DNA from: Myxococcales bacterium
Lineage (GTDB): Bacteria; Myxococcota_A; Polyangia; Palsa-1104; SHYY01
Reading direction: 5' to 3'
DNA: 63,791 bases
Assembly: GCA_023248875.1 (NCBI GenBank)
Contig: JAHFDT010000001.1
Location: 1 to 63,791 of the forward strand
Position numbers and translations under genes: made by a program. Below are positions 1 through 63,791 of the stretch, piece after piece. The first letter of the stretch is position 1; each line of letters begins with the position of its first letter. The notes beneath the pieces are model-generated. The model was not told the origin of the DNA. It did no database searches and saw only the letters and a list, made by a program, of their open reading frames with translations.

Positions 1-138
1 CTCCCCATTCGGTCGGCTGCACGAACCAAGTTCTCTGCTCGGCCGAAAAGATTCAACTCGTTCTCAGGCTGATTCCCCAGGTTCCGCATGGGGTTGCGTG
101 ATGGCGCCTGGCACGACCCAAGAATGCTACCCCAATCT

Positions 139-1305
139 TCAACGAGCGATCGGCTCGGTGCCCTCGCTGAGCAGCTCGACGTACGGCGCGTAGGCGAACA
201 CGCGGTTGCGCTTGAAACCGGTGAGCTCCTTGACGATGCGTTGCTTCTTCAGCCGATCGAGAGCGCCTGCCACTGTTGGGTAGGTCAGGCCGAGGTTTTT
301 TTCCATCTCCCGGATCCCCGCGATTGGCTTCTTCTGCAGGTACTCGTGGACCCGAAACGCAGAGGCTGCCGCTCGTCCGAGCTTCTCGATCTGGCGCCGG
401 TCTTTCTCGAACAGCGCGAGAATCCGGCGCGTGGTCGTCACGGCTTCCTCGGACGTGCTGATCACGCCCTCGAGAAAGAACCGAAGCCATCCCTCCCAAT
501 CGCCCTGAGTGCGCACGCGCTGGAGGTGGTCGTAGTACTCTTGGCGGTGGCTCTTGAAGTGGAGGCTGAGGTACAGGATCGGTTCTGAGAGCGCGCCTTC
601 CGCACGGAGGAGGAAGGTGATCAGGAGTCTTCCGAGTCTGCCATTGCCGTCGAGGAATGGGTGGATGGTCTCGAACTGCACGTGCGAGAGCGCAGCCTTC
701 AGCAACGTCGGCATCTCGATCGGATCGCCGTGTAGGAACTTCTCGAGTGCACCCATGCACTCCACGACGCGGTTTGTTGGTGGCGGCACGAACCGTGCGT
801 TCCCAGGCCCCGAGCCACCGATCCACACCTGGCTGCGGCGAAACTCGCCCGGCGACTTGTTACCTCCACGCCCACTGCGAAGGAGCACGCCGTGAATTTC
901 GCGAAATAGCCGGAGCGAGAGAGGGAACCCACCCCGGAGCCGCTCGATCCCGTGGCTCAGCGCGGCCACGTAATCCGATACCTCGCGCACGTCCTCGAGC
1001 GGAACGCCTGGGGCCTGATTGCTCTCGTAAAGCAGGAGATCGGAGAAGGACGACTGCGTGCCCTCGATCTGTGAGGAGACGAGCGCTTCTTTGCGGACGT
1101 AAGCGTAGATGAAGAGCGCCGTGTTCGGGAGCAGCGAGGTCATGCCGTCCAGCTTCCCGAGCGCCCGGTTGGCTTTCTCGAGGATAGCTTGGTCGGCGAC
1201 CGTCAAATTGAGCGGAGGCACCGGGGGTAACGGAGCCGGAACAAAGGCCCGGAAGGCCTCGTCGCCGCTACCAATTTGCACGAGCTGTCCCGTCGTTCGC
1301 TTCAT
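139..1305 (-). CDS. Fic family protein (AMPylase-type fold)
   Basis: 388-aa ORF. The Fic core motif HPFLDGNGRLGRLL (HxFx[D/E]GNGRxxR) is present in the translation. The C-terminal part looks like a winged helix. Confidence 0.85.
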   Translation of the reverse strand: MKRTTGQLVQIGSGDEAFRAFVPAPLPPVPPLNLTVADQAILEKANRALGKLDGMTSLLPNTALFIYAYVRKEALVSSQIEGTQSSFSDLLLYESNQAPGVPLEDVREVSDYVAALSHGIERLRGGFPLSLRLFREIHGVLLRSGRGGNKSPGEFRRSQVWIGGSGPGNARFVPPPTNRVVECMGALEKFLHGDPIEMPTLLKAALSHVQFETIHPFLDGNGRLGRLLITFLLRAEGALSEPILYLSLHFKSHRQEYYDHLQRVRTQGDWEGWLRFFLEGVISTSEEAVTTTRRILALFEKDRRQIEKLGRAAASAFRVHEYLQKKPIAGIREMEKNLGLTYPTVAGALDRLKKQRIVKELTGFKRNRVFAYAPYVELLSEGTEPIAR

Positions 1306-1751
1306 GAGTCCCCCGGATCGGCTTCCTTTAACAAGGCGCCTAAGGGTTACCCATATTCAACGTAGCTTTAACAAGAGTCAAGCAACGTCTGCATCCTAAA
1401 GGCACCCGCGAGCCCGTCACCCTGCCGAGCGCATTCGGTCGACTGTACCAATTCTCCTGACCACGCCTGCTCGGCCGCCCGGGCGAAGCCCTGCCTAAAG
1501 TACTGCTTTCGCGAGTATTACGGTAAGATGAATCACAAGGTGTGGAGTCAGTGGACGTTATCTATGTTGAAGGACGCTGGGACGACCTTGCCGAGCCATC
1601 ACGCGGCGACGCTGGCGTGCACTTCCTTTTCCTACAAACTGCGAGCCAACGTGATCGAATCCATGCCGACGTCGATGCTCGGCCTTCACGCGGAAAAACC
1701 CGCGCGCGACTGGCTCATCGCGGCGCGCGCGTTACGTGCGATGCTCGCGCG

Positions 1752-2696
1752 ATGTTTCTCGTCGCCGGCGCGAGCAGTGGGCCGGGGCAGCTCGTCGTCG
1801 CCGATCTTCTCGCCCGCAAAATGCCCACGCGCGTGCTGGTGCGGAGCGACGCGCAGGTCGCGCAGTTCGAGGCGCTCGGCGCGGAGGCTGCGAAGGGCGA
1901 CGTCGGCGACGAAGCGGCGCTCGTGCGAGCGTGCGCCGGTGTGAGCACCGTCATCTCGCTCGTCGGGCGCCACTTCGCGGACACCCGCGAGCGCCTCTGG
2001 TCGGTCGACGCGCTCGGCAACGCGGCCCTCGTTCGCGCCGCCGCCGCGGCAGGCGTGAAACGCTTCGTTTTGCTGTCCGCCCTCTGGGCCGATCGCGAGC
2101 TGCCGCCCGTGCTGCTGGCCGCGAAGAGGTACGCCGAGCAAGCGCTCGTGGAGAGCGGCATGTCGTACGCCATCTTGCGACCCTCGACGTTCACGACGGG
2201 CGCGAGCAGCTTGGTCGGCGCCGTCGGTCCGAGCATCGAGCGTTGGGGTTTGGCCTTCATTCCGCGCCCAGATTCGCAGCCGATCTCGTTCATCACGCTC
2301 GCCGACGTCGCGGCAGCCATCGTCGCCGCCGCCCTCGATGATCGCCCGAGCCTCGTCGCCGAGCTCGGCGGCCCCGAAGCGCTCACGATGGCAGAAGGCG
2401 CGCGCCGCCTCGGCGCCGTATTGAACAAGAAGGTTCGCATCGTCCGCGTGCCGCGATTCGTATCGTCGTTGTGGCGACGCGTCGCGCGCCGTCGCAGCTT
2501 CGGCGCGTACGAGCTCATGCTGTTTCTCGACATGCTCGCCGACCATGGCTACCACTGCGACGCCGGGCCGGCGCGCCAGCTGCTCGGGCGCGAGCCCACC
2601 GGCGTCGACGAAGCGCTTCGCGCGTACTACGCGACGACGAAGCTCACGCCCTGGCGCGAGTCCAACGTCGGCGTCCTGTCGACGAGGTCGAAGTGA
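1752..2696 (+). CDS. NAD(P)H-binding NmrA/atypical-SDR-like protein
   Basis: In frame with the 1542..2696 ORF. The internal ATG at 1752 gives MFLVAGASSGPGQLVV..., a Rossmann GxxGxxG-like N-terminus. The upstream extension is Arg-rich and looks non-coding. Confidence 0.7.
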   Translation: MFLVAGASSGPGQLVVADLLARKMPTRVLVRSDAQVAQFEALGAEAAKGDVGDEAALVRACAGVSTVISLVGRHFADTRERLWSVDALGNAALVRAAAAAGVKRFVLLSALWADRELPPVLLAAKRYAEQALVESGMSYAILRPSTFTTGASSLVGAVGPSIERWGLAFIPRPDSQPISFITLADVAAAIVAAALDDRPSLVAELGGPEALTMAEGARRLGAVLNKKVRIVRVPRFVSSLWRRVARRRSFGAYELMLFLDMLADHGYHCDAGPARQLLGREPTGVDEALRAYYATTKLTPWRESNVGVLSTRSK

Positions 2697-2701
2697 CGAC
2701 G

Positions 2702-3661
2702 ATGTCCGCGCTCGCGTCCGTGGCGCACGGCGTCGAGCTCGTGACGCGCCCGATCCCCACGCCCAAGCGCGGCGAGGTGCTCGTGAAGATGCGCGCCGCG
2801 CCGATCAACCCGAACGACTTGATGATGCTCGACGGCACATACGAAGTGAAAAAGCCCCTCGGCGCGATCGCCGGCTTCGAAGGCTCTGGCACGGTGGTCG
2901 CATCCGGCGGCGGTTTCATGGGCCGATTTCTCATCGGTCGCGACGTGGCATGCGCCGCGGGCGACGGCGACGGCACGTGGGCCGAATACACGTGCGTCGA
3001 AGCGCTGCGCTGCGCGCCGCTCTCGAAAGCGACCGATCGCGATCAAGCCGCGATGCTCCTCACGAACCCGATGACCGCGACGGTCTTGCTCCAAACCGCG
3101 CGCCGCGCCGGCCATCGCGCGTTCGTCCAAAACGCCGCCGCCGGCGCGCTCGGCAAAATGATCGTTCGCCTTTGCGCGCGACAAGGCTTGCGGCTCGTCA
3201 ACGTCGTTCGCCGCCCCGAGCAAGTCGACGCCCTCCGCGCGATTGGCGCCGAGCACGTCGTTCTCTCGAGCGACGACGTTGGGCTCTGCGCGCTCTGCGA
3301 AAAGCTCTCCGTCCGCTTCGCCTTCGACGCCATCGCGGGCGAGTCGACGAAGCAACTCTCACGCGCCATCGGCATCGGCGGCCGCATCCTCGTCTACGGC
3401 ATGCTTTCCGGCGCGCCCGCGCAGATCGACACGGACGCCCTCGTCTTCCGCCGCCTCCGCGTCGACGGCTTCACGATGTACGCGTGGCTCGAACAAACCT
3501 CGCTCCTCGGAAAGCTCCGCACCCTGTGGAGCGCACAGCGCCGCCTCGCCGACGCTCTACGCTCCGAAATCCGCGCGACGAAACCGCTCGCTGATCACGC
3601 CGAAGCGCTCACCCTCGCGCACGGGACGACGAGCGAGGGCAAGGTACTTTTCCGATTCTGA
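2702..3661 (+). CDS. MDR-family zinc-type alcohol dehydrogenase / quinone oxidoreductase
   Basis: The ATG at 2702 lies 5 nt after the previous stop. The GEVLVKMRAAPINPNDL and AAGALG nucleotide-binding stretches are typical of the quinone-oxidoreductase MDR family. Confidence 0.75.
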   Translation: MSALASVAHGVELVTRPIPTPKRGEVLVKMRAAPINPNDLMMLDGTYEVKKPLGAIAGFEGSGTVVASGGGFMGRFLIGRDVACAAGDGDGTWAEYTCVEALRCAPLSKATDRDQAAMLLTNPMTATVLLQTARRAGHRAFVQNAAAGALGKMIVRLCARQGLRLVNVVRRPEQVDALRAIGAEHVVLSSDDVGLCALCEKLSVRFAFDAIAGESTKQLSRAIGIGGRILVYGMLSGAPAQIDTDALVFRRLRVDGFTMYAWLEQTSLLGKLRTLWSAQRRLADALRSEIRATKPLADHAEALTLAHGTTSEGKVLFRF

Positions 3662-3859
3662 ATTTTCGTGGGATCACGCGAAAGACGATCGTGCGCACAC
3701 GCGCATCGCGACGCAATCGCCGACGTCACTTTGCTTCGAAGCCGACGATGCCGTGGGCTTGATCGAAGAGGACGTGTCGTACCGGAAGAAGACGCCGGTC
3801 CCGAGGTTCATGAATGGGTTTCCGGTGGTGGGCTTGATCCACTCCCGTGGACAGTTTGG

Positions 3860-3994
3860 TTACGCTGCCAACGCTACCTGATTGGCCTCTTCTCTCTTCG
3901 CTTTTTCATACGCGGCCGGGCTCAGGTAGTCCAGTGAGGACTGCCGGCGCTTCCGGTTGTAAAAAACCTCGATGTAATCAAACAACTCATTCAT
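3860..3994 (-). pseudogene. IS3-family transposase (integrase-core) C-terminal remnant
   Basis: The minus-strand translation is MNELFDYIEVFYNRKRRQSSLDYLSPAAYEKAKREEANQ. This matches the conserved C-terminal tail of IS3 OrfB/rve proteins (IE.FYN.KRRHS.LGY.SP..YE). Only 44 codons remain. Confidence 0.6.
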
Positions 3995-4009
3995 GGTTTG
4001 CTCGGGGGA

Positions 4010-4345
4010 ATCGAATCGTTCCCCACTTCCTCGTCCAGATCGCCGACCGCGATCACGTCTTCTTCGAGTATCTGCCGCGCGAGACCAGCGCCGCGATCGG
4101 GGAGCTGTTCAAGGGCTTCACCGGCTACGTCCAGGCCGACGCCAAGAGCGTCTACGACGCACTCTTTCGTCCGCCCGATCGGCCACCCGACGACGATGTC
4201 GACGCCGACGTCGCGACCCCGAGCGAGGTCGGCTGCTGGAGCCATGCGCGCCGAAAGTTCTGGGAGGCGACCGTAGCCAAGAGCGCCGTGGCGCGCGAAG
4301 GGCTCGCGCGCATCTCGATGATGTTCGCGCTCAACTTCATGGTCA
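4010..4345 (+). pseudogene. IS66-family transposase internal fragment
   Basis: The translation DRDHVFFEYLPRETSAAIGELFKGFTGYVQADAKSVYDALF...EVGCWSHARRKFWEA matches the IS66 DDE-region signature (CWAHARRKF). The N- and C-terminal parts of a full-length transposase are missing. Confidence 0.65.
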
Positions 4346-4436
4346 TACCCAAGAGGAACGCTCGCGCCGAACTGCCGAGGTCACGACGTTGCTGAACGCG
4401 TTCCGGACACCGCAGTAGGAGTGTCTGCGGGGCCTT

Positions 4437-4476
4437 GGTTCAAGTCCGCCTCGGGGTCCCAAGGCGGACTCGAACC
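4437..4476. repeat. Palindrome built from two opposed tRNA T-arm-like segments
   Basis: GGTTCAAGTCCGCCT (4437-4451) pairs with AGGCGGACTCGAACC (4462-4476) at 14 of 15 positions around a 10-nt loop. Each arm resembles a tRNA T-arm (GGTTCRAGTCC). The plus copy continues as TCGGGGTCCCA, which looks like an acceptor 3' end plus CCA. Confidence 0.6.
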
Positions 4477-4499
4477 ACGCTCTCTCTGGTTAACAGCAG

Positions 4500-4572
4500 C
4501 TCCGACGACAGGACTCGAACCTGTGACCCGGTGATTAACAGTCACCTGCTCTACCAGCTGAGCTACGTCGGA
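4500..4572 (-). tRNA. tRNA-Asn (anticodon GUU)
   Basis: The minus-strand read is TCCGACGTAGCTCAGCTGGTAGAGCAGGTGACTGTTAATCACCGGGTCACAGGTTCGAGTCCTGTCGTCGGAG. The acceptor is TCCGACG/CGTCGGA, the D stem GCTC/GAGC, the anticodon stem GGTGA/TCACC with loop CTGTTAA, and the T stem ACAGG/CCTGT. It is 73 nt and CCA is not encoded. Confidence 0.9.
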
Positions 4573-4629
4573 ATGTTCCAGCGAGCGATTATCTGGACAG
4601 CTCCTGACGTGTCAAGGTAATTTGCGAAG

Positions 4630-5160
4630 ATGCCGCATTCACTGGAAAGACTGTCGTTTCTCCTGATTCTCGTCACGAGCTGCGCCACGGAACCCAAGGT
4701 GGTGCCGGCAACACCGAGCCCACCGCCTCCACCCACCGTGCCAGCGGGGTCCCTGCTCGAAGTACAAATCGCAGCTCACCGCCCCTCGCTGTTGGCCGGC
4801 CTGGACGCGCCATCGGAGCGCAAGACACTCATGAAAGAGATCGCCAAACAGCTCGGGGTCGACTGCGACTACTGCCACGATGTCGCCGATTTTGCAGCGG
4901 CGACACCGAACAAGACGATCGCCAACTACATGTTCACCCACTTTGCCGTTGGATTGGTGCGTAAGAGTGATGAGCCCACTACCTGCGGCAGCTGCCACCA
5001 GGGTCAGGCTAAGTTTCTCGGCGACCGTGGCGACAAGAAGCGCATTGCAGCGCTGATGAAGACCACCTTGACCGAACCGTTCGTGCAGCGAGGTGGTGGT
5101 GCGGCCGAGTGTGCGACCTGCCATGGCGATCAGCTCAACCGGCCGTTTCTACCGCGGTAG
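4630..5160 (+). CDS. Triheme c-type cytochrome, probable lipoprotein (reaction-centre cytochrome c subunit-like)
   Basis: 176-aa ORF with a signal/lipobox-like N-terminus (LILVTSC). It has three CxxCH heme motifs: CDYCH, CGSCH and CATCH. Confidence 0.75.
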   Translation: MPHSLERLSFLLILVTSCATEPKVVPATPSPPPPPTVPAGSLLEVQIAAHRPSLLAGLDAPSERKTLMKEIAKQLGVDCDYCHDVADFAAATPNKTIANYMFTHFAVGLVRKSDEPTTCGSCHQGQAKFLGDRGDKKRIAALMKTTLTEPFVQRGGGAAECATCHGDQLNRPFLPR

Positions 5161-6267
5161 TTTGATCCCCAAGAGGCGCTGAGCATTGCCTGCATAGATC
5201 TTGGCAAGCACCGACGGAGAGAGGCCAAGACCGTCGATCTTCCAGCGCCCCTGAATGGGCGTGGGATGGTCAAATTGGCGATCACTGGTTTCAAAATAGC
5301 GCCAGGTCGAATCAAAAAACCGCTCAATCTCTGCTGCAGTCGGCGGCTCGGATCCCGTCGATCCGAGCATCAGGTCTCCGGGCTCGCTGCCGATTCCCAA
5401 ATCGGTTCCAAAGAGGATCCGATCCTGAAACCGCTCAAAAAAGTTTCGCATCCGATCGGCCGAATGACGGCCAATCTCCGGCACCCGCGCCGCAGTATCG
5501 ATGTAGAGATTGGGGTGACGTTCGAGCAAGGCGGCGATGCGGTCGGGGTCTTCGGGATCGTTGCCAAAATGAACGCCGATGAAAATGGTTTTGGGATGGC
5601 GTGCCACCCTCCGAACGAAGGACTCGAACAGCGCCTCCCATGACGGCAGTGGCTCACCGTAGAAGCTCCAGCCGGGATGGGCCCTGAGCTCGTCGTAGCG
5701 CTCATTGTCCGGAGTCGCTGGGCGCCAAAAAGCCTTGGGGTCACCTGAGTGGATCGCGACCGGCATGCCGAGCTCGCCCGCTTTTTCAAAGAGTGGATCG
5801 AGCCCAGGGTCGTCGACGGTGAGCAGTTTGCCGTCGGGACCCTCGTAACCAAGCCCAAGACCCTTGGAAATCTTGAGTCCGATGGCGCCCAGCTGTCGGG
5901 CGCGTACGAGCTGGACTGCCATGCGCTTGCCATAGCCGGGCCCGCGCGGCGGTTCGCGCCAGTCGGCGTTGGCAAAGATCGATACGCTGCCACCGAGAAG
6001 TGCGGCTTCGGCGAGCTGTTGCTCTAAGCCGTGGCCGGGGACTCCACCCGATAGATTGACCAGATGGACGATTCCATGGCTGCGGGCCAGATCGACAGCC
6101 CGCACGCCGGCTCCCGGCACGATGTGCGTGTGGACATCGATGCGCGGCAACTGCGACGGGTGCCAACGCACCGTCGGCGCGACAGTCGATAGTGGCGGAG
6201 ACTGGCGACGGCAAGCCGAGAGTACCATCGCGCAAGCGATGATAGTGAAACACTGGGTCCACTTCAT
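5149..6267 (-). CDS. Amidohydrolase-family metal-dependent hydrolase (TIM barrel), secreted/lipoprotein
   Basis: 372-aa ORF with signal peptide MKWTQCFTIIACAMVLSAC. It carries the metal-binding motif IDVHTHIVPG near the N-terminus and later HSGD and GTD motifs. Confidence 0.75.
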   Translation of the reverse strand: MKWTQCFTIIACAMVLSACRRQSPPLSTVAPTVRWHPSQLPRIDVHTHIVPGAGVRAVDLARSHGIVHLVNLSGGVPGHGLEQQLAEAALLGGSVSIFANADWREPPRGPGYGKRMAVQLVRARQLGAIGLKISKGLGLGYEGPDGKLLTVDDPGLDPLFEKAGELGMPVAIHSGDPKAFWRPATPDNERYDELRAHPGWSFYGEPLPSWEALFESFVRRVARHPKTIFIGVHFGNDPEDPDRIAALLERHPNLYIDTAARVPEIGRHSADRMRNFFERFQDRILFGTDLGIGSEPGDLMLGSTGSEPPTAAEIERFFDSTWRYFETSDRQFDHPTPIQGRWKIDGLGLSPSVLAKIYAGNAQRLLGIKLPR

Positions 6268-7685
6268 CGGCGCTTCACATCCGGAACATGTTCGCGAGGC
6301 TCATCGAAAAGCGGCGATGGGCTGGCAGGCACGACAGCCGGCGTAGCTGACCTGCGTGACTTTCCGCGCACCGGACGTTCGGGCATGAGACGAATTCGCC
6401 AGGGCTCACCGGGCCACATACGGCGCCGAAAGGGGCGATGGCCGGGGAGCGAGATGGTCACGTTGTAGCTGCGCGAAAGATCGAGTCCCGGAATGCGCAG
6501 AGGCGTCACTCCAGCCACGGGTGTGTCTTCGATCAATACGGTGGCACCAGCCGGCGTGGTCGTCACTTCGACCCCGGCGCGCGACGGCAGCAGCGGCAGG
6601 ACCGCCACGGGATCGGCCGACTGCATATCCGGACTGGGCTCCTGCTCTCCGGGCGCGCCAGCGTCCGGGGGCAGCTCATGGTGGGCGTGGCTCGTCATGT
6701 CCGCCCTCGCATGGATTGAGTGTTCCGGCACGAGCGAAGCCGCATCGTGAACGGCCCCGGGATGATCGTCACTCTCGGAGACGAACACCCACAGGACCAG
6801 GCCCACGCTGAGCAGGGTCACAAGCAGCCCAGCGACAAGAAGGATTGTGGTCAGCGAACGACCGGAGCGCGGCCTTGCGGTAGCGGGTGATGCGGACGGC
6901 GTTTTGGTGGGTGACCTCGCGGCCGCTGGTGGGGCTGGCGTTGGGGCTGGCGCCGTTGCCGCTGCTGCCACCGCAGTAGGAGCAGGCAGGACTGCTGTCG
7001 CGGCCGTTGCAGCAGGCGGCTGCGCGACCGGCGCATCGACCACGATGGTCGCCGCGGTGGCAGAAGCAACGGAGGCCGGTGCCGGTGCATCGACCACGAC
7101 GGTCGCCGCGGTGGCAGGAGCAACGGAGGCCGGTGCCGGTGCATCGACCAGCACGGTGGCAGCGGTAGAGAGCGAGGTCTCGACCACCGCAGGATTCGCA
7201 GCAGTCGGAGCGGGTGGAACTACGGTCATCTCCACCGTTGGAGAAGCAGCGGGAGATGGCACCACCGGCTCTGCCGGAACGTCCCCCGCCTCTTCCGGGA
7301 CCTGCTTCATACCGCTGTCGTAACGTGACTCGGCGGCCCGTCCACGCTCCTGCTTCTCGCGCAGAATTCGCTCGAGCATTTCCTCGCCGCCCGGGGCCAG
7401 CTCGTCGAAACGTACCCCCATACCGGGTGCCACCTGCGGACGCTTGGGCTCCGGCTCGCGCATCCACGCCACGGTCCCCTCCCCCTTGATCAGCAGGGAC
7501 GAGTTCTGCAGCTGAAATTCGAAATGCAGCTTGGTGCCGACGGTGAAGGGCTTCTTGGTACGAATAAAAATACCGCTGCGGCTGACATCGACCGCGTAGC
7601 GCTCCACAAACTGCTCGAGGGTATCGCTCTTGAAACGAATCTTCAGCGTGACTGGTGCGCGTGCCGCTTTGCGGTACTTCTCCAT
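6264..7685 (-). CDS. PilZ-like domain / Ala-Pro repeat / TM / PEGA domain protein
   Basis: The N-terminus RAPVTLKIRFKSDTLEQFVERYAVDVSRSGIFIRTKKPFTVGTKLHFEFQL matches the myxobacterial PilZ-type paralogous domain, which I recall as TIGR02266. A central A/P/T/V-rich repeat is followed by one TM helix (LTTILLVAGLLVTLLSVGLVLWVF). A C-terminal PEGA-like segment follows (VTTTPAGATVLIEDTPVAGVTPL...SLPGHRP). Confidence 0.75.
   Translation of the reverse strand: MEKYRKAARAPVTLKIRFKSDTLEQFVERYAVDVSRSGIFIRTKKPFTVGTKLHFEFQLQNSSLLIKGEGTVAWMREPEPKRPQVAPGMGVRFDELAPGGEEMLERILREKQERGRAAESRYDSGMKQVPEEAGDVPAEPVVPSPAASPTVEMTVVPPAPTAANPAVVETSLSTAATVLVDAPAPASVAPATAATVVVDAPAPASVASATAATIVVDAPVAQPPAATAATAVLPAPTAVAAAATAPAPTPAPPAAARSPTKTPSASPATARPRSGRSLTTILLVAGLLVTLLSVGLVLWVFVSESDDHPGAVHDAASLVPEHSIHARADMTSHAHHELPPDAGAPGEQEPSPDMQSADPVAVLPLLPSRAGVEVTTTPAGATVLIEDTPVAGVTPLRIPGLDLSRSYNVTISLPGHRPFRRRMWPGEPWRIRLMPERPVRGKSRRSATPAVVPASPSPLFDEPREHVPDVKRR
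7033..7165. repeat. 54-nt in-frame tandem repeat (about 2.4 copies) inside the PilZ-PEGA gene
   Basis: Units 7033-7086 and 7087-7140 differ at 2 of 54 positions, and a third partial unit starts at 7141. The repeat encodes VDAPAPASVA(P/S)ATAAT(V/I)V. Confidence 0.9.
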
Positions 7686-7750
7686 CCCCGAAGCTCACTG
7701 TAGCAGAACCGTTTTCCCCTCTCAAAAAGCTGCGCTACTATCTCGACCCC

Positions 7751-9250
7751 ATGCCCACCATAAAAAAGATCCTGATCGCCAACCGCGGTGAAATCGCCGT
7801 GCGCATCATCCGCGCCTGCCGCGAGCTCGATATCGCTGCCGTGGCGGTCTTCTCGGAAGCCGACCGAACCGCGCTCCATGTGCGCATGGCCGATGAGGCT
7901 TATCCCATCGGGCCGGCTCCTGCGCGGGAGAGCTACCTCGCCGCCGATAAGGTGATCGCCGCTGCCCGGAAGGCCGGGGCGGACGCTATCCATCCGGGCT
8001 ATGGCTTTCTCTCCGAACGCGCCGACTTCGCTCGCGCCGTCGCGGACGCCGGCCTGGTGTTCATTGGGCCGCCGCCCAGCGCCATCGAAGCCATGGGCAA
8101 CAAGACCCGCGCTCGGATCCATATGCAGAGCGCAGGAGTGCCCGTAGTACCGGGCAACAACGGCCCCGAAGGGCGCGGTTTCCCCTCCCCGCAAGCTGCG
8201 TTCGAGGCGGCGCGCCAAATCGGCTTTCCGGTGATGCTCAAAGCGGCGGCTGGCGGCGGCGGTAAGGGAATGCGCCTGGTCGCAGAAGAAAAAAAATTCG
8301 ACGCGGCGTTTCAGGGAGCTCAGCGCGAGGCAAAGAGCGCTTTTGGTGATGACACGGTCTATCTGGAGAAGGCCGTGATCCGACCGCGCCACGTCGAGGT
8401 GCAGATCTTTGCAGATACTCAGGGCCACGTGGTGCATCTCTTCGAGCGGGACTGCTCCATTCAGCGGCGCCACCAGAAGGTTATCGAAGAGGCGCCTTGC
8501 CCCGCGGTCTCGCCGGCGTTGCGCGCCCGCATGGGCGAAGTCGCTTGCCAGGCGGCGCGCGCGGTCGGTTACGTGGGAGCCGGCACCTGTGAATTCCTGG
8601 TCTCGGGCCAAGACTTCTACTTCCTCGAGATGAACACCCGTCTCCAGGTGGAGCATCCCGTGACGGAGATGATCACCGGTTTGGATCTCGTGCGCCTGCA
8701 GATCGCCGTGGCGGAGGGCAAGCCCCTGCCGTTTGCACAAGGCGACCTGACGCCGCAAGGTGCTGCCATCGAGTGCCGCGTTTATGCCGAGGATTCGGTG
8801 CGGTTTCTCCCCTCGCCGGGCAAGATCACCATACTGCGAACGCCGGGAGGCCCCTCGGTACGAGATGACTCTGGCGTCTATCCTGGCGCCGAGATCTCGG
8901 TCCACTACGACCCGATGATCTCCAAGCTCATCGTGTGGGGGGAAAATCGTCTGGCCGCGATCCGGCGGATGGCACGCGCGCTCGACGAGTACCAGATCGG
9001 GGGCATCAAGACCAATCTCGCATTTCACCGCCGGGTCATGCGCAACACCGCTTTCCGCGAAGGCGACTATGACACCGGCTTCATCGAGCGCCACAAGGCA
9101 GAGCTGTGCACGCCCACCGAAATCCCCTCCCATCTCCTCGACGATGCACTCGCGGCGGCCGCCATCCACGCGCTGGCTGAAGCGCCCCCAGTGCTGTCGA
9201 ATCCACCCACGAACGGGCCCTCGGCCTGGCGACGGGAGTTGCGGCGCTAG
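7751..9250 (+). CDS. accC: Biotin carboxylase (acetyl-CoA carboxylase subunit type)
   Basis: The ATG at 7751 gives MPTIKKILIANRGEIAVRIIRACRELDI. ATP-grasp motifs GGGGKGMR and EMNTRLQVEHPVTE are present. A C-terminal extension of about 50 aa goes beyond the usual end. Confidence 0.9.
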   Translation: MPTIKKILIANRGEIAVRIIRACRELDIAAVAVFSEADRTALHVRMADEAYPIGPAPARESYLAADKVIAAARKAGADAIHPGYGFLSERADFARAVADAGLVFIGPPPSAIEAMGNKTRARIHMQSAGVPVVPGNNGPEGRGFPSPQAAFEAARQIGFPVMLKAAAGGGGKGMRLVAEEKKFDAAFQGAQREAKSAFGDDTVYLEKAVIRPRHVEVQIFADTQGHVVHLFERDCSIQRRHQKVIEEAPCPAVSPALRARMGEVACQAARAVGYVGAGTCEFLVSGQDFYFLEMNTRLQVEHPVTEMITGLDLVRLQIAVAEGKPLPFAQGDLTPQGAAIECRVYAEDSVRFLPSPGKITILRTPGGPSVRDDSGVYPGAEISVHYDPMISKLIVWGENRLAAIRRMARALDEYQIGGIKTNLAFHRRVMRNTAFREGDYDTGFIERHKAELCTPTEIPSHLLDDALAAAAIHALAEAPPVLSNPPTNGPSAWRRELRR

Positions 9251-9993
9251 ATCCTCATCTCTTCCCAGCGCAGACGCAGGGCGGATGGTCCGGGATCGAT
9301 CAGCAGGCTCAACTTTCCCTGGATCGCCCGCTGGAATAGCTCCGCTGCCGCCACCAGTCCATGTTGGGTCTGTCCGCCGGTTTGCATTGCGATTTTGGCA
9401 GCAAAACGCTCGGCGTCCGCCAGATGCAAGAAAATCGGCAACTCGCGCTGGAACATCAACATCCCACCGCGCGGATGGCCGAGCGTGTAGACCGGGCGGG
9501 CGGCGATCCGACGTGCCACTTCACGTCCGCGGCCCGCGTCCAGTAGCGCCTGGAGCTGCGCGCGTTCATCGACCGAGGTCACGCCGCTCGCCAGCGAGGC
9601 CAGCTCTCCCGCATCGAGAGGCACCGAACGCGCGACATCGATCACCATCAATGCTCCCGGGTGCCCCGCCAAGAGTCGAAACAGCGCTCCCCCTTCAAAC
9701 TTCCTCCACAGCGCCCCTTCGTCACCCCACCAGCCGCGATCACGGCCCCCCTCGACCAGCACCGCTTCCGCTGGAAAAACCGGCAACACGGCGATGCCGA
9801 GGGGGACCGATTCGACCAGCGGCGCCGCGAACCCAGCCTCGGCGCCGCCGATCTGCACCGAGGTGCGACGCGAAACGGTCAAGCCGATGGCGGGCACCCA
9901 AACGGGTTCCGTCAAAAGCGCGACATGCAGTGCGTTGCGCGCCGACTCATCCGCCAGCACGGCCAACATCGCTTCGACGAGCGGAGGGTTCAC
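9247..9993 (-). CDS. Hypothetical protein (possibly SseB-like two-domain protein)
   Basis: 248-aa ORF whose ends overlap both neighbours by 4 nt. No motif was recognised with certainty, and the SseB-like impression is weak. Confidence 0.5.
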   Translation of the reverse strand: MNPPLVEAMLAVLADESARNALHVALLTEPVWVPAIGLTVSRRTSVQIGGAEAGFAAPLVESVPLGIAVLPVFPAEAVLVEGGRDRGWWGDEGALWRKFEGGALFRLLAGHPGALMVIDVARSVPLDAGELASLASGVTSVDERAQLQALLDAGRGREVARRIAARPVYTLGHPRGGMLMFQRELPIFLHLADAERFAAKIAMQTGGQTQHGLVAAAELFQRAIQGKLSLLIDPGPSALRLRWEEMRI

Positions 9994-10922
9994 ACCGTCT
10001 CCAAGAGCTCTTCCACCTCCCTGCGCATCGGACAGCCGCGCCGTCCCAGATCCCGCGTCTTCAGCGCCGCAGCAGCGGCAGCGAAACGCAGACAGCCATG
10101 CAGATCACGCCCCTCCAAAAGGGCTGCAATGAACCCCGCGCGAAAGGTATCGCCGCAGGCCGTGGTATCGAGGATCGGACCTGGGGGCCGCATCGCGGGG
10201 ACATGGAACTCCCACTTCTCCGCCAGGCCCGCGGCGCCATCGCTGCCCAACGTGACACACACGATCTGCGGTCCGAAGGACTTGAGCGCGCGGAGCCCAT
10301 GGTCCACGTGGCGCTCGCCCGCCAACTGCTCCGGCACATCGCGCGTCGTAATACAGACATCGACCTCGCGCAGGAGCGCCTCGATGCCCGGCACCGCGCG
10401 GTCGAGGTCGCAGGTCACGACTCGCCCCGCCGCACGCGCCGCACGCGCCGCCGCCACTGCGGCGTCGAGATGTGTCGCATCGACGTGTAGTACCCGACCG
10501 GCAGTGACCGTCCCCGGGGGCAGCTCCTCGGGCAACAGCACAGTCTTCGGATCCGCGAGGCCCGCCACGGTACGCTCCCCCTTCCCATCGACCAGCACCA
10601 GCGCCCGTCGGCTCCGCACTCCCGGCACCAGCCGGACCGCACTGACATCGACCCCCTCGGCCTCGAGACCGTCGAGGATCGACCGCCCCGCGGTGTCGTT
10701 GCCCAACTTGCCGATGAACGCGGCGCTCAGCCCCAGTCGACGGCAGGCCACGAGCGCCGTCGCCACCTGTCCGCCCCCCATTTTTTCGCGCCGCGTCGCA
10801 GCGAGTTTGCTCCCCGAGCGGATCGCTTCGGAGAGGACCCACATCTCGTCGAACGAGGCTTCGCCGAGTCCCACCACATCGAATGGCGCGGGCGTCGCGA
10901 GCCGCTCACGGATCGTCAACAC
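9990..10922 (-). CDS. PfkB-family carbohydrate kinase (ribokinase-like)
   Basis: 310-aa ORF with an N-terminal GLGEASFD...GGGQVATALV pattern. The PfkB signature 2 appears as DTTACGDTFRAGFIAALLEG. Confidence 0.8.
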   Translation of the reverse strand: MLTIRERLATPAPFDVVGLGEASFDEMWVLSEAIRSGSKLAATRREKMGGGQVATALVACRRLGLSAAFIGKLGNDTAGRSILDGLEAEGVDVSAVRLVPGVRSRRALVLVDGKGERTVAGLADPKTVLLPEELPPGTVTAGRVLHVDATHLDAAVAAARAARAAGRVVTCDLDRAVPGIEALLREVDVCITTRDVPEQLAGERHVDHGLRALKSFGPQIVCVTLGSDGAAGLAEKWEFHVPAMRPPGPILDTTACGDTFRAGFIAALLEGRDLHGCLRFAAAAAALKTRDLGRRGCPMRREVEELLETV

Positions 10923-11002
10923 GGAGGTAGAGTCGAGAGTCCAGCGACGCCTGTCAAGACCTTTGCTTGACGCGTAAGTGCCGATTACATATAAGTAAAG
11001 AT

Positions 11003-11506
11003 ATGGCTTTCACGATCATCGACAGCTGCACGGGCTGTAGCGCCTGCGAACGTCGCTGTCCGACCGCGGCCATCCACGGCATCAAAAAAGAGATGTACTA
11101 CATCGATGCCAACCTTTGCATCGATTGCGGAGCCTGCGGGGTCGTCTGCCCCGATGACGCAATCCTCGATACCGTCGGCGTGCTGTGCCAGCAGGTCAAG
11201 GCGCAGCAGCGCCCGAAGGCCTTCGTGCAGCTGGAAAAGTGCACCGGCTGTGTCTACTGCGTCAACTCCTGCCCGTTCGATTGCATCACCATGGAGCAGG
11301 CGCCGTCGCTACTCATCGGCGCGGGCGGAATCGCGACCACGGTGGCAGTGGTCGACCTCAAGAAGTGCACCGGCTGCACCTGCTGCGAGCTCGACTGTCC
11401 CTACGATGCGATCCACATCTGGCGGCAAGATGACGAGCGAGCCAAGGTACTCGACACGCACAATAAGCAGCTCTGGGGCGGTTCGTCTTCGACGGAAGCC
11501 GCGTAG
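11003..11506 (+). CDS. Poly-ferredoxin, 4 x [4Fe-4S] binding motifs
   Basis: The ATG at 11003 gives MAFTIIDSCTGCSACERRCP. Four CxxCxxCxxxCP clusters are present: CTGCSACERRCP, CIDCGACGVVCP, CTGCVYCVNSCP and CTGCTCCELDCP. Confidence 0.85.
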   Translation: MAFTIIDSCTGCSACERRCPTAAIHGIKKEMYYIDANLCIDCGACGVVCPDDAILDTVGVLCQQVKAQQRPKAFVQLEKCTGCVYCVNSCPFDCITMEQAPSLLIGAGGIATTVAVVDLKKCTGCTCCELDCPYDAIHIWRQDDERAKVLDTHNKQLWGGSSSTEAA

Positions 11507-12274
11507 TTGCCGGGCCCACCGGAGACACTCCCGGCTGAGCTTGATCCGGCCGAGCAGGCGTTTCGCGAGGGAGATTGGGCGCGTGCCAGGCAGCTTGCCA
11601 GCGCCCTCGCCGAGAGTCCGGGCGAACCCTCCACGGTATCGGCCGCGCGCGAATTCGTCAGCCGGTTCGCGCCCGATCCCATTTATGCCGGAATTCTCGT
11701 CACTGCACTCGCGCTATTCGGCCTCTGCCTGAGCTTGATCGGCTGCGCACCGACCCACAAGGCGCTTCAAGTGCACCCCTGGCGTACAGATGCCCCTCTC
11801 TCGGACTTCTTCCCGCTGCACGAGGGGGACACCTGGGGCTACGATCTCATCGACGAAGCGACCCATGATCGCGCCTTCCTGGTCAATCGCGTCGCCCACA
11901 GCGATGCCCAAAAGGCCACTATCCAGTCGGGTAGCAAAGTGACGCGCTACGATCTGCGCAGTGATGCGATTGTGCGCGCTGACTCCAACACGATGATTCT
12001 GCGATCCCCGCTCTCCGTCGGTACAACCTGGGAAGTTCCTGGCGGTCGCGCGACCATCACGGCCATCGATGCAACGGTTCCGACGGTCAACCGGAGCTAC
12101 CCTCGCTGTGTAGTGGTCGAAGAGGTGACCGAGGGTCGCCGCCTCGCCACCTCCTATGCAGAGGGCGCCGGCCCAGTGAAGATCGAAATCTATTCCCGCG
12201 ATCCGGCAGGCGAACATCTCGCCCAGCGTGGTCTTTTGCGCAGCTTCCGTCTTGGCTCCCAGCCGAGCCAATAG
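11507..12274 (+). CDS. Hypothetical membrane-anchored/lipoprotein-like protein
   Basis: 255-aa ORF with a TTG start directly after the ferredoxin stop. It has one hydrophobic segment with a Cys (ILVTALALFGLCLSLIGCAP). No recognisable domain. Confidence 0.5.
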   Translation: MPGPPETLPAELDPAEQAFREGDWARARQLASALAESPGEPSTVSAAREFVSRFAPDPIYAGILVTALALFGLCLSLIGCAPTHKALQVHPWRTDAPLSDFFPLHEGDTWGYDLIDEATHDRAFLVNRVAHSDAQKATIQSGSKVTRYDLRSDAIVRADSNTMILRSPLSVGTTWEVPGGRATITAIDATVPTVNRSYPRCVVVEEVTEGRRLATSYAEGAGPVKIEIYSRDPAGEHLAQRGLLRSFRLGSQPSQ

Positions 12275-12325
12275 TAGAACTACTTGACGCGTACGGCAGC
12301 CACGCGATACCTAGCCCGAGTCGCC

Positions 12326-12400
<75 letters not shown>

Positions 12401-12588
12401 AGGAACCACATCACGCGAGCCTCCTCCGGGGATCCTGGGGCGATGCACTCGATACTGGCCAGTCGGCTAGCCGGGTTACTTGACCCCAGCGCGGCGGATC
12501 AGTGGACCGCCACGAAACAAAAAATGCGTACTATTAAATGCTTGGGCTGTGGCACGACACTTGCCCTGCAGTCGTCCCGGAGGTTCTT

Positions 12589-13905
12589 ATGGATCGATCA
12601 TCGCTAATATTGTTGACCTGCGCGACGCTGCTGGTCGTTGGCAGTGTCGCTTATGCCGGACCCAAGGGAGTATTCGGTTCGCATTCGCAGCTTGGCGCCA
12701 CCCTGCGCGATCTGCGGCAGCCCGAACGTTCGAAGAGCCCCACCGTGCTCAAGCGACAGCCGATCCTGAATCGCCTGCACGCCCTGCTGTACGAAGCAGT
12801 GGCCGGCAAGAAAAACTCTGAGACGCGTTTGCGATCATTCGTTGCGAGTAAAGAGGCTGAATGGAGCAACGCGGCAGGTCACCCGATCAAGGTATCCGCT
12901 CTCAACGAACGGGATATTCCTCAGATCGAGTTGTATCGCGCACAAAAGTCGATCGCACTCACCCGGTTCGGTCGTACACCAGAAGAGGTCACTGATGGAT
13001 TTGTCGCGGCTCGTGGCAGCATCGATGGGATGCAGATTGCACCGCGTGACGTCTTCTATCAGAGATGGAAGCCGATCGGGAAACCGACGGGCGAGGTCTA
13101 TGTCATTGCACCCGGATTCCTCGAGACTGGGCGCAACTACCACGAAAGAGCGATGGAGTTGAACCGCCGTGGTGCCGACGTCATCATCATGGATCAACAG
13201 TGGGCGGGTTACACCAAAGGTGGATCGGCCGGCGGCATCGACCGAGCATTCGGCATCTCCAGAGACGTCGCTGCGGTGACCGCTTTCGCGTCACAGGTCG
13301 CCGAGCGCGAATACGGCGCAAACTCCGGACGCCAAGTCATCTTGATGGGAATCAGCATGGGCGGAGGCCCCGGCGTGGTGGGTGCGCTGACCCTCAATGA
13401 CGCTGGTCGCATTAAACTGGAGGGGGCCCAGATGCCCAAAGGACTTTCGGGCATCGCCGAATCTCCGTATTTTGCGACCACCCCTAACGCTTTGAACTCC
13501 CTCCTCGGCATTCTCGCAAAGATCCCTGGGGTGAATCGCGCCAAGCTCCCGGCCCTCGGGTTGCCGACTCTGACCCACGACAAGGTGGCACAAGCGAAGA
13601 TCGGTGATCACGTCTCGATCGAGGATATCCGTGGCCAGGCAAAGGCGCTCACCGCCGCGACCGAAGATTTAACTACGCTTCGGGGACTTCTCGCCTCCGG
13701 CGTGCGACCCATGGGAAAACTATTCATCTTGCACGCCGAGCATGATCCGCTCGCCTCTCCGGCAGCGGTGAAAGACATCGCGGGTCTCCTCGACCCGACT
13801 CGAAGCCAGCTCAAGCTGGTTTCCAGCAACAACCACGTGTTCGAAGAGACCCCCTCCGAGCAGAACCACTTCCGCGAGGGGCTGTCCTTCGTGCGCACGC
13901 GCTAA
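12589..13905 (+). CDS. Secreted alpha/beta-fold hydrolase
   Basis: The ATG at 12589 is preceded by GGAGG. The signal peptide is MDRSSLILLTCATLLVVGSVAYA. A nucleophile elbow GISMGG (GxSxG) and a late HAEHD motif are present. Confidence 0.7.
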   Translation: MDRSSLILLTCATLLVVGSVAYAGPKGVFGSHSQLGATLRDLRQPERSKSPTVLKRQPILNRLHALLYEAVAGKKNSETRLRSFVASKEAEWSNAAGHPIKVSALNERDIPQIELYRAQKSIALTRFGRTPEEVTDGFVAARGSIDGMQIAPRDVFYQRWKPIGKPTGEVYVIAPGFLETGRNYHERAMELNRRGADVIIMDQQWAGYTKGGSAGGIDRAFGISRDVAAVTAFASQVAEREYGANSGRQVILMGISMGGGPGVVGALTLNDAGRIKLEGAQMPKGLSGIAESPYFATTPNALNSLLGILAKIPGVNRAKLPALGLPTLTHDKVAQAKIGDHVSIEDIRGQAKALTAATEDLTTLRGLLASGVRPMGKLFILHAEHDPLASPAAVKDIAGLLDPTRSQLKLVSSNNHVFEETPSEQNHFREGLSFVRTR

Positions 13906-14146
13906 TCAGCTGGTTCAGCCCATCGACCCCACGCCCACAATGTTGAAGTTCGTCAGACGCCCTGTTCGAGATCGTCGGTCGGTACTGTGAATGAAGGAGC
14001 TGCCGCGCGTACGCGCGACGCTTCCTTCCACAACCCTCGAGATGACCACACCGTTCGTCCGAGAAGCTGTTGAACGAAACCGCGCTTCGCGCGGTAGCTC
14101 TCCCAGCATGGAGCGCATGTGGTACCTATCGTGATCGAGGGAAGGC

Positions 14147-14557
14147 ATGCGCGATGCGATCGAGACGCGGATCCAAGAGTTCCTGACTGATAACGATCCA
14201 AGGTTCGACTGGGTAAGGCCGGCGGTTCGGAAACACGGGTTTCTGCCGCTCTACCTCGGCTGGGTTGCGGCGCTCGGACTTCGACCGAACGGTTCTTTTG
14301 TACGGTGGGACCACGAGGATGATCGCGAGGTCGTGAAGCCTCTCTCCGATCCGTACTGGGAGCGCATGGCACTTTGTCAGGGGGCCAAGAAGTATCCGGA
14401 ACTCGGCTCTCTTATCCCCCAGCGTCCGTTACAGGCGCGCGACTGCGAGTCCTGCAGGGGGACCGGTCAGATTGAAGGCGCGCTGCAGATCATCTGTGCG
14501 TGCGGCGGGCTGGGTTGGATGCTCCCCGGGGAACAGCGAGGACCAGCACCAGGGTAG
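14147..14557 (+). CDS. Hypothetical small Cys-containing protein
   Basis: 136-aa ORF with acceptable high-GC codon usage. The C-terminal CESCRGTGQ...CACGGLGW resembles a DnaJ-type CxxCxGxG zinc knuckle. No further support. Confidence 0.4.
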   Translation: MRDAIETRIQEFLTDNDPRFDWVRPAVRKHGFLPLYLGWVAALGLRPNGSFVRWDHEDDREVVKPLSDPYWERMALCQGAKKYPELGSLIPQRPLQARDCESCRGTGQIEGALQIICACGGLGWMLPGEQRGPAPG

Positions 14558-14606
14558 ATATCCCGTTAGGCGACGGTAAGCGCTGATATTGGGCTGTTGA
14601 AATAGA

Positions 14607-14660
14607 GGCGTCCTCCTTGGACGGTCGAGTCGCAAAACAGCGACCACCAAGGAGGACGCC
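14607..14660. repeat. Perfect 14-bp stem hairpin abutting the integrase-remnant start codon
   Basis: GGCGTCCTCCTTGG (14607-14620) is the exact reverse complement of CCAAGGAGGACGCC (14647-14660). An inner GGTCG/CGACC pairing (14623-27 with 14641-45) extends the stem. The right arm contains the AAGGAGG Shine-Dalgarno of the ATG at 14661. Confidence 0.85.
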
Positions 14661-14810
14661 ATGGGACAGCTACGAGACCGAATGGAAGCAGATTTGCGAT
14701 TGACAGGCTACAGCCCGTCGACCCGGAAGATCGATCTCGGCCACGCGAGGCTCTTCGCCAAGGACCACATGCGCTCGCCCGCCGAGCTGAGCGAGGACCA
14801 CCTACAATTG
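14661..14810 (+). pseudogene. Tyrosine recombinase/integrase, N-terminal SAM-like domain remnant
   Basis: MGQLRDRMEADLRLTGYSPSTRKIDLGHARLFAKDHMRSPAELSEDHLQ matches the N-terminal core-binding domain of phage-type integrases. Similarity stops after about 50 aa and no catalytic R..HxxR..Y domain follows. Confidence 0.55.
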
Positions 14811-14874
14811 AAAGGCTTCGCTGATATCGACCCTTTGACGCGTCCGTTGCCGCACGGGACGGAGGTGAGCACGC

Positions 14875-16335
14875 GTGTCGATCGAATCGTTGGAGAGCGG
14901 CGTGTTGCGGTGTGCGGCGATTCTCGCGGGATGCGACGAGCACGGCACAGCAATTGAAAGGCCACCCTGCGTGCGCCTCGGCTACGATCGCGGAACCATC
15001 GTCCTCCACGAAATTCCAAGTGGGCTTCGGCCGCTCGAGTGGCCAGGGATCGCTTGGGATTTTCGCAGCTCGAACTATCGCGCGCCCGCCTTTCGGCATC
15101 GTGATCTCATTACTTATGCCAAGCAGCATGAGGTGCGGATTACGGACGAAATCCGGCCGGCCGGCCGGAATCCGGACAGCTGGATCGCATCAGAGCTTCG
15201 CCCCTATCAAGAGGCAGCCCTCCATGCATGGGACCTGGCAGGTCGTCGGGGATTGGTCGTACTTCCCACCGGGAGCGGCAAAACGCGAGTTGCCATCGCC
15301 GCGATGGTGCAGACTCGATTGGCGACGCTGTGCTTGGTTCCAACTCGTGCGCTGCTACATCAATGGCGCGAAGAGATCTCGCGCTACTACCAGGGATCGG
15401 TGGGGCTGCTTGGTGATGGTGTTTTCGATCCACAGGCGATCACTGTATCGACGTTTGAAAGCGCCTATCGTCATATCGATCGGATCGGAAATCACTTCGA
15501 TTTATTGATCGCCGACGAAGCGCACCATTTTGGTTCCGGCAGCTACGACGAAGTGCTCGAAATGTCGGTGGCTGACGCACGGCTGGGGCTTACCGCAACG
15601 CCCCCTGCGAGCATGGCCAAGATCGAACAGCTCATCGGCGCAGAGGTGTTTCGCCTGGCCATCGATGATCTGGCCGGACGGTTCTTGGCGAACTTCGACA
15701 CCGTGACTCTCAACCTCACGCTTACCGTGGAGGAGCACGATCGCTACCAGACACTGATTGCCGAGTTTCGCGCGGAATTTCAGCCCTACCGCCTGCAGCA
15801 TCCAGAATGTCAATGGGAGGACTTCGTCCGCACCGCGATGGCCAGTGCCATGGGGCGCCGATCGCTCACAGCGCATCGCCTCGCGCGCCAACTGGTTGCC
15901 TACACCGAAGGCAAACGCCGCGCGGTGAAGGACATTCTTGCGCGCCATCAAGAGGCCAAAGTGCTGATCTTCACGGCCGACAATGCGACGGCCTATGCGA
16001 TTGCCCGCGAACGGCTGATCATGCCGCTCACCTGCGATATCACGCGTACCGAACGCGAGGAAGCATTGGCATCATTTCGCGAGGGATCACTGAAAGCGCT
16101 CGTCTCCGCGCGCGTGCTCAACGAAGGGATCGATGTTCCCGATGCCAGCGTAGCGATCATCGTCGGTGGAGCACTTGGCGAACGGGAGCATGTTCAGCGC
16201 ATCGGCCGGATTCTGAGGCCGTCACCAGGAAAAGAGCGAGCGGTTGTCTACGAGCTCGTCACGCGAGCGACCAACGAAATCTTTCAATCGCAGCGCCGAA
16301 GGGCGGGCCTCCATGCCAGTCGCGATCCCTTGTGA
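14875..16335 (+). CDS. XPB/Ssl2 (ERCC3/RAD25)-type SF2 DNA helicase
   Basis: The GTG start is preceded by GGAGGTGAG. The N-terminal damage-recognition-like domain reads LGYDRGTIVLHEIP...WDFRSSNYRAPAF. Helicase motifs LRPYQEAAL, LPTGSGKT (Walker A), DEAHH, LGLTATP and QRIGRILR are present. Confidence 0.85.
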   Translation: MSIESLESGVLRCAAILAGCDEHGTAIERPPCVRLGYDRGTIVLHEIPSGLRPLEWPGIAWDFRSSNYRAPAFRHRDLITYAKQHEVRITDEIRPAGRNPDSWIASELRPYQEAALHAWDLAGRRGLVVLPTGSGKTRVAIAAMVQTRLATLCLVPTRALLHQWREEISRYYQGSVGLLGDGVFDPQAITVSTFESAYRHIDRIGNHFDLLIADEAHHFGSGSYDEVLEMSVADARLGLTATPPASMAKIEQLIGAEVFRLAIDDLAGRFLANFDTVTLNLTLTVEEHDRYQTLIAEFRAEFQPYRLQHPECQWEDFVRTAMASAMGRRSLTAHRLARQLVAYTEGKRRAVKDILARHQEAKVLIFTADNATAYAIARERLIMPLTCDITRTEREEALASFREGSLKALVSARVLNEGIDVPDASVAIIVGGALGEREHVQRIGRILRPSPGKERAVVYELVTRATNEIFQSQRRRAGLHASRDPL

Positions 16336-17482
16336 GCTCGTTGGAACGGAGATCGTTCCCCGATTCTTCTCCGAGGCCGATCATCCCTTCTTGAGATCGC
16401 TACTCGAATGTTTCCATGCATTCGCCGGACAGCCGGAACGTGCGCTCGAGGCTAGCCTCAAGGAGCTGGAGGACGCCCGAACGTCCGACCCGCGGAAGCG
16501 GATCTTGGCGCGCCGATACCTTTGGAGAGGCTGGCCTCGGGTAGTGTCAGAGCTGCCCCGAAAGATCCGCAACGTTGTCTTTCGTCAAGCTCCAGGAACG
16601 AAGCCACGCAGCGAGATTCTTGAACACTGCGGGCGCCTGCTCCATCTATCACCGAGTGAGATAGAGACGGCTCTCTTCGCCGACCTTCCCGGCGAGCGGC
16701 GCATCAAAACATGGAAATCACCCTCGCCGAGTGAGTTGTGCTTGCGGCTCAATCTGGAGATCGTGCAAGGCCTTCTCTTCAGCTCGAACCGTGTGCGCCT
16801 GCGCCTGCTTGGCCAGGCGCGGCCGGTGGTTCGGCACGCGCAGCTGCGGGGCCTCATGTGTGCCGTAATACGGGACGACGAAAAAACGACGATCGATATC
16901 TCCGGGCCTTACGCGCTGTTTCGGCGAACGCTCGTCTATGGCAGGCGCCTGGGTGAAATTGTGCCGCTACTATCGTGGTGCGATCGGTATCAGCTCGAGG
17001 CCGACTGCACCGTTTCAGGCAAGATCGGCGTGCTGCGGTTGGGAACGGGAACACCCATCATTCCTTCGCCTCAGCCGAAGCGCTTCGACAGCAAGCTCGA
17101 GGAGCGATTCGCCAAGGCCTTTCAGCGAGAGGCCCGCGACTGGATCCTGATCCGCGAACCCGAACCGATTCCCTACCACCAATCGCTCCTGTTCCCCGAC
17201 TTCTTGGTAGAGCATCGCAAAAACGGGATACGCTGCGTCATCGAAATTGTCGGCTTCTGGATGCCAGAGTATCTGGAGCGCAAGTTACGACAATATCGAG
17301 AGGTCGATGTCGGACGAGTCATCCTCTGTATCGATGAGCTGGCCAACTGTTCGAGAGGTGCGATGCCGACGGATGTCACCATCATTCCCTTCCGTCGCCG
17401 GATCGATGTCGCGGCGGTTGTGGCACGACTCGAGGCATGGGCTACCTCCTTCGACAAATCGACGCCGCACCCAGAATCGTGA
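16313..17482 (+). CDS. Bax1-like DUF790 family nuclease (XPB partner)
   Basis: The ATG at 16313 overlaps the helicase end by 23 nt. The C-terminal FPDFLVEHRKNGIRCVIEIVGFWMPEYLERKLRQY matches the DUF790 endonuclease-like core as I remember it. The gene order is the same as archaeal and actinobacterial XPB-Bax1 pairs. Confidence 0.7.
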   Translation: MPVAIPCELVGTEIVPRFFSEADHPFLRSLLECFHAFAGQPERALEASLKELEDARTSDPRKRILARRYLWRGWPRVVSELPRKIRNVVFRQAPGTKPRSEILEHCGRLLHLSPSEIETALFADLPGERRIKTWKSPSPSELCLRLNLEIVQGLLFSSNRVRLRLLGQARPVVRHAQLRGLMCAVIRDDEKTTIDISGPYALFRRTLVYGRRLGEIVPLLSWCDRYQLEADCTVSGKIGVLRLGTGTPIIPSPQPKRFDSKLEERFAKAFQREARDWILIREPEPIPYHQSLLFPDFLVEHRKNGIRCVIEIVGFWMPEYLERKLRQYREVDVGRVILCIDELANCSRGAMPTDVTIIPFRRRIDVAAVVARLEAWATSFDKSTPHPES

Positions 17483-17506
17483 GCCTTGGTCCAGTTCAGC
17501 GAAGAC

Positions 17507-17947
17507 TCAGCACGGCAGCGCGTGTGCCGCCCCCCCCTCTGCCAGCATGGCTAAGGCGCGTTCGGGGCGCGGCCGCACTCCGACCACAAACGTGTTGAGG
17601 CTGTAACCGCCGTAGCGCTCGGTGGCCACTTGAAAGCCTTCCCGCAAGATCGCGGCAATGCGGCGGGCCTCATCGATCGCGCCGCTGCGAAGGTGCGCCT
17701 CATTGAGCCGGTCGCGGATGAACAGGTAGAGGTCCGAGAGGTTGGTACAGAGCTTGGGCGCCGCCGGGTGGTAGAGCGTTTCGACCAGCTCATCGACGAC
17801 CTCATGGGCGGATTGCAGCAGCTCCTCCTGGCCGCGTTGATCGCCGGCGGCCATGCGGGCGGCGATCTCCTCGAGATCCTGAAGCAGCGCGCCAAACAGG
17901 TCGTCGAGTAGCACCGCCGGGGCCATGCCAATTTTGCCGACAGTCAA
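17507..17947 (-). CDS. FliS-like four-helix export-chaperone-like protein (tentative)
   Basis: The pattern LFGALLQDLEEIAARMAAGD...LLQSAHEVVDELVETL...NLSDLYLFIRDRLNEAHLRSGAIDEARRIAAILREGF follows the FliS consensus (LYDGAI...GD...A..II.EL...L...NL..LY.Y....L..AN...D...I.E....L). Recognised by eye only. Confidence 0.4.
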   Translation of the reverse strand: MTVGKIGMAPAVLLDDLFGALLQDLEEIAARMAAGDQRGQEELLQSAHEVVDELVETLYHPAAPKLCTNLSDLYLFIRDRLNEAHLRSGAIDEARRIAAILREGFQVATERYGGYSLNTFVVGVRPRPERALAMLAEGGAAHALPC

Positions 17948-18045
17948 AATATCCCTCCCAGTTTGCCGCAGAAAAACCGAGCAACCCCGCCGTTCGGTTC
18001 TTTCTCGGTGTGTGGGCTGCCCTTAATGCAACTGGGGGACCAACC

Positions 18046-18963
18046 TCAGCGCAGGAGATCAAACCGCCTCGATACCGACAGCACTCCGAGCGCCGGCGTG
18101 CCCATTTGAGCGCCCACTGCCCAGGTCACGATGGGAACCCGAACCGCCAAGCTGACCGACCAGGGATCGGCAAACTGCCAGCCGACCGCCGTATCGATCA
18201 GGAGATCGGTGCGTCCGAGATTCCCCTCCGTTTCGACGATGCCGCTCCAGCGCTCCGGCTCTTCGTGAAACACCATGAGGCCGAGGCTGAAGGTCCAACG
18301 TCGGAGCCAGAGATTGCTGGTCGCTGCCATCCCGCCGAGCAGCTGGTTGCCAGCGCGATAACCGTGACCATTCTCATAGAGCGGGGCCCGATCGAACAGC
18401 CAACCGGTGAGTGTAAAGCGGCCGATCAGGCGCCGAATCTCGGTGCCCACCAGGGGATCGACCGTGCCGGTGCCAAACTGGATGTGATGGTGCTCCTTTC
18501 CCTCCCGCCCCAGGGCAAAGGGGTTGGGCACCGTCGAACCGATGGGCAGTGTCAATCCCAGCCGTAGCGCCATCGCCCACGGCCCTAATTGCTTTACTGC
18601 GCGCAGACTGAGCCACGGATCGTTGGGGCCGACGAGCGTTTCAGTGCGGTGGTGGATCTCCCCGCCAAATGGCGCTGCGATGGGCTGTCGTGTCGCGAGA
18701 TCTTCCAGCGTGAACTGGAGGTGCACGATGCGCAGCGCCCACTCGAGCTCGGCCGCTAGCCAGCGGGTGAGGCCATACTCGGCGTGCAGCTGGATATCCG
18801 AAAAGAAGAGGTTGAGATCGTGCCACTCCGGGGGCACCGACTGCATGGCGCAGCCCACCGCATTGATCTCGGGGCAGGCAATCGCGTGGCCCGTTTGAGC
18901 GTAGCTACCGGTGATAGAGAGCTCTAGCTGAAGGGCTCCACGCGGCAGGGTAGCCGGCCCCAA
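18046..18963 (-). CDS. Hypothetical protein (beta-rich, possibly outer-membrane)
   Basis: 305-aa ORF with a TTG start. Alternating aromatic/aliphatic strand-like patterns are visible. No clear signal peptide is present with this start, so the call is weak. Confidence 0.45.
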   Translation of the reverse strand: MGPATLPRGALQLELSITGSYAQTGHAIACPEINAVGCAMQSVPPEWHDLNLFFSDIQLHAEYGLTRWLAAELEWALRIVHLQFTLEDLATRQPIAAPFGGEIHHRTETLVGPNDPWLSLRAVKQLGPWAMALRLGLTLPIGSTVPNPFALGREGKEHHHIQFGTGTVDPLVGTEIRRLIGRFTLTGWLFDRAPLYENGHGYRAGNQLLGGMAATSNLWLRRWTFSLGLMVFHEEPERWSGIVETEGNLGRTDLLIDTAVGWQFADPWSVSLAVRVPIVTWAVGAQMGTPALGVLSVSRRFDLLR

Positions 18964-19142
18964 CGTCGTCGCCGACCTTCCGACCGGAAGGTTAGGATTG
19001 CTTCAGCCGGCTCAGGCGAAACCACGCGCAGGGTGGAGTAGGAAAAGGAGGAGGAGAAGCTTTTTCAAGCTAACGAACACCCCAGGGCTTCCGCGCGAAG
19101 AGGGAGAACAACCCCATGGCAGAGCGTTGTACCATCTCTTCC

Positions 19143-19622
19143 ATGAGCTCCAAAATTCGCCCGGCGCGGTCCCAAGACATTCCTTCGGTGGTCGGTCTCG
19201 TACGTGAGCTCGCCGCCTTCGAAAAGCTGCCCGGACCCGACGAAGAGGCGGAGCGTCGCTTCGCCGAAGATTTTACGGCGGGGCGCTACGAACTGCGGGT
19301 GGCGGAGGAGGAGGACGGCCAGATCGTCGCCTATGCGCTGTTCTTCATGACCTACTCGACCTTTCTCGCGCGTCCATCGCTCTTTCTCGAAGATCTGTTC
19401 GTTCAGCCAGCGGTGCGCGGGCTGGGGCTCGGCGCGGCCTTTCTGCACCATCTCGGCGCGCTGGCGGTGGCGCGCGGCTGTGGCCGTTTCGAATGGACCG
19501 TGCTCGATTGGAATGTGCGCGCGCAAAAGTTTTACCAGCGCCTCGGCGCACAGCTTTTGCCGGAGTGGCAGGTCTGTCGGATCGACGGGGCAGCCCTAAC
19601 CAGACTTGGCCAGGCAGGATGA
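19143..19622 (+). CDS. GNAT family N-acetyltransferase
   Basis: The ATG at 19143 gives MSSKIRPARSQDIPSVVGLVRELAAFE. The acetyl-CoA motif VQPAVRGLGLGAAFL (Q/RxxGxG/A) is present. Confidence 0.8.
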   Translation: MSSKIRPARSQDIPSVVGLVRELAAFEKLPGPDEEAERRFAEDFTAGRYELRVAEEEDGQIVAYALFFMTYSTFLARPSLFLEDLFVQPAVRGLGLGAAFLHHLGALAVARGCGRFEWTVLDWNVRAQKFYQRLGAQLLPEWQVCRIDGAALTRLGQAG

Positions 19623-21778
19623 GCATCGACGCGGCCACTCTCATCGCGGGCGAGCTCGGGCTCCGGCCGGCCCAAGTGCGGGCCACGCTGGAGCTGTTCG
19701 AAAGCGGGGCCACGCTGCCCTTCATTGCGCGCTATCGTAAAGAGGCGACTGGCAACCTCGATGAGGTGCAGATCCAGACGATCCGGGAGCGCAGCGCCTA
19801 TCTTCACGAGCTCGGGGCGCGCAGGGAGACCGTGCTGAGCTCGATCCGCGAGCAGGGAAAGCTTACGCCAGCACTGGAGGCGGCGATTCTGCGCTCGGCC
19901 TCCAAGACTGAGCTCGAAGATCTCTACTTACCGTTTCGCCCCAAGCGAAAAACGAGGGCCTCGCAGGCGCGCGAGCGAGGGCTCGAACCGCTCGCACAGC
20001 GGATCTGGGCGCAGCAGCGCGGTCTGCCCTCGCGCGAACAGCTGGCACGCCCACTGCTCGATGAGACGAAGGGCGTTCCCGACACGGAGGCGGCCTTCAC
20101 CGGGGCGCGCGATATCGTCGCCGAGATGATCTCGGAGAGCGCACCGCTGCGGGCCTCGTTACGAAAGCTGGCACTGGCGCAGGGGACGATTCGGGCACGC
20201 GCGATCCGCGGGAAGGAGCGCGAAGGGATCAAGTTTCAGGACTATTTCGACTACTGCGAACCGGTACAGCGCATTCCGTCCCACCGGACGCTGGCGCTGC
20301 GGCGCGGCGAGAAGGAGGGCTTTCTCGCGGTGCTCCTCGAGATGGACGGGGAGCTCGCGTGCCGTGAGATGCGCCGCCAGGTCGTGCGCGATCGCCAGGC
20401 TTCGTTGGCGGGTGAGCTCGAGGCTGCGCTGGTCGACGCCTGGGAGCGGCTACTGTACCCGGCGATCGAAGTGGATGTGCGGCTGCTCTTACGCGAACGG
20501 GCGGAGGCGGAGGCGATCCGAGTGTTCGCCGAAAATCTGCGCCACCTGCTCCTGGCGCCACCGCTGGGCGGCAAGCGGGTCCTAGCGGTCGATCCCGGCT
20601 ATCGCACCGGTTGCAAGCTGGCGGCGCTCGATGAGACGGGGCGCCTGCACGAACACGATGTGATCTTTCCTAGCCCAGGCAATGCCCGCGCGGCTGAGGC
20701 GGAGCAGAAGCTTGTGACGCTCTGTGCACGCCATCGGATCGAGGCCATCGCGGTGGGAAATGGCACCGCCGGTCGCGAGACCGAGACCTGGCTGCGCACG
20801 CTCGTGCGCAAGGGCCAGCTCAGCGGCGCGCAAGTGGTGATGGTCAACGAGTCGGGCGCATCGGTCTACTCCGCGTCGGAGGTGGCGCGAGACGAGTTAC
20901 CCAACGAAGACGTGACGGTGCGCGGCGCGGTATCGATCGGTCGGCGCCTGCAGGATCCACTGGCTGAACTGGTGAAGATCGAGCCCCAGGCGATCGGGGT
21001 CGGCCAGTACCAGCACGATGTCCATCCACCGACGCTCGAGACGGCGCTCGACGGCGTGGTCGAGTCGTGCGTCAACGCCGTCGGCGTCGATCTCAACACC
21101 GCCTCACCGCGGCTGCTGCGCTACGTCGCGGGTATCGGCGAGACTCTGGCGCGTAACATCGTCGAGTTTCGCACCGATCGGGGGCGATTTCGCAGCCGCG
21201 CTGAGCTGCGCCAGGTGCCACGCCTCGGCCCCAAGGCCTTCGAACAGGCGGCTGGCTTTCTGCGCGTGCGCGGCGGCCTCTCGCCACTCGACGACAGCGC
21301 CGTTCATCCGGAGTCCTACGAGGTGGTGGAGCGGATGGCCGCCGATCTCGGCGTGACGGTAGATGAACTGGTCGGGCGAGAGGAGCTCATCGCTCGCATC
21401 GAGCTCCACAACTACCTCGACGAGCGGCGTGGCGAGCCCACGTTGCGCGATATCCTCGCTGAGCTACGAAAGCCCGGGCGCGATCCGCGGGCCCAGTTTG
21501 AAGCGGTCGCTTTCCGCGCAGATGTCACCGAATTCGATCACTTGAAGGAGGGCATGCTGCTCGACGGCGTCGTCACCAACGTCACCCGCTTCGGTGCGTT
21601 CGTCGATGTCGGGGTGCACCACGACGGTCTGGTGCATATCTCCGAACTGGCCCCTCGTTTCGTCAAGGACCCGTCGGAGATAGTGAAGGTGGGTGATCGC
21701 GTCCGCGTGAAGGTGATCCAGGTCGACGCCGAGCGGAAGCGCGCCAGCCTTTCGATCAAACAGGGGACAGGTTCGTAG
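19619..21778 (+). CDS. tex: Tex-like transcription accessory protein (YqgF/HhH/S1 domains)
   Basis: The ATG at 19619 overlaps the GNAT stop (ATGA). The N-terminus ...LPFIARYRKEATGNLDE matches Tex. The C-terminal S1 domain is GMLLDGVVTNVTRFGAFVDVGVHHDGLVHISEL. Confidence 0.9.
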   Translation: MSIDAATLIAGELGLRPAQVRATLELFESGATLPFIARYRKEATGNLDEVQIQTIRERSAYLHELGARRETVLSSIREQGKLTPALEAAILRSASKTELEDLYLPFRPKRKTRASQARERGLEPLAQRIWAQQRGLPSREQLARPLLDETKGVPDTEAAFTGARDIVAEMISESAPLRASLRKLALAQGTIRARAIRGKEREGIKFQDYFDYCEPVQRIPSHRTLALRRGEKEGFLAVLLEMDGELACREMRRQVVRDRQASLAGELEAALVDAWERLLYPAIEVDVRLLLRERAEAEAIRVFAENLRHLLLAPPLGGKRVLAVDPGYRTGCKLAALDETGRLHEHDVIFPSPGNARAAEAEQKLVTLCARHRIEAIAVGNGTAGRETETWLRTLVRKGQLSGAQVVMVNESGASVYSASEVARDELPNEDVTVRGAVSIGRRLQDPLAELVKIEPQAIGVGQYQHDVHPPTLETALDGVVESCVNAVGVDLNTASPRLLRYVAGIGETLARNIVEFRTDRGRFRSRAELRQVPRLGPKAFEQAAGFLRVRGGLSPLDDSAVHPESYEVVERMAADLGVTVDELVGREELIARIELHNYLDERRGEPTLRDILAELRKPGRDPRAQFEAVAFRADVTEFDHLKEGMLLDGVVTNVTRFGAFVDVGVHHDGLVHISELAPRFVKDPSEIVKVGDRVRVKVIQVDAERKRASLSIKQGTGS

Positions 21779-21784
21779 TGCTAC

Positions 21785-22516
21785 CTACTTCACCATTTGC
21801 GCCACGCCGTCGACCGACGGGTAGCGCGGCCTCATCGTATGGATCCCATCGCCGATACGGCCGCGGTAGGCATTGGGATAGTCGGCGACGTAGAACACGG
21901 ACATGCTGGGGTGGTCACGATAGGGGTAGAGCCGGCGAAAGAGGGCAGCATTCCTCTTGGTGTTCTCGAAGAAGGCGACGTAGGTGCCGCCGAGCCGCTG
22001 CAGCTTCGTTTGCGCGCCGAGCTTCCATTCGATGGGATTCCCGTAGGTCTTGCTGGGGTTGAGCATCAGCTTCGCCTTCGCGAGCGGAAAGTCATAGCGG
22101 CGCAGAAATTTTTCGGTTTTTTTCCGGTCGCTGGTCTTCCGACCCGTCAGATAGACCACCGTGGCGCCCGCCGCCTCGAGCTGCCGGAAATACTTGGGCG
22201 CGCCGGGCAGCGGCTTCGCATCGGCAAACCCGATGTCATTCTCGAGCTCCGTCGCGATCGTGCCATCGATATCCGTGACGACGATCGGGCGCTTCCCCTG
22301 GCTCTTGAGCAGTTTCACCCGCTGCAGAACGACACCGAGGTGGTTGCGAGTCACTGCGGTGGGGAGCGGTGTATCGAACGCGCCCTTGCCGCGAAAGGCA
22401 TTGGGGTTGACCGGTTTGAGCGGTGCGACCGCGGGAGCCGCGGGCCGCGGCCGCGCCTCAGCGCGAGGCAGAGACAGGAGCACCAGGGCGATAACGCAGA
22501 CGGAGAAGCGGGTCAT
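21785..22516 (-). CDS. Secreted HAD-superfamily phosphatase
   Basis: The internal ATG at 22516 gives signal peptide MTRFSVCVIALVLLSLPRAEA. HAD motif I is VVTDIDGTIA, followed by LTGR and a later D-containing motif. Confidence 0.65.
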   Translation of the reverse strand: MTRFSVCVIALVLLSLPRAEARPRPAAPAVAPLKPVNPNAFRGKGAFDTPLPTAVTRNHLGVVLQRVKLLKSQGKRPIVVTDIDGTIATELENDIGFADAKPLPGAPKYFRQLEAAGATVVYLTGRKTSDRKKTEKFLRRYDFPLAKAKLMLNPSKTYGNPIEWKLGAQTKLQRLGGTYVAFFENTKRNAALFRRLYPYRDHPSMSVFYVADYPNAYRGRIGDGIHTMRPRYPSVDGVAQMVK

Positions 22517-22638
22517 GCCGGCCGCTTCAAGCAACCCGCATGCCGCATTCGGAAGCAACAAAATTAGCGACTTGGCACACCGCGGGGAGACCTTGGCTGG
22601 CTAGTCGAGTCGCCATGGCCCCGTGGTAGGATGCCGCC

Positions 22639-25600
22639 GTGCGTGATCGGCGCTGGCAGCTCGCGGTCGCAGGCCTGGCGATCTTCACCGCCGCTTTTTT
22701 GTTCGCCCGCTGGCTGAAATTCGAACAGCTCGTCCGAGTATCCCCCGCTCTGCCGGCCGTCTATCCACTGCTCTTTCGCGCCGAAACCACGCTGTTCGTG
22801 CTGCTGGTCTTCCTGCTCACACTGGCTCTTTGGCTGACCTGCGCCCTCTTCCTGTTGCGCTTCACCGAGCGGGGCCGCTTTGCACTGCTGAGCTCCTTCG
22901 CCTATCTCGCACTGGCGCTCGCTCCGGCCTCTCGCCGCTTGGCCTTTCGCGGCTTCTATCTCTACCTCATCGGCCTATCCGTCTATTGGATCGTGCGCAA
23001 GCGTCACCGCTTCGCTTGGCGCGCTGCCATGCCACACCTTTCGGTGCTGCTCCTCACCACGCTCACCCACGTTTTTCGTAACCACTTCGCCTCACCGCTC
23101 TCCTGGTCCAATCCGCTCGTCAACTATCCTTATGGCAGCGGCGGCTTCGTCCCGGTCTCCTCCTCCGTCTTCAAGAGCCAATACGTCAACGCCAAACTCT
23201 TCTCCTTTTTTGGCCTCGACCATGCCTTTTGGGGGGCCATTCTCCGTTCGGCCAACGGCCTCTATTCGTGGCTGATCCCCTTTTTGAGCTTCACCCTCGA
23301 TCTCCCTGCCGTCGATACCGACACCTACCATCGGCTGCTCCTCATCATCACCTTCGCCTCCTGCGTGCTCGGCTCCTTCGGCTTCTACCTCTACCTCTAC
23401 CGGGGTCTACGCCTCTCCTTCGCGGTCTCGGCGATCGGCGGCGTTCTCTTCGTCTTCTACAACCAGTATTTCGCCTTCATGATGGCGAGCGACTATCCCG
23501 CCTTCTACACCGTCTTCGTCTGTTTTCCCTTCTCTCTGCTTTTTCTCCATCTCGCCTTTGACGAGGGCGAAGCGCTCTGGGCCGGCGCGTCGGGCATCGC
23601 ACTGGCGCTGCCCTTCTACCTTATCGCGCCCCACCCCGAGGCGGTGATGCATGGCGTCTGGGTCTATCTCGCCTATCTCCTGTTTCTGATCCTTGGGGGT
23701 CCCCAGACGCTCGTCGTCGGTATTCGCCTGGCCGCCGTCTCGCTCGTCGCCTATTTCTTCGCTGCCGCCGCCTACCTCTGGCCACTTTTCCACATGGTTC
23801 GAGCGGGAGAAGTGATCTACTTCGGTCACAAGCAGGGCGCTTTCAACCACAGTTTCCATGGCCCCGTCGATCTGCTCTCCTCGTCGCTGGAAGGGCTATG
23901 GCCCTGGGTGGTCTGCGCGCTGGCCCTGCTACCGGTGCTAGCGGTCGACCGCCAGCGGCATCGCATCGGGCTCTTTTTTTTCGCGGTGCTGCTCTGGTTC
24001 CTACTCTTCTTTGTTCCCGGCGAATCGGGCTGGCTGGCGAGCTTTCTCGAGATCCATTTTCCCACGATCAATTTCTTTACCTTCTATCGCTTTGCCACCT
24101 ACTACGCCTGGGCGCTCCTGGTACTGGCACTCTATGGACTGGAGGCGCTGCGAACGGCTCGGCTGCGCCCTGCGCTCTTGGGCTTGGCCGGGGTCGTTGC
24201 AGTCGGTGGCCTACTGTACCTGCTCCGCCCCTCGCTCTATTCCGCCTTGGAGTTCTTTGGCGCCTTCTTCGAGGATGACAACTGGTCGAGGCCCGCCCTG
24301 GCCACCTCGCTATTGGCGTTGGCCATCGCGGTCGGCCTGGTGGTCAGAGATCGCTTGCCTCGTCGAGCCAGGCCCGCGCTGACAGCGCTGCTTGTGGCGG
24401 CGGCCATCGGGATGGCTGCGCTCTCTCGCACCGTCGGCTTTTTCCAGCCTGTGGTCGATCCCCAGAACCCCCGGGACTGTCGACCCTACACCCTGCTCGC
24501 CACGGTGCTTGCCAACTACCCCGGCGTAGCGCCGGATCCCAGTAGCCTCGACGCCTTGCGGCAGCGCTTCCTCGACTTTGAGCGGGACGTGCGGGAACCG
24601 GTCGATCTGCGCGGTACCGAAACGGCCCGCGCCTATCAGGCCCTCCTCGGCCTGGCTCGCTACCAATCAGCGAGTGAACTCGTGCGCGAGGAGCTGCTTC
24701 CGGCCGCGATCAAGTTGGCTCCTTTCCTCGACCACTTTTATACGAACGAGTACGGCTGCATCTACCGCCCCGGCTTTCCTAAAAACTATCGCGTGCCCGA
24801 TCCCAACCGGGCTGCGCTGCTCCAATCCGTCGGCCGCAACCAGCGGGTCCTGTTCGCCACCGGCGACGAAACCGCGATTGGCATCGGGCAAGGTTTCCTG
24901 ATGCACAACGCGGCCGAGTCGATCGATTCGCGTTATATGGCCAGCTTTCCGCCCATCCACGAGCTCTATCTCATGCCGGGCAACTACTACCAGGAGCTGG
25001 GGACCTCGGTCGCGCCGATGCAGTGGATCCCCAAGCTGGTCCGTGTGCTGAACTCCGCCCCGCGCCGGATCCACAACCTCGCCGGCATCGACTACTACGT
25101 GGCGCATCAAAAGGACTGGGATGGCGCTCCCCTGCAGGCGAAGGAGGATGTCGTAGCCCTCCCGCAACGGCTGCCGCTCGGCTCCGAGCGCGACTTCGTA
25201 CTGCTCCGCGATCAGCGTTCGAATGGGCTCGCCTTCCTGGCCGAGCGCATTCACCATGCCGATCCCTCGCTCGCGCAATTCGACCAGTTCAAGGCCTACT
25301 TCAGCGCCTTTGACAATCGCGCCGAATGGCCAGCCTATCGCGCCGAGGCGGACGAAAAGATGCGAGTGCTGGCAAAGCTTTCCCGCCACGAAGCACTTCT
25401 TACCGACGGTGCGGCTCCCTCGGAAGCGGGCGGGAGCGGCAATCGGGTGATCGTCGAGCAGGTGATCGACAATCGGGCCGCCTTGCGCGTCCATTGCGAA
25501 CAGCAGCCCTGCCTGCTGGTGTTCAATTTTGCCGCCATCGACGGCTGGCGCGCCTTTGCCGAGGAGCAGGAGCTACCCATCGAGCGCGTCAACCTGGCGT

Positions 25601-25743
25601 TTCTGGGGACCCGCGTGCCCCTCGGCGACCATTTGATTTGGTTCGAGAACCGATCGGTGCCGGTACGCGCCGGCCTCCTGGCCTCGCTCCTGACCCTGGT
25701 GGCAGGGCTCTGGTGGGGCCTTCAGCGAAGGTGGCAGCGATGA
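22639..25743 (+). CDS. Large polytopic membrane protein (YfhO/GT-C-like architecture)
   Basis: 1034-aa ORF with well over a dozen hydrophobic helices in the first 600 aa or so. A soluble domain of about 380 aa follows, then one terminal TM (LLASLLTLVAGLWWGL). The architecture resembles YfhO-type or GT-C-type glycosyl/lipid-linked transferases. The family assignment is unverified. Confidence 0.55.
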   Translation: MRDRRWQLAVAGLAIFTAAFLFARWLKFEQLVRVSPALPAVYPLLFRAETTLFVLLVFLLTLALWLTCALFLLRFTERGRFALLSSFAYLALALAPASRRLAFRGFYLYLIGLSVYWIVRKRHRFAWRAAMPHLSVLLLTTLTHVFRNHFASPLSWSNPLVNYPYGSGGFVPVSSSVFKSQYVNAKLFSFFGLDHAFWGAILRSANGLYSWLIPFLSFTLDLPAVDTDTYHRLLLIITFASCVLGSFGFYLYLYRGLRLSFAVSAIGGVLFVFYNQYFAFMMASDYPAFYTVFVCFPFSLLFLHLAFDEGEALWAGASGIALALPFYLIAPHPEAVMHGVWVYLAYLLFLILGGPQTLVVGIRLAAVSLVAYFFAAAAYLWPLFHMVRAGEVIYFGHKQGAFNHSFHGPVDLLSSSLEGLWPWVVCALALLPVLAVDRQRHRIGLFFFAVLLWFLLFFVPGESGWLASFLEIHFPTINFFTFYRFATYYAWALLVLALYGLEALRTARLRPALLGLAGVVAVGGLLYLLRPSLYSALEFFGAFFEDDNWSRPALATSLLALAIAVGLVVRDRLPRRARPALTALLVAAAIGMAALSRTVGFFQPVVDPQNPRDCRPYTLLATVLANYPGVAPDPSSLDALRQRFLDFERDVREPVDLRGTETARAYQALLGLARYQSASELVREELLPAAIKLAPFLDHFYTNEYGCIYRPGFPKNYRVPDPNRAALLQSVGRNQRVLFATGDETAIGIGQGFLMHNAAESIDSRYMASFPPIHELYLMPGNYYQELGTSVAPMQWIPKLVRVLNSAPRRIHNLAGIDYYVAHQKDWDGAPLQAKEDVVALPQRLPLGSERDFVLLRDQRSNGLAFLAERIHHADPSLAQFDQFKAYFSAFDNRAEWPAYRAEADEKMRVLAKLSRHEALLTDGAAPSEAGGSGNRVIVEQVIDNRAALRVHCEQQPCLLVFNFAAIDGWRAFAEEQELPIERVNLAFLGTRVPLGDHLIWFENRSVPVRAGLLASLLTLVAGLWWGLQRRWQR

Positions 25744-27050
25744 ACCATCCCGAGAAGATCGATCGGGTTGCCCAAGCGCTGCGCCAACGGACCAGTACCC
25801 GGCCGCTATCGCTCCGCAAACGCTCGACCAGCCATCAGGTCCCCAAGCGCGGCGATCGCAAATACCGCGATGAAAAGATCGACCTCTCGGATCTCGACCA
25901 GGTCCTCGAGGTGGATCCTGTCGCGCGGACGTGCACTGCCGAGCCGGGCGTCACCTTCGTCGATCTCGTGGCTGCCACTCTGCCGCACGGCCTCGTGCCG
26001 GTAGTTGTGCCCGAGCTCAAAACCATCACCATTGGCGGCGCGGTTTCGGGTGGGTCACTGGAATCGATGTCCTTCCGCTACGGCGGCTTTCACGATTCTT
26101 GCCTCGAATACGAGGTGATCACTGCGACCGGCGAAGTGCTCCACTGCACCCCTGAAAACGAGCACCGCCTGATCTTCGAGATGATGCACTTCTCCTTCGG
26201 CACGCTCGGCATCCTCGGCAAACTCAAGTTCCGCCTCGTGCCAGCCGAGCGTTACGTGCGGGTCGAATACCTGCAGCATGACAATCTGCCTGACTACCAG
26301 GCGGCGATCCGAACGCAGGCGCGCCGCCCGGAGGTCGATTTTATCGACGGCATCATCCACTCCCCACGCCAATACGTGCTGTCCGTAGGCTACTTCGTCG
26401 ACGAAGCGCCCTACACCAGCACCTACAACTGGGTGAAGGCCTATTACGAGACCACCGCTGAGCGAAAAGAGGACTACTTCCACACGCCCGACTACTTCTT
26501 CCGCTACGACCGCGGTGTCACCAATGTGCGACCCCACTCGACGCTGGGGCGGATTCTGTTCGGCCGCTTCATGCACTCGTCTCAGTGGCTACGCCTAGCG
26601 GAGAAGCTCTCGTGGGCCCTGCCGGCCCAAGATCCAGCGGTGACGGTGGATGTCTTTCTTCCCGATTCGCGCTTCGGCGAGTTCATGGACTGGTACTGGC
26701 GCGAGTTCGGCCCCTACCGGCTCTGGTGCGTGCCCTATCGTCCGCCGCGCCGCTACGAGTGGCTCTCGCCGAAGTGGCACGCCGGTATGCACGATGAGCT
26801 GCTGGTCGATCTGGCCATCTATGGCTTCCCGCAGCGGGGCGGCCGCAACTACTACCGCCTGCTCGAAGAGAAGCTGCAAGAGCTCAACGGCATCAAGACG
26901 CTCATTTCGTTCAACTACTACGGTGAAGAGGAGTTTTGGCAGATCTGGAACCGCGAGAACTACACCGCGGTGAAACAGATCACCGATCCCCAAAACCTTT
27001 TTCGCGATCTCTACACCAAGACCTGCCGCGCCGCCCGCGGGCTGAGCTAG
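25740..27050 (+). CDS. FAD-binding (PCMH-type) oxidoreductase, DHCR24/Diminuto-like
   Basis: The ATG at 25740 overlaps the upstream stop (ATGA). CTAEPGVTFVDLVAATLPHGLVPVVVPELKTITIGGAVSGGSLESMSFRYGGFHDSCLEYEVITATGEVL...FGTLGILGKL follows the FAD_binding_4 pattern as in delta24-sterol-reductase-like proteins. Confidence 0.7.
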   Translation: MNHPEKIDRVAQALRQRTSTRPLSLRKRSTSHQVPKRGDRKYRDEKIDLSDLDQVLEVDPVARTCTAEPGVTFVDLVAATLPHGLVPVVVPELKTITIGGAVSGGSLESMSFRYGGFHDSCLEYEVITATGEVLHCTPENEHRLIFEMMHFSFGTLGILGKLKFRLVPAERYVRVEYLQHDNLPDYQAAIRTQARRPEVDFIDGIIHSPRQYVLSVGYFVDEAPYTSTYNWVKAYYETTAERKEDYFHTPDYFFRYDRGVTNVRPHSTLGRILFGRFMHSSQWLRLAEKLSWALPAQDPAVTVDVFLPDSRFGEFMDWYWREFGPYRLWCVPYRPPRRYEWLSPKWHAGMHDELLVDLAIYGFPQRGGRNYYRLLEEKLQELNGIKTLISFNYYGEEEFWQIWNRENYTAVKQITDPQNLFRDLYTKTCRAARGLS

Positions 27051-27064
27051 GGCGCGCTCAAAAG

Positions 27065-27841
27065 CTATTTTCGCGCCTTGATGCGTTCGAGCAGAATTTC
27101 GCGCTTGGCCTGGAACTCCTCTTCGCCCACCTTGCCGGCCGAGCGCGCGGCCGCCAGCTCCTGCAGCGCTTTGACCGGGTCGCCCTTGTCATCGACCTTG
27201 ATCGGCGCGGGCGCGGCGGCGGGTTTGGTGGGCGCGGCGGCACCTTTATTGGCACTCTGCAGAGCACCCACTGTTGCTAAGATCTGCGTCTGCTCGATGG
27301 TGTTCTTGGTGCGGATCTGGATGGCGGTCGCTTCGCCGCGCACCAGCACGTAGTGGCGCTGGAGTCGGGTCATGAGCGCGCCCAGTAATAAGAGAATGAG
27401 GCCCACCGGGGTCATGATGAAGCCGAGGAGCTTGTGGGACACACCGCTCCCGCTCGTGGGTGCCGCAGCAGCACCCGCGGGATCATCGCCTTCGCCGCTC
27501 TCGCCTTCGGCCGGAGCGGCGGCCGGATCATCGCCCGCAGCGGGCGGGGCAGCAGCACCCGGGATCGGCAGCTTGACCGGGATCGCGCCCGAAGTGTAGA
27601 TGAAGTAGGCACCCACGCCGAGCAGCGGTAGTCCCGCCAGCGCGAGAATCACACCGAAGATCGCCAGCGGCCGCAGCGACATTCTGCCGACAAACTGGAT
27701 CTGTTTGGCCGGCAGCTCCTGCTTGCCCTCGTCGCCGAAATTGACGATCCTCTGGTTGGTGATGACCAGTAGATTCGGCTCGGTCTCGACGTAGGGCATC
27801 GGGTAGAAGACGTTCTCGTTGGGGGCGAGCTGGAGGGCCAT
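27065..27841 (-). CDS. Membrane protein with bacterial PH-like N-terminus and C-terminal SHOCT domain
   Basis: The ATG at 27841 gives MALQLAPNENVFYPMPYVETEPNLLVITNQRIV, which looks bPH-like. Two TM helices flank an Ala/Pro/Gly-rich acidic loop. The C-terminus LQELAAARSAGKVGEEEFQAKREILLERI fits the SHOCT pattern. Confidence 0.55.
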   Translation of the reverse strand: MALQLAPNENVFYPMPYVETEPNLLVITNQRIVNFGDEGKQELPAKQIQFVGRMSLRPLAIFGVILALAGLPLLGVGAYFIYTSGAIPVKLPIPGAAAPPAAGDDPAAAPAEGESGEGDDPAGAAAAPTSGSGVSHKLLGFIMTPVGLILLLLGALMTRLQRHYVLVRGEATAIQIRTKNTIEQTQILATVGALQSANKGAAAPTKPAAAPAPIKVDDKGDPVKALQELAAARSAGKVGEEEFQAKREILLERIKARK

Positions 27842-27925
27842 CGCTGTATTATAGCCAATGCAGCAACTTTTCTGAGTAATCGCCGATAATCTTTTGGTAC
27901 GCTGGCGTCCACGGAGGCCCAACGC

Positions 27926-28765
27926 ATGGCATCAGGGGGAAATAGCGACGGCAGCAAACAGTACGGTGCGGTTCTGGCCGTCGTCACCGACATCGTTCAC
28001 AAAGAGGGCCCTACCTATGGTGGGGGAGCGGTGGCCAAGAACGACTACCGCGTGCGGATAAAATACACCCACCTGCCCGGACAGGATGCGTCGGGTTGGG
28101 CGCGCATCGGGACCTTCATGGCGAGCCCCAAAGGAGTGGGCGCCTTCTTTTTGCCCGAGCTCCACGACGAGGTGGTGGTGATCTTCGAGATGGGCGATTT
28201 CGATAAGCCCATCATCATCGCAAGCCTGTGGAACGGTGTCGACAAACCCTCCTACAGCGAAAATCAGGGCAAAAGCGAGACCCAGCGGTTTCAGGATAAC
28301 GACGCGATCTTCAAAGGAAAAACAGATCCCAAGAAGAACGACATGAAGTCGCTCAGCTTCCGCGCGGGGCATGAGCTGATTTTCAATAGCAACGCGAGCG
28401 AGCCGCGCGTCACCCTGTCGTCAGGCAAGAAACATCGTATCGTACTGAATGACAAGGGCAACGAGCCGACGCAGATCGAGATCTACGACGGCAAAGAGGA
28501 GAACTACATCCTCATCGACACCAAGAACAAAAAGATCACGATGGAGTCGAAGACCGGCGACATCTTGATCAAGGCCAAGAAGACGATTCGCATGGAATGC
28601 GAGAAGTATGAGCTCAAGACCGACAAGGACGCCGAGCTGGAGATCGGGCAGAACTATCAGATGAAGGCCAAATCGAAGACGACGATCGAGACCACCGGTG
28701 GCACTCTCGATATGAAATCGTCGGGCGTCATGACCATCAAGGGTTCCAAGGTGAACATCAACTGA
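27926..28765 (+). CDS. gpV / gp5 / VgrG-OB-fold spike protein (phage baseplate assembly protein V family) with beta-helical C-terminus
   Basis: GWARIGTFMASPKGVGAFFLPELHDEVVVIFEMGDFDKPIIIASLWNGVDKP matches the Phage_base_V/Vgr OB-fold signature (GW.R......G...G..F.PE.GDEV.V.F..GD...P...G.LWN). The C-terminal half is a K/T/I/E-rich repetitive beta-strand region ending in ...TIKGSKVNIN. Confidence 0.75.
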   Translation: MASGGNSDGSKQYGAVLAVVTDIVHKEGPTYGGGAVAKNDYRVRIKYTHLPGQDASGWARIGTFMASPKGVGAFFLPELHDEVVVIFEMGDFDKPIIIASLWNGVDKPSYSENQGKSETQRFQDNDAIFKGKTDPKKNDMKSLSFRAGHELIFNSNASEPRVTLSSGKKHRIVLNDKGNEPTQIEIYDGKEENYILIDTKNKKITMESKTGDILIKAKKTIRMECEKYELKTDKDAELEIGQNYQMKAKSKTTIETTGGTLDMKSSGVMTIKGSKVNIN

Positions 28766-29271
28766 TGGCGGTCACCTTCGAAGATCTGCAGAAAAAACAG
28801 GAGGAGATGACCGCGCTGGCAGAGCAGCTCGTGGGTGAGGAGGACTGCGATCGGATTTTGGCGATCGCAGAGGAGCTCAAGGGGCATGGGGCGGAGCTCG
28901 AGCGCATGGGCAACGAGTTTACCGAGGCGAACCCGTCGACTTTTCTCGGCTCGACCGAGGTGGTGCTGACGCCCGAGCAGCGCCAGCGCATCCACGACGA
29001 GACCGGCATCGAGATGGCGTCGCTGTGGCTGCGCGATGAGGCGGGGGCCCTCATGACGAGCATGCCGCACACCGACCCTCGGGTGATCGAGTACCGGGCG
29101 CTTGAGGAGGCGCGGCGACGCAAAGCGGCGACGGAGGCGGACGCCCTGCTGCAGGCGGAGCTGGCCGAGGTACTAGGGACGCTCGAGGGCGTCTCCCCGG
29201 AGGTCGCCGCGCAGCTCGAGATCTTGAAGCAGAACCCCCATTTCTTGGGCGGGCTGCTTCAGAAGAAGTAG
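28765..29271 (+). CDS. Hypothetical acidic helical protein coupled to the spike gene
   Basis: The ATG at 28765 overlaps the spike stop (TGATG). The 168-aa protein is E/A/L-rich. No recognisable domain. Confidence 0.55.
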   Translation: MAVTFEDLQKKQEEMTALAEQLVGEEDCDRILAIAEELKGHGAELERMGNEFTEANPSTFLGSTEVVLTPEQRQRIHDETGIEMASLWLRDEAGALMTSMPHTDPRVIEYRALEEARRRKAATEADALLQAELAEVLGTLEGVSPEVAAQLEILKQNPHFLGGLLQKK

Positions 29272-29273
29272 GA

Positions 29274-29636
29274 CTATCTGCGCAGACGAACCGCGGTGTA
29301 GGCGGGGTTGCCCGGGCAGGGCGGGTTGAGCTTACGCACTTCGATTTCGATCCCCACGCCCGGCCAGCGCTCCGCGATGGCGCCGGCCATGGCACCAGCG
29401 AGCGCCTCGAGCAGGCGATAGGTCTGGCCGGTGCCGATTTCGCAAAGCAGGCCGCAGACGGTGTGGTAGTCGACGGTATCGGCCAGGCGGTCGGAGGCGG
29501 CGGCCCGCACCACGTCGAGGTGGAGGTCTATATCGACCTGGAAGCGGCGATGGGTCTTGCGCTCGATCGCCGTCGCACCGTGGCGCCCCTGGAACTCGAG
29601 GTTACGGACCGAAATGGTCGCGGGGCTATTTTTCAT
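29274..29636 (-). CDS. folB: Dihydroneopterin aldolase
   Basis: The internal ATG at 29636 gives MKNSPATISVRNLEFQGRHGATAIERKTHRRFQVDIDLHLD...DRLADTVDYHTVCGLL, a typical FolB sequence. The longer ORF extension is W/R-rich and implausible. Confidence 0.8.
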   Translation of the reverse strand: MKNSPATISVRNLEFQGRHGATAIERKTHRRFQVDIDLHLDVVRAAASDRLADTVDYHTVCGLLCEIGTGQTYRLLEALAGAMAGAIAERWPGVGIEIEVRKLNPPCPGNPAYTAVRLRR

Positions 29637-29883
29637 CGCGCGATGTGGTGGCGAACAGGCTGACCGGCTTCTTGCGGGTAAACAGGTAGAGATAGAGGTG
29701 GTAGACGCCCACCACCAGCGCCAGCGCCAGCGCCGCAAAGGTGGTGTAGACCGCGCCCATCAGAATGTATTGAAAGACGATGCGGGCCATTTCCGCCTCG
29801 GCGACACGGCAGGCGATCCAACCCACTCCGCCGACAAAGGTGAGGACAATGGCCAGCGTGACGATCGCCAATACCGCCCGCAT
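29626..29883 (-). CDS. Small integral membrane protein
   Basis: 85-aa ORF that starts the nucleotide after the def stop and overlaps the folB start. Three hydrophobic helices. No family recognised. Confidence 0.45.
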   Translation of the reverse strand: MRAVLAIVTLAIVLTFVGGVGWIACRVAEAEMARIVFQYILMGAVYTTFAALALALVVGVYHLYLYLFTRKKPVSLFATTSRDEK

Positions 29884-30420
29884 CTATTCTTGGGCCGGGT
29901 ACTCGATGCCCTCTTCGGCATCGCGCTCGAGTTTGCGCCGGATCATCTGGCGCTTGATCGGGCCGACGTAATCGATCAGCAACCGATTGATGAGATGGTC
30001 GTTTTCATGTTGCATCGCCCGCGCGTAGAGCCCTTCGCCCTCGGCGATAAACGCCTTGCCGTGGACATCGAAAGCGCGGAGGCGCGCGCGCAGCGAGCGT
30101 TTGACCGGCACATAGATGCCGGGGAATGATAGGCAGCCTTCGTCGTTCTCTTCGGTTTCGTCGGACAGCCACTCGATGGTCGGATTGATAAAGACCACCG
30201 GGGGATCGTTTTCGCTACCCCCCGCCGCTCCTCCTTCGACAATGAAAATGCGCTGGTGGACACCCACCTGAATTGCTGCCAGACCGGCGCCATTGGCGGC
30301 GTACATGGTTTCGGCCATATCCTCGATGAGGCGCGCTAGATCTGCATCGAAAACGGTCACCTCCACGGTCGGCTCGCGCAGGCGCGGATCGGGAAAACGG
30401 ACGATGGGAAGCAGTGCCAT
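29884..30420 (-). CDS. def: Peptide deformylase
   Basis: All three deformylase motifs are present: GAGLAAIQVG (GxGxAAxQ), EGCLSFPG and HENDHL (HExxH). Confidence 0.92.
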   Translation of the reverse strand: MALLPIVRFPDPRLREPTVEVTVFDADLARLIEDMAETMYAANGAGLAAIQVGVHQRIFIVEGGAAGGSENDPPVVFINPTIEWLSDETEENDEGCLSFPGIYVPVKRSLRARLRAFDVHGKAFIAEGEGLYARAMQHENDHLINRLLIDYVGPIKRQMIRRKLERDAEEGIEYPAQE

Positions 30421-30459
30421 CTAAAAACTAAGAATAGCGCGGCGGGGGCGCGTTGACAA

Positions 30460-31095
30460 ATGGCTCTGCTTCACTACAGTGACGGCGATTTGGACCCGAC
30501 GACGCCCGAGATTCAGCGCTATGCCGAGGCCCAGCTGCCGACGGCCGCGGGGGAACTCCAGCTGGTGGTCTATCGGATATTGCCCGAGGCGAACCCGCCG
30601 CAGGAGCACATGGCGATGGTCGCAGGCGACCCGGCGGGCGAGCGGACCCTGGCGAGAGTTCACTCCGAGTGCTGGACGGGCGAAACGTTGGGCTCGCTCA
30701 AGTGCGACTGCCGCGCACAGCTCGACGCTGCGCTGCAGGCGATTGCCGAGGCGGGACGGGGCGTGGTGGTCTATCTGCGCCAGGAGGGGCGCGGCATCGG
30801 CCTCGGCAACAAGATCCGCGCCTACGCGCTGCAGAACGAAGGTGCCGATACCGTCGAGGCCAACCAACAGCTCGGCTTTGCAGCGGACCTGCGGAGCTAT
30901 GAGCTGGCCGCGGCGATTTTGCGCGATCTTGGGGTGGCCTCGGTGGCGCTTATGACGAATAATCCCGACAAGGTGGCTGGGCTCGAAGCAGCCGGGGTGC
31001 GCGTGGTCGAACGGGTGCCATTGTGGGTAGCGCAGGGGGATCACAATCGCGAGTATCTCGAGGTCAAGCGGTCCAAGCTCGGCCATCGGGAATAG
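30460..31095 (+). CDS. ribA: GTP cyclohydrolase II
   Basis: RVHSECWTGETLGSLKCDCRAQLD is the zinc Cys triad context. YLRQEGRGIGLGNKIRAY, DTVEAN and MTNNPDK motifs are also present. Confidence 0.9.
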   Translation: MALLHYSDGDLDPTTPEIQRYAEAQLPTAAGELQLVVYRILPEANPPQEHMAMVAGDPAGERTLARVHSECWTGETLGSLKCDCRAQLDAALQAIAEAGRGVVVYLRQEGRGIGLGNKIRAYALQNEGADTVEANQQLGFAADLRSYELAAAILRDLGVASVALMTNNPDKVAGLEAAGVRVVERVPLWVAQGDHNREYLEVKRSKLGHRE

Positions 31096-31104
31096 GAGAT
31101 TCGA

Positions 31105-32190
31105 ATGGCGACGGAAACGGCGATTCGGACGGCGGTCGGCGGCATACCGGTGGCCGTGTTTGGGCGCGACCTCGAATCGCTCGGGTTCGTAAAGAGCGTG
31201 GCGCTGGTCGATGGGATCGCGACCGTGGGTCTGGTGCTGCCGACGCCGGCATTGGTTGGACGCGAGGAGCTTCAGCGCAACGTAACGGCCGCGGTGGAGA
31301 AGCTCGACGGCATTCGCTCGGTCAAGCTCGAGGTCAGCGCACAGGTGGTCAAGCGCAGCGCCCGGCCCGATCAGGGGCGCGTCAGCGGCGCCAAGAACAT
31401 TATCGCCGTCGCTGCCGGCAAGGGCGGCGTGGGTAAGTCGACGGTGGCGAGCAATCTGGCGTTGGCGCTACGCCAGTGGGGCGCGACCGTGGGCCTCCTC
31501 GATGCCGATGTCTATGGCCCCTCGATGCCGACCATGCTGGGTGAACCCGATGTCCCGGCGGGCACCAAAGTCGGACAGAAGATTGTCCCGGCGATCCACT
31601 GGGGCATCAAGCTCATGTCGGTCGGATTTTTTATTGAAAAGGATGGCGCTGTGGTGTGGCGCGGCCCCATGGTGCACAAACTCCTGCAGCAATTTTTGGA
31701 GGATGTCGACTGGGGCGAACTCGACTATCTCGTGGTCGATCTGCCCCCCGGCACCGGCGACGCGCAACTTTCGCTCTCGCAGCTCATTCCTATCACCGGC
31801 GCAGTGATGGTCACCACGCCGCAAGAGGTAGCGCTCATCGATGTCGTCAAAGCCGTATCGATGTTCAAGAAGGTGGAGATCCCCGTGCTCGGTGTTGTCG
31901 AAAACATGAGTTACTACGTCTGCCCCGGCTGCGGCCACCACGACGAGATCTTCTCGCGCGGCGGCGGGCGCAAGCTGGCCGAGACGCTGGGTGTGCCATT
32001 CCTCGGCGAAGTGCCGATCGATGCCAAAGTGCGTTTCGGTGGCGATTCCGGCCGGCCGGTGGTGGTGGGCGCGCCCGATAGCGAGCACGCCAAGATCTTC
32101 ATGAAGATCGCCGCCGAGGTAGCGACGCAAATTGCGGTGGTGACGCAGAGCGCACCCAAACGGGTCGCAGGGCTGGTGTCGATCCGATAA
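31105..32190 (+). CDS. Mrp/NBP35/ApbC-type Fe-S cluster carrier ATPase
   Basis: N-terminal DUF59-like domain. The deviant Walker A is AVAAGKGGVGKST. A CPGCGH motif (CxxC) is present. Confidence 0.9.
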   Translation: MATETAIRTAVGGIPVAVFGRDLESLGFVKSVALVDGIATVGLVLPTPALVGREELQRNVTAAVEKLDGIRSVKLEVSAQVVKRSARPDQGRVSGAKNIIAVAAGKGGVGKSTVASNLALALRQWGATVGLLDADVYGPSMPTMLGEPDVPAGTKVGQKIVPAIHWGIKLMSVGFFIEKDGAVVWRGPMVHKLLQQFLEDVDWGELDYLVVDLPPGTGDAQLSLSQLIPITGAVMVTTPQEVALIDVVKAVSMFKKVEIPVLGVVENMSYYVCPGCGHHDEIFSRGGGRKLAETLGVPFLGEVPIDAKVRFGGDSGRPVVVGAPDSEHAKIFMKIAAEVATQIAVVTQSAPKRVAGLVSIR

Positions 32191-32242
32191 GATCGATCTG
32201 GTAAACCTGCTCCAGCAAGCGTTCGTTGCCCTATCGCCGCCC

Positions 32243-32644
32243 ATGCAGGCTTACGTGACAACGCTGCTCCTGCGGACGGGTTTCTTGCCCCGGCTCCCGC
32301 TGATGCGCATGATGCTTCGCACCCTTCAGTTCGTGGGCGCTGATCCGGTGGAGGTCAAGCGCGCCTTCTCGAGGGCGACCGATCTGGGGCCCTCGTTCGT
32401 GCAGGCATGGCGCTCGGTGGGAAATGAGGTAGCAACGAGCGCGCAGCAAACGGAAGGTCGCTTCGATCGCGAGCGTGCCCGAGCGGGCTACTTTCGGGCG
32501 GCACTCTATCATCTGATTGCCGACTGGGGCTCGGAGCGACAGCGCTCGACGAGCAACAGTTCCAGGTCGTCCAGACCGCGTAGAACGGCCGCGGGGACGC
32601 TGCGCTCTTTCTGGGGACGGGCTCCCGCTTTGCAATCTGCTTAG
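32243..32644 (+). pseudogene. Possible N-terminal remnant of an alpha/beta hydrolase (FrsA / dihydropseudooxynicotine-hydrolase-like)
   Basis: The first 95 aa or so (…VEVKRAFSRATDLGPSFVQAWRSVGNEVATSAQQTEGRFDRERARAGYFRAALYHLIADWG) resemble the helical cap-like N-terminus of that hydrolase group. The frame then degenerates into S/R-rich sequence and no catalytic domain follows. Weak call. Confidence 0.25.
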
Positions 32645-32853
32645 CCCGCCCACAGAAACGCCCCACCGCCTCTGCCGTCCGCTGCCGTCCCAAGCACGGA
32701 GCTTCTGGAAGAAGAAAAGCCAACGGCGACGACCGTGTGAGGCGATGGGGCCAGCCTGTGGGCAGTCCGTCTGCGGACTGTCCATCAGGCTGAGCGAAGC
32801 GTCCCCGGAGCCGCCCGAAGAAACGCCCACCATCTCGAATACCGATGTGGGTG

Positions 32854-32882
32854 TTGACAATGAATGCCGGTTTGGTTAACAT
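32854..32882 (+). promoter_or_regulatory. Sigma70-like promoter upstream of the IS200-like transposase gene
   Basis: TTGACA (32854-32859), a 17-nt spacer, then TAACAT (32877-32882). Sequence match only. Confidence 0.4.
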
Positions 32883-32895
32883 ATGCCCAATCAAG

Positions 32896-33519
32896 ATGAA
32901 CACCAGAAACACCCAGCTAGCAATGAAGTTGCCCACGTGGGGAGGCCAACGGCCGGGTGCCGGCAGAAAGCGGCGGAGCCCCAGGCCGAACGTGGCTCAC
33001 CGCACGCGCCTCAAACTCACGCGACACGTTCCGGTCCACGTCACATTGCGGCTGCAGAAGCATGTCTGGAACATGCGAAGCCAGCGCTGTTTCCGCATCA
33101 TCGAACGCTCCTTTATCGCCGGCTGCCGGCAGTTCGGCTTCCGCCTGGTCCATTTCTCGACACAGCGCAACCATTTCCACCTCGTCTGCGAAGCGGAAAA
33201 TCGGCGAGCCCTATCGCGCGGTATACAAGGCTTGGCGATCCGTATCGCCAAGGGGCTCAACAAGTTGATGGCGCGCTCGGGTGGCGTCTTTGCGGACCGC
33301 TACCATCAGCACCTCTTGCGAACGCCGGCCGAGGTGAAGCACGCGCTGAACTATGTGGCCCACAATGCGCGGCATCATGGGCAGCCGCTCGAGGGGCTGG
33401 GCGACCCATTCACCTCCTCTGCAGGGCTGGCGGCGGCCCAAAGTTGGTTACTCAAGCGGGCCATGCCAGGTCGTTTGCGAGAAGGACCCCTGGGCGAAGT
33501 GGTTCCATCAATACCGTGA
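32896..33519 (+). CDS. IS200-like Y1 (HUH) transposase domain protein, RAYT-like
   Basis: VPVHVTLRLQ...FRLVHFSTQRNHFHLVCEA carries the HUH motif as HFH. ...ADRYHQHLLRTPAEVKHALNYVAHNARHHG carries the catalytic Tyr context. The start is uncertain: ATG 32896, ATG 32923 or the upstream alternative at 32845. Confidence 0.75.
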   Translation: MNTRNTQLAMKLPTWGGQRPGAGRKRRSPRPNVAHRTRLKLTRHVPVHVTLRLQKHVWNMRSQRCFRIIERSFIAGCRQFGFRLVHFSTQRNHFHLVCEAENRRALSRGIQGLAIRIAKGLNKLMARSGGVFADRYHQHLLRTPAEVKHALNYVAHNARHHGQPLEGLGDPFTSSAGLAAAQSWLLKRAMPGRLREGPLGEVVPSIP

Positions 33520-33538
33520 TGGCAAGGCTTCGGTCTGA

Positions 33539-34399
33539 CTACCTTCCCGTCGACAACAACCCCTTCGGCCCAGTTAGTTCGCGATACCCCGTCGAGTGCC
33601 AGGCGTCCAGCTCCTTGGCGCGCAGAATAGGAAACGGGTGGTCGCGAAACGCGGTGATGAGCGCCTTGTACACCTGATTGAGCGACGAGGCATCGCTCTC
33701 TTCGTAGGCGCGGATCTGGCGCAGGAACTCCTCCTGGTCCATTTCGGCATACAGCCGAGTGGCTCCACCCGCGAGCTTCATAAAGGTCTGGATGCCGGGG
33801 TTGAGATCTTGTACGCACAGGAGTGCTGCGCGATCGGCGGTGAGCTCGGAGCGTCGATACCATTCGTGCAGCGCCAGCTCGAAGCCCATGCCAAGGAGCC
33901 TTCCGAGGCCGAGCGTCATCTGGCTCACCAGCGCCATCACCGTCGCCACGTTGCGCGCCAGCACCGTGTAGAGCACATGGTTGGCCTTGATGTGGCCAAG
34001 CTCATGGGCGAGTACGAAGAAGCGCTCCTCGTCGCTCAGCATATCGATGAGGCCCGAAGTCATGACGATGAACGGCCGTGTGTTGCCGTAGGTGAACGCG
34101 TTAGGCACGGGATTGAGCGTCACGTAGAGCTCCGGCTCCTCGATGTCGAGGATCTTGCAGCCCCACTTCAGGCTGCGGTGGAGGCGCCCGAACATCTTCG
34201 GCGTGACACGCACGCTGCCAGCGATGTTTTGCAAATAGAGCACGCGCTCGATGCCGTACTCCATCAGCTTTGCGACCAGCAGGTCGAGCCCGGGAATCGC
34301 GCGCAGGGCCTCGGTGGCGGTGAGATCGGCGGGGTGTTGAAAGTGGCGCGCTTCCAGGCCGGGAAAAACTCGTAGCTGGCGCTTTTTTGTCTCACTCAT
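33539..34399 (-). CDS. M48-family zinc metallopeptidase
   Basis: 286-aa ORF with HELGHIKANH (HExxH) in an M48-like context (FVLAHELGH). Confidence 0.85.
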   Translation of the reverse strand: MSETKKRQLRVFPGLEARHFQHPADLTATEALRAIPGLDLLVAKLMEYGIERVLYLQNIAGSVRVTPKMFGRLHRSLKWGCKILDIEEPELYVTLNPVPNAFTYGNTRPFIVMTSGLIDMLSDEERFFVLAHELGHIKANHVLYTVLARNVATVMALVSQMTLGLGRLLGMGFELALHEWYRRSELTADRAALLCVQDLNPGIQTFMKLAGGATRLYAEMDQEEFLRQIRAYEESDASSLNQVYKALITAFRDHPFPILRAKELDAWHSTGYRELTGPKGLLSTGR

Positions 34400-34400
34400 T

Positions 34401-35651
34401 GTGGCTACGATAGCGCGAATGGATCTTCACATCGATGGCGAACAGCTGCAGCGCGACTTGGAGGCGCTCGCGCAGTTTGGCCGTAGCCCGAGCGGAGGCT
34501 GGACGCGGACGGCGCTGTCGGTCGCAGATGCCGACGCGCGGGGCTATGTGGCCCACCGGCTGCGCACGCTTGGCCTCGATATCCGCCACGACGAAGTAGG
34601 CAATCTGCGGGCCCGCCGCCCAGGACGAACCCCGGATGCACCGGTGGTGATGACCGGCTCGCACCTCGATACCGTGCCGTCCGGCGGCTATCTCGATGGG
34701 CCGCTCGGTGTGGTCGGTGCGCTGTGTGCCGTCGAAGCGATCGCGCGGGCGAAACTGACCACCCAGCGCCCGATCGAAATCGTGGTATTCGTTGGTGAAG
34801 AGGGATCGCGCTTTCCGCGCGGAACTATCGGGTCGGCGGCAGTGGCCGGCGATCTCCCAGTCGACGAGATTCTGGCGCTGCGCGATGCCGATGGAATTGG
34901 CTTCAGCGAAGCACTGGCCACCTATCGCGATACCGGCCCGCCGCTTCCGGCAAGGATGGCCCCCGGCACTCTGCATGCCTTCATCGAACTCCACATCGAG
35001 CAGGGCGGCGTCCTGGAAGCGGCCGGCGTTCCCATCGGTGCGGTGACGGCAATCGCGGGCCTGGTTCAACACGCGGTTTCTTTCCTCGGCGATGCGAACC
35101 ACGCTGGGGCCACGCCGATGGCCCTTCGCCGCGATGCCCTTTGTGCAGCGGCGGAATGGCTGCTCGGCCTGGAGCGAGCCGCGCATGAAATCGGACCGGG
35201 CGCTGTCGCTACTGTCGGCAAGTTGGTGGTATCGCCCGGCGGCAAGAACATCATTCCAGGGCGTGTCGACGCGATCTGCGATCTCCGCGCCAGCGATGGA
35301 GCGCTGCTGGATGCGCTGGATGCCCAGGTTCGTGCGCTTCTCTCCTCGACCCGACCCGGCATCCAGGTAGAACTGCGTCCACTGCAGCGCGTTGAGCCGG
35401 GCCCCATGGATGAACGCATCGTTGCTGCCATCGAGCACGCTGCCGAGCAGACCGGACGCCGTTCGCACCGGATGGTCTCAGGCGCCATCCACGATGCGCT
35501 GCACATGGCCCATCTCGGCCCCTCCTCCATGATTTTCGTTCCTTCCCTGGCCGGCAAGAGCCACTGCCCGGAAGAGGCGAGCCGCAGCGACGATCTCATA
35601 ACGGGGACGCTGGTTCTCGCCCACACTCTGGCGGATTTGGCGGGGGCTTGA
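34401..35651 (+). CDS. M20-family amidase (allantoate amidohydrolase / N-carbamoyl-L-amino-acid hydrolase type)
   Basis: The N-terminus …LQRDLEALAQFG…GGWTRTALS..D..AR.YV and the motifs GSHLDTVPSGGYLDGPLGV and EEGSRF are typical of this family. The start may be GTG 34401 or ATG 34419. Confidence 0.85.
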   Translation: MATIARMDLHIDGEQLQRDLEALAQFGRSPSGGWTRTALSVADADARGYVAHRLRTLGLDIRHDEVGNLRARRPGRTPDAPVVMTGSHLDTVPSGGYLDGPLGVVGALCAVEAIARAKLTTQRPIEIVVFVGEEGSRFPRGTIGSAAVAGDLPVDEILALRDADGIGFSEALATYRDTGPPLPARMAPGTLHAFIELHIEQGGVLEAAGVPIGAVTAIAGLVQHAVSFLGDANHAGATPMALRRDALCAAAEWLLGLERAAHEIGPGAVATVGKLVVSPGGKNIIPGRVDAICDLRASDGALLDALDAQVRALLSSTRPGIQVELRPLQRVEPGPMDERIVAAIEHAAEQTGRRSHRMVSGAIHDALHMAHLGPSSMIFVPSLAGKSHCPEEASRSDDLITGTLVLAHTLADLAGA

Positions 35652-36505
35652 TCGAGCTTCTCCGCCCTGACAAGATGATTTCTTGTATGGATACGAGAGC
35701 ATTCGAACTCGCTCGTCTTGCGGAGGCTGCACAGCGCCATGGGGAGGGCTATCGCCAGGCTCGCCCCTATCCCCACGCGGTGGTCGATGGGCTCTTTTCC
35801 GAGGCCACGCTCCGCCAAGTCCTCGCTGAGTTTCCTCCGCTCGGCGCTAATCCATGGCAGTCGACTCAGCATGCCGCGGAGCGAAAGCTCTCCACACCGG
35901 AAGAGGCCCATTTCGGCCCTGCGACCCGCCGCCTGTTCCACGAGCTCAACTCCGCTTCGTTCATCAATTTCCTGGAAGCGCTCACGGGAATTTCTGGCAT
36001 CGTTCCCGATCCCCATCTCATCGGCGGTGGATTGCATCAGACAGTGCGCAACGGTCTCCTCAAGGTGCATGTCGATTTCAATCGCCATCCCACGCTCCAG
36101 CTCGATCGGCGACTGAATGTGATTGTCTACCTCAACGAAGATTGGCGTGAGGAGTATGGGGGTCACCTCGAAATTTGGGACCGTGAGATGAAGCAGTCTG
36201 TCGAGCGGGTGCTGCCGATCTTCAACCGCTGTGTGGTGTTCAGTACCAGCCGGCACTCCTTCCACGGTCATCCCGATCCATTGACCTGCCCGGAAGGACG
36301 CTCGCGCAAATCGCTGGCACTCTACTACTACACCAACGGACGGCCTGCCGAGGATGATCCCGTGGAGCACGGCGTGGTGTTTCGCGATCGGCCAGGTGAC
36401 CGCGGCGCAGCGATTTGGCGCCTGCGCGGTGCCATCCAGCCGTGGGTGCCGCCAGCGCTCTGGTCGCTGGCCAGCGGGTTAGTTCGAAGGAGCCGGCGGC
36501 CGTAG
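35648..36505 (+). CDS. 2OG-Fe(II) oxygenase superfamily protein (prolyl-hydroxylase-like)
   Basis: GGLHQTVRNGLLKVHVDFN (HxD), RRLNVIVYLNEDWREEYGGHLEIWD and FNRCVVFSTSRHSFHGHP (distal His) are present. The start is ambiguous: TTG 35648 or ATG 35675. Confidence 0.75.
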   Translation: MIELLRPDKMISCMDTRAFELARLAEAAQRHGEGYRQARPYPHAVVDGLFSEATLRQVLAEFPPLGANPWQSTQHAAERKLSTPEEAHFGPATRRLFHELNSASFINFLEALTGISGIVPDPHLIGGGLHQTVRNGLLKVHVDFNRHPTLQLDRRLNVIVYLNEDWREEYGGHLEIWDREMKQSVERVLPIFNRCVVFSTSRHSFHGHPDPLTCPEGRSRKSLALYYYTNGRPAEDDPVEHGVVFRDRPGDRGAAIWRLRGAIQPWVPPALWSLASGLVRRSRRP

Positions 36506-37114
36506 TTCCGCCAGCGTCTCCAGCACGCGTGTCGACACCCGCTCGATGCGGGTGGCCACATCGAGCATTTCGATGAGTTCCTGCCGGGCAACGGGATCGG
36601 TCACTACCGCAGCCGCCACGAGATCGGCCGTGGCCGAGGGATCGCTCTCCTGCCGGGCCAGGCTCCGCAACGTCTCTCCACCAGAAGGCAGCACGGTCGC
36701 AAGCCGATCGCACAGAACGATCAACGCATCTCGCGCCGACACGAGGTTCTCCTCTTCGTCGCACAGGTCATCGAGCACCTCCGCGTTCACCAGACGATAG
36801 GGTTGCGCTTCGTTCAACTCTTCGAGAATGCGCAAGCGCGCCGTGCCGTGGAGCAAGAGATCGTAACGCCCATCGTGGCGGTGGTGATGCGCCACGATTT
36901 CGCCGAGGCCGCAGATCGACTTGACCGGCGGCCGCCCCTCGTACTGATCCTCGTAGCCCGGCTCCAGCGTAGCGATGGCGAAGCGGCGCGAACCGGCCAG
37001 GCAATCGCGCGCGAGGGTTCTGTAGCGCGGTTCAAATACATGCAGCGGCAACAGCGAATGGGGAAAGAGCTGCACCTCAGGCAGCGGAAAAATTGCCAAG
37101 CGGGAGAGCCGCAT
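36479..37114 (-). CDS. Lon N-terminal (LON substrate-binding) domain protein
   Basis: The ATG at 37114 overlaps the SDR stop by 1 nt (TGATG). LAIFPLPEVQLFPHSLLPLHVFEPRYRTL is the canonical LON-N start. No AAA+ or protease domain is present. Confidence 0.8.
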   Translation of the reverse strand: MRLSRLAIFPLPEVQLFPHSLLPLHVFEPRYRTLARDCLAGSRRFAIATLEPGYEDQYEGRPPVKSICGLGEIVAHHHRHDGRYDLLLHGTARLRILEELNEAQPYRLVNAEVLDDLCDEEENLVSARDALIVLCDRLATVLPSGGETLRSLARQESDPSATADLVAAAVVTDPVARQELIEMLDVATRIERVSTRVLETLAELRPPAPSN

Positions 37115-37812
37115 CAGCCGAACACATCGAGGCAAGCACCGGTCATCGCGTCGGGCGCCTCGATAGCGAGGAAACGAACCACCTGCGCTACATCCTCAGC
37201 GTTCATTGCGGGAGAAAAACTGGTGCCCACCAGCATCTCGGTATCGACTGAGCCAGGGCAGACCGCGTTGACCTGGATGCCCTCGTCGCGGAGCTCCTCC
37301 GCCAGCGCGCGGGTCATCCCCACCAGGCCATGTTTGGCCGCACAGTAGGCGGTAAGCTGGGCAGTGCCCTGTCGGCCAGAGATCGAAGCGATATTGATGA
37401 TTCGCCCCGCCTTCGCTGCACGCATGGGCGGCAAAAAGGCGCGCGTCACGAGATAGGTACCGAATAGGTTCACGTCGACCACCTGGCGCCAGGACTCTAT
37501 CGGCTGCTCATCAAGGCGGCCGCGCGCGACGATACCGGCGTTGTTGATAAGAATGCGAACGACGCCCAGCTGCTCGCGAACCTGCTTCGCCAGCTGTGCG
37601 ACCTCCTCCGGGGAGGAAATGTCGCACCGATGGGCAAGAAGTTCGATCGGGCGCGCCGCCGCCGCTCGGATCGCACTCGCCGACTCGTCGAGCTGGCACT
37701 GAGTACGGGCACAGATAGCCATCGCTACGCCGGTCTGCGCGAGTGTGCAGGCGATCGCCCGCCCGATGCCGCGCCCTGCCCCCGTGACCAGCGCGACCCC
37801 GGAGGTCATCAA
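37114..37812 (-). CDS. SDR family oxidoreductase (FabG-like)
   Basis: VALVTGAGRGIGRAIA (TGxxxGxG), NNAG and the catalytic YCAAKHG (YxxxK) motif are present. Confidence 0.85.
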   Translation of the reverse strand: MMTSGVALVTGAGRGIGRAIACTLAQTGVAMAICARTQCQLDESASAIRAAAARPIELLAHRCDISSPEEVAQLAKQVREQLGVVRILINNAGIVARGRLDEQPIESWRQVVDVNLFGTYLVTRAFLPPMRAAKAGRIINIASISGRQGTAQLTAYCAAKHGLVGMTRALAEELRDEGIQVNAVCPGSVDTEMLVGTSFSPAMNAEDVAQVVRFLAIEAPDAMTGACLDVFG

Positions 37813-38264
37813 TGCAGCAGGCGCTCGAACGCCTGGTCGAGGGGCCGGCGTCCACGGAATCCACTATCGAGTTCGTGCCAGTAGCCGATCTGCTTCTCTC
37901 CGAGCCGCCAGCACAAGAGCACATCGCGCCCTTCCCGACGTACGACGAAGTCGCACAGGCCGGTATCGAGATCCTTCACCTGCACCCCTAGCTCGAGTAG
38001 CCCATCGAGCTCTTCGCCGAGCGTCTCGAGGAGAGCGATCGCACGTCCCCGAATCGCACGCACCTCGGGCGCACCCTCCGTGCGCCGGAGCGATTCGGGA
38101 TCCGTCGCTTCGCCCAGCCGATCGAGCGACGCTGCCGCCGAATGGAGCTCGGTCCTGATTCGCAGGATACGAGCAAACGTGCTCTCCAAATGGGGCACCA
38201 GGGCGTCGGCTTCCGCGATGGTGAAGTGGCGAATCGGGCGATCATCGCCCGCTCGGCTACTCAT
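37809..38264 (-). CDS. DUF2203-like protein
   Basis: The internal ATG at 38264 overlaps the upstream gene end by 8 nt. FTIAEADALVPHLE... and VKDLDTGLCDFVVRREGRDVLLCWRLGEKQIGYWHE match what I recall of DUF2203. Confidence 0.55.
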   Translation of the reverse strand: MSSRAGDDRPIRHFTIAEADALVPHLESTFARILRIRTELHSAAASLDRLGEATDPESLRRTEGAPEVRAIRGRAIALLETLGEELDGLLELGVQVKDLDTGLCDFVVRREGRDVLLCWRLGEKQIGYWHELDSGFRGRRPLDQAFERLLH

Positions 38265-39093
38265 TCTCTTCGTAAAGCAGCGTGTCCCGCTTTTCGATAA
38301 AGCGCTTGATCGCGTTGAGTGCGTCGGGCGACAGACTGGTCCAGCGGATGCCGCAACCAGCCTCCGATTCACTGGTGCTGTTGCAGATCCAACGCACCTC
38401 GCCCTCCACACGGAACGGCTCAGAGTTACCGGGCAGCGAGAGCATCATCTCCACCATGGTGCCCATGGGCGGCGATGATTTGGTGGCCACAAACAGCCCG
38501 CCTTCGCTGATGTTGTTGGTGATGCCCGCGTAGAAGTTGCTGGCTGAGCCCATGTTGACCGCCACCTTGAGCGGCACGCGCTCGTGCTGGCGTTGCTCGA
38601 CGTAGCGCTCCTCCGCCTCGCGTCGCAGGTCGGAAACCGACTTGATCTTTTCCTTGACGATCTCGGCGGGCGGTTGCAGCGAACCATCTTCATAGAGCAT
38701 GGTGTCCCGCTGCTCCACGAACTCGCGGATGAGGACCAGCGAATCCTCTGCAATCTTTGTGAACCGGATACCGCACCCGGCGAGAACACCGCTGGTGCCA
38801 CCCATCTTGCCGCGCACCCAACACACCACGCCCTCGATGACGAAGGGCTCGCCAATCGGCAACGAGAGGGTCATTTCGACTTCCGCATTGGCCGGCGGCG
38901 GATCGGTTGTAGCCACGAACAGGCCGCCCTCACTGATGTCGTTGGTGATCCCTGCGTAGAAGTTGCTGGTAGAACTCATCGTCACAGCAACCTTGAGTGG
39001 CACGCGCTCGTGAACGCGCCGCTCCGTCCCCGGTTCGATCGATTCGTTGCTCATCGTCTTTGGCGCTAGTTTCGCATAGGCCTGCTCGGCCAC
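38257..39093 (-). CDS. Tandem PilZ-type domain protein (two copies of the myxobacterial PilZ-like paralogous domain)
   Basis: There is an internal duplication. RRVHERVPLKVAVTMSSTSNFYAGITNDISEGGLFVATTDPPPANAEVEMTLSLP matches QRQHERVPLKVAVNMGSASNFYAGITNNISEGGLFVATKSSPPMGTMVEMMLSLP. Each copy is followed by a C(W/I)...GCGIR(F/W)T segment. Confidence 0.8.
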   Translation of the reverse strand: MAEQAYAKLAPKTMSNESIEPGTERRVHERVPLKVAVTMSSTSNFYAGITNDISEGGLFVATTDPPPANAEVEMTLSLPIGEPFVIEGVVCWVRGKMGGTSGVLAGCGIRFTKIAEDSLVLIREFVEQRDTMLYEDGSLQPPAEIVKEKIKSVSDLRREAEERYVEQRQHERVPLKVAVNMGSASNFYAGITNNISEGGLFVATKSSPPMGTMVEMMLSLPGNSEPFRVEGEVRWICNSTSESEAGCGIRWTSLSPDALNAIKRFIEKRDTLLYEENE

Positions 39094-39117
39094 GCAAGAA
39101 GTGCTTCACGAAGGGGA

Positions 39118-40323
39118 TTAGCTGGCTTTCTTCTCCCGGATCAAAACAGGCCGCTGGCGATTGACCACCACTTCGGCGTTGACCACGCACTCGCGCACGC
39201 CCGAGAGCGACGGGATTTCGTACATCACATCGAGCATCACCTCTTCGACGATCGCCCGCAACCCGCGCGCGCCAGACTTTCGGCGGTGCGCTTCCGTAGC
39301 AATCGCTCGCAATGCATCCTCGGTAAAGCGGAGCTTGACTCCCTCGAGCTCGAACAGCCGTTCATACTGCTTCGACAGGGCATTCTTCGGCTTCCACAGA
39401 ACTTCCGTCAGTGCATCCACGTCGAGCGCGTTGCAGGAGACGATGATCGGCAGGCGCCCCATGAACTCGGGGATCATGCCGTACTTCACCATGTCCTCGG
39501 TGCGCACCAGCGAGCGCAGCGCGTCCTTGTCGTCGTTGCGTTCGGCCAGCTGGGCGCCAAAACCCAGCCCGCGCTCGCCCACCCGGCGCCGCACGATGTC
39601 CTCGATGTGGTTGAACGCGCCGCTGCAGATGAACAGGATGTTGGTGGTATCGATCTGGATCAGCTCCTGCTGCGGTCGATTGCGCGCGCCGTCGGGCGTG
39701 ATGGTCGCGGTCTTGCCCTCCAGGATCTTGAGCAGCGCCTGCTGCACCCCTTCGCCCGAGACATCGCGAGTCGCCGACGGTCCCCCACCCTTGCGGGCGA
39801 TCTTGTCGATCTCATCGATGCAGACGATGCCGCGCGAGGCCTTCTCGGCATCGCCGCCCGCGTTGCGGTAGAGCGACTTGATCACGCTCTCCACATCTTC
39901 CCCGACGTAGCCCGCCTCGGTCAGCGTGGTGGCATCCGCAATCGCAAACGGCACATCGAGTTTGCGCGCCAGCGTCTGCGCGAGGAGCGTCTTCCCGCTC
40001 CCTGTCGGACCGAGCATGAGGATGTTCCCCTTTTGGATCTCCGTCTCGCCCGCCTTGGCCCCGCGCAGCACGCGCTTGTAGTGGTTGTAGACCGCCACCG
40101 ACAGCGCCTTTTTGGCGCGCCCCTGCCCGACCACATAGCGCTCAAGCTCCTCGGTGATCTCTTTGGGGCGAGGGTATTTGGGTCGCTCCTGGGCCTCCTC
40201 CTTGGAAATGATGTCGTTGCAGAGGCCGACGCATTCATCGCAGATGAAGACCCGTGGTCCGGAGATGAGCTTCCGAACTTCACGACGGCGTTTGCCACAA
40301 AAGGAGCAGTGAAAGTCGTCCAT
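39118..40323 (-). CDS. clpX: ATP-dependent Clp protease ATP-binding subunit ClpX
   Basis: The zinc finger is [26 protein letters not shown] and the Walker A is GPTGSGKT. The ClpX-typical IGF-loop region ([10 protein letters not shown]) and sensor motifs are present. Confidence 0.95.
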
Positions 40324-40400
40324 CGAGACCCTCGTCTTGACGATAAGTGTCGCACGAAATGGGCGATTGTGCCAACTGCGTTTGGTGATAGTCTCGCCCC

Positions 40401-40862
40401 ATGGCGCGCGTCTCGTGGGATCGCTACTTCATGGACATCGCCCGCGTGGTCTCCTCCCGCTCGACCTGCGAGCGCAAGTACGTCGGTTCGGTGATCGTAC
40501 GGGACCGGACGATCCTCTCCACGGGCTACAACGGGTCGATCCGCGGGCTGCCCCACTGCACGGAAGTCGGCCACATGATGGAAGACGGCCATTGCGTCGC
40601 TACCATCCACGCCGAATCGAACGCCATCCTCCAGGCGGCCAAAAACGGCGTTCTCATCGATGGGGCCACCTGCTACGTCACCGCCTCGCCCTGCTGGAGC
40701 TGTTTCAAGCAGATCGCCAACACCGGTCTGCGCCGGATCGTCTATGGCGAGTTCTACCGAGATCCCCGGATCTTCGAAGTGGCGACCCGGCTCGGGATCG
40801 AGCTGCACCACCTTCCGGCGGGCGCGGAGGAGGCGCTCGTCGCTAGCCCGAAAACTACTTGA
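40401..40862 (+). CDS. dCMP deaminase (ComEB-type cytidine/deoxycytidylate deaminase)
   Basis: The zinc-binding motifs HAESNAI (HAE) and PCWSCFKQI (PCxxC) are present. Confidence 0.85.
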
Positions 40863-40888
40863 CCGCCTGGGGAGTCGCGCCCTAGACT

Positions 40889-41599
40889 GTGGGTTTGTTG
40901 TCTGGATGGCCGACATATCTCGTTTGTTTCAGCGGAGTTATGCTGCTGATGGGCAGTTCTGCGCACGCCGATCGGCCCGATCCGGGGGGGCCCTCCTCCG
41001 TCCGACCGTTTGAGCGCCACACCCAGCTGCGCCGTAAGAAACGTCACCCCCCGGTGCTCTCAGGCTTTCTTGTGCCCCATTCGCAACTACGGGAGGAGCC
41101 CCTGCCGCGGCCGTCGGGCCATTTGAAACTGCGCGCGGTCAATTTCCGTACTGAAGCCGAAGTGGATCTCTACGGCCCGGACGGGGGCTATGATGACGAG
41201 GCGCTGGATACGCTCAACCACCTGTGGCGCTGCCGCCGTACGGGGACCGAAAAGCCGATCGACCCCCACCTGTTTGAGATTCTTTCGGCCATTCAAGACC
41301 ATTTTGACGGGCGCACGATCGAGCTGGTGTCGGGTTTTCGCAACCAGAAACGCACCACCAGCTTCCATTTTCATGGCAGCGCCGCGGATATCCGCATCCC
41401 CGGCGTTTCAGAGAAGACGCTGCACAGCTACGTGGGAACGCTAGACATCGGGGGCATGGGGCTCGGCCGCTACCCGCGCGCCGGCTTCATCCACGTGGAT
41501 GTCCGGCCCGAACCGAGCTACCGCTGGACCGACTATTCGGCACCCAACGAAAACATGGGACATCCGCATCGAAAACGTCGCAAAGCATCGAATTCGTAG
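40889..41599 (+). CDS. DUF882 / YcbK-like M15-fold peptidase, secreted
   Basis: Has a signal peptide. ELVSGFRNQKRTTSFHFHGSAADIRIPGV...GGMGLGRYPRAGFIHVDVRP matches the DUF882 core. Confidence 0.75.
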   Translation: MGLLSGWPTYLVCFSGVMLLMGSSAHADRPDPGGPSSVRPFERHTQLRRKKRHPPVLSGFLVPHSQLREEPLPRPSGHLKLRAVNFRTEAEVDLYGPDGGYDDEALDTLNHLWRCRRTGTEKPIDPHLFEILSAIQDHFDGRTIELVSGFRNQKRTTSFHFHGSAADIRIPGVSEKTLHSYVGTLDIGGMGLGRYPRAGFIHVDVRPEPSYRWTDYSAPNENMGHPHRKRRKASNS

Positions 41600-41601
41600 A
41601 T

Positions 41602-41712
41602 CTATTTTTTTTCCTGCTTGGCCTTTTTCTCTTTGTGCTTGAGCCAGAACCCGTAGGTTGCGACGAGCAGGACGAGGCCGGTCGTCATGAGAATTCCCTC
41701 CATGCCTTTCAT
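41602..41712 (-). CDS. 36-aa single-TM mini-protein (tentative)
   Basis: The translation is MKGMEGILMTTGLVLLVATYGFWLKHKEKKAKQEKK. Its ATG overlaps the stop of the upstream 65-aa ORF (ATGA). No other support. Confidence 0.3.
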   Translation of the reverse strand: MKGMEGILMTTGLVLLVATYGFWLKHKEKKAKQEKK

Positions 41713-41906
41713 CGCTCCTCCTTTAGCAAAGATAGACCTGCGACAAGAGCACGAATAGCAGAAAAAAGACCTCCGACAGCCACCCACCCACTGAACGGCT
41801 GATCCTGCAGCAGTTGATCGATGATCGGAAAAACCGCCACCAGCGCGCTCACCTCCAGGCACCAGCCGGCGATCGCCCTTCTTCCAACACTCGCATCCTC
41901 CATCAC
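41709..41906 (-). CDS. 65-aa two-TM small membrane protein (tentative)
   Basis: ORF-track entry with two hydrophobic segments, translationally coupled to the 36-aa ORF. Confidence 0.35.
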   Translation of the reverse strand: MMEDASVGRRAIAGWCLEVSALVAVFPIIDQLLQDQPFSGWVAVGGLFSAIRALVAGLSLLKEER

Positions 41907-42004
41907 GAAACAGTTGTCGGTGGCTGCCGCGAAAAGTTGCGTAAGCCGCTTGACACCTGGGGAGGGTGCACCTATAACCCCGGGTTTCCATGCGGAGCTG
42001 TACG

Positions 42005-43054
42005 ATGCCTTTCGGCCTGCGAATCTTCTTGGTGCTGGCTGCAGCCGCGGCGCTACCGGCCTGCTCGTCCTGCCGCCGCTCCGCCGATTCGCAGGGGGAT
42101 ATCGCGCTTTTGCCCCAGGAAACGGGCGTCCTCTTCACCGCCAATTTGGAAAAGGCGCGCACCACCGCTTTTTGGCGCAAACTCATGGAGCTGCGCGGGG
42201 GCGAAAAGAGGGCCGCCGCCACCCAGCCGCCGGCCGGCGACGGCGCCCCCAAGGACTACGAAGAGTTCGTGGCTCGCTGTGGCCTGGATCCGCTGAAACA
42301 GCTGACATCCATCGCCATCGCGCTTCCGAGCGCCGGTCCAGCGACCGCGATGTCCGGTCAGTTTGGGGCCATTTTCCATGGCACATTCGATCCACAAAAG
42401 TTAGTCGCCTGTGCCCGCGCGACGGTGAAACAGGATGGCGGCGAGCTCAAGGAGGAGGATTACGCCGGTAAAAAGGTCTACACCGATACCCTATCGAGCG
42501 CGATGAGCTTCACCCTCCTCGATTCGCATACCACCGTGGTGGCGGGTCGCGAGTGGATCAAGAAAATGGTCGACCTGGCCACCGGCAAAGCGGGCGCCGG
42601 TGCTCGCGCCAACGCGCCGCTCGTCGAACTCCTGAAAAAGGTCGATGGTGCGGCAGCTTTTTCGGGGATCGGACTGGTTTCCGACGCGATGCGCGCCCGC
42701 CTCAAAGAAGATCCGCGGCTGGCGGTCGCGGCTTCGATGAAAGATGCCTACGGCTCGCTCGATTTTACCACCGGAGCAATGCTTTCGGCGGTCGTGGACC
42801 TCGGCAGCGATGCGGCGGCCAAGGAGCTCTCCGACAAGGTCTCCCAGCAGGTCCAGGAGTGGAAAAAGAGCAGCCGAATCATGATGATGGGGCTCGCTTC
42901 CTACATCGATGCGATCCAGGTGGTGTCCCACGGTTCGGCCTTTCAACTGAATGTGAAGCTCACCCAGCAGCAGCTCGATGAGTTGATTATGCGAGCTCAG
43001 GGTCTGCTGGGGGGCGGAATGATCCCCCCGATGGGGAGGGCAGTCGCACCATAA
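42005..43054 (+). CDS. Lipoprotein of unknown function (first gene of the EutN-paralog operon)
   Basis: The ATG at 42005 gives MPFGLRIFLVLAAAAALPAC, a lipobox. About 350 aa with no recognisable domain. Confidence 0.6.
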   Translation: MPFGLRIFLVLAAAAALPACSSCRRSADSQGDIALLPQETGVLFTANLEKARTTAFWRKLMELRGGEKRAAATQPPAGDGAPKDYEEFVARCGLDPLKQLTSIAIALPSAGPATAMSGQFGAIFHGTFDPQKLVACARATVKQDGGELKEEDYAGKKVYTDTLSSAMSFTLLDSHTTVVAGREWIKKMVDLATGKAGAGARANAPLVELLKKVDGAAAFSGIGLVSDAMRARLKEDPRLAVAASMKDAYGSLDFTTGAMLSAVVDLGSDAAAKELSDKVSQQVQEWKKSSRIMMMGLASYIDAIQVVSHGSAFQLNVKLTQQQLDELIMRAQGLLGGGMIPPMGRAVAP

Positions 43055-43068
43055 AGGAGTTGGAAATC

Positions 43069-43410
43069 ATGGCCACAGGCAAGAAGTCCCCGCTCGCGCA
43101 GGTGAAGGATCTGTTCAAGAACAAGGAGGCGCTGGTCGACCATCTGCTCGGCAAGCTCGAGCTTGGCGATGCCTCGAAGGACGATGTAAAGGCGCGTCTC
43201 TTGGCCGCTTCCAATAAGAAGCTGCTGCGCCTGCTCGAGGTCGCGAGCGAAGTGAAGGAAAAGTACGGCTCCTCGGAGAAGTTGGCCGAGACGGTGGCCA
43301 AGGCGGTCGGCAAAGCGAAGGACCAGGCCTATGTCGCCAAGGTGGCGCAGCTGGCCAAGCGGTCGCCGGCGCGCGTGCTCGACCTGTTGAAGTCGGCGAC
43401 TCGCAACTAG
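43069..43410 (+). CDS. Small Lys/Ala/Glu-rich helical protein
   Basis: The ATG at 43069 lies 9 nt after AAGGAG (43054-43059). The 113-aa protein looks helical and amphipathic. Its stop directly abuts the first EutN-like start. Confidence 0.55.
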   Translation: MATGKKSPLAQVKDLFKNKEALVDHLLGKLELGDASKDDVKARLLAASNKKLLRLLEVASEVKEKYGSSEKLAETVAKAVGKAKDQAYVAKVAQLAKRSPARVLDLLKSATRN

Positions 43411-43656
43411 TTGCGGCTGGCCCGGGTGATCGGTCCGGTGTGGGGAGCGCGGCGCGCGCGGACCCTGCAAGGCGTAAAGCTTCTCGAAATCGAGTGCGAA
43501 GGGGGCGACTGCCTGGTGGCGGTGGATGCCCTCGGTGCAGGGCCGGGCGAGCAGGTGCTGGTCGCGCACGGTTCGAGGGTGCGCGACCTGACCGTCGGGG
43601 CAGAGGTCGCCGATAAGGACATCGTGGTGGCGATCGTCGACGGAGTCGACCGGTGA
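43411..43656 (+). CDS. EutN/CcmL-family (BMC-P vertex pentamer fold) protein, paralog 1
   Basis: MRLARVIGPVWGARRARTLQGVKLLEIE...LVAVDALGAGPGEQVLVAHGSRVR...DIVVAIVDGV follows the EutN/CcmL consensus (MKLA.VIG.V.......L.G.KLL.V......VA.D.VGAG.GE.VLV..GS.AR.......D..IV.IVD). TTG start. Confidence 0.8.
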   Translation: MRLARVIGPVWGARRARTLQGVKLLEIECEGGDCLVAVDALGAGPGEQVLVAHGSRVRDLTVGAEVADKDIVVAIVDGVDR

Positions 43657-43985
43657 TCTTGGGGCGCGTGGTCGGCGAAGTGTGGGCGACGCGGCGCCAT
43701 GCGGGGCTCGACGCGCACAAACTCTTGGTGGTGCGCCCCTATTTCTGGTACGCCCCGCCCGCCGAAACGTCCCACCTCGTCGCCGTCGATACCGTCGGTG
43801 CGAACGTTGGACAAGAGGTTTTGGTGTGCCTCGGCGAGGGCGCACGGCGCACCGCGGGCAGCGGCAATCTACCGTTCGAAGCAGCGATCGCGGGCGTAGT
43901 GGACCGCGTCGAGATCGCTGCGGACGTGGGGCTGCGGCCGCTCACCTTCGTCGACGGCATCGCGCCGGAGGGCGTGGTCCCATGA
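43653..43985 (+). CDS. EutN/CcmL-family protein, paralog 2 (with insertion and C-terminal tail)
   Basis: The translation is MILGRVVGEVWATRRHAGLDAHKLLVVRPYFWYAPPAETSHLVAVDTVGANVGQEVLVCLGEGARR...FEAAIAGVVDRV followed by a tail of about 25 aa. The GTG start overlaps the previous stop (GTGA). Confidence 0.75.
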   Translation: MILGRVVGEVWATRRHAGLDAHKLLVVRPYFWYAPPAETSHLVAVDTVGANVGQEVLVCLGEGARRTAGSGNLPFEAAIAGVVDRVEIAADVGLRPLTFVDGIAPEGVVP

Positions 43986-44236
43986 TCCGCGGTCGGATCT
44001 TGGGCGAGGTATGGGGCGCGCGCCATGCCCGCGGGCTCGACGGCCGCCGCCTCGTCGTCGTGACCCAGCCGGCGGTCGACCGCGTGCTGGTGGCCGTCGA
44101 TACCCTGGAGGCCCGGGCCGGGCAGGAGGTGCTGGTCGCACTCGGCTCGGGCGCGCGCAATGTGCTGGCCCCGGGACCGGACAACCGCGCCGAGCTTGCC
44201 GATGCCGCGGTGGCGCTACTCGTGGATGGCGGCTGA
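43982..44236 (+). CDS. EutN/CcmL-family protein, paralog 3
   Basis: The internal ATG at 43982 (ATGA overlap) gives MIRGRILGEVWGARHARGLDGRRLVVVTQPAVDRVLVAVDTLEARAGQEVLVALGSGARN...ADAAVALLVDGG. Confidence 0.75.
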   Translation: MIRGRILGEVWGARHARGLDGRRLVVVTQPAVDRVLVAVDTLEARAGQEVLVALGSGARNVLAPGPDNRAELADAAVALLVDGG

Positions 44237-44553
44237 TGTTCCTTGGCAAAGTGATCGGAACCGTCTGGTCGACGGTCAAGTGGAAACAGATCGAGGGGCT
44301 CAAGCTCCTCTTGGTGCGCCCCTATTCGCTCGCCGATCTGACCGATGTGCCGGCGTCGACCCCGGCTCCCACCCACGACGCCGTGGTGTGCGCCGATGTA
44401 CTCGATGCTGGTGTGGGCGATGAGGTGGTGGTTGCGTATGGCCATGCCGCACGCGTGGCGGTCGCGGAAAAGTTGCCCCCAGGCGAACAGCCGCCCTATC
44501 CTATCGACGCGGCGATCGTGGCCATCATCGATGGGAAAAACATAACCCCATGA
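44236..44553 (+). CDS. EutN/CcmL-family protein, paralog 4 (with insertion)
   Basis: The internal ATG at 44236 (TGATG overlap) gives MFLGKVIGTVWSTVKWKQIEGLKLLLVRPYSLADLTDVPASTPAPTHDAVVCADVLDAGVGDEVVVAYGHAAR...PIDAAIVAIIDGK. Confidence 0.8.
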   Translation: MFLGKVIGTVWSTVKWKQIEGLKLLLVRPYSLADLTDVPASTPAPTHDAVVCADVLDAGVGDEVVVAYGHAARVAVAEKLPPGEQPPYPIDAAIVAIIDGKNITP

Positions 44554-45254
44554 AGGAAATCGTCCACGCCAAAGAGGGTTCGGTGCTGGTGCAGGTCCAA
44601 GGGGGCACCTTTGCCATGGGAACCAAGGGCCACAAGAAAGAGCCCGAGCACCTGCTCAACCTGCCGACCTTTGCGATCGGCAAGACCCCGGTCACCAATC
44701 TGCAGTTCGGCAAGTTCGTTGCGGCGACCAGCTACAAGATCTCCAACTGGTGGAGCGACTACGCCAAAAAATGGGGCGATGATGCGCCAGTCGTTTGCGT
44801 CACCTGGGCCGACGCACGCGCCTATTGCGCCTGGGCAGGACTGCGCCTCCCGACCGAGGCAGAATGGGAAAAGGCCGCCCGCGGCACTGATAAGCGCGAG
44901 TTTCCCTGGGGCAACGAGTTCAATTCTGCGCTCTGCCGCAGCAAGATCGGCCAGGAGTCGACTCAGCCTCTCCCCGTCGGTAGCATTCCAACCAATGGCT
45001 CGCCCTATGGCGCCCTCGATATGACGGGCAACGTTTCAGAATGGTGCTCCTCGCTCTTTTCACCCTACCCCTACAAGGGAGCCGATGGGCGTGAGAAGGC
45101 TGCCGTCGAGGGCGCAACCGTGCGCCGCTGCGTCCGTGGGGGCTCGTGGGCTGACGATGATCTCGCGATGCTGCGTTGTGCGGCACGGCGCTCCACGCTA
45201 GCGAGCGTTTCCGTTCACACCGTCGGTTTCCGCGTGGCGATCACGGTTCGTTAG
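44550..45254 (+). CDS. FGE/SUMF1-type (formylglycine-generating enzyme family) domain protein
   Basis: The ATG overlaps the previous stop (ATGA). PVTNLQFGKFVAATSY, VCVTWADARAYCAWAGLRLPTEAEWEKAARG, GNVSEWC, RGGSW and VGFRVA are the characteristic FGE-sulfatase-domain motifs. Confidence 0.85.
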   Translation: MKEIVHAKEGSVLVQVQGGTFAMGTKGHKKEPEHLLNLPTFAIGKTPVTNLQFGKFVAATSYKISNWWSDYAKKWGDDAPVVCVTWADARAYCAWAGLRLPTEAEWEKAARGTDKREFPWGNEFNSALCRSKIGQESTQPLPVGSIPTNGSPYGALDMTGNVSEWCSSLFSPYPYKGADGREKAAVEGATVRRCVRGGSWADDDLAMLRCAARRSTLASVSVHTVGFRVAITVR

Positions 45255-45261
45255 GACCCTT

Positions 45262-45654
45262 ATACCGCCTCCCCTTGGTTCGTCGCTACTGCGGCAGCCG
45301 ATCCCTTCGGCGAATGCCTCGTCGCTCGGCCTTGAGTTACCTTCTAGCAGGCTGTTGAAAAACTCCGATGAGGCCATTTTCACATCCAAATCGTTTGCCG
45401 CCTGCTAGTCGATCTAACGGGGCGTGCCGCCCCGCTCCGTCGGCAAAGCCGTCGGAGCCTCACCCCTGCCCACGCGGCGACTCCGCCGCGGGCCCAGCCC
45501 CTCGGCCTCGGTCGCGGACGACCTCGGACCGGGGGACCCCGTGCGGGCCTAAAAAGCGACTTTATCAACAGCCTAGGTAGCCCTGCGGCCTCGCTCCTCG
45601 CCCCGCCGTGGGCTCGGCTGCCTCGCAACGCGACGAATCAAGGGGAGGCGGTAT
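45262..45654. mobile_element. About 393-bp element with 25-nt terminal inverted repeats and extended imperfect arms (MITE-like / giant hairpin)
   Basis: ATACCGCCTCCCCTTGGTTCGTCGC (45262-45286) matches the reverse complement of GCGACGAATCAAGGGGAGGCGGTAT (45630-45654) at 24 of 25 positions. Inward similarity continues (GCAGCCGA, TACCT, GGCTGTTGA on both arms) to about 95 nt per arm. No ORF with coding character lies inside. Confidence 0.6.
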
Positions 45655-46202
45655 TAGCACTTGCCAAACAGGTAGCTCGCCGCGCACTGGCACTGGCAAA
45701 GCGCCTGCGCTTTGGCGTCCTTTTGGCGACACGCTAGAACCACCCGATTTCGGGCGGTGCCGCTGCGGCGCGACGCGAGCTCGGTTACCCTGAGTTCGAG
45801 CAGGTAGCTGTTCCCGAAAAAATCGATGCGCGCATTGTTGGGGCAGACGGCGATGTTGGAGACATTGGTGTAGCTGCGCAGATCGGGGATCAGTGTGTCC
45901 TCGCCTGCGGGAAGGAGCTCCACGGTGCGAGCGTTTTGGCCGTAGAGCGTCGCACCATCGAGCGACAGCAGCCTGCCGTCGAGCTGTACGGTCGTTTCGC
46001 GACCGTTGCGGATGCGCCCGCCGACAAACATCACGTGGCCCCCCTGCGGCGGAAAGACCAGATCGGCTGGATCGCCATCGTGCACCGGCTGGAGCGTCAT
46101 CGTTGCGCGGTCGTAAATCGCCAGCTCCACCTGCAAGGCAGCGCCATCGGCCACATCCACGGCGCCGCATCCAGCGAACGCCAAGAGCAAGAGCCCGCGC
46201 AT
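45654..46202 (-). CDS. Lipoprotein of unknown function
   Basis: The internal ATG at 46202 gives MRGLLLLAFAGC, a lipobox. It is 182 aa with a C-terminal Cys-rich tail (CRQKDAKAQALCQCQCAASYLFGKC). The annotated 447-aa ORF extension is antisense to the Kelch gene. Confidence 0.6.
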   Translation of the reverse strand: MRGLLLLAFAGCGAVDVADGAALQVELAIYDRATMTLQPVHDGDPADLVFPPQGGHVMFVGGRIRNGRETTVQLDGRLLSLDGATLYGQNARTVELLPAGEDTLIPDLRSYTNVSNIAVCPNNARIDFFGNSYLLELRVTELASRRSGTARNRVVLACRQKDAKAQALCQCQCAASYLFGKC

Positions 46203-46247
46203 GCTGCATCTTGTCAGCGCAGCCGAGATGATGGCAAGGTGGCCCGC

Positions 46248-47441
46248 ATGGCACGGTGCTTTTTTCTCCTTCTCATATTGGGATGCACTTCCACCCCTCC
46301 GGACAGCGCGAACGATGCAGGCGCGATGTGCACCCCTTCGGGGCTGCGCCCCGGCGCGCGCTATGCGCACCAGGCGGTGGCGGGCAATGGCAAGCTGTGG
46401 GTCTACGGCGGCGATAGCGCGCCCTTCAACCCGAATGGTATGACGCCCTCGGTCTACGTGGACGAGCTCTGGAGCTACGATCTCGGCTGCCAAAGCTGGT
46501 CGCGTAGCACAGGTCTCGGCGCACCCGGCCGGCGCGGTCTCTATGCGGCGACGCTCGACGAAAAACGCCAGCGCATCCTGCTCGTCGGCGGGCGCAAGAA
46601 CGATCACGGCTATGAGCTCCTCAATGACCTGTGGAGCTTCGACTTGATCGCGCAGAAATGGACGCAGCTCGGGCCCTCGGGCAGCCCGCCCAAGAAGCGC
46701 CAGAGCCATCGCGTCGTCTATGATCCGACCGGTGACCGGCTGCTGCTCTTTGGCGGCAATGGCGCGACTCTTTTCGGCGGCAACGTACTCGGCGACACCT
46801 GGGAGCTGAGCTTTGCCAGCGGCGGCGATGGCGCCTGGCAGGAGCTGAAACCCGCGCAGCATCCGAGCGCTCGACAGGATGTAGGTACCGCATTCGATGC
46901 CAGCCGCGGCCTGTGGCTGGTCTTCGGCGGCGCGTTCGACTTTAGCAACTACAGTGATGAGGTGTGGGCCTTCGAACTGTCGAAGAACGAGTGGCATCTC
47001 GTCGATATGAGCGGCGGCCGTCCAACGAAACGCTTTTGGGCGACCCTGGTACGCGATGAGCCGCGCGACCGAATCCTCCTATTCGGCGGCCATGACGATG
47101 GTCCGATCGGTCTGGTCAACGACAGCTGGAGCCTCGCCCTCTCCTCCGATGGAAAAACCGGTAGCTGGCAGAATCTCATCGGTGGCGATAGCGAGTTATC
47201 GATTGCCGGCGTCGACCCTCTCAGTCCCGAGCGCCGCAACAAGCAGAGCTTCGTCGCGCTCGGCAGTGAAGTCTGGCTCTTCGGCGGGATCACCGACTGC
47301 GGGCCCATCAACGACGTTTGGACCTTCGACCTCGCTGCCAATCACTGGACCCGCCGCTGGCCGGCGGAGCTGGGAGAGACATGCGCCCGGCGGGCCACGG
47401 AAAAGCAGACCTGTCCCAGTGATTGCGGGAACCCGCTATAA
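46248..47441 (+). CDS. Kelch-repeat beta-propeller lipoprotein
   Basis: The ATG at 46248 gives MARCFFLLLILGC. Six repeats carry the Kelch-like GG....NDLW.FDL pattern: VDELWSYDL, LNDLWSFDL, LGDTWELSF, SDEVWAFEL, VNDSWSLAL and INDVWTFDL. Confidence 0.8.
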   Translation: MARCFFLLLILGCTSTPPDSANDAGAMCTPSGLRPGARYAHQAVAGNGKLWVYGGDSAPFNPNGMTPSVYVDELWSYDLGCQSWSRSTGLGAPGRRGLYAATLDEKRQRILLVGGRKNDHGYELLNDLWSFDLIAQKWTQLGPSGSPPKKRQSHRVVYDPTGDRLLLFGGNGATLFGGNVLGDTWELSFASGGDGAWQELKPAQHPSARQDVGTAFDASRGLWLVFGGAFDFSNYSDEVWAFELSKNEWHLVDMSGGRPTKRFWATLVRDEPRDRILLFGGHDDGPIGLVNDSWSLALSSDGKTGSWQNLIGGDSELSIAGVDPLSPERRNKQSFVALGSEVWLFGGITDCGPINDVWTFDLAANHWTRRWPAELGETCARRATEKQTCPSDCGNPL

Positions 47442-47448
47442 TAGGGAC

Positions 47449-48021
47449 GTGAGCCGAATCCTCAAAGGGGGCAACAAGACGGGTGAGCTTCAGGCTGTGC
47501 CGGCGGATGTGGACGATCCGCGCGGTGAAGCGGAGCGGATCTTGCGCCAGGCCCAAGCGGAGGCGGAGCGGATCCGGTTACAGTCTGCGGCTGAAGGACG
47601 CGAGCGGGGGATGGCAGCAGTGACGGAGCTGCTCGTCGGGGCCCGCGCGGCGGCCTCGCGAATGCGATCTCAGTCGACGGCGGAGCTGCGTGCCCTCGCA
47701 GTCCGCATCGCTGAGAAGCTGCTCGGCCGCGAGCTCACCTTGCGGCCCGATGCGGTGACCGATCTGGTCGCCGAAGCACTGGGTGCCGCCAGCACGGCTC
47801 ACCAGTTGACCCTGCGCTGCCATCCCGATGATCTGGCTGCGCTCGAACGAGGGCGACCACGATTTGTCGAGCGTTGTGCCCGCGCGCAGGCGATTCAGTT
47901 TCGCAGCGACCCCCAGGTGGGACGCGGCGGTTGCATCATCGAAAGCGATTTGGCGACCATCGATGCACGCCTATCGACACAGCTGGATGTGATCGAACGA
48001 GCCCTTCGCGGCGATGAGTAG
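47449..48021 (+). CDS. FliH / SctL-like type III export ATPase regulator
   Basis: The GTG at 47449 lies 8 nt after the Kelch stop. An A/E/R-rich coiled N-terminal half (EAERILRQAQAEAERIRLQSAAEGRERG) is followed by a C-terminal FliH/YscL-like domain (…LTLRCHPDDLAALE…GGCIIESDLATIDARLSTQLDVIERAL). Confidence 0.65.
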   Translation: MSRILKGGNKTGELQAVPADVDDPRGEAERILRQAQAEAERIRLQSAAEGRERGMAAVTELLVGARAAASRMRSQSTAELRALAVRIAEKLLGRELTLRPDAVTDLVAEALGAASTAHQLTLRCHPDDLAALERGRPRFVERCARAQAIQFRSDPQVGRGGCIIESDLATIDARLSTQLDVIERALRGDE

Positions 48022-49339
48022 CCCGCTCGACCTCGAGAACGCGCTGCGTGTTCTCGATCACCTTCAGCCGACACGCGTGGCCGGCCGCGTCACCGAGCTC
48101 ACCGGTCTGGTCATGCGCGCCACAGCTCCGGGGGCGCGCGCTGGAGAGCTCGTCACCATCGACCGTTCCCGCGGCGGACCACTGCGGGCCGAGGTGGTCG
48201 GCTTTCGGGGCGAAGAGGTGGTACTGCTGCCGCTCGGCGACGCTGCTGGCGTGGGACCAGACTCGGTGGTTCGTCCCACGGGGCGACCGTTTTCGATCCG
48301 CTGCGGCCCCTCGCTGCTCGGCCGTGTGCTCGATGGCATCGGTGAGCCGATCGATGGCCTTGGTGAACCAGAAGGGCTCGAACCCTGGTCGGTTGAACGA
48401 AACTCCCCCGAACCGCTCAGCCGCCGCCGCGTCACCGCGCCGCTCAGCCTTGGCGTTCGTGCCATCGATGGTTGTCTTACTATCGGAGAAGGACAGCGGA
48501 TCGGCCTCTTCGCTGGACCCGGCCTCGGCAAATCGACTCTGCTCGGCCAGATCGCACGCTCCTCGACCGCCGAGGTCAATGTCATTGGACTCGTCGGAGA
48601 GCGGGGCCGCGAAGTGCGCGACTTCATCGAGAGCGAGCTCGGCCCAGAAGGGCTCAGCCGCTCCGTGGTCGTTGCTGCCACCTCCGATGCGTCGCCACTG
48701 CTGCGACTCAAGTCCGCGCTGGTAGCGACCGCCATCGCGGAGCACTTTCGCGCGCGCGGCAAACGCGTACTCCTGCTGCTCGACTCGCTCACGCGGGTGG
48801 CCCGTGCGCAGCGCGAAGTGGGCTTGGCCGCTGGTGAGCCACCTGCTCGACAGGGATTTCCACCCTCAGTGTTTGCGCTATTGCCGCGCCTCCTCGAGCG
48901 CACCGGCCAGTCTGATCGCGGATCGATCACGGCCCTCTATGCGGTGCTGACCTCCGCTCAAGGCGGCGACGATGGTGACGACCCGATCGCCGATGAGGTC
49001 CGGGCCATTCTCGACGGCCACATCTGGCTCTCCCGGGAGCTGGCCGCGCGCAACCACTGGCCGGCTATCGATATCGTGCGTTCCCTCTCCCGCGTGATGG
49101 ATGAAATTGTCTCTCCCGCCCAAAGACGGGCCGCCGCCAATCTCCGCGAAGTGGTCGCCATCTATGAACGCCAGCGCGAACTCATCCAGCTCGGTGCCTA
49201 CCGTCGCGGCAGCGATGCCGACACCGACTGGGCGCTCGAACGGATCGATGAGGCCTACCGATTTCTCCGCCAACCGCGCGACCAACCCGAACCGCTCGAA
49301 ACCGCGCGACACAAGCTGATCCAGCTGTTCGGAGACTAG
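48014..49339 (+). CDS. FliI/YscN (SctN) family type III secretion ATPase
   Basis: Overlaps the FliH-like gene by 8 nt. The Walker A is GLFAGPGLGKSTLL and the Walker B region is VLLLLDSLTRVARAQREV. ITALYAVL...GDD..DPIADE.R.ILDGHI.LSR.LA....PAID is typical of the family. Confidence 0.9.
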   Translation: MSSPLDLENALRVLDHLQPTRVAGRVTELTGLVMRATAPGARAGELVTIDRSRGGPLRAEVVGFRGEEVVLLPLGDAAGVGPDSVVRPTGRPFSIRCGPSLLGRVLDGIGEPIDGLGEPEGLEPWSVERNSPEPLSRRRVTAPLSLGVRAIDGCLTIGEGQRIGLFAGPGLGKSTLLGQIARSSTAEVNVIGLVGERGREVRDFIESELGPEGLSRSVVVAATSDASPLLRLKSALVATAIAEHFRARGKRVLLLLDSLTRVARAQREVGLAAGEPPARQGFPPSVFALLPRLLERTGQSDRGSITALYAVLTSAQGGDDGDDPIADEVRAILDGHIWLSRELAARNHWPAIDIVRSLSRVMDEIVSPAQRRAAANLREVVAIYERQRELIQLGAYRRGSDADTDWALERIDEAYRFLRQPRDQPEPLETARHKLIQLFGD

Positions 49340-49776
49340 GCTTTCATCTTGAGCTCGTTCCAGCTCCCACCCAGCGTGGGCGCTGTCGTGGCGGGAAGCC
49401 CCAACGCCGACCAGCCCTTTTCCATGAGCCGCCCCATGCCATCTGCTTCACCACTCCAGCCGCCGCGCATCTCGACCAGCTCGGTAAAGCCCGCCGCTTC
49501 GAGCACCATCGCCGCCCGCTGAGAGCGTCCGCCCGCCTTGCACGCCAGAATCAATTTCGCATCCTTCGCAAAATTCGCCGCTATCACGGCTGTGAACTCT
49601 CCGTTGGGCGCCATGCCCATGCCGGTCGCGTGCATGAGCGGTGCGTTGACCGCCCCTTCGGCGTGGCCCTGTTCGTATTCGGGCACCGAGCGTACATCGA
49701 CGTACCGATACCCCAGCCCCATGAGGTCGTGTGCTTCCGTGGGAGAGATCCGTTTCACCGCCATCTTGCCCTCCAT
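49336..49776 (-). CDS. Rhodanese-domain sulfurtransferase-like protein
   Basis: The internal ATG at 49776 gives MEGKMAVKRISPTEAHDLMGLGYRYVDVRSVPEYEQGHAEGAVNAP. The active-site loop is ILACKAGGRS (CxxGxR). The longer ORF extension is antisense to the NUDIX gene. Confidence 0.8.
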   Translation of the reverse strand: MEGKMAVKRISPTEAHDLMGLGYRYVDVRSVPEYEQGHAEGAVNAPLMHATGMGMAPNGEFTAVIAANFAKDAKLILACKAGGRSQRAAMVLEAAGFTELVEMRGGWSGEADGMGRLMEKGWSALGLPATTAPTLGGSWNELKMKA

Positions 49777-49800
49777 GCTTGCACCAAGAGGAAGGGATGA

Positions 49801-50220
49801 ATGATAATCACATTTCAAATGGCGAACCAATCGATTCGAGTGGTGGCGGCCGTGGTGCGAAACCAGGGGCGCTACCTCATCACGCAGCGGCGTGAGCAGG
49901 CGGTATTGCCGCTGCTTTGGGAGTTTCCCGGTGGCAAAGTGAAGGCGGGCGAAAGCGACGAGGCGGCGCTCGAACGCGAGCTGCGGGAGCGTCTCGATGC
50001 GCGTGCCACCATCGGCAAAAAGGCGGGCGAAAAGCACCACGTCTACGACGGTTATGAAGTGACGCTGGTCCTCTACAACGCCACCTTCGACGAACGCCGG
50101 CCGCTCGTCGCCAAGAAGGTGAAGGAGTTTCGCTGGGTGCTCTCCAGCGAATTCGAGCGCTACCCCTTTCCTGCGGCCGACCAGCACACGATGGACCAGC
50201 TACTCGGGATAAAACGCTGA
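49801..50220 (+). CDS. NUDIX hydrolase (MutT-like)
   Basis: The Nudix box is GGKVKAGESDEAALERELRERLDA (Gx5Ex7REUxEExGU-like). The WEFPGG context is typical of MutT/CTP pyrophosphohydrolase types. Confidence 0.85.
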   Translation: MIITFQMANQSIRVVAAVVRNQGRYLITQRREQAVLPLLWEFPGGKVKAGESDEAALERELRERLDARATIGKKAGEKHHVYDGYEVTLVLYNATFDERRPLVAKKVKEFRWVLSSEFERYPFPAADQHTMDQLLGIKR

Positions 50221-51161
50221 TGCGTGCGCTCGCCCTACTCCTCGTCGTCGGCTGCACGCAAACTCAACTGCCGTCACCGATGCCCGATCTCGGCCCGCCC
50301 GATATGGCCACCCCGGTGCAGATCGTGCCCCTGCAAATTGGGCCCATTCCGCTCAATCCGGGTCAGGAAAAGACTGTTTGTAGCGTCTTCAAATTGCCGA
50401 ATGCCAATCCGATCGATGTCATCCAGATCAACGCCACACTGGCGCCGGGCTCGCACCACCTGGTTCTGTACAAATCCAAGGCGACCCTGGAAAAGGTGCC
50501 GCCGTTTGATTGCCCGCCGCTCGATATCTCGAAGGGCGATGTCCCGGTTTTCATCGCCGAGACCGAAGCCAACAACAGCATGCCGCTCCCGAAGGGCGCA
50601 GCCTACCATTTTGAAGCCGGTCAAATGGTCAAGCTCGAGGCGCACTACCTCAATGCCACCAACCAGTCGGTCGATGGTTTGGGCAAGGTGAATCTCTCCG
50701 TGCCGCTGCAGCCAGGAACCTACCAGCTGGCTGATATCATGTTCTGCGGCTCGGTCTTGGCCCTAAGCTCGCAACTCGGCACCGGTGTGCCGCCGGGAGA
50801 TACGACGCTCCCGCCCGGCTTTTACAAGCCACCCGCCGGCGTCAAAGTGTTCGCGCTCACCACCCACCAACACAAGCGTGGCGCGCTCATGACCCTCGAT
50901 AAATCGACCAGCAGCACGCCTGGCACCAACTTGACCATGGGCCAGCCCTACGACAACCCGCCCTTTGTCACCTACGACGATGACCACCTCGTCACCTTCA
51001 AGCCGAACGAAGGGTTTCGTTGGCAGTGCCAGTACCACAACCCCAACAACAAGACCTACTACTTCGGTCAGTCGGCGGAAGACAACGAGATGTGCTTCTT
51101 CTGGGCCTACTACTACCCCTCGGTCGGCAAGTTCATCTCCGACTTCGACTGCTGGCAGTAG
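50220..51161 (+). CDS. Lipoprotein with PHM/DBH-like (copper type II ascorbate-dependent monooxygenase) ligand pattern
   Basis: The lipobox is MRALALLLVVGC. His/Met ligand candidates are HH (aa 79-80), H142, HxH (216/218) and M291. Their spacings (62, 74, 73) are close to the CuH HH..H and CuM HxH..M spacing of peptidylglycine monooxygenase (about 64, 70, 70 as I recall). Confidence 0.55.
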   Translation: MRALALLLVVGCTQTQLPSPMPDLGPPDMATPVQIVPLQIGPIPLNPGQEKTVCSVFKLPNANPIDVIQINATLAPGSHHLVLYKSKATLEKVPPFDCPPLDISKGDVPVFIAETEANNSMPLPKGAAYHFEAGQMVKLEAHYLNATNQSVDGLGKVNLSVPLQPGTYQLADIMFCGSVLALSSQLGTGVPPGDTTLPPGFYKPPAGVKVFALTTHQHKRGALMTLDKSTSSTPGTNLTMGQPYDNPPFVTYDDDHLVTFKPNEGFRWQCQYHNPNNKTYYFGQSAEDNEMCFFWAYYYPSVGKFISDFDCWQ

Positions 51162-51164
51162 ATT

Positions 51165-51324
51165 AGGCGCCCGACCGGAATAAACTGCGCAACTGGGCAG
51201 CCGATCCATCCCTGCTCGCCTCGTTGCTTCTCGGTCAAATGCAGAGAGTATTCTCCCTCGTCGCGCCTCGCGAATCAGGGCGCCTCGACTGCCGAGATGT
51301 GCAGTTTATTCCGGCCGGGCGCCT
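51165..51324. repeat. Pair of 24-nt inverted repeats (REPIN-like hairpin) filling a convergent intergenic gap
   Basis: AGGCGCCCGACCGGAATAAACTGC (51165-51188) matches the reverse complement of GCAGTTTATTCCGGCCGGGCGCCT (51301-51324) at 23 of 24 positions. The spacer is 112 nt. Imperfect complementarity continues about 14 nt inward. Confidence 0.8.
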
Positions 51325-52280
51325 TACTGTGCCGCTTCCGTCCGGTTGCGCCCTCGCCGCTTGGCCGTCAGCAACACCGCTGCCGCGCGTGCGACGAGCG
51401 CCTCTCTCGGTTCGTTGGGACGGCGCTCGGCCACGCCTGCGGAGATCGTAAGCCGGACCGTGGCTCCTCCCGCCGAGATCCCGGTCGCCTGCAGCCGGGT
51501 ACGCGCTTCTTCGGCGATCGCCACGGCGCGCGTGCGATCCGTCGCGGGAAGAACGAGTAAGAATTGATCCTCGCTGAGGCGCACGGTGGTGTCACCGACA
51601 CGCAGCACACCGGCCAGAAACCCAGCGATGCCTCTGAGTGCCTCATCGCCGACCGCATGCCCGAGCGCTTCGTTCACCCGGGCAAAGCCGTCCACATCGA
51701 TCGCGATGACGGAGAGCAGCGATAGCTCGGGGATCGCCAAGTCGAGTCCGCGGTGATTGAGCGCTCCCGTGAGCTCGTCGACTTGCTCAAGCCGCGCGCG
51801 CCTTAGAATCTCAATGTGCGGGGCGCAAATTGCGGCAATGAGGGCCAAGAAATCTTCGTGGTGCGCGGTAAAGCGATCCGGTGCAGCATCTGATGCCGAG
51901 AGAACACCGATGCACGAGCGGTCCACCAGCAGTGGCATACCCAGGTACGAGCCCATCGGGCCCTTCATGTCCAACCGTCGAACGAAGCGTGGATCGTGGT
52001 CAGCATCGCCCGTGCGGATCGGTTCTCCGTGTTGTGCAATCCAACCGATCAGCCCCTCTCCGGGGCGGAACTCCACCAAAAGACTGCGATGAAGCTGTTC
52101 GCCCGCGCGGCAGACCGCCAACAGGCGCGTGCGAGTGGTGTCGAAAAGGCGCAGGCTGACGCGCCCTGCTTTTAGCAGCGCCGCCGTGCGTTCGACGATC
52201 CCCTGCAACATCTCCTCGAGCGGCGCACGCTTTTGAAAGTCGCGCACGATGGTAAGCAGGGCCTGAATTTCCCGGGACAT
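51324..52280 (-). CDS. GAF domain + degenerate GGDEF domain protein
   Basis: The internal ATG at 52280 gives MSREIQALL. The GAF-like segment is (…GEGLIGWIAQHGEPIRTGDADHDPRF). The GGDEF domain has DVDGFARVNEALGH, but the active-site GG(D/E)EF reads SEDQF. RVGD (RxxD I-site) sits exactly 5 residues upstream. Confidence 0.8.
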   Translation of the reverse strand: MSREIQALLTIVRDFQKRAPLEEMLQGIVERTAALLKAGRVSLRLFDTTRTRLLAVCRAGEQLHRSLLVEFRPGEGLIGWIAQHGEPIRTGDADHDPRFVRRLDMKGPMGSYLGMPLLVDRSCIGVLSASDAAPDRFTAHHEDFLALIAAICAPHIEILRRARLEQVDELTGALNHRGLDLAIPELSLLSVIAIDVDGFARVNEALGHAVGDEALRGIAGFLAGVLRVGDTTVRLSEDQFLLVLPATDRTRAVAIAEEARTRLQATGISAGGATVRLTISAGVAERRPNEPREALVARAAAVLLTAKRRGRNRTEAAQ

Positions 52281-52314
52281 GTCTTTAGAGCGTAACTCGG
52301 GCGAACCAAAACAG

Positions 52315-53802
52315 CTAGGGCGGTCCGACCGGATAGCTCGGCAGTGCAATCCGGTCCCACAACGCTCGGTCAATGGCCCCGCGTTTGGCCACCTCTTCAA
52401 ACACATCGGCCGCGCGCGGTGTGCGGGTGCGCGGAAAGTTGGGCTTGGTAAAGTCGACCTGAAAAAGACCGTAGCGCGGCTCAATCCCGTCGTTCCATTC
52501 GAAATTGTCGCTGATGGTCCAGTAATAGTAGCCGCGGATATCGTAGCCAGCGGCGATCGCCTCCCCGGCCTTGCGGAGATGGTCGAGGATATAAAATGGG
52601 CGCTCGTCGTCGTCGAGATCTGCCTCGCCATTTTCTGTGATGTTCATCGGCAGACCATATTTGCTGTACTCCTCGATCACGGTGCGCAGCCCGGGCGATG
52701 AGATCTCCCAGTAACGGTCGGAATGGGGCAGCGTGGTGTCATACTCGCGCACATCGAGGTGCGGCGTGCCAAAAAAGGGCGCCACCTTACTGAGGATGCC
52801 CCCCGCTTCGACGCGCATCCGCTGGTAGTAGTTGAGCCCGATGAAGTCGAGTGTGTGCCGAAGCTCTTCGTCGTGGCCCTCGGGCGGATCGGTCTTGAGA
52901 TTGTCAGCCCGACCATCGAGATCGACGTCGATATCGCCCTCCCAGATCCCCTTCATGAACTGGTGGTTCACAATGTAGTCAAAATGTTTTGCGGCCTGCA
53001 CATCATCGGGCGAAGTGGCATCGAGCGGCACCGACTCGAGTGCGAGGTTTTCAAAACCGACGAAGGCGGCCACGCCATCGCCATCGGCGTCCTGGGTATC
53101 GAGCTGATGGATGTGGTGATAGGTGCGAGCATGGAGGTACATGAGGTTCACCAGTGCGCGCTGGGACGATTTGATGTCGAGAAATTTGCCGGGTGGATGA
53201 AGGCCGGCCAAATACTCTGCACCAACGATGGAGTAGGGCTCTTCGAAAGTTAGCCAATCGTCGACGAGGCCGGCCAGCGCGGGCACCACGTGGTCGACGA
53301 GAGGCACGAAGGCTTCTGCGAACGCGCGGTCGGAGCGGGATAAAAGATCGATCCCCTGCTTAGGCGACTGTACCCAAGTGGGCGTCACCCAGTGGAACAT
53401 CACGATCACGGGGCGCAGCTTCCGCGCCCGCATCGCCTGGACGATGGCGACGATGCGTCCCAGTTCGGCGTCATCGAAGACGCCCGGCGCAGGCTCGAGC
53501 CGTGCCCAGTCGATAGCGTAGCTAAAGGCGTTGGCACCCAGCGAAGCAGCGAGGTCGAGATCGGTGGTATAGCCCTCGAAAAAGCCGTTGCCATGGTCGT
53601 TGTGCTGGCCGCCCTTGATCTTGCCAAGCTCGTCCCACTCGCTCCAATTGCTGGCCACGCGTGTGCCATCGCCGCGCAGGCTGCCCTCCGACTGGTAGGC
53701 AATGGTGGCAAAGCCGAATTGAAAACTCTTGGGAAACACAGCGACAGGCCCCGTGGGGCTACACGCCGCCATGGCGAGCAACCCCAGCGCGAAGAATCTC
53801 AT
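52315..53802 (-). CDS. Glycoside hydrolase family 1 (beta-glucosidase-like), lipoprotein
   Basis: The signal/lipobox is MRFFALGLLAMAAC. The acid/base region is LTFEEP (TFNEP-like) and the nucleophile motif is NITENGEA (ITENG). Confidence 0.9.
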   Translation of the reverse strand: MRFFALGLLAMAACSPTGPVAVFPKSFQFGFATIAYQSEGSLRGDGTRVASNWSEWDELGKIKGGQHNDHGNGFFEGYTTDLDLAASLGANAFSYAIDWARLEPAPGVFDDAELGRIVAIVQAMRARKLRPVIVMFHWVTPTWVQSPKQGIDLLSRSDRAFAEAFVPLVDHVVPALAGLVDDWLTFEEPYSIVGAEYLAGLHPPGKFLDIKSSQRALVNLMYLHARTYHHIHQLDTQDADGDGVAAFVGFENLALESVPLDATSPDDVQAAKHFDYIVNHQFMKGIWEGDIDVDLDGRADNLKTDPPEGHDEELRHTLDFIGLNYYQRMRVEAGGILSKVAPFFGTPHLDVREYDTTLPHSDRYWEISSPGLRTVIEEYSKYGLPMNITENGEADLDDDERPFYILDHLRKAGEAIAAGYDIRGYYYWTISDNFEWNDGIEPRYGLFQVDFTKPNFPRTRTPRAADVFEEVAKRGAIDRALWDRIALPSYPVGPP

Positions 53803-53804
53803 GG

Positions 53805-54814
53805 CTACAACCTCAGCAGGGCGGAGCCCCAGGTGAACCCGGCGCCAAAGGCTGCCAAGCAGACAAGGTCACCCTTCTGTACTTTGCCGAGGCGTCGACA
53901 CTCATCGAGGGCGAGCGGGATCGACGCCGCCGTGGTGTTGCCCACATGGTCGATGTTGTTGAAGCACTTCTCGTCGGGCAGCCCCAGCACCTGTTTGGCC
54001 ACATACTCGTTGATGCGCAGGTTGGCCTGATGCGGGATCAGCATCTTGAGGTCCGCGAGCGAAACGCCATTTTTTGCCAAGGCTTCAAATACCGCTTCGG
54101 CCATCTTCGGCACCGCGTGCTTGAACACCTGACGCCCCTTCATCTTGGGAAAGTGGCGGGTATGGTCGCCCGAGATCTGCTCCACGCCGCACTGGGGGTG
54201 CTCTTTCGACGAGGGGTACTCGAGCCACAGGTCCTCGGCAAAATTGCCGTCGGCATGAAGATGCGTCGAGATAATCTGACTCTCCTCGTCCGCCGGAGTG
54301 ATCACTGCAGCACCGGCCCCATCGCCGAAGATCACCGTGACATCGCGCCCGCGCGTCGAGCGATCGAGCCCACTTGAATGCACCTCTGCACCCACGAGAA
54401 GAATCCGGTCATACATGCCGGTGCGGATGAACTGATCCGCGACCGAAAGCCCGTAGATGAAGCCGGTGCACTGTTGGCGAACGTCGAGCGCTGCGGTGCC
54501 CGCCGGAACACCCAGCTTGCGCTGGAGAAACACGCCCGTGCCGGGAAACATGTGGTCGGGCGAAAGCGTGGCGAATATGATCATCTGAATGTCTTTGGGC
54601 TCGAGCCCGGCGTCGGCGAGCGCGCGCTTCGACGCCTCGCAGCCGAGGTCGGACGAACCGATCCCGCCGCCATCCGGCACCCAGTGGCGCTGCTTGATGC
54701 CGGTGCGCTCCTGGATCCACTCGTCGGAGGTGTCTACCCACTGCTTGAGATCGTCGTTGGTGACGATCCGTTCGGGGACGTAACTGCCAAGCCCGGCGAT
54801 GCGTGATTTACGCA

Positions 54815-54815
<1 letters not shown>
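53805..54815 (-). CDS. fabH: 3-oxoacyl-ACP synthase III
   Basis: The active-site Cys context is RQQCTGFIYGL. HQAN and the C-terminal AAFGAGFTWGSALLRL are typical FabH. Confidence 0.9.
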
Positions 54816-57292
<2,477 letters not shown>

Positions 57293-58402
57293 CTACCACA
57301 AAATCGCCCCTTCTACGACGCGAAAATCGCGCCTTTCGGAATCCCATAGAACATGGTCCCGGTGGGTGGTGGTGATGAACACCTGGGCCGAAAGACCGTG
57401 CAGAAAATCGAACAGCTGGGCGTTGCGCGTGGCATCGAGCTCGGAGGAAACATCATCGAGGAGCAGGATCGGCGGCTCGCCCAGAACCGCTTCGAGCTGT
57501 TCGATCTCGGCGATCTTCAGGGCCAGCATGAGCGCCCGCAGCTGCCCCTGAGAGGCGTGCAACCCCGCTTCGCGACCATCGAGGATGAGCTCGAGATCAT
57601 CGGTGTGAGGACCCACGCCGGTAAAGCCGCGCGCCAAATCGCGCGCCCGCGCCGCGACGAGCGCCCTCGCAAGCTCCTCCGCAAGCTGGCCATCGGCGCC
57701 AGAAAAATCGCTCGCGTAGCGCACCGCCAAGGATAATCCCGAGCGGGTGATACGCTCAAAGGCGGCCACCACGCGCGGCTCGAGCGCCCTTAGGTACCGA
57801 CGGCGATGCCCTACCACCGCGGCCCCTGATTGGGCCAGTTGTGATTCGTAAACTTCAATTAAATCCACTACCTGATCGGTCTTCTCAGGGTCGCGCAAAA
57901 GTGCGTTGCGCGAGCGTAGGACCCGCTGATAAGCGCGCAGATCGGCGAGCAGCGCGGGATCGGCATTCCATACCGCGCGGTCGAGAAATCGCCGCCGCGC
58001 CTCGGGGGCCCCGCGCGGTAGCGCCAGATCGTCGGCACCAAACAGCACCACATTGAAACCGCCGAAGTGATCGATCGTGGCTCGCACCGGTTTGCCATCC
58101 ACCTTTGCGAGCTTGCGCAGGGGCGCCCCCTGGAGCTCCACCTCGTGCAGCCTGCAGAGGCCCTGCCGCTCGAGCCGAGCGCGTACGCGCGCTGCTACCT
58201 CGTTCTGGACGCCAAATCGCACCATCTCCTCGTTACGGCTGGCGCGAAACGAAGTGAGGGTGGCGACCCAGTAGATCGCTTCGAGTAAGTTGGTCTTGCC
58301 CTGGGCGTTATCGCCGGCCAAGACATTGAACCGCGGGCCCGGCTCGATCAGCACCTGGATGAGGTTGCGGAAATTGCCTACTTCGACGGCGAGAAGCTTC
58401 AA
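57293..58402 (-). CDS. recF: DNA replication/repair protein RecF
   Basis: The Walker A is GDNAQGKTNLLEAIY, the signature is ASQGQLRAL and the Walker B is ILLLDDVSSELD. Confidence 0.95.
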   Translation of the reverse strand: MKLLAVEVGNFRNLIQVLIEPGPRFNVLAGDNAQGKTNLLEAIYWVATLTSFRASRNEEMVRFGVQNEVAARVRARLERQGLCRLHEVELQGAPLRKLAKVDGKPVRATIDHFGGFNVVLFGADDLALPRGAPEARRRFLDRAVWNADPALLADLRAYQRVLRSRNALLRDPEKTDQVVDLIEVYESQLAQSGAAVVGHRRRYLRALEPRVVAAFERITRSGLSLAVRYASDFSGADGQLAEELARALVAARARDLARGFTGVGPHTDDLELILDGREAGLHASQGQLRALMLALKIAEIEQLEAVLGEPPILLLDDVSSELDATRNAQLFDFLHGLSAQVFITTTHRDHVLWDSERRDFRVVEGAILW

Positions 58403-59514
58403 ATTCTCATGGGCATGACGACGCCGAGATAGTCAGCGCCATCGTCGCGCTGCGAGACCGGCCGCACCACACCCGGATCGAGCTCGCCCGCCAATTCCAG
58501 CTGCACTCGCGGCGCCTCAATCTCCCCCAAAATATCGATAAAATAGCGTGCGTTGAAGCCCACCGAAAGCGCCGCCCCGTCATAGTCGGCCTCGAGCTCC
58601 TCTCGCCCTTCGCCGAGGTCCGGATTGTCGGAGGTGACGCGCAGCAGGCCCTTTTCGATCGAAAACTTCACGCCCCAGGTCTTGTCCGACGACATGATCG
58701 AAACGCGGCGCAAGGCGTCGTAGAGCTGCGAGCGCGAAAGCTTCACGATTTTATCGTGATCCTTGGGGATCACCTGCTGATAGGGCGGAAACTGGGCCTC
58801 GACTAGCTTGACGCAAATGGCAATTTTTCCAGTGCGCACGAAGATGTGGTTCTCGCGAAGGCCGAGCTCGAACTCGCCGGTCGTGTTTTCGAGCGCGCGC
58901 CGCAGTTCGGCGAGCCCTTTGCGCGGAATGATCACGCCCTGTCCAAGCTCCGGTCCCCCCGCGAAATTGCGCTCGCATTTCGATAGCCGATGGCCATCGG
59001 TCGACACCATGCGCGCGCGCTTGCCATCGCACTCGAACAGCACGCCGTTGAGGTGATAGCGCGTCTCATCGCTCGAGATGGAAAAGAAGGTCTTGGCGAT
59101 GAGATCGCGAAACGCCCCCGCATCTACCTTGGAGAATTTCACCTCCCGATGGTTCGGTAGCTTGGGAAAATCGCGATCGGCCATGCCTACCATGCGGTAT
59201 TCGACCCGGCCGGATTTGATCTCAGCGTAGTTGTTCTCCCCACGTTTGAGCGATAGCTCTCCCGCTGGTAGCGACTTCACAATTTCATGCAGCTGTTTTG
59301 CTCCGATCGTAATGCCGCCCTCTTTATCCACCGCCGCCGGCAGCTCGGCCGTAACCGTGACACCCAGATCGGTCGCGCCCAGGAGCACACGCTCTTTGCC
59401 ATCACTGCGGAGCAGCACATTCGCTAAGATCGGCATAGTCGCTTTGCGATCCGCAACATTTTGCGCGAGCGCCAAGCCGCTCAAGAACACTTCGCGATCG
59501 ATCTTCAGTTCCAT
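58399..59514 (-). CDS. dnaN: DNA polymerase III beta sliding clamp
   Basis: 371 aa with the typical DnaN start MELKIDREVFLSGLALAQNVADRKATMPILANVLL and end YLGVVMPMRI. It overlaps the recF start by 4 nt. Confidence 0.95.
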   Translation of the reverse strand: MELKIDREVFLSGLALAQNVADRKATMPILANVLLRSDGKERVLLGATDLGVTVTAELPAAVDKEGGITIGAKQLHEIVKSLPAGELSLKRGENNYAEIKSGRVEYRMVGMADRDFPKLPNHREVKFSKVDAGAFRDLIAKTFFSISSDETRYHLNGVLFECDGKRARMVSTDGHRLSKCERNFAGGPELGQGVIIPRKGLAELRRALENTTGEFELGLRENHIFVRTGKIAICVKLVEAQFPPYQQVIPKDHDKIVKLSRSQLYDALRRVSIMSSDKTWGVKFSIEKGLLRVTSDNPDLGEGREELEADYDGAALSVGFNARYFIDILGEIEAPRVQLELAGELDPGVVRPVSQRDDGADYLGVVMPMRI

Positions 59515-59805
59515 CTGTTGACCCCAGCTCTGTTCTGTTTCTTTAGAACTAAATTAAAAGATCCGGATCTATACAGAGTCCTGTGAAAACCTGGATAACT
59601 CCCGCAACGCGCCGCAGCTTATCCGCTTTAGCTGTGGCTGGAACGGGGGACGAAATCTGCGCAGGAGACACTTTTTCCACAGCACCCGCTTGTCCCCAGA
59701 TCCGCCACAGGCTGTTCCCCAAGTATTCCCACAGGCTCGATTGGTTAGCATTCGGCCCGTCGCCATACAATGAAAAACGCGTATGGTCATGACCATAGGA
59801 AGCGA
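59515..59805. other. dnaN upstream region with AT-rich patch, weak DnaA-box cluster and a 16-bp perfect palindrome
   Basis: The AT-rich patch is CTTTAGAACTAAATTAAAAGAT (about 59541-59562). The box-like 9-mers are CCTGGATAA (59590-98, 2 mismatches to TGTGGATAA), TTATCCGCT (59619-27, 2 mismatches) and TTTTCCACA (59673-81, 1 mismatch). The palindrome is TATGGTCATGACCATA (59782-59797). Confidence 0.5.
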
Positions 59806-60396
59806 CTATTGCGTGCTGATGGTGGGGCTCCAAAAATGGAGCGAGTGGATCACTGGGTGCGGGCTTGATTCGTTGACGCTCAGGCAAGTGCTCATCTGAT
59901 AGGATCCGAAGTTTAGCTGTGCAATGGTCAGCGTACCTGTAAAGCCCTCGTTGTAGAGATCGGTGGGTTGGCAGTTGCGTTGGCTCGAAAGACAGCCGCT
60001 AGTTAAACTTACTATCCAACCCGGCGGCAGTTTGGCGAGATCCACGGTAACCGGCCACTGCGGTGGGGGGCCGACGAAACGTTGCCAGCGCACCATAATG
60101 GGAGTGGGAAGCTGAGCACTGATGACATCAAACGCGGCGGCCTCGCAGCAGTTGAGGTAAAGGGGGTGGGCGGACACAGCGGGGCTGGCGGCGAGCTTTC
60201 CATTGAGCTCGATCTGCGGTGAGTTGGGATTACCACAAAAGCCACCCAAATCGGCCGTGGCCAACCGCAGATCTCCCCCGTAGAACAGATCCAGGTTAGC
60301 CGCCATTTGTAAGTCGGACCCACCCGGAGTCGGCAGCGCGCTCTGGGAGCAACCCGCTACCGTTAGCAAGACGAAAAGAATCGTTGGCCGCTGCAT
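59806..60396 (-). CDS. Lipoprotein of unknown function inserted between dnaA and dnaN
   Basis: The lipobox is MQRPTILFVLLTVAGC. It is 196 aa with several Cys. Its ATG at 60396 lies 1 nt downstream of the dnaA stop codon (60398-60400). Confidence 0.6.
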   Translation of the reverse strand: MQRPTILFVLLTVAGCSQSALPTPGGSDLQMAANLDLFYGGDLRLATADLGGFCGNPNSPQIELNGKLAASPAVSAHPLYLNCCEAAAFDVISAQLPTPIMVRWQRFVGPPPQWPVTVDLAKLPPGWIVSLTSGCLSSQRNCQPTDLYNEGFTGTLTIAQLNFGSYQMSTCLSVNESSPHPVIHSLHFWSPTISTQ

Positions 60397-60397
60397 C

Positions 60398-61756
60398 CTA
60401 CTGCGTCAACCGCCGCTCCAGCTCTTCCACGGCATAGCGGGTCTTGGGATCGTCCTGAACCAGCTTTTCAATCTTGCGGCAGGCCGATAGCACCGTGGTG
60501 TGGTCTTTGCCGCCAAACTTCGACCCGAGCTCGGGATAGCTCGCCTTGACCAGCTTACGCGCGAGATACATGGCGATCTGGCGCGGCCGTGCCAGCGCTT
60601 GATGGCGATGGTGCGATTTGAGATCGGTCAGCTTGAGGTTGAAGTGGTGGGCGACCTCCTTCTGCACGCTCTCGATGGTCACGGCCGAAGTCGACTGGCT
60701 GAGGAACTGCTTGAGCGTTTCTTTGGCGAAGTCGATGGTGATGGGCTGTGCCGTAAGCGATGCAAAGGCGGCGATGCGAATGAGGAGCCCTTCGAGCTCG
60801 CGCACGTTCGACTTGATGTGGGTGGCGAGAAAGATCGTCACATCCTTGGGCAGGTCGATCTGGTCGACCTCGGCCTTCTTTTCCAAAATGGCGATGCGGG
60901 TTTCGAGCTCGGGCGGCTGGATGTCGGCGATGAGACCCCACTGAAAGCGCGAACGGATGCGGTCTTCGAGGTCGGGGATTTCGTGCGGATACTTATCGGC
61001 CGTGACCACGATCTGCCGGTGCGATTCGAACAGCGAATTGAAGGTATGAAAGAACTCCTCCTGGGTGCGGTCCTTGCCGGCCAGGAACTGGATATCGTCC
61101 ATCAGCAAGACATCACAATGCTCGCGGTATCGACGGCGAAACTCGTCGATGCGGTTGGAACGCACGCAGGTGATGTACTCGTTCATAAAGGTTTCGGCCT
61201 TGAGATAGCAGATGTTCCAATCGGGCCGAGTTTCATGGACCGCGTGGCCGATGGCGTGGATGAGGTGGGTCTTCCCGAGCCCTACGCCGCCGTAGATGAA
61301 GAGCGGGTTGTACTTGCCGGCCGGAAATTCGACCGCTGCACGTGAAGCGGCATGGGCCAGCTGGTTGGAGGGGCCGACCACGAAGCTATTGAAGCGGTAT
61401 TTGGCCAGGAGACTCGGGTGAGGACTGGCCGGAAGCGCTGAGGCGACGGGAGCAGCTTCCTCGGAGGGGAGCAATTCGCTATCGGCGAGCACCGGCACCA
61501 CTTCGGCCACGTCCACGTCCTCACCGACTTCGAGGGCGATGCGGTACTCGAGATGAGTCAGCGCGCGGAGCTCATCCTGGACGATGCTGAGGTAGTTGTC
61601 CTCAAACCATTCCTTAATATATCGGTTCGGGGCGCGCAGGAGAATGCGATCCTCCTCCACCGCCAGGCACTGGATGGGTTTCAGCCACATATCGAAATTG
61701 TGGCGCTTGATCTTCTGTTCCATCGCGCCAAGCGCCGCTTCCCAAATCGCTGCCAT
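60398..61756 (-). CDS. dnaA: Chromosomal replication initiator DnaA
   Basis: 452 aa. The motifs are the Walker A GGVGLGKTHL, the Walker B LLMDDIQFL, the sensor region and the C-terminal DNA-binding helix (…GGKDHTTVLSACRKI). Confidence 0.97.
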   Translation of the reverse strand: MAAIWEAALGAMEQKIKRHNFDMWLKPIQCLAVEEDRILLRAPNRYIKEWFEDNYLSIVQDELRALTHLEYRIALEVGEDVDVAEVVPVLADSELLPSEEAAPVASALPASPHPSLLAKYRFNSFVVGPSNQLAHAASRAAVEFPAGKYNPLFIYGGVGLGKTHLIHAIGHAVHETRPDWNICYLKAETFMNEYITCVRSNRIDEFRRRYREHCDVLLMDDIQFLAGKDRTQEEFFHTFNSLFESHRQIVVTADKYPHEIPDLEDRIRSRFQWGLIADIQPPELETRIAILEKKAEVDQIDLPKDVTIFLATHIKSNVRELEGLLIRIAAFASLTAQPITIDFAKETLKQFLSQSTSAVTIESVQKEVAHHFNLKLTDLKSHHRHQALARPRQIAMYLARKLVKASYPELGSKFGGKDHTTVLSACRKIEKLVQDDPKTRYAVEELERRLTQ

Positions 61757-62301
61757 GAACCCCCGAAAGAGAAAACTTATCCATTCACAGGGGGGACTTT
61801 CCCGTCCCCCCCTCGACGAGCAAAGCTCATCGAGCCTTCCCCCTCACCGCGCGAGGAGCGCGCGGAAGGGATGCAACCGTGACGATCCAATTTTCACCGC
61901 GTGAACGCTTACGAGAAAACTTATCCACAACCTATCCACGTCTGTGGATAACGCATCTCCAATAAAAATACGTGTCGTTTTAAATGGTTACTGAACAGAT
62001 GGCCGACCAACGGCGAATGTGCGAACAGGAACTAACGAGCATCCAGACCCCCCGAAGCGTTGGGTTTCTTAGCAAAGGTACGCTCTTTGTGGCAAGGAGA
62101 AAAATGCGAATGAGTCTGATCTGCTATGAAATAATTCGGAAAAAAGTTGATCAAAATCGGCAGAAAATTCTAGCGCTAAAAGTGCGCTGGCGACATGAGG
62201 TCGGAAGCGCTTGGATCAAGAGCGAAAATCGGTAGCGAGAATTTTTGAACGCGCTACGCGAACGGCTGAAAACTCGATTTCTCGACGGAAAAACCGATCC
62301 C
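61757..62301. other. Candidate oriC (dnaA-rpmH intergenic region)
   Basis: 545 bp without a credible ORF lie between divergent dnaA and rpmH. Perfect and near-perfect DnaA boxes are present, along with visibly AT-rich stretches (61961-61995 and about 62100-62190). The 15-mer GAGAAAACTTATCCA occurs twice (61769-61783 and 61913-61927). Confidence 0.65.
61921..61951. promoter_or_regulatory. DnaA-box triplet
   Basis: TTATCCACA (61921-61929, perfect), CTATCCACG (61932-61940, 2 mismatches) and TGTGGATAA (61943-61951, perfect, inverted). An additional TTATCCATT lies at 61777-61785. Confidence 0.85.
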
Positions 62302-62330
62302 TTGACAGGGGCGAAGCACGCTGGTATGGA
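62302..62330 (+). promoter_or_regulatory. Sigma70-like promoter for rpmH operon
   Basis: TTGACA (62302-62307), a 17-nt spacer, then an extended -10-like TGgTATGGA (62322-62330). The SD GAGGAGAAGG lies upstream of GTG 62357. Confidence 0.45.
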
Positions 62331-62356
62331 TCGCCACCTTTGACGAGGAGAAGGCC

Positions 62357-62506
62357 GTGAAGCGCACATTCCAGCCTCATAACAAGCGACGCAAGCGGAC
62401 CCATGGTTTCCGCAAGCGCATGCGCACACGTGGCGGCCGTCTGGTGCTAAACGCACGTCGTCGCAAAGGGCGTAAGCGGCTGGTCGTCACGGTCGCGAAA
62501 AAGTAG
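62357..62506 (+). CDS. rpmH: 50S ribosomal protein L34
   Basis: Not in the ORF track because it is under 60 aa. The GTG start translates to [49 protein letters not shown], a canonical L34. Confidence 0.95.
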
Positions 62507-62526
62507 CCGGGGCAGCGGCCCCCTCC

Positions 62527-62889
62527 ATGGGGTTGCCCGAGACTGAGACGTTTCCACTATGCCTACGCATCCGCAAGCGGAGCGAGTACTTGGCGATCCA
62601 GGGGCGCGGGCGCAAGCTCGAGAGTGCGCACTTTCTCCTGTTTGTGCGCGCCGCGACGGAGGGGATGGCGCCGACGCGCGTGGGCTTTACGGTGTCGAAG
62701 CGGGTCGGAGGAGCGGTGGTACGCAATCGACTAAAGCGGCGGCTCCGCGAGATCTGTCGCAGGAATCGCCGCTGGTTTCCCACCGGGTTCGACCTGGTGC
62801 TGGTGGCCAAGCCCAGCGCGAGGGGGGTGGTTTTCTCCCAGGCAGCGAGCGAAATCGAGCTGTTTTCACGGCGGTTGCAGCGGCGATGA
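62527..62889 (+). CDS. rnpA: Ribonuclease P protein component
   Basis: [28 protein letters not shown]...[23 protein letters not shown] contains the RNR motif. The position after rpmH fits. Confidence 0.9.
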
Positions 62890-63101
62890 CCCTCGTGCTT
62901 TTAGGGTTGCTGCGCGGCTATCGCCTGCTGGCCTCTCCTTGGCTCGGCGGGCACTGCCGCTTTGAACCCAGCTGCTCCAGCTATGCCGAGGAGGCCCTGC
63001 GCCGGTTCGGCCCGCTTAGGGGTTCGTGGCGAACCCTGCATCGCCTGCTACGGTGTCACCCATTGGCGGCGGGCGGGTATCACCCGGTGTGCGAAAAATG
63101 A
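62886..63101 (+). CDS. yidD: Membrane protein insertion efficiency factor YidD
   Basis: The ATG at 62886 overlaps the rnpA stop (ATGA). [59 protein letters not shown] is canonical YidD. Confidence 0.9.
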
Positions 63102-63791
63102 TGGATAAACGCCTCATTACAACAATTGGGTTGTCGTTTTTGATCCTGTTCGGCTGGACCTGGCTGCAGCGCCGCTACTTCCCGGCGCCTCCTGCGTCGC
63201 CGGTCGCGGCTCCTGGCGCGCCGGTCCTGGCTCCCGACCCGACGGCTTTGCCAACGGCTTTGCCAACGGCCACGCCGAACGCCACGCGACCCAAGGAAGA
63301 GCGTTTGGCCATCGAGCGCCCAGGCTATTTTCGGGCGGTCTTCTCCAGTTGGGGCGCGGCGCCCATCGAGTTTACGCTGCTCCATCCACAGTACCAGGTG
63401 TCCGTCTCCGGCCGCGATGTTCCGATCGACATGATCCGACCCGAGGCCGGCACGCCACCCTTTACGGTTGCATTTAGCACGACGGCCAGCGAGAGCGAAC
63501 GCTCGGAATTTGATCTGGCGCCCGACGCGGTCTGGCAGCTCGTTTCAAATAGCGGCCAGGAGCTCGTCTATGCGACCGAGGTCGGCTCGGTCCATCTCGA
63601 GAAGCGCTGGCAGCTGCCGGAGGCGGGCTACCGGTTGGGGCTCCGTCTGACCGTCGAAAATCGCGGCGCTGCGAAACCGGTACGGGCGCGAGCCCTCATC
63701 GCAGTGTCGAGCTGGCAGAATCCGAACGTGCAACAGGGGGGCGCGCTCAGTATGGGGCGGCGGTTGAGCATGACCGACGGGGAGTGCGATC
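63098..63791 (+). CDS. yidC: Membrane protein insertase YidC (5' partial, runs off the window)
   Basis: The frame is open from ATG 63098 to the window end. It is absent from the ORF track because no stop is reached. The translation is [29 protein letters not shown]..., one N-terminal TM followed by a periplasmic domain. The position after yidD fits. Confidence 0.85.

Follow-up and report, generated by a model that had tools for sequence, protein, structure and literature searches.

Why does an operon encode four distinct EutN/CcmL-type (BMC-P) pentamers when neither shell hexamers nor metabolosome enzymes are encoded beside them? This question arises from a 63.8-kb stretch of DNA (hereafter the window), in which a first-pass annotation had described seven tightly coupled plus-strand genes at positions 42005–45254, all of which were found there. 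The GTGA, ATGA, TGATG, and ATGA overlaps at the gene junctions were confirmed in the window sequence.

The operon and its conserved core

The operon opens with a 349-aa lipoprotein (42005–43054), which has a signal peptide, an LPAC lipobox, and no assigned family. It is followed by a basic all-helical protein of 113 aa (43069–43410; pI 9.9) with two ~45-aa repeats, and the SD sequence AAGGAG lies 8 nt upstream of its ATG at 43069. The four pentamer genes, here designated P1 to P4, are located at 43411–43656 (81 aa), 43653–43985 (110 aa), 43982–44236 (84 aa), and 44236–44553 (105 aa). P1 is joined to the helical gene by the junction TAG/TTG; its TTG start at 43411 is backed by the N-termini of its orthologues, and the public gene call for P1 (76 aa) begins five codons late. 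All four pentamer ORFs belong to PF03319, as proposed, with scores of 59.9, 81.7, 46.0, and 75.9 bits (cut-off 25 bits). The last gene (44550–45254) encodes a cytoplasmic 234-aa protein, whose FGE/SUMF1-type assignment is borne out by a PF03781 score of 190 bits. The stretch is a real, co-translated operon, because the Pfam scores are far above the cut-off, the start and stop codons overlap, and dN/dS is 0.13–0.56 across six of the window genes compared with three relatives (0.13–0.49 for the four P genes).

The same fixed order P1-P2-P3-P4 is shared by another 55 independent loci, of which 36 come from species-level MAGs and 19 from metagenome contigs; all belong to uncultured Polyangia/Myxococcota. 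Across the 56 loci the reading frames are intact, with lineages that are only 45–75% identical. The helical protein is encoded directly upstream of P1 in 36/38 genome loci and in all 16 metagenome loci that extend far enough upstream. The conserved core is thus composed of five genes, the basic two-repeat helical protein followed by P1-P2-P3-P4 (hereafter the cassette), and its hosts are uncultured soil myxobacteria, being confined to uncultured Polyangia/Myxococcota. The four-BMC-P arrangement is absent from the 2014 and 2021 BMC catalogues (PMC4207490, PMC8217296).

The helical protein represents a new family and accompanies the four pentamer genes almost universally. Its members (~115 aa, pI 9.3–10.7) comprise 338 homologues, all annotated as hypothetical, and 404 clusters at 50% identity, all of them small and without fusion partners. 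The internal repeat was detected by hhalign with a probability of 96% (E = 4e-9), and the AF2 model contains seven helices (pLDDT 79). No fold match was found in the PDB or BFVD and no sequence match in the PDB; like the lipoprotein, the helical protein has no match in Pfam, NCBIfam, PHROGs, or PADLOC. Some orthologues end in H1-like Lys/Ala/Pro-rich tails. One locus (L025) may show a fusion of the helical element, which could be an assembly artefact.

The first-pass annotation had treated all seven genes as one functional unit, and this is not what is conserved. Synteny across the cassette loci breaks down for the FGE-like gene and holds only in part for the lipoprotein. Lipoprotein orthologues, all with a signal peptide and Cys, occur in 22/38 genome loci (about 60%). 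The gene adjoins the cassette in about 17 of the 38 loci, lies 3–5 kb upstream in about 7, and is absent from the rest; in some loci it is separated from the cassette by unrelated genes. The lipoprotein is exported, and the cassette often has it upstream but can do without it. An FGE-like gene directly downstream of P4 is restricted to the window and two contigs identical to it in sequence; no FGE homologue stands beside the cassette in the 55 other loci. Downstream of P4, the gene differs by clade (a Ser/Thr kinase, a CysZ/EI24-like protein, a DUF6748-Kazal protein, or one of no assigned family). Among solved structures, the FGE-like protein is nearest to the C-terminal domains of EgtB and OvsA. 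The gene is a lineage-specific passenger, translationally coupled here through ATGA and outside the conserved cassette. Both genes are neighbours of the cassette, not components.

Four separately conserved pentamer subfamilies

The pentamers had been regarded as old, diverged paralogs, which proved correct, as each represents a separately conserved subfamily with its own orthologous group. The insertions noted in P2 and P4 and the tail of P2 are also real and are retained in the orthologues. The N-terminal strand motif described as common to the four is present, but it spans 11 residues instead of 10, M-x-x-(A/G)-(R/K)-(V/I)-x-G-x-V-W, and the described core GA..G(E/Q)EVLV is only approximate in P1, P3, and P4. 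The Trp at position 11 is common to 143/150 cassette proteins, whereas canonical BMC-P has Val there. P1, P2, and P4 retain the motif GAGxG(E/D), which docks pentamers to hexamers, and the IVD motif is retained in P1 and P2. In solved shells, the acid of GAGxG(E/D) forms a salt bridge with the arginine of the hexamer (A/P)RPH motif (PMC13370225).

The P1 group has an NJ bootstrap of 99% and the conserved signature AHGSRVRDLTVG, with Trp11 in 36/37 sequences and the acid of G-A-G-P-G-(E/D) in 37/37. P2, with 267 homologues, is the most canonical of the four paralogs, and among PDB entries it matches the H. ochraceum BMC-P best (5V74, E = 7e-13). The P2 insertion contains a conserved P(Y/H)xWYxP, in which P29, W32, Y33, and P35 are invariant, and the protein carries a C-terminal tail. 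The motif acid is found in 35/38 P2 sequences, and the window copy has Q. The hexamer-docking motif of P3 is degenerate, reading D-A-R-x-G-Q in most orthologues, with the acid in only 15/38; dN/dS for P3 is 0.2–0.3, and Trp11 occurs in 34/38 sequences. P4 has a ~20-aa insertion downstream of the first hairpin and forms the tightest group (mean distance 0.35, bootstrap 92%), with the acid of D-A-G-V-G-(D/E) and Trp11 each in 36/37 sequences. Because Trp11 replaces Val in all four and the docking acid is gone from P3, the edges of the tiles may have been re-tooled.

The pentamers have pI values of 4.9–6.6 and no signal peptide. In an NJ tree with control sequences, monophyly of the quartet received 55% support, and the quartet did not cluster with the green, grey, and orange triplet clades as represented by these controls.

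Hexamers and enzymes in the hosts of the cassette

The reported lack of BMC-H, BMC-T, and aldehyde dehydrogenase in the 63.8-kb window was upheld by both HMM and tblastn searches. When the window was translated in all six frames, no ORF resembling PF00936 was picked up by the BMC-H HMM, although this model recovered BMC-H from each of the canonical control loci. Likewise, none of the HO-type queries (BMC-Tdp, BMC-H, AldDh, a PduS-like protein, and BMC-T) matched the window in tblastn. Across the 56 loci (715 kb of flanks), linkage of BMC-H, BMC-T, or AldDh to the cassette was zero. In the 61 canonical loci from the same metagenome scan, BMC-H lies at 0.3–2.5 kb wherever the contig extends far enough upstream.

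The first-pass annotation had stated that some Haliangium BMC-P genes are drawn from a separate locus, in agreement with the literature (PMC8217296), and had suggested that the present genes could be a satellite. Support for this option is direct but thin, with three of the four paralogs retaining the docking motif and one MAG carrying both the cassette and an HO main locus. In this MAG, GCA_035258845.1, contig DATFWX010000073.1 carries the cassette, and contig DATFWX010000003.1 carries a complete HO-type main locus with BMC-Tdp, BMC-H (90% identical to HO BMC-H), a canonical 97-aa BMC-P, AldDh, and a PduS-like protein. The two contigs are similar in GC content (68.5% and 69.5%, respectively) and tetranucleotide usage (r = 0.954); the co-occurrence was seen in this one MAG, and bins can be chimeric. 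A main locus lacking its own BMC-P had been envisaged, and the one found here has its own. Six other identifiable HO-bearing assemblies are not in the cassette list, which holds species representatives only.

The cassette among known microcompartments

Because the cassette always lies far from the remaining shell genes, the likeliest reading is that it adds a module to an already known organelle. We give about an even chance to its being an undescribed distal module, of the satellite type, that supplies shell proteins to an HO-type metabolosome; the genes for the hexamers, trimers, canonical pentamer, and aldehyde dehydrogenase of this organelle would lie at other sites in the genome. HO-type BMCs, found mostly in Deltaproteobacteria, then including the myxobacteria, scatter their shell genes across satellite loci (PMC8217296). 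Like these satellites (Sutter et al. 2021, PMC8217296; Axen et al. 2014, PMC4207490), the cassette occurs in myxobacteria, is distal from BMC-H, and has shell-protein genes of the BMC-P type only; in addition, the closest solved structure to P2 is that of the H. ochraceum pentamer. The satellite of HO type I loci consists of two BMC-P genes and a class II aldolase (PMC8217296), whereas the cassette has four BMC-P genes, the conserved helical protein, and no aldolase. P1–P4 all have Trp11 and fall into subfamilies distinct from the HO main-locus pentamer. Other observations also speak against a distal module: HO-type shells assemble without the cassette, H. ochraceum itself lacks it and has only three BMC-P genes (PMC4207490), the main locus of the cassette-bearing MAG already has a canonical pentamer, and BMC-H is never within reach of the cassette in the 56 loci.

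Similarities to other systems are partial. The BMC-P triplets (green/blue/purple, grey, and orange clades of HO, SPU, ACI, FRAG, and MIC loci) are likewise old, co-conserved adjacent paralogs, but they adjoin BMC-H, and the cassette holds a quartet, which remained ungrouped with the Acidobacteria-control triplet types and HO main-locus pentamers at distances of 0.65–0.82. FRAG (fragmented) loci also have shell genes at several sites, often remote from any enzyme; unlike the cassette, they are defined by BMC-P triplets and by Ignavibacteriae, Gemmatimonadetes, and Planctomycetes, and they have neither the helical partner nor the quartet. In Hodarchaeales, the vertex protein AMC-P2 reportedly bears a K/R-rich, disordered, nucleic-acid-binding tail (preprint PMC12747264), and here too the genes for vertex pentamers come with a strongly basic element, with a further likeness in the tails of some helical-protein orthologues. 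The related SPU and HO compartments have been proposed to process nucleic-acid breakdown products. In contrast to the AMC-P2 fusion, the basic element of the cassette is a separate, folded, two-repeat helical protein, and its nucleic-acid binding is putative.

A possible, though doubtful, alternative, in line with the non-shell use of the fold raised by the first-pass annotation, is that P1–P4 assemble together and bind the helical protein with no need for a BMC-H shell. They would form hetero-oligomeric rings or a pentamer-only particle, in near-equal amounts from the overlapping genes, and could act, for example, as a small cage, a scaffold, or a complex associated with the nucleoid or a polyanion. 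Such independence from hexamers would fit the zero linkage to BMC-H, BMC-T, and AldDh, as canonical relatives from the same metagenome scan adjoin BMC-H on every contig that extends far enough upstream, and also the near-constant Trp11 in place of the canonical Val. The dedicated helical partner is found nowhere else, the stop–start overlaps that join the four paralogs are what is typically seen for subunits of one complex, cultured HO-bearing myxobacteria lack the cassette, and the BMC-P fold derives from OB-fold proteins, ring-forming in other contexts (PMC5683377). However, at least one cassette-bearing MAG encodes a full HO-type shell, and PF03319 is treated as unique to BMCs in the literature (PMC8217296). 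The strict retention of the docking acid in P1, P2, and P4, together with that of the IVD motif, also makes little sense unless there is a hexamer to bind, although this loop could be used for some other contact.

It is very improbable that all seven genes act as one machine, in which, for example, the FGE-like enzyme modifies one of the cassette proteins or a substrate enclosed by them, with the lipoprotein anchoring the complex at the envelope. Coupling or close spacing of all seven window genes would agree with this, as would the lipoprotein orthologues next to or near the cassette in 22/38 genome loci. The lipoprotein is, however, exported while the pentamers have no signal peptide, and it is missing from about 40% of the loci and split off in others; for the FGE-like enzyme, the unconserved synteny has largely refuted the idea already. 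We give practically no credence to a decaying remnant, in which four genes left over from a lost microcompartment locus would be drifting with no function, although the lack of nearby hexamers and enzymes and the degenerate motif of P3 might suggest it. Fixed gene order, intact frames despite the divergence of the lineages, the low dN/dS of the P genes, and the strongly conserved signatures specific to each subfamily are contrary to decay; purifying selection, together with conservation in at least 36 species, already refutes it.

If the cassette is a distal module of the HO-type metabolosome, the four acidic paralogs, whose BMC-P fold is shown by the profile match, would form pentagonal tiles. 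P1, P2, and P4 would dock to BMC-H edges through GAGxG(E/D) and (I/V)(V/I)D, as suggested by motif conservation and the published shell structures, and would thus become alternative or specialised vertex caps. More speculatively, the basic helical protein, synthesised alongside the pentamers, may bind them as an adaptor and may connect the vertices with nucleic acid or another polyanion, an idea prompted by its charge, the H1-like tails, and the analogy with the Hodarchaeales vertex-protein tail. The cassette thereby bears on the question of why bacteria keep several vertex proteins.

Gene content of the operon and its surroundings

The ORF listing of the window placed seven genes on the forward strand exactly where the first-pass annotation had put them: a lipoprotein gene (42005-43054), the gene of a 113-aa helical protein (43069-43410), four small genes of BMC-P type, P1 (43411-43656), P2 (43653-43985), P3 (43982-44236) and P4 (44236-44553), and an FGE-like gene (44550-45254). 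The tight junctions that it had described were also present, with overlaps of GTGA (P1/P2), ATGA (P2/P3), TGATG (P3/P4) and ATGA (P4/FGE-like gene), as was the good Shine-Dalgarno sequence of the helical-protein gene (AAGGAG, 8 nt 5' of the ATG at 43069). The TAG of this gene directly abuts the TTG start codon of P1 at 43411, and the lipoprotein gene stops at 43054. Around the operon, neither a sigma-70-like promoter nor a convincing terminator was seen, and no Rfam families were found near it, the only matches being two distant tRNAs.

The assignment of the four small ORFs to PF03319 held, with scores of 59.9 (P1), 81.7 (P2), 46.0 (P3) and 75.9 bits (P4) against a cut-off of 25 bits. None of the four reached the NCBIfam equivalog cut-offs for CcmL, EutN or CsoS4; they scored far below these, as weak relatives. 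P1-P4 are therefore members of the PF03319 family with no named orthologue. The sequence motifs quoted in the first-pass annotation needed small corrections, which left the observation as a whole standing. Of note, P1 was called publicly, on identical ENA and Logan contigs, as a 76-aa protein whose start lies five codons downstream of the true one. With TTG at 43411 as start codon, P1 regains the N-terminal strand M-x-L-A-R-V-I-G, which is kept in all P1 orthologues.

The product of the last gene scored 190 bits against PF03781 (cut-off 23.3 bits), in line with its earlier assignment. Its nearest solved relatives are the C-terminal domains of EgtB and OvsA and not true FGEs. The catalytic cysteine pair of FGE is expected after the GGS(W/Y) motif. 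On inspection by eye, the FGE-like protein reads RGGSWADDDLAMLRCAARR, and no CxxxxC directly follows its GGSW. The lipoprotein and the helical protein had no family match in Pfam, NCBIfam, PHROGs or PADLOC, apart from one weak PHROG match of the helical protein (E = 0.005), which was also its sole match when PDB and BFVD were included. A defence-system reading of the operon was rejected, as PADLOC returned zero matches.

Upstream of the operon (38257-41599) lie genes for a double-PilZ protein, ClpX, dCMP deaminase and a DUF882/peptidase M15 protein, which are housekeeping or unrelated genes, none of them microcompartment-related. A FliH-like gene and a gene for a type III secretion/FliI-type ATPase (47056-49339) were found 1.8 kb downstream, adjoined by the gene of a 501-aa Kelch-repeat protein (45936-47441).

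Conservation of a five-gene cassette

Homologues of P2 numbered 267 at 90% clustering, and every named one belonged to a MAG of Myxococcales or Polyangia. When a P2 alignment was used to scan the GTDB species, each represented by one genome, 46 loci emerged. Of these, 36 come from uncultured Myxococcota that bear the labels Myxococcales, Polyangia, Kofleriaceae or, generically, Proteobacteria/Pseudomonadota, and the remaining 10 from Acidobacteria and a few other groups. A scan of metagenomes added 19 further cassette loci and 61 canonical loci; the counts and E-values of these pattern-seeded scans underestimate the true distribution.

The order P1-P2-P3-P4 was found in all Myxococcota loci, and the best match of each gene was the window gene at the same position. 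A helical-protein orthologue lay directly upstream of P1 in 36 of 38 genome loci. It was not detected at the two exceptions, L035 (8110-9582), where recA directly precedes P1, and L038. The other two genes of the operon behaved differently across relatives. Orthologues of the lipoprotein, all with a signal peptide and Cys, were adjacent in ~17 of the 38 loci, located 3-5 kb upstream in ~7, and absent from the rest. Outside the window, only two short contigs of identical sequence had the FGE-like gene next to the cassette; at the other loci, the gene 3' of P4 varied and encoded a Ser/Thr kinase with PD40 repeats, a CysZ/EI24-like protein, a DUF6748-Kazal protein, or a protein that could not be assigned. 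The proposal of a seven-gene unit including the lipoprotein and FGE-like genes thus failed, since synteny is not conserved for the FGE-like gene and only partly conserved for the lipoprotein gene. As neither is a constant partner, the conserved unit comprises five genes, the helical-protein gene and P1-P4 (43069-44553, forward strand).

At 15-16 of the 38 genome loci, a pair of genes for an ACT-domain protein and a DUF711 (PF05167) protein was observed ~2.5 kb downstream of the cassette (e.g., L003:12757-14761). The pair is absent downstream of the window cassette, and it probably reflects synteny within a clade and no functional tie.

The four pentamer families and their basic partner

The positional groups P1, P2, P3 and P4 are distinct orthologous families, with neighbor-joining bootstrap values of 99, 99, 71 and 92%, respectively. 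Distances were 0.35-0.42 within groups and 0.67-0.76 between groups. The latter are no smaller than the distances that separate P1-P4 from the main-locus pentamers of Haliangium ochraceum type (HO) and from each of the three triplet types seen in Acidobacteria control loci. P1-P4 are therefore old paralogs, as had been proposed from the window alone, and recent tandem duplication was rejected on the same grounds. The dN/dS values of the P genes (0.13-0.49) indicate purifying selection.

Each family carries its own signature: AHGSRVRDLTVG in P1, a P(Y/H)xWYxP insertion in P2, GSGARNV in P3, and VKWP together with RPYxLxDL in P4. A character common to all four is Trp11 (in G-x-V-W), which was present in 143 of 150 cassette proteins. 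Canonical BMC-P proteins have Val at this position, so that Trp11 is a shared derived character. We take position 11 of BMC-P to lie on the tile edge of the shell. Monophyly of the quartet was weakly supported (55%).

The closest solved relative of P2 is the shell pentamer of H. ochraceum (5V74, E = 7e-13); a single-chain AF2 model of P2, built on a 31-sequence alignment, had a pLDDT of 49, too low to be of use. In solved shells, the GAGxGE-type motif contacts the hexamer through its acid, which is salt-bridged to the arginine of (A/P)RPH (PMC13370225, 2026 review). This docking acid is kept in 37 of 37 P1, 35 of 38 P2 and 36 of 37 P4 sequences. In P3, where the middle Gly of the motif is replaced by Arg, it is kept in 15 of 38. 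The docking motifs GAGxG(E/D) and (I/V)(V/I)D are accordingly present in P1, P2 and P4 and degenerate in P3. The P2 copy of the window has Gln at the acid position: residues 47-55 of this copy and of its closest relatives contain GANVGQ, followed by Glu, in place of the family consensus GAGVG(D/E). P2 of that lineage has thus lost the hexamer-docking acid.

The family of the helical protein counts 338 clusters at 90% identity and 404 at 50%. All members are small and annotated as hypothetical, and no domain fusions were found among them. Two repeats of ~45 aa each make up the protein (hhalign probability 96%, E = 4e-9), for which AF2 predicts seven helices and no other secondary structure (pLDDT 79, pTM 0.60). 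No fold match was found in PDB or BFVD, and a profile search of PDB gave nothing significant. Its orthologues are strongly basic (pI 9.3-10.7), whereas P1-P4 are acidic (pI 4.9-6.6). Several orthologues (L024, L026, L027, L034, L036, L037, L039, L041 and L050, at ~9100-9750 in each locus) are extended at the C-terminus by 30-70 aa rich in Lys, Ala and Pro, a tail reminiscent of histone H1 that the window copy lacks.

Of note, at locus L025 (9167-10342; contig CAVQDT010000006.1 of a long-read MAG), one frame runs without a stop codon through the helical protein, P1 and P2, with a linker that resembles a frameshifted Lys/Ala/Pro tail. This frame is either a genuine helix-P1-P2 fusion or the product of two indel errors in the Nanopore assembly. 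A genuine fusion would constitute a Rosetta-stone link between the helical partner and the pentamers.

Shell hexamers, known loci and the possible role of the cassette

The reported lack of shell hexamers in the window was reproduced with a BMC-H HMM, which had no match in the six-frame translation. The HMM was built from five hexamer sequences, and its H. ochraceum member was verified as identical to PDB 5DJB. As a positive control, it found BMC-H in canonical loci wherever the contig extended far enough upstream, within 0.3-2.5 kb in those from the same metagenome scan. Likewise, tblastn of the window with HO-type BMC-Tdp, BMC-H, AldDh, PduS-like and BMC-T proteins gave no match, which for AldDh agrees with the earlier statement that signature enzymes are missing. 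Neither the 63.8-kb window nor the available flanks of the 55 other cassette loci, which extend to at most 10 kb per side, contain a PF00936-like ORF, so the cassette falls outside the definition of a BMC main locus. Over all 56 cassette loci (715 kb of genome flanks, plus metagenome contigs), no BMC-H, BMC-T, BMC-type AldDh or PduS homologue was detected.

A protein search with HO BMC-H returned at least 8000 candidates, of which the best 120 were all 82-97% identical to the query. One match, P0326, is encoded on contig DATFWX010000003.1 of MAG GCA_035258845.1 (SMAG_U9502), within a textbook HO-type main locus with genes for BMC-Tdp, BMC-H, a canonical 97-aa BMC-P, AldDh and a PduS-like protein. 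The cassette of this MAG (L028) is located on a separate contig, DATFWX010000073.1, and the two contigs are alike in GC content and tetranucleotide usage. Eight BMC-H homologues were located, one in this MAG and seven in assemblies or metagenomes outside the cassette list. Since that list holds species representatives only, the HO main loci outside it are uninformative.

Several side observations were made in these searches. The main locus of GCA_035258845.1 ends in a PduS-like SLBB/4Fe-4S protein (L054:6939-8039), whereas the other HO loci that were fetched end in a second BMC-T. A 141-aa protein among the BMC-H matches, P0264, has precomputed matches to both PF00936 and PF03319, which points to a fusion of hexamer and pentamer or else to two gene calls merged into one. 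Locus L046 (CAZNOC010000079.1), labelled Bifidobacteriaceae, contains BMC-H and a BMC-P triplet and is nearly identical in layout and sequence to Vicinamibacterales (Acidobacteria) loci; its label is probably a binning error.

Among known locus types, the cassette agrees with the BMC satellite locus (Axen 2014; Sutter 2021) in encoding a single shell class, PF03319, and in its position away from any main-locus genes; the main locus that such a satellite has elsewhere in the same genome was seen in one MAG, GCA_035258845.1. The HO-type I satellite contains two BMC-P genes (grey and orange clades) and a pfam00596 aldolase (PMC8217296). The cassette differs from it in having four BMC-P genes and no aldolase among the variable genes downstream of P4. 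It also appears to differ from the BMC-P triplets, P1-P4 forming four groups of their own. No Myxococcales or Polyangia entries and no four-pentamer locus were found in the catalogue supplements. Neither a four-pentamer locus nor the helical family was found described in the 2014 and 2021 catalogues, in their supplements or in later papers retrieved by full-text search.

The best-supported reading, to which we would give an even chance, takes the cassette for a distal shell module, so far undescribed, of an HO-type metabolosome. This module would consist of four specialised vertex proteins and a dedicated basic adaptor, the helical protein. The reading draws on the PF03319 membership of P1-P4, on the docking motifs retained by P1, P2 and P4, on the co-occurrence of cassette and main locus in a single MAG, and on the phylum itself, which is rich in HO compartments whose shell genes are scattered (PMC8217296). 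HO shells can do without the cassette, since the BMC-P genes of H. ochraceum total three (PMC4207490). The role of the helical protein as an adaptor is speculative; the idea comes from its complementary charge, its invariant adjacency to the pentamer genes, and the compartments of Hodarchaeales, in which a K/R-rich nucleic-acid-binding tail is reported to be fused to a vertex protein (PMC12747264).

The main rival, which we consider unlikely but a serious contender, is that the pentamers are used without hexamers. Such a use accounts better than a shell module for the absolute lack of BMC-H linkage, the Trp11 common to the paralogs, the gene overlaps that suggest equal dosage, and the private partner protein. 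Against it stands the docking acid, whose conservation would need another explanation, and no genome is known to lack PF00936. In its boldest form, which we hold to be somewhat less likely still, the cassette would be the first microcompartment-pentamer system to work without hexamers, made up of four co-translated BMC-P subfamilies, their edges re-tooled by Trp11, and the helical protein. These might form an autonomous particle or ring complex, perhaps associated with nucleic acid or another polyanion, and the uncultured host Polyangia would need no BMC shell. That all seven genes of the operon form one machine is improbable, as this proposal fails on synteny. A decaying relic, the least probable of the readings, was rejected because the genes are under purifying selection.

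Why a locus should encode several pentamer paralogs when 12 identical caps suffice is an acknowledged open question (PMC8217296). The cassette is an extreme and clean case, with four separately conserved subfamilies that always occur together, in fixed order and away from shell genes, and that are linked to a basic protein of a new family as their dedicated partner. The cassette is also a compact, testable unit of five genes that could be expressed with or without the established H. ochraceum shell system. Because it bears on this multiplicity in such a tractable form, we consider it of moderate to high interest. It makes vertex capping by 'extra' pentamers, mixed pentamers, adaptor recruitment and roles outside shells accessible to experiment. 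If the pentamers do act independently of hexamers, a fold so far regarded as exclusive to microcompartment shells would have a function of an altogether new category, and the use of PF03319 as a microcompartment marker in genome surveys would need revision.
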